Assembly (NCBI GenBank): GCA_040904565.1
Contig: JBBDTI010000008.1
Span: 1-12,236, forward strand
DNA length: 12,236 nucleotides
From: Rhodothermales bacterium
GTDB taxonomy: Bacteria; Bacteroidota; Rhodothermia; Rhodothermales; VXPQ01
Direction of reading: 5' to 3'
Positions within the stretch are counted from its first letter, which is position 1. The number at the start of each line of letters is the position of its first letter. Position numbers and translations under genes: made by a program. This document shows positions 1 through 12,236 of the stretch, piece after piece. The notes under the pieces are model-generated. The model was given only the letters and a program-made list of their open reading frames with translations, was not told where the DNA came from and did not search any database.

Positions 1-2
1 TC

Positions 3-1775
3 TGCATTATTGCTCATATCGATCATGGCAAGAGTACGCTGGCCGATCGACTCCTCGAAGTGACGGGAACCGTTACGGATCGGGACATGCAGGAGCAGGT
101 GCTCGACAGCATGGACCTAGAACGCGAGCGCGGCATCACGATTAAGAGCCATGCCGTTCGCATGACGTACCAGGCCGAGGACGGCGAGGAGTACGTGCTG
201 AATCTGATCGATACGCCGGGGCACGTGGACTTCACGTACGAAGTGTCACGCGCGCTGAAAGCCTGCGAGGGTGCCATACTCGTCGTCGACGCGGCGCAGG
301 GTATCGAGGCGCAAACGATATCGAATTTGCATCTCGCCCTGGGGCACGACCTCGAGATCATCCCCGTGGTGAATAAGGTCGATCTCCCGAATGCCCGTCC
401 CGACGTCGTGGCCCAGTCGATCGAAGACCTGATTGGCGAGCCGGCGGAAGACGTCATCCAGATGAGTGCCAAGACGGGCGCAGGTATCGACCGCCTTCTG
501 GAAGATCTTGTGCGCCGCGTGCCGCCCCCGAAGGGAGATCCGGAGGCACCCCTGAAGGCCCTGATTTTCGACTCTGTATTCAATCAGTATCGCGGCTCGA
601 TCGTGTACGCGCGGCTTTTCGACGGCACGCTGCGGAAGGGGGATGCGATGCGCTTCATGTCCAATTACAAGGAGTACGATGCCGAAGAGATCGGATTTCT
701 TCAGCTCACGATGAAGCCGGTGAATGAACTGCGCGCCGGCGACGTGGGCTACATCATCGGTTCCGTCAAGGACGTGCACGATACGCGGGTCGGTGATACG
801 ATTACGCTGGCATCGAATCCGGCAGATGAACCCATCAAGGGATTCAGAGAGGTCAAGCCGATGGTCTTCAGCGGCGTGTATCCAACCGACGCCGACGATT
901 TCGAAGATCTCCGTTCATCGCTGGAGAAACTTCAGCTGAACGACGCCGCGCTTACATACGAGCCCGAGACTTCCGCCGCGCTCGGGTTCGGTTTTCGTAT
1001 CGGCTTTCTTGGATTGCTCCATATGGAGATCATTCAGGAACGTCTCGACCGAGAATTCGGGCTGGATATCATAACGACGGTGCCGAACGTTAAATATGAG
1101 GTCGTGCGGAGCGACGGCACGAAGGTCATCGTGGACAATCCGAACAGCATGCCGAAACGCGGCGGCATCGAACGCGTCCGAGAGCCGTTCGTCAAGGCAG
1201 AGATTATCACGCCGAGTGATTACATCGGCAACCTGATGCAGCTGTGTCAGGATCGGCGCGGCGTGTACGTAAATCAGTCGTATCTGGACACCGAACGCGT
1301 CAATTTGCATTACGAGCTTCCGCTCGCCGAAATTGTGTTCGACTTTTACGACAAGTTGAAAAGCCTCAGTCGCGGATATGCCTCGTTCGACTACGAGTTT
1401 ATCGACTACCGGGAGAGCGACCTGGTTAAGCTCGACATTCTGATCAATGGGGATGCCGTCGATGCGCTATCGACCATCGTACACCGCGACAAGGCGTACG
1501 ACATGGGGCGAAAATTGACGCTGAAGCTCAAGGAACTCATCCCCCAGCAGATGTTCGAGGTGGCCCTCCAGGCTTCGATCGGCAACAAGGTAATCGCCCG
1601 TGAGACCGTCCGCGCCATGCGCAAGGACGTTACGGCCAAGTGCTACGGGGGCGACGTTTCACGCAAACGCAAACTGCTCGAGAAGCAGAAGGAGGGAAAG
1701 AAGCGAATGAAACAGGTGGGCAAGGTCGAGGTACCCCAGGAGGCCTTCCTCGCCGTGCTTTCCATGGAGGACTGA
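3..1775 (+). CDS. lepA: Elongation factor 4 (LepA), 5'-truncated by the window edge
   Basis: The frame is open from position 3 ([20 protein letters not shown]1/P-loop), upstream of the ORF-track start at 60. It contains RGITIK (G2), DTPGH (G3), NKVD (G4), [14 protein letters not shown] and the LepA-specific C-terminus [25 protein letters not shown]. Stop TGA at 1773-1775. Confidence 0.99.
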
Positions 1776-1784
1776 GACGGACAC

Positions 1785-2600
1785 GTGGTGCGAAACGACT
1801 TCCACATAGGTGCCGCCGCAGCGCTGGTTGCGATCGCCTGCACGGGTTTTCTGATCCGGCCGGCGCAGTCTCAGTCGCTGGTGGAAATGTACAGATCGGC
1901 TCGGTTTCAGGCGCAGGTAGAGCGCATCTTCGAGCGGTACGGCGTTCGAGCCGAGCCGCGTCCTCTCCAATCTCTTCCATACGTCAGCGAATCTGTCCGG
2001 AGGCAGATGGCTGTGATATACCCGCCACCGGCTGTGGAACCGCCGCCGGTCGAAGAGCCGTCGATTCGAATCGAGAAGACGAGCCTGACGCCGAGGCTCG
2101 GGGCCGGCTGGTTCGAGCGCGAATTCGCGGAAACGCAGTGGTCGTTTATCGGCAGCAACACGTTCGACGCCATCGATACCACGTACACCAGGGACCTTCG
2201 TGCCATGCTCGAAGCGCACTTTGGTTCGCCGACCCGCACGATTGCGGATATTTCCGATACAGACGATGAATCCCGCGAATATATCCAGTTTCAGTACTGG
2301 TTTGTGCTGAACGATACGATTCCGGTTAAAGTGATGGACGTCAACGGGACTTTCGAGCGGGGCGTCGTGGTCGCTACCGATCAGTCCTACAGAAATGTGC
2401 TCCCCGACCTGAAGGCGGCGCTGCTTCAACCCGCGTTAAATGGCGGACGGCGTGCGCCGTACGTCGATTACTATTATCTGATGGAGCAGGGGATGTGGTT
2501 TCTTACTGGATTCGACGGAGAACGCTTTTTCGTGGATCGTATATCCCGTCCGAACCTGCGGCAGGGACGCCCGCGTATCGAGGACGTCCGGACCCCGTAA
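1785..2600 (+). CDS. Exported hypothetical protein (Sec/SPI signal peptide, Pro-rich linker, unknown C-terminal domain)
   Basis: 271-aa ORF filling the lepA-lepB gap on the same strand, with GTG 9 bp after the lepA stop (alternative GTG at 1788). Hydrophobic N-terminus IGAAAALVAIACTGFLI is followed by RPAQS|Q, then a YPPPAVEPPPVEEP linker and a globular-looking remainder. Confidence 0.85.
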   Translation: MVRNDFHIGAAAALVAIACTGFLIRPAQSQSLVEMYRSARFQAQVERIFERYGVRAEPRPLQSLPYVSESVRRQMAVIYPPPAVEPPPVEEPSIRIEKTSLTPRLGAGWFEREFAETQWSFIGSNTFDAIDTTYTRDLRAMLEAHFGSPTRTIADISDTDDESREYIQFQYWFVLNDTIPVKVMDVNGTFERGVVVATDQSYRNVLPDLKAALLQPALNGGRRAPYVDYYYLMEQGMWFLTGFDGERFFVDRISRPNLRQGRPRIEDVRTP

Positions 2601-2626
2601 CGTATCTATACTGAACGGATTTCATT

Positions 2627-3742
2627 TTGGCTGGATTGAGAGGGAGCAAGAAAGGGCGCCGGGGATCGGACGATCGCCTCGCTCGCATGTCGGCGGGAAA
2701 ATCAGACGGGAAGGAGGAGCCGAAGCCGAAGGGCGCGATACGCGAATGGACGGATGCCTTTGTATTCGTCCTGGTCGTCATGCTGATCGTGCGGACGCTG
2801 ATCTTCGATCTCTTCCGCATTCCCACCCCGTCGATGGAGAAGAGTCTCTTGATCGGGGATTATCTCTTCGTATCGAAGGTGCATTACGGCACGCGGACTC
2901 CAATGACTCTCGGGATTCCGTTCACACAGATCTACGTACCGGGGCTGCGCTTTCCGGAGCTCCGCCTTCCGGGCTTTACGGAGGTGGCACGGGGAGACGC
3001 GATCGTGTTCAATTTCCCTCCGGAAAACAGGCCGATCGATCGGAAGATGCATTACATCAAACGCGTCGTCGGGTTGCCCGGCGAGACGCTGGAGGTGGTG
3101 GACAAGGTCGTCCACGTGGATGGGGAGACCCTACCGCTGCGGGAAGACATGCAGCAGTACTGGAACGTTCACAAGAACGACCCGAGAGTGGCGCTTTCCG
3201 GTTCGGCCCTCCGGGATCTCGGTGTGTCCGACGTGCAGACGACGTCGGATCCGACCGTCGTGCGCGTGTTGTCGACCCCGGGCGCCATGCGCGAAATCGA
3301 GTCCTGGCCGTGGGTTGAGGACGTCGCACCGTACATCGCTCCCGACAACGTGGGATACAGTGCTCTAATGTACCCGCCGGGCCGCGGTTTTACTCCGGAC
3401 AACTACGGGCCGATACATATCCCGGAGGCCGGAGAGGTCGTCCAGCTGTCGGACGTAAACTGGCCCGTGTATGAGACCGTCATTACGAGATATGAGGGCC
3501 ACGCCGCCACGCGGCGAGATGACGGCGGCTTCGAGATCGACGGCCGGGCGGTAACGACGTATACGTTCGAGCAGGACTATTATTTTGTGATGGGTGATAA
3601 CCGCGACAATTCGGAGGACAGCCGCTTCTGGGGGTTCGTTCCCATGGATCACGTCGTAGGGAAGGCCTTGATGATTTATTTTTCCTGGGATGGTGAGGCC
3701 ATGCTCCCACGCTTCGGCAGGCTTTTCCACGTCATCGATTAG
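2627..3742 (+). CDS. lepB: Signal peptidase I (S26A), copy 1
   Basis: TM segment AFVFVLVVMLIV; box B IPTPSMEKSL (catalytic Ser codon 2831-2833); box C RGDAIVF; box D HYIKRVVGLPG (Lys codon 3059-3061); box E MGDNRDNSEDSRFWGFVP. Start uncertain: TTG 2627 or ATG 2687. Confidence 0.97.
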   Translation: MAGLRGSKKGRRGSDDRLARMSAGKSDGKEEPKPKGAIREWTDAFVFVLVVMLIVRTLIFDLFRIPTPSMEKSLLIGDYLFVSKVHYGTRTPMTLGIPFTQIYVPGLRFPELRLPGFTEVARGDAIVFNFPPENRPIDRKMHYIKRVVGLPGETLEVVDKVVHVDGETLPLREDMQQYWNVHKNDPRVALSGSALRDLGVSDVQTTSDPTVVRVLSTPGAMREIESWPWVEDVAPYIAPDNVGYSALMYPPGRGFTPDNYGPIHIPEAGEVVQLSDVNWPVYETVITRYEGHAATRRDDGGFEIDGRAVTTYTFEQDYYFVMGDNRDNSEDSRFWGFVPMDHVVGKALMIYFSWDGEAMLPRFGRLFHVID

Positions 3743-3749
3743 CCGCAGT

Positions 3750-3755
3750 GGAGGT
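3750..3755 (+). promoter_or_regulatory. Shine-Dalgarno sequence for the second lepB
   Basis: GGAGGT ends 8 nt before TTG 3764, supporting that start. Confidence 0.55.
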
Positions 3756-3763
3756 CTTGCCGC

Positions 3764-4858
3764 TTGTTCTACCGTCGAACCACATCCCCTGGAGGTGTCG
3801 CCTCGCGCGCGGAATCCGGACCCAGCATCGATGCCGGGAAGAAGCCGCGCGTCTCGCTCCGAGACTGGCTGCTGACCATCGTCATTGCCCTCAGCGCCGC
3901 GATGATCATACGCGGCTTCTTCATCGAGGCCTTCCGGATCCCTACGTCGTCGATGGAAAAGACGTTGCTTGCCGGCGACTTCGTGGTGGTTTCGAAGCTG
4001 CGCTACGGGCCGCGCCTTCCGCTTACGGTAGGTCTCCCATTTCTCAATCTGTACGTTCCCGGTGTGGAATTGCCCGGCGGACGCCTGCCCGGATTTCAGG
4101 ATCCGAATAGGGGTGACGTCATCGTCTTCAACTTCCCGAAGGAGGACGCACCCATCGGGCGCAAAACGCACTACATCAAGCGCATTGTCGGCCTGCCCGG
4201 TGACACGCTGTCGATCGTCGACAAGGTACCCTACGTCAATGGAAGGAGCGTGCCGCTGGCGGATGATATGCAGCAGAAATGGCTGGCGATCCGCAGGACG
4301 TCTCGGACATTTCCGATCGATCGACTCGTTGATGCAGGCGCAGAAGAGATCGGCCGGGTTGGAGAGCAGCTGGACGGGGTGGCGTTCCAGTCTACCGTCG
4401 CCCTGGCGCAGGAAGTCGGTGGATGGTCAGAGATTGAGTCCGTTCAACCGCTCGTCACGCCGAGGAACGCCGCGCGGGCCGGTGTCGTCTTCCCGGAAGG
4501 TGCCGGCCACGTTCCGGATAACTACGGCCCGCTTCACGTGCCCGCCCGCGGAGACAGCGTCCGATTGACGCGTGTCAACGTGCCGGCATATCGAGACGTC
4601 GTGGAACGGTACGAAGGGCACGATCTTGCCGTGCTCGGAGACGAAGTTTTCGTCGATGGCGAACCGGCCGCGACGTACGTCGTCGAGAAGGATTATTTCT
4701 TCGTGATGGGGGACAACCGGGACAGCTCGTTCGATAGTCGTATCTGGGGCTTCGTACCCTGGGATCACGTCGTCGGTAAGGCGACGCTCATCTATTTTTC
4801 CTGGGATCGAACGGGAAAGCGGCCGAGGTATGACCGACTGTTCACGCCGATCCGGTAA
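3764..4858 (+). CDS. lepB: Signal peptidase I (S26A), copy 2
   Basis: TM segment WLLTIVIALSAAMII; IPTSSMEKTL (Ser codon 3950-3952); RGDVIVF; HYIKRIVGLPG; MGDNRDSSFDSRIWGFVP. Collinear with copy 1 along its whole length. Confidence 0.97.
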   Translation: MFYRRTTSPGGVASRAESGPSIDAGKKPRVSLRDWLLTIVIALSAAMIIRGFFIEAFRIPTSSMEKTLLAGDFVVVSKLRYGPRLPLTVGLPFLNLYVPGVELPGGRLPGFQDPNRGDVIVFNFPKEDAPIGRKTHYIKRIVGLPGDTLSIVDKVPYVNGRSVPLADDMQQKWLAIRRTSRTFPIDRLVDAGAEEIGRVGEQLDGVAFQSTVALAQEVGGWSEIESVQPLVTPRNAARAGVVFPEGAGHVPDNYGPLHVPARGDSVRLTRVNVPAYRDVVERYEGHDLAVLGDEVFVDGEPAATYVVEKDYFFVMGDNRDSSFDSRIWGFVPWDHVVGKATLIYFSWDRTGKRPRYDRLFTPIR

Positions 4859-4983
4859 CTGGGACCCAGCCTTCCGACACGCGGTGCGCCAGACCGCACG
4901 CGCGAGGTCGACATGGTCCTTCGAACGGGCAACGCCGACCTGGCCTCAGCACCCGCCCTATTAAAACGTCCGTCGCCCTGCCC

Positions 4984-5970
4984 TTATCGAGATGCGCGAA
5001 GATGGTCGAATCGTTCCTGCTGGTCGGTTCCGGGCGGTACGTCGTAGGGATGATCCGGCAGTTCGACCCTATTCGGGACCGGATGCCGGTCCTCGAACTC
5101 GAATGGAATGGGATCGCCATTCGGATCTTCACCGAGCACGAGAACCGTCGTACCGAGTTCCTCGATCGGGCTGCCGATCGAGCCAATGTCTACGCGCCCG
5201 TTCGCTACTGTCCAGGGGTCAGCCCAATCGTAAATCCATCGCGCGTCGATGTCCACGAGACGAACGCATCCGTGGCTCGTAGGTCCTCCCGTGGGCATGG
5301 GATATTGGTGGATATGAATGCCCCTCGGGTTGTGGAAGTTGAACACCCAGTACATCTCCCAGCGTTCGCCGGGCGGACTCAGGGAGGAGACGCGGTACTC
5401 CGTCTTCCAGTTGAAGTTGAATCGCCCCGTCGGTGTCGGACTTGTCTCGGCCCCGGTATTCACGATGCCCCAGCGGGTCAGCTCTCCGTGTTCATAGGCG
5501 GCCCAGGCCTGAATGGTCTTGTGAATGATGAACAGCTTGTCGAATTCGCGTGCGCCTAGATAGTGTCGCGGGAACGGGGAGTACGCGCGAAAGTCCAGGT
5601 CGTACGTGTCAGGTATAACCAGCGTGTCGCCGATTTCTACGTTTCCCATCAGGCGCCGGTTCAGCAGCTCGACCAGCTTCGAGCGTTCCCGCCCCACCTC
5701 GGAATCTCCTCCACCGATGATCTTATAAAATGTGTTGCGTGCCAGCACGGTATTGGTTCGTCCGTCGCCAATCACGAAATAGCCGTAGGATACGTCCGGC
5801 AACGCGTCGAGGTCGTCGACTCGGTTCTGGAACAGGACGTTTTCGACCTCCGTCTGATTGACGTACGATTGTGCGGCCACGACCTGAGCCGTTAGGGCGA
5901 GTACGGCGGACAAGAGAAGAGGTTGGATAGAAGCCGTCGGGTTTATCATTCCGCGTATTAGGTTCCCCAC
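4984..5970 (-). CDS. L,D-transpeptidase (YkuD/ErfK family), exported
   Basis: VNTG..TSPTPTGRF followed by the catalytic signature GIHIH-x9-SHGCVRL. Signal peptide LLLSAVLALTAQVVAA|Q. Start is GTG 5970 or ATG 5949. Confidence 0.92.
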   Translation of the reverse strand: MGNLIRGMINPTASIQPLLLSAVLALTAQVVAAQSYVNQTEVENVLFQNRVDDLDALPDVSYGYFVIGDGRTNTVLARNTFYKIIGGGDSEVGRERSKLVELLNRRLMGNVEIGDTLVIPDTYDLDFRAYSPFPRHYLGAREFDKLFIIHKTIQAWAAYEHGELTRWGIVNTGAETSPTPTGRFNFNWKTEYRVSSLSPPGERWEMYWVFNFHNPRGIHIHQYPMPTGGPTSHGCVRLVDIDARWIYDWADPWTVANGRVDIGSIGSPIEELGTTVLVLGEDPNGDPIPFEFEDRHPVPNRVELPDHPYDVPPGTDQQERFDHLRASR

Positions 5971-6071
5971 TGGGGGGCCTCATTGGATTGAAGGCTGGAG
6001 TGCGCGGGAGCGTGTGGCGAAAGCAGCCGCGGCGGACGACGCGTCACGTGTCCGGGTGAACGAGGGAACCA

Positions 6072-6596
6072 TCACGTGGCCGGCTCGGCGAGGCGAAAGG
6101 CACGCGCGTGCCAGGTGTTTGCAGCCGCCTGCTCAAATTTGTCTTCTCGAAGGTCTGCAAGCGACTGGATGTTCAGGTCGAATACGCGGGTATCCGGGCC
6201 TACGTCGCCGGAACGCACGAGGCTCCGAAAATCCGACCGCGAAACGGATCGAATCCCGCCGTTCTCGTCTCGATAGTGAACGGTAAGCGCAGGTGACCAG
6301 TCGAAAGGCAACTCGTTGCTCGCCTTTTCCAGCGCGTGGACCGATGCGTCGATACCGCAGCCGGAGATGTCGCCTTCGACGATTCTGCCTGCGATCACGG
6401 CGAAACGTCCTTCCAGCACGTCGGCTGCGCTTTCCACCGGTCTGCCGTGCGACATCCAGGACGCACAGAAATCATTTAGTATTTCGGCGACCCGCTTCTC
6501 TTGCAGATCGTTCAGGTCTCGATCCGCGGCATAAACCCAGATACGAGCCTCATCGGGCAGATCCCGCAGCGGGTCGGGCATGTTCGGATCAGTCAT
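6072..6596 (-). CDS. Conserved hypothetical protein (Bacteroidota family I recall being labelled 'ABC transporter ATPase'; no ATPase motifs visible)
   Basis: Motifs LPDEARIWVY, WMSHG, SGCGIDASV, TRVFD and TWHARAF match my recollection of this ~160-170 aa family. The ATG at 6596 overlaps the xseB stop (ATGACTGA). Alternative ATG at 6581. Confidence 0.85.
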   Translation of the reverse strand: MTDPNMPDPLRDLPDEARIWVYAADRDLNDLQEKRVAEILNDFCASWMSHGRPVESAADVLEGRFAVIAGRIVEGDISGCGIDASVHALEKASNELPFDWSPALTVHYRDENGGIRSVSRSDFRSLVRSGDVGPDTRVFDLNIQSLADLREDKFEQAAANTWHARAFRLAEPAT

Positions 6597-6807
6597 TCGG
6601 GAGGGAAAGTTGTTGGATTCGCAGTTCGGCCTTTTCGAGACGGTTCATGCAGAACCTGGCCAGCGCAATTCCTTCGGCGTGAGCCTCAAGAGCTTCTTCC
6701 AGGGCGAAGCCGTCGCTCTCGAGTGTCTCGACGATCTCTTCCAGTCGCTCTACGGCCTGCTCGAACGTCAGGTCCTCCGGCAACTCATATGTGGATTCAT
6801 CCGGCAT
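6589..6807 (-). CDS. xseB: Exodeoxyribonuclease VII small subunit
   Basis: 72 aa with LTFEQAVERLEEIVETLESDGFALEEAL...EGIALARFC..RLEKAELRIQQL, the XseB pattern. xseA lies nearby on the same strand. Confidence 0.95.
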   Translation of the reverse strand: MPDESTYELPEDLTFEQAVERLEEIVETLESDGFALEEALEAHAEGIALARFCMNRLEKAELRIQQLSLPND

Positions 6808-6870
6808 CGGTTCTCGCGGAATCAGTCTGGATACTCCTCCTATTCACACGCCTTCGTAATGTTTTCAACC

Positions 6871-6922
6871 GGCTGTCCTTGATGACGGTCAGCCAAACTA
6901 CGTCCTTGGAAGGACCGTAGCC
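6871..6922. repeat. Two adjacent related imperfect inverted repeats
   Basis: GGCTGTCCTTGATGACGGTCAGCC (6871-6894) and CTACGTCCTTGGAAGGACCGTAG(CC) (6898-6922). Both share GTCCTTG...GACnGT(C)AGCC. Confidence 0.5.
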
Positions 6923-6982
6923 GTGAAGTGCGGCGGCCGTCGATCCCTGCTCGACCAGCGCGCGACTTCATGAACGTACCGG

Positions 6983-7114
6983 CCTGGTGCATAGGTCCTG
7001 GATTGAGGCCATGGTTTAAGATCCTGGTACGGAGTTTCTGGTCTGACGAGATGGTCTGACGAGATGGTCTGACGTTCTGGTCTCAGGTCCTGATACGGAA
7101 AACCGGTCTCAGCG
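6983..7114. repeat. Degenerate 13-bp tandem repeat, about 10 units
   Basis: Near-perfect core TGGTCTGACG at 7039, 7052 and 7065, with degenerate in-phase units on both sides (unit starts 6983, 6997, 7010, 7023, 7037, 7050, 7063, 7076, 7089, 7102). Confidence 0.8.
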
Positions 7115-7225
7115 CTCGAATTTTCGATACGGTGGACCCGCCGATACGCCAGGTCGATTATCTTTTAAAGCGCATCGAGGCATACGGTTCACCTAAAACG
7201 AATCAGAAAGGTATCGAGGCATCCC

Positions 7226-8002
7226 ATGGATCTTGGTCTGAAAAACAAAGTCGCCGTCGTGACGGGCTCTAGTCGCGGTATCGGGAAATACATCGCGGCC
7301 AGGCTGGCGGAAGAAGGCTGCAGTGTGACCGTCTGCGCGCGCAGCACCGACGATCTCGAGGAAACGGCCGCCGAACTGAGAGACGGTGGTGCCGACGTGC
7401 TGGCTCTGGAGACTGATCTGACGCGTGCGGAAGCACCGCAGGAGCTCATCGACGCGACGGTGGATCGATTCGGGCGTCTGGACATCCTCGTAAACAACGT
7501 AGGGGGAAACAGGCGGAAGCCGTTCGTCGAGACGACGGACGAGGACTGGGCCGACATTCTGGATCTGAACTTCAATTCACACATCCGATGCAGCCGCGCG
7601 GCGATCCCGTTCATGCGGGAAGCCGGGAGCGGTGCGATCGTCTTCATCTCGTCCATCTTCGGGCGGGAGGCGGGCGGACCCGGACTGTCGATCTACAACA
7701 CGACGAAGTCTGCCCTCATCAGCGTTTCCAAGATCATGGCCCTGGAGCTAGCCCCGGAAAATATTCGGGTCAACAGCGTCGCGCCGGGCTCCATCCGGTT
7801 TCCCGGCGGAAGCTGGGATCGACGCGTGCGGGAACAGCCGGATGAAATGAAGGCATTCGTGGAGCAGCACCTGCCGATCGGTCGATTCGGTAAGGCGGAG
7901 GAGGTGGCCGACGTGGTGGCCTTCCTCGTGTCGCAGCGTGCGAGCCTCGTAACCGGAGCGTGCCTGAACGTCGATGGCGGGCAATCGCACTCACTGATCT
8001 AA
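7226..8002 (+). CDS. Classical short-chain dehydrogenase/reductase (FabG-like), substrate unknown
   Basis: TGSSRGIG cofactor motif, LVNNVG, catalytic Ser in ISSI, YNTTK (YxxxK), IRVNSVAPG and TG..LNVDGG. The Arg in CARS suggests NADP(H) preference (inference). Confidence 0.96.
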   Translation: MDLGLKNKVAVVTGSSRGIGKYIAARLAEEGCSVTVCARSTDDLEETAAELRDGGADVLALETDLTRAEAPQELIDATVDRFGRLDILVNNVGGNRRKPFVETTDEDWADILDLNFNSHIRCSRAAIPFMREAGSGAIVFISSIFGREAGGPGLSIYNTTKSALISVSKIMALELAPENIRVNSVAPGSIRFPGGSWDRRVREQPDEMKAFVEQHLPIGRFGKAEEVADVVAFLVSQRASLVTGACLNVDGGQSHSLI

Positions 8003-8009
8003 CGGTAAA

Positions 8010-9086
8010 TCAGACGCAGCGTTTGAACGTGGCGTTGATGCGCCGACGGCCTGCATCCGATTTCTTCCACTGCACGAGGATGGGACTCTGGTACGTGCCC
8101 TGAATGATCTTCCCACCGGCATTGTCATCTGTTTCCGTGTCGCACACGAGAAGGCGAACGGACCGCTTCATACGCAGGAAGCGGGAGGCGGGAAAGGCAA
8201 AAAGGCGATCGATGACGCGCTCGACCAGCGACTCATTCAGCCCGAGCCGGTCCAGCACCTGGTTGACGACGTGGACGAGATCGTACTTGGCGTAGTTCTT
8301 CGCCTTACCGGGAATGGCTTTCGGGTCGCGCAGCATACTTCGGCCTTTCGCCGCAACGTGGCGCATCGGGTTCCGCAGGACGTCCACGAGATCGTGCTGC
8401 ATCAGCAGCGTCTCGTACTCGTTTACGGTTAATCCGGCATTCTGCTCGCCTGCGTCGAGGTCAAGTTCGATCCATCCCTTGTCGATGCCGGCCCTACGTA
8501 CGTGCTCCTGGAGGTGATGGTAGAGCCCGATCTCGCCGTTCTTCAAATTGATCGAATCGATGGCGTGGCCGGATACAGGCACGTCGAATTCGAATCGATC
8601 GACGACCTCGTCCTTGTTGTAGCCGACGACGGTCGATCGTCTCCGTCGCGGCCGGTCTTCCATCACACCGTCAAGATCCACGAAATAAACGGGCGTATCC
8701 GTTTCGTTCGTGTATGGGACGCAGTTCTCCAGCCCGGATCCGATGAACGTGAGGTGGGAGTCCGCATTCCGAGGCTCCGACTTCCGTTCCTCCGCCGTAA
8801 GCTCCGTTCGGAGGTGAAGTTGATCGTGATGATAATCACTGTTCGGAGGGAAAAGCTCCTGAAACGCGCGCAGCAGGATCTGAAGGGAATCCGGACTGTG
8901 ATCCAGGCGGCGAACGAGGTGCTGGTCGAAGTATCCCGCGGTGGTATGGTGCGAGCAGTAGAGCGTACGATCGTATTGATCGAGGACGTCGCCGTAATGC
9001 TCGCGAATGCGTTGCTTGATATCGATAACGTCAACGCGAGAGGAAGGCGTTACGTCAACCGTAAGTCTCGTCGTCTGGGAGCTCAT
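8010..9086 (-). CDS. Uncharacterised protein with two tandem YjbQ/UPF0047-like domains
   Basis: N-half: VIDI, HTTAG (47-51), LFPPNSDYHHD (78-88), NADSH (107-111), VYFVDLDG...PRRRRSTVVG. C-half: VRRAGIDKG, AGLTVNE (217-223), GKIIQGTYQSPILVQW...RRINAT. Confidence 0.8.
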   Translation of the reverse strand: MSSQTTRLTVDVTPSSRVDVIDIKQRIREHYGDVLDQYDRTLYCSHHTTAGYFDQHLVRRLDHSPDSLQILLRAFQELFPPNSDYHHDQLHLRTELTAEERKSEPRNADSHLTFIGSGLENCVPYTNETDTPVYFVDLDGVMEDRPRRRRSTVVGYNKDEVVDRFEFDVPVSGHAIDSINLKNGEIGLYHHLQEHVRRAGIDKGWIELDLDAGEQNAGLTVNEYETLLMQHDLVDVLRNPMRHVAAKGRSMLRDPKAIPGKAKNYAKYDLVHVVNQVLDRLGLNESLVERVIDRLFAFPASRFLRMKRSVRLLVCDTETDDNAGGKIIQGTYQSPILVQWKKSDAGRRRINATFKRCV

Positions 9087-9169
9087 AGCATGCGCATGAG
9101 GAATTGCTTCCGTCGAACAGAGGGACCGCTTTTCATACGTCGAATCACATAGTACGAATCGAGGAGGGC

Positions 9170-9194
9170 GAAGAAAAGCCGCGTACGGGGCTTC
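9170..9194 (-). terminator. Possible weak intrinsic terminator after xseA
   Basis: On the - strand, AAGCC-CCGTACGC-GGCTT runs into TTCTTC about 30 nt after the xseA stop. The stem is short. Confidence 0.35.
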
Positions 9195-9222
9195 AACGCT
9201 GGTTGACCCTCGATCGGTTGTA

Positions 9223-10467
9223 CTACGATTCGCTGCTGTCGAGTTCGAAGGCGGGTCCGTCGGCCGTCACCGGTACGCGTCCGTTCGCGAACCGAAGAAC
9301 GAGCCGGTCTCCCTCAGAGACGGCCGCCGCGTCGCGAATGATCCCGTCACCGCGTTCAACGAGGATGTAGCCGCGTTCGAGCGGGCGCGTGGGACTGAGG
9401 AGCTCAAGACGATCTCGAAGTGCCTGCACTCCGGAGCGCCGTACTTCGATACGGCGTTCCGAGGAACGGTTTAAGCGTTCTACGAGTCCGTCTACCCGCT
9501 GAACGTACTGGCGAAGCCGATCCGCGGGCCGCTTGAATCCATACGTGGAGATCAAATGACGGATGTGGCGCCGAGATTGGTCGACGTGCCTCTGGAGAGA
9601 GGTCGTGAGTACGGCCGCCCGTGCATCGAGAGCCCCGAGGATCTCTTTCCTGTCCGGTACGGCGATCTCGGCAGCCATCGACGGCGTGGCCGCGCGTCGG
9701 TCCGCGACGAAGTCGCAGATCGAGAAGTCGGTTTCGTGTCCAACAGCGCTTATGATCGGGATGCGGGAAGCATGGACGGCCCGGGCTACCACTTCTTCGT
9801 TGAAGGCCCATAGATCTTCGAGCGAGCCGCCTCCACGACCTACAATCAGTGCATCGGCGGGTCTGTCCTGGCGGTTGAACAGATCGATGGCCCGCGCGAT
9901 CTCGTCGCCGGCTCCCATCCCCTGCACCTGAACGGGGCAGACCTGCACGTCGACGCACGGGAACCGTCGTTCCAGCGTACTCAGGATGTCGTGCAAGGCC
10001 GCCCCGGTACCGGACGTGACGATGCCCAGGCGTAGGGGATACCTGGGTATCGGTCTTTTGCGCTCCCGATCGAAGAGTCCTTCGGCCGCGAGTTTGTTCT
10101 TCAATGCCTCGAATGCTTTCTGGAGGGCGCCTTCACCGGCCATCTTCATCCCACGAACGATGATCTGCAGGTCCCCCCGCGGTTCGTACACCGAGGCCGA
10201 CCCATAGGCGTGTACGAGCATGCCGTCCTGTGGATTAAACGATACGCGGCGGGCATCTCCCCTAAACATGACGCCGCGAATCTGTGCGTCTTCGTCCTTC
10301 AGCGTGAAATAGCAGTGGCCGGACGAATGCCGCTTGAAGTTGGAGAGCTCTCCCTCCACCCATACGTCGCTGAACCGGCTCTCTACCAGCTCGCGAAGGG
10401 ATCCCGTAAGGCCGCTGACGGAGAGGACTTCAGGCTCCCGAGGAGAAAAATCGAGGGAGGATTGCAT
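9223..10467 (-). CDS. xseA: Exodeoxyribonuclease VII large subunit
   Basis: OB fold (VWVEGELSNF..HSSGHCYFTLKD), GIVTSGTGAALHDI, GRGGGSLEDLWAFNEE, SAVGHETDF, DRRAATPSMAAE and LSPTRPLERGY. Start reassigned to ATG 10467 (MQSSLDF..., 414 aa) because the longer ORF overlaps the divergent phosphatase. Confidence 0.98.
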   Translation of the reverse strand: MQSSLDFSPREPEVLSVSGLTGSLRELVESRFSDVWVEGELSNFKRHSSGHCYFTLKDEDAQIRGVMFRGDARRVSFNPQDGMLVHAYGSASVYEPRGDLQIIVRGMKMAGEGALQKAFEALKNKLAAEGLFDRERKRPIPRYPLRLGIVTSGTGAALHDILSTLERRFPCVDVQVCPVQVQGMGAGDEIARAIDLFNRQDRPADALIVGRGGGSLEDLWAFNEEVVARAVHASRIPIISAVGHETDFSICDFVADRRAATPSMAAEIAVPDRKEILGALDARAAVLTTSLQRHVDQSRRHIRHLISTYGFKRPADRLRQYVQRVDGLVERLNRSSERRIEVRRSGVQALRDRLELLSPTRPLERGYILVERGDGIIRDAAAVSEGDRLVLRFANGRVPVTADGPAFELDSSES

Positions 10468-10618
10468 GCGAATTCTGGATGAGAAGGGATATTCCGGGCA
10501 CGGAGTGATATTTAAGACACGACTCATAGCGGGTCGCGTGCGGCATAGTTTCAGCAACATCGTTTCACTGTCGGAGCCGCCGTGCCGATTGTTACGCATC
10601 CATCGGAAGAGAATCATT

Positions 10619-10643
10619 CGATCTATGACTGGCGATCTATGAC
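10619..10643 (+). repeat. 11-bp direct repeat overlapping the phosphatase start codon
   Basis: CGATCTATGAC at 10619-10629 and 10633-10643. Confidence 0.75.
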
Positions 10644-11142
10644 GGATAGAAAGATACGGATCATGTTCGTTTGTCTGGGTAACATCTGCCGCAGTCCGCT
10701 CGCAGAATATCTTTTCCGGAGGCACGTCGAAGAGGCGGGGATGAACGCCGAGTTCGACGTCCGATCCTCCGGCACGGGAGACTGGCACGTCGGTCAGGGA
10801 GCCGACACGCGAATGCGGACGAAGGCTGCCGAATACGGTGTTTCACTGGACGGGCACCGTGCCAGCCAGTTCGATCGGACCGACCTTGACGAGTTCGATT
10901 ATATCTTCGCGATGGACAAGAACAACCTGCACGACGTTCTGTACCTCGATCGGGAGGACGAACACGGGAACAAGGTGCGGCTCTTCAGGGAATTCGATCC
11001 GGAGCCGGAGGATTACCAGGTACCCGATCCGTATCACGGCGGAGCCCGTGGATTCGAGAACGTGTATCAGATCGTGGATCGTACCGTGGAGATGCTCCTG
11101 GCGCGGCTCGTTGAGGAGCACGATCTGACACCAGCGGAGTGA
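10639..11142 (+). CDS. Low-molecular-weight protein-tyrosine phosphatase
   Basis: P-loop FVCLGNICRSPLAE, SSGTGDWHVG, FDYIFAMD and general-acid loop VPDPYHG. Start taken as ATG 10639 (MTDRKIRIMF), since the P-loop sits near the N-terminus in this family. Confidence 0.96.
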   Translation: MTDRKIRIMFVCLGNICRSPLAEYLFRRHVEEAGMNAEFDVRSSGTGDWHVGQGADTRMRTKAAEYGVSLDGHRASQFDRTDLDEFDYIFAMDKNNLHDVLYLDREDEHGNKVRLFREFDPEPEDYQVPDPYHGGARGFENVYQIVDRTVEMLLARLVEEHDLTPAE

Positions 11143-12011
11143 TGCTGCCGCCGGACGTCGCCTCGGCCATCGAACTGCATCTCGACGCGTCCGTCGTACG
11201 CACGCAGGCTGTAGGCGGCGGCTGCATCTCGCACGCCACACGCGTGGATACGGACCGGTGCTCCGTGTTCGTCAAGTGGAGCAGGAAGGAGGCCGCTGCT
11301 ACGTTTCCCGCGGAGGCTGCCGGATTACGGGCCCTCCGTGATGCCGACGGCGGCCTCATCGTTCCCGAGCCGCTCGTCGCGCGGGGTGGGTCCGACGCGT
11401 CATGCGGATTTCTCGTGCTCGAGTGGATCGAAACCGGCGAACGTGCGGCAGAATATTGGGAAACGCTCGGTGCCGGTCTTGCAGCGCTGCATCGGAGAAC
11501 CGCCTCGCAGTACGGTTTCGAGCAGGACAATTTTATCGGCCGCCTGCCCCAGAACAACGATTGGAGTGCGTCGTGGCCGGACTTCTTCCGTTCGAGGCGC
11601 CTCGAGGTTCAGGTGCGCCGAGCCCGGGAGGGTGGGCACTGGAACGAAAGCTGGAACGGACCGATGGACCGGCTCATGAACCGGCTGGACGAGCTGCTTC
11701 CGGCGTCACCACCGCCGTCGATGCTGCACGGCGATCTGTGGAGTGGAAACATTATGGTGACCGATCGAGGCGCGCCGGCGCTCATCGATCCGGCCGCCTA
11801 TTACGGTCACCGCGAAGCCGATCTGGCCATGTCGGAACTTTTCGGCGGATTCTCGTCGACGTTCTTCCAGGCTTACAGGGAAGCATGGCCCCTGGAATCG
11901 GGTTATTACGAACGGCGCCAGGTATATAACCTGTATCACCTCATCAATCACCTTAACCACTTTGGCTCGGGATATGCCGGGTCCGTGGCGCGCGTGCTCG
12001 AAGGATTTTGA
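11142..12011 (+). CDS. Fructosamine/ketosamine-3-kinase family protein
   Basis: GGGCIS Gly-loop, FVK, AEAAGLRAL, LHGDLWSGN, IDPAAYYGHREADLAMSELFGGF and YNLYHLINHLNHFGSGY. The start overlaps the phosphatase stop (GTGATG; GTG 11139 or ATG 11142). Confidence 0.96.
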   Translation: MLPPDVASAIELHLDASVVRTQAVGGGCISHATRVDTDRCSVFVKWSRKEAAATFPAEAAGLRALRDADGGLIVPEPLVARGGSDASCGFLVLEWIETGERAAEYWETLGAGLAALHRRTASQYGFEQDNFIGRLPQNNDWSASWPDFFRSRRLEVQVRRAREGGHWNESWNGPMDRLMNRLDELLPASPPPSMLHGDLWSGNIMVTDRGAPALIDPAAYYGHREADLAMSELFGGFSSTFFQAYREAWPLESGYYERRQVYNLYHLINHLNHFGSGYAGSVARVLEGF

Positions 12012-12068
12012 GGCACCGGGCAGGCTTAGCTCGCCTCCCGCGGATTATCGCCTCCGGGGCGCACGAAG

Positions 12069-12236
12069 CTAGTCGATCTTGAACGGAGAATCCGGTCGGT
12101 CTTCGTGCCGTATCTCGTCGACCGGACCGTGTTTGTTCTCTCCAGCATAGAGCCGGTTGGGGCAGTTGACGATCAACGCGTCGTCGTCACCCACGTTGCG
12201 ATAGGCATGTACGACGCGGGGTGGCACGATGAGGGC
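12069..12236 (-). CDS. C-terminal part of an RmlC-like cupin (dTDP-4-dehydrorhamnose 3,5-epimerase-like), cut by the window edge
   Basis: Not in the ORF track. Manual translation gives ALIVPPRVVHAYRNVGDDDALIVNCPNRLYAGENKHGPVDEIRHEDRPDSPFKID* (TAG at 12071-12069), containing cupin motif 2 (PPxVxHxYxN). Confidence 0.8.
   Translation of the reverse strand, partial: ALIVPPRVVHAYRNVGDDDALIVNCPNRLYAGENKHGPVDEIRHEDRPDSPFKID

Follow-up and report, generated by a model that had tools for sequence, protein, structure and literature searches.

Members of the YjbQ/UPF0047 family occur in bacteria and archaea as well as in eukaryotes. The searches reported here brought up nine solved structures of the family (1VMF, 1VMH, 1VMJ, 1VPH, 1VE0, 1XBF, 2CU5, 2P6C, and 2P6H), and the 1VPH crystal contains six chains. 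According to PMC10857811, the family member BH3498 (PDB 1VMF) forms a very compact homotrimer whose "heterologous" interfaces are large, which agrees with the premise of an initial annotation of the DNA studied here that single-domain YjbQ proteins are homo-oligomeric. The literature search returned no paper naming both YjbQ and a trimer, and YjbQ structure codes were met there in dataset mentions and in PMC10857811 only. The family is said in a 2026 preprint to have "no clear function," and a review attributes to single-domain YjbQ a weak side activity as thiamin-phosphate synthase, seen in the complementation of thiamin auxotrophy (thiE; PMC3020362).

A route by which an oligomer becomes a single chain is known from herpesvirus dUTPase. 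In alpha- and gammaherpesviruses the dUTPase is monomeric, about two times as large as the homotrimeric enzyme, and reported to have originated by gene duplication (PMC8961515). The motifs of the family are described as being spread over the two halves of the monomeric enzyme, where they form a single catalytic site (PMC8961515; EBV structure, Tarbouriech 2005). This article describes a bacterial protein that can be compared with both of these systems.

The gene lies in the window analyzed here, a stretch of 12,236 nucleotides from a Rhodothermales bacterium, and encodes a 358-aa protein, P0001, on the minus strand at positions 8010..9086, with its stop codon at 8010–8012. The open reading frame, taken from the ORF list and its translation, had been recorded in the initial annotation without a strand; the plus-strand frame of 8010–9086 contains many stops and was rejected as coding. 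The start codon is consistent with the N-termini of homologues, and a scan for promoters and terminators across positions 7800–9400 gave no signal exceeding that of shuffled sequences. No RNA sequencing run was found to contain the stretch. Translation places every motif that had been named at its given residue number. In the first part of the protein these are HTTAG (H47–G51; 8934..8948, minus strand), YHHD (Y85–D88; 8823..8834, minus strand), NADSH (N107–H111; 8754..8768, minus strand), and DLDG (aa 137–140), which is followed by R147/R149. In the second part they are AGLTVNE (aa 217–223), contained in the longer motif AGLTVNEYE (A217–E225; 8412..8438, minus strand), and GTYQ (aa 330–333), contained in GTYQSP (G330–P335; 8082..8099, minus strand), the counterpart of the G-x-W-Q of the family. 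Residue mapping adds D232 (8391..8393, minus strand), the counterpart of an invariant Asp of single-domain YjbQ proteins (D63 in paralogue numbering).

P0001 is a two-domain YjbQ protein. Domain 1 (aa 1–158; 8613..9086, minus strand) is the His-bearing half, and domain 2 (aa 159–358; 8013..8612, minus strand) is the half with Asn-Glu, Asp, and Gly-x-Tyr-Gln and an enlarged helical middle. An AF2 model of the protein reached a pLDDT of 88.6 and a pTM of 0.86. In comparison with solved structures by VIA-align, aa 4–158 matched 1vmf_A (Z 12.7, rmsd 3.3, 127/136 residues aligned) and aa 162–357 matched 2p6h_A (Z 13.8, rmsd 2.6, 124/134 residues aligned). The only strong structural matches were the nine solved YjbQ entries (Z 12.1–13.8), four of them over aa 3–158 and five over aa 158–357, with 118–129 residues aligned of 121–139; the next entry, an unrelated one, reached Z 5.7. 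Foldseek likewise returned only those nine entries at ranks 1–15 (E 1.3e-07 to 3.1e-05). Profile comparison by hhalign with 32 single-domain YjbQ proteins gave domain 1 a probability of 96.1% (E 2.9e-09) and domain 2 one of 95.2% (E 2.5e-08). Both halves share the fold of the parent family and are homologous to it at the profile level, as had been anticipated. Within the PDB, the N-terminal half of the two-domain family's profile matched 1vmf and the C-terminal half matched 1vph; a phmmer search of P0001 itself against PDB sequences gave 0 hits at E ≤ 10, and the PDB was reached by the family profile only.

Unlike the single-domain proteins, which have about 138–147 aa and one domain, P0001 has 358 aa and two domains, and it scores below the cut-offs of the family models. 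PF01894 matched the protein with 22.9 bits over aa 45–142 only, under its cut-off of 27, and the NCBIfam model TIGR00149 with 18.9 bits, under its cut-off of 67.75. When the halves were taken separately, PF01894 gave 18 bits for the first half and Pfam gave no match for domain 2 at E ≤ 1. Among 42 members of the two-domain family, PF01894 was found at E ≤ 0.001 in 18, at best with 1.3e-06. The initial annotation had also spoken of two repeats, which stands as far as the two YjbQ domains are concerned and falls as far as sequence likeness is concerned: domain 1 and domain 2 compared directly by hhalign gave a probability of 0.2% and are not recognizable as repeats of each other. The halves are related only via the single-domain family and its fold.

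A further difference from single-domain YjbQ concerns the helical middle of domain 2 (aa 226–305; 8172..8411, minus strand), where some 80 residues take the position that single-domain YjbQ and domain 1 use for their second and third His motifs. Predicted helices lie in the AF2 model at 226–238, 242–253, 262–281, 285–296, and 300–303, and the segment is conserved, with a mean column conservation of 0.57–0.89 per ten-residue block across 151 full-length homologues. Model confidence is low over aa 250–300 (pLDDT 49–57 in the blocks 251–300).

The distribution of conserved residues was examined by mapping the 42 two-domain members against the 32 single-domain YjbQ proteins in canonical numbering. 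Four canonical positions, H45, P73, H81, and H92, are retained in domain 1 only, as H47, P80, H87, and H111 (each 42/42). Five others are retained in domain 2 only: N53, D63, and G114 as N222, D232, and G330 (each 42/42), and W116 and Q117 as Y332 and Q333 (each 41/42). Domain 1 consequently displays the set H, A, P, H, H, D/E, and R and lacks the N, the D, and G-x-W-Q, and domain 2 displays A, N, E, D, G-x-Y-Q, and R and lacks all three His and the Pro. The first His of the family (canonical H45) is replaced in domain 2 by E214 (31/42), which lies three residues before AGLTVNEYE. Unlike a single-domain protein, neither domain alone carries the full conserved set (H..A....N[ED], D, P, H, H, G-x-W-Q, E, R); combined, the two halves supply every conserved polar position of the family. 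The alignments thereby indicate that the parent motifs are split between the halves without overlap, and the reciprocal motif loss proposed earlier is borne out over more positions than had been listed. The retained residues are near-invariant among the 151 full-length homologues, as the proposal had implied: H47 is conserved in 148, H87 in 149, and H111 in 149, N222, E223, E225, and D232 in 151/151 each, and G330, Y332, and Q333 in 149/151, 144/151, and 148/151, respectively.

The joint between the domains was modeled as two chains, with our own alignment supplied and a Zn ion included. The ipSAE was 0.91, 0.91, and 0.90 in three runs, and the best of three controls gave 0.00; in calibration, the ipSAE mark was reached by 116/157 solved complexes and 2/215 mismatched pairs, counts that apply only roughly here because of the supplied alignment and the Zn ion. 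Such a pass may also reflect memory of solved complexes, and YjbQ trimers are among the solved complexes. The runs share at least 85% of contacts, and the partner pLDDT was 75. Interface residues in the two-chain model include 46–48 (in HTTAG), 83–87, 108–109, and 111–112 of domain 1, and 220–223, 225–228 (the AGLTVNEYE region), 231–233, 328–330, and 332–333 (the latter two ranges around GTYQSP) of domain 2. The pairs with least error include H87–D232, H111–N222, H111–D232, T48–N222, and H87–E225. H87 is paired in the model with D232, L228, L227, H231, and E225, H111 with N222, L228, D232, and L233, and D232 with Y85, H86, H87, A108, H111, and L112. Among the 25 least-error pairs listed, the domain 2 side consists of N222, E225, L227, L228, H231, D232, and L233. 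The earlier proposal that the His cluster and the Asn-Glu region converge thus holds in this model for the His residues with N222, E225, and D232, and extends to E223 only through the interface list, the residue being missing from those 25 pairs.

Domain 1 has five lost positions (55, 70, 128, 130, and 131), none of which appears in the interface list. Of the four in domain 2, positions 214, 254, and 265 are likewise missing from the list, and the fourth, A245, lies inside it (243–245). Since the lost positions, A245 excepted, fall outside the joint, the modeled joint is head-to-tail. The model fits a meeting of the two kept half-sets of residues at the joint of the domains, and from the interface list and this reasoning we infer that the joint may be equivalent to that between the subunits of the YjbQ trimer.

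These observations are probably best explained if P0001 is a single-chain stand-in for two neighboring subunits of a YjbQ/UPF0047 trimer, with one composite pocket at their joint. Domain 1 would have kept only a "His face" (H47, P80, H87, and H111) and domain 2 only the opposite face (N222, E223, D232, G330, Y332, and Q333), and if these kept faces pack head-to-tail, one composite pocket per chain would result at the domain joint. This single pocket would replace the three equivalent between-subunit pockets of the homotrimer and may be the working site, in which the three His residues would bind a divalent metal. The helical middle of domain 2 could form a lid or fill the empty third position. 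P0001 may be an enzyme whose substrate, a small and probably phosphorylated metabolite, differs from that of the single-domain paralogues. Whereas the parent protein is a homotrimer, a two-domain head-to-tail chain is unable to close a three-membered ring alone. A more specific version, which we put forward tentatively and regard as rather unlikely, is that P0001 represents two-thirds of a YjbQ trimer with one asymmetric catalytic pocket, in which either the 80-residue helical insert of the chain itself or one of the single-domain YjbQ paralogues present in the same cell would occupy the empty third position.

The same residues bear on a different explanation, in which domain 1 alone would provide the working site and domain 2 would be a decayed structural or regulatory pseudo-enzyme domain whose residues only hold the joint together. 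The loss of all three His and the remodeled helical middle are what such decay might leave, and the hydrophobic partners of the His residues in the model (L227, L228, and L233) are as in a purely structural contact. However, the residues kept in domain 2 (N222, D232, Y332, and Q333) are polar ones that are invariant in single-domain YjbQ, they are conserved in 144–151 of the 151 homologues, above the rest of the domain, and kept residues contact T48, H87, and H111 in the two-chain model. Pseudo-enzyme decay of domain 2 is therefore considered improbable.

The two-domain family is large, with 4799 proteins at E ≤ 0.001 among 8000 scored; a one-genome-per-species collection contains at least 546 stretches that match it, labeled mostly Rhodothermales/Bacteroidota and Acidobacteriota. 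Its members are mostly named "hypothetical protein," and no description of a two-domain YjbQ form was found in the literature as judged by title and abstract. Salinibacter and Salinivenus are cultured hosts among the records. No convincing split form, with domain 1 or domain 2 standing alone, was present among 11 short or long representatives. One of these was a chimera and one carried an internal deletion, and the others were fragments lacking a start Met or reading frames that decay beyond a shift. With respect to the source of each half, domain 1 had its best scores with single-domain subtype C (94.9%), followed by subtype B (88.7%), and the best score of domain 2 was obtained with the L002 type (82.5%), but all of these scores are weak and no subtype is named as the origin of either half. 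The genome that encodes P0001 also carries two single-domain YjbQ genes, L001 and L002 (131.8 and 109 bits), and a ThiE-type gene (190.3 bits), and the two-domain protein would therefore represent an extra function and not a replacement.

Gene neighborhoods were collected by tblastn for 82 loci, of which 70 were kept and 12 were dropped as a simple ORF caller gave no target ORF. In 36/70 loci an SDR gene is no more than three genes away, directly downstream on the opposite strand in 34; xseA is equally close in 24/70, directly upstream on the same strand in 23. Outside the Rhodothermales-like loci the neighbors vary, so that no pathway is named, and no conserved pathway or informative operon was found among the 70 loci. 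The absence of a metabolic operon around the gene would suit a protein that is not an enzyme, such as a sensor or carrier of small molecules or metals with a composite pocket used for binding only, as would the lack of a clear function for the family in the 2026 preprint and the weakness of its sole reported activity, the complementation of thiamin auxotrophy (PMC3020362). Against this, domain-model searches found no DNA-binding, signaling, or transport domain in P0001, and a three-His cluster with Asn, Asp, Glu, Tyr, and Gln conserved across phyla would be more typical of catalysis, so that a sensor or carrier role appears very unlikely.

Three chains might instead form two stacked rings (domain 1 ×3 and domain 2 ×3) resembling a dimer of YjbQ trimers, with no shared pocket and the conserved residues of each domain serving its own homotypic ring, e.g., one catalytic and one regulatory, for which the trimeric state of single-domain YjbQ (PMC10857811) and the six chains of the 1vph crystal can be cited, but this is highly improbable because the domain 1 ring would set a His face against a face without N, D, and G-x-W-Q, with the reverse in the domain 2 ring, leaving the strict conservation of both half-sets hard to explain, and because the two-chain model brings the His face of domain 1 into contact with the N/D/YQ face of its partner domain (0.91 versus 0.00).

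The single-chain stand-in for two trimer subunits, with one composite site per chain, would fit the pattern of the herpesvirus monomeric dUTPase. Like that enzyme, P0001 is about double the length of its parent, contains the parent fold twice within a single chain, and divides the parent motifs between its halves. The dUTPase differs in having an unrelated fold, chemistry, and host, and in that its site and activity have been measured, whereas the site of P0001 is a modeled one. The dUTPase is reported to have arisen by gene duplication, and P0001 may have arisen by duplication or by the fusion of already diverged paralogues.

P0001 and its relatives, whose second half is missed by Pfam, are a new variant within the known YjbQ family. 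If the more specific reading of P0001 as two-thirds of a YjbQ trimer is true, the two-domain protein would constitute a novel enzyme with a substrate of its own, and the family would offer a natural dissection of the UPF0047 site residues that cooperate across the subunit joint, and with it a direct route to the chemistry of the whole family. As exactly one copy of each conserved position has been kept, the two-domain form would show which residues have to work jointly, with the prediction that the conserved residues meet across a subunit-type joint. With one asymmetric site per chain in place of three equivalent ones, mutation, ligand crystallization, and screening would become easier. Among bacteria, the two-domain YjbQ proteins may also offer a clean case of an oligomer turned into a single chain.

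The gene at 8010-9086 (-) is a single open frame, with its ATG at 9086 and its stop at 8010-8012, that translates into a product of 358 aa. The plus-strand frame of the same interval is full of stops and was ruled out, so the protein described in the initial annotation is the reverse-strand product. Its motifs lie in the translation exactly where they had been placed, including HTTAG (47-51), YHHD (85-88), and NADSH (107-111), and further on DLDG (137-140), AGLTVNE (217-223), and GTYQ (330-333).

Models of the single-domain parent family, YjbQ or UPF0047, score the protein under their cut-offs: PF01894 gives 22.9 bits over aa 45-142 (cut-off 27) and no match in aa 159-358, and TIGR00149 gives 18.9 bits (cut-off 67.75). 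No match to PDB sequences was returned by phmmer. PF01894 reaches E≤0.001 in 18 members of an alignment of 42 homologues (27-76% identical to the protein), which was used both for a profile and for an AlphaFold2 model. The profile matches solved YjbQ chains by both halves (1vmf at positions 7-53; 1vph at 186-236 and 321-352). With the model (mean pLDDT 88.6, pTM 0.86; weak at aa 250-300, pLDDT 49-57), ranks 1-15 among the Foldseek matches listed were occupied by nine YjbQ entries only (E 1.3e-07 to 3.1e-05). VIA-align superposed 1vmf, 1vmh, 2cu5, and 2p6c on the aa 3-158 side (Z 12.1-12.7) and 2p6h, 1vph, 1ve0, 1xbf, and 1vmj on the aa 158-357 side (Z 12.2-13.8), the entry following these nine reaching only Z 5.7. 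Compared by hhalign with a profile of 32 single-domain YjbQ sequences cut from genomes of the same phylum, domain 1 (aa 1-158) scored 96.1% and domain 2 (aa 159-358) 95.2%. Because VIA-align and hhalign match both halves, this is a two-domain YjbQ protein, and the proposed YjbQ fold of each half is borne out by Z values of 12.1-13.8 and by the hhalign scores. The earlier description of "two repeats" holds in that both halves are of YjbQ type, but they are too diverged to be sequence repeats (0.2% when the domains are compared directly by hhalign), and they may stem either from a duplication or from two paralogues that fused. The protein thus belongs to the YjbQ superfamily by fold and profile, but differs from the family in falling under the curated cut-offs, in having two domains rather than one, and in carrying the full motif set in neither; it is a distinct, unnamed YjbQ subfamily.

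The reciprocal distribution of motifs between the domains is confirmed and conserved. Positions conserved in at least 26 of the 32 single-domain proteins were carried over via profile alignments and numbered after L001, one of the two single-domain paralogues in the same genome. In domain 1, H45 is retained as H47 (42/42; E214 in domain 2, 31/42), P73 as P80 (42/42; A245 in domain 2, 19/42), and H81 and H92 as H87 and H111 (both 42/42); the latter two are lost from domain 2, a loss that weighs less since the alignment is unreliable in the remodelled middle of that domain. In domain 2, N53 is retained as N222 (42/42; Q55 in domain 1, 23/42), and D63 as D232 (42/42), G114 as G330 (42/42), W116 as Y332 (41/42), and Q117 as Q333 (41/42) correspond to variable positions in domain 1. 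E123 is represented by D137 (D or E) in domain 1 and Q339 in domain 2, and R131 by R147 (42/42) and R348 (38/42). The pattern is broader than the initial annotation listed, adding the invariant Asp (D232) and Pro (P80). Among 151 full-length homologues (335-420 aa, shorter and longer ones excluded, from 270 collected proteins), the His residues of domain 1 are present in 148 (H47), 149 (H87), and 149 (H111), and in domain 2 N222, E223, E225, L228, and D232 each occur in all 151, Y332 in 144, and Q333 in 148. Three sequences are without the His residues (P0149, P0173, and P0191), the last two of which begin inside the protein.

Several relatives depart from these arrangements. The second single-domain paralogue of the genome (L002:1489-1905 on contig C64; 138 aa, 109 bits to PF01894) is without the family's first His and Asn, reading G-S-T-G...I-E-F-E where others have H-T-T-A...N-E, although the later pair of His and G-T-W-Q remain. 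Single-domain members thus show partial decay of the site too. In cluster representative P0207 (180 aa), domain 1 is joined straight to the ~30 C-terminal residues of the second domain (G-T-Y-Q-S-P-I-L-V-Q-W...), with the greater part of that domain absent and the His motifs degraded (H-P-T-A, K-A-D-V-H); gene decay or an artefact of assembly may account for this form. P0191 (372 aa), also a cluster representative, is a chimera: a reverse-transcriptase domain (PF00078, 83.6 bits, aa 29-241) is fused in frame with the final ~140 residues of a domain 2, which retroelement insertion into the gene or a chimeric assembly could explain.

The joint between the domains was modelled as two chains (aa 1-158 and 159-358), each with the 42-member alignment and with a Zn ion included. 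Three runs gave ipSAE values of 0.91, 0.91, and 0.90, against 0.00 for the best of three controls; in calibration, 116 of the 157 solved complexes reached the mark, as did 2 of the 215 mismatched pairs, counts that are only rough here, and the pass could stem from the predictor's memory of solved complexes. At least 85% of contacts were common to the runs, and partner pLDDT was 75. The modelled interface includes 46-48, 83-87, 108-109, 111-112, and 114-118 of domain 1 and 220-223, 225-228, 231-233, 328-330, and 332-333 of domain 2, with H87-D232, H86-D232, H111-N222, H111-D232, T48-N222, and H87-E225 among the least-error pairs. Lost-residue positions lie off it in both domain 1 (55, 70, 128, 130, and 131) and domain 2 (214, 254, and 265), the sole exception being A245, within 243-245. 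Since kept positions form the interface and lost ones lie nearly all outside it, the predicted joint is head-to-tail, the His face of domain 1 lying on the Asn/Asp/Tyr-Gln face of domain 2 with the decayed faces outward, as would be expected if each domain took the place of one of two adjacent subunits in a cyclic trimer. The YjbQ protein BH3498 (1VMF) is described in a chemistry paper as a highly compact homotrimer with large "heterologous interfaces," confirmed by cross-linking at 50 kDa (PMC10857811). The suggestion that the complementary halves would build one composite site is largely supported at the level of models and conservation, but E223, the glutamate originally proposed, appears in the modelled interface list only and is absent from the listed least-error pairs with His.

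The gene is real and widespread. In a word-seeded protein search, 4799 of 8000 scored candidates were homologues at E≤0.001; the 120 matches listed span 339-418 aa, share 54-80% identity with the protein, and are annotated by NCBI as "hypothetical protein" or by JGI as "thiamine phosphate synthase YjbQ (UPF0047 family)." When cluster representatives were searched exhaustively, 443 clusters passed E≤0.001 and 118 of them E≤1e-30, and in a one-genome-per-species collection at least 546 of 599 pattern-matched stretches code for a relative. By phylum labels counted from record titles, the best 80 loci comprise 49 of Rhodothermales/Salinibacter/Salinivenus/Bacteroidota type, 18 of Acidobacteriota type, one each from Eiseniibacteriota, Gemmatimonadaceae, KSB1, NC10, and "Ca. 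Coneutiohabitans," and 8 without a phylum label. Six of 101 evenly sampled genomes of the phylum carry the two-domain gene, in one copy each and all within the same order (this genome and 5 of the 7 others of that order); single-domain PF01894 genes occur in 58 of the 101, including all six.

In the window, the gene is convergent with an SDR oxidoreductase gene (7226-8002, +) and lies 136 nt downstream of xseA on the same strand (9223 to about 10500, -). The longest xseA frame (9223-10788, -; 521 aa) overlaps the opposite-strand gene of a low-molecular-weight phosphatase (10582-11142, +), which is followed by a fructosamine kinase gene (11139-12011, +); the true xseA start is probably near 10420-10500, because, in the 425-aa reading that starts at 10500, residue 27 is the first to match TIGR00237. 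On the other side lie a YkuD-type L,D-transpeptidase gene (4984-5970, -) and a gene (6072-6596, -) whose 174-aa product matches nothing in Pfam or NCBIfam; in 20 of 70 loci, relatives of it are separated from the two-domain YjbQ gene by a distance of two to three genes. Two adjoining signal peptidase I (Peptidase_S26) paralogues of 371 aa (2627-3742, +) and 364 aa (3764-4858, +) directly follow lepA (3-1775, +) and a 271-aa ORF that matches no family. Across the 70 loci in which a simple ORF caller returned the gene (12 of 82 were dropped), SDR comes next downstream, on the opposite strand, in 34 and xseA next upstream, on the same strand, in 23, most of these loci being Rhodothermales-like; neighbours differ from locus to locus among 22 loci of Acidobacteriota and other types. 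Acidobacteriota-type neighbours include NUDIX or NUDIX-metallo-beta-lactamase genes (L016:3417-4913, L020:1668-2312, and L025:3069-4739) and NAD-synthesis genes, namely NadC with a NadB-like flavoprotein (L081:6068-8889) and NadA with an NrtR-type regulator (L082:2595-4759), cases too few to name a pathway.

For the YjbQ family, a 2026 preprint speaks of "no clear function," and complementation of thiamin auxotrophy is the only activity given in the review PMC3020362. Since the genome holds two single-domain YjbQ genes and one ThiE-type gene, the two-domain protein is neither the cell's sole YjbQ nor required to supply thiamin-phosphate synthase activity. As a best guess, its three His may form a divalent-metal site, completed by the Asn, Asp, Glu, Tyr, and Gln of domain 2, over which that domain's helical middle could close as a lid, and this composite site might act on a small phosphorylated metabolite. 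The same principle is seen in the monomeric dUTPase of alpha- and gammaherpesviruses, which is described as roughly double its homotrimeric counterpart in size, as coming from duplication, and as having one catalytic site built of motifs that the trimer draws from different subunits (review PMC8961515); the single site of the YjbQ protein, however, is modelled only. No description of a two-domain YjbQ was found in the literature searched, judged by listings, titles, and abstracts, and as far as that literature goes the protein is a previously undescribed form of a known family. With a single predicted site on a single chain, the two-domain YjbQ offers a way into the function of the YjbQ family.
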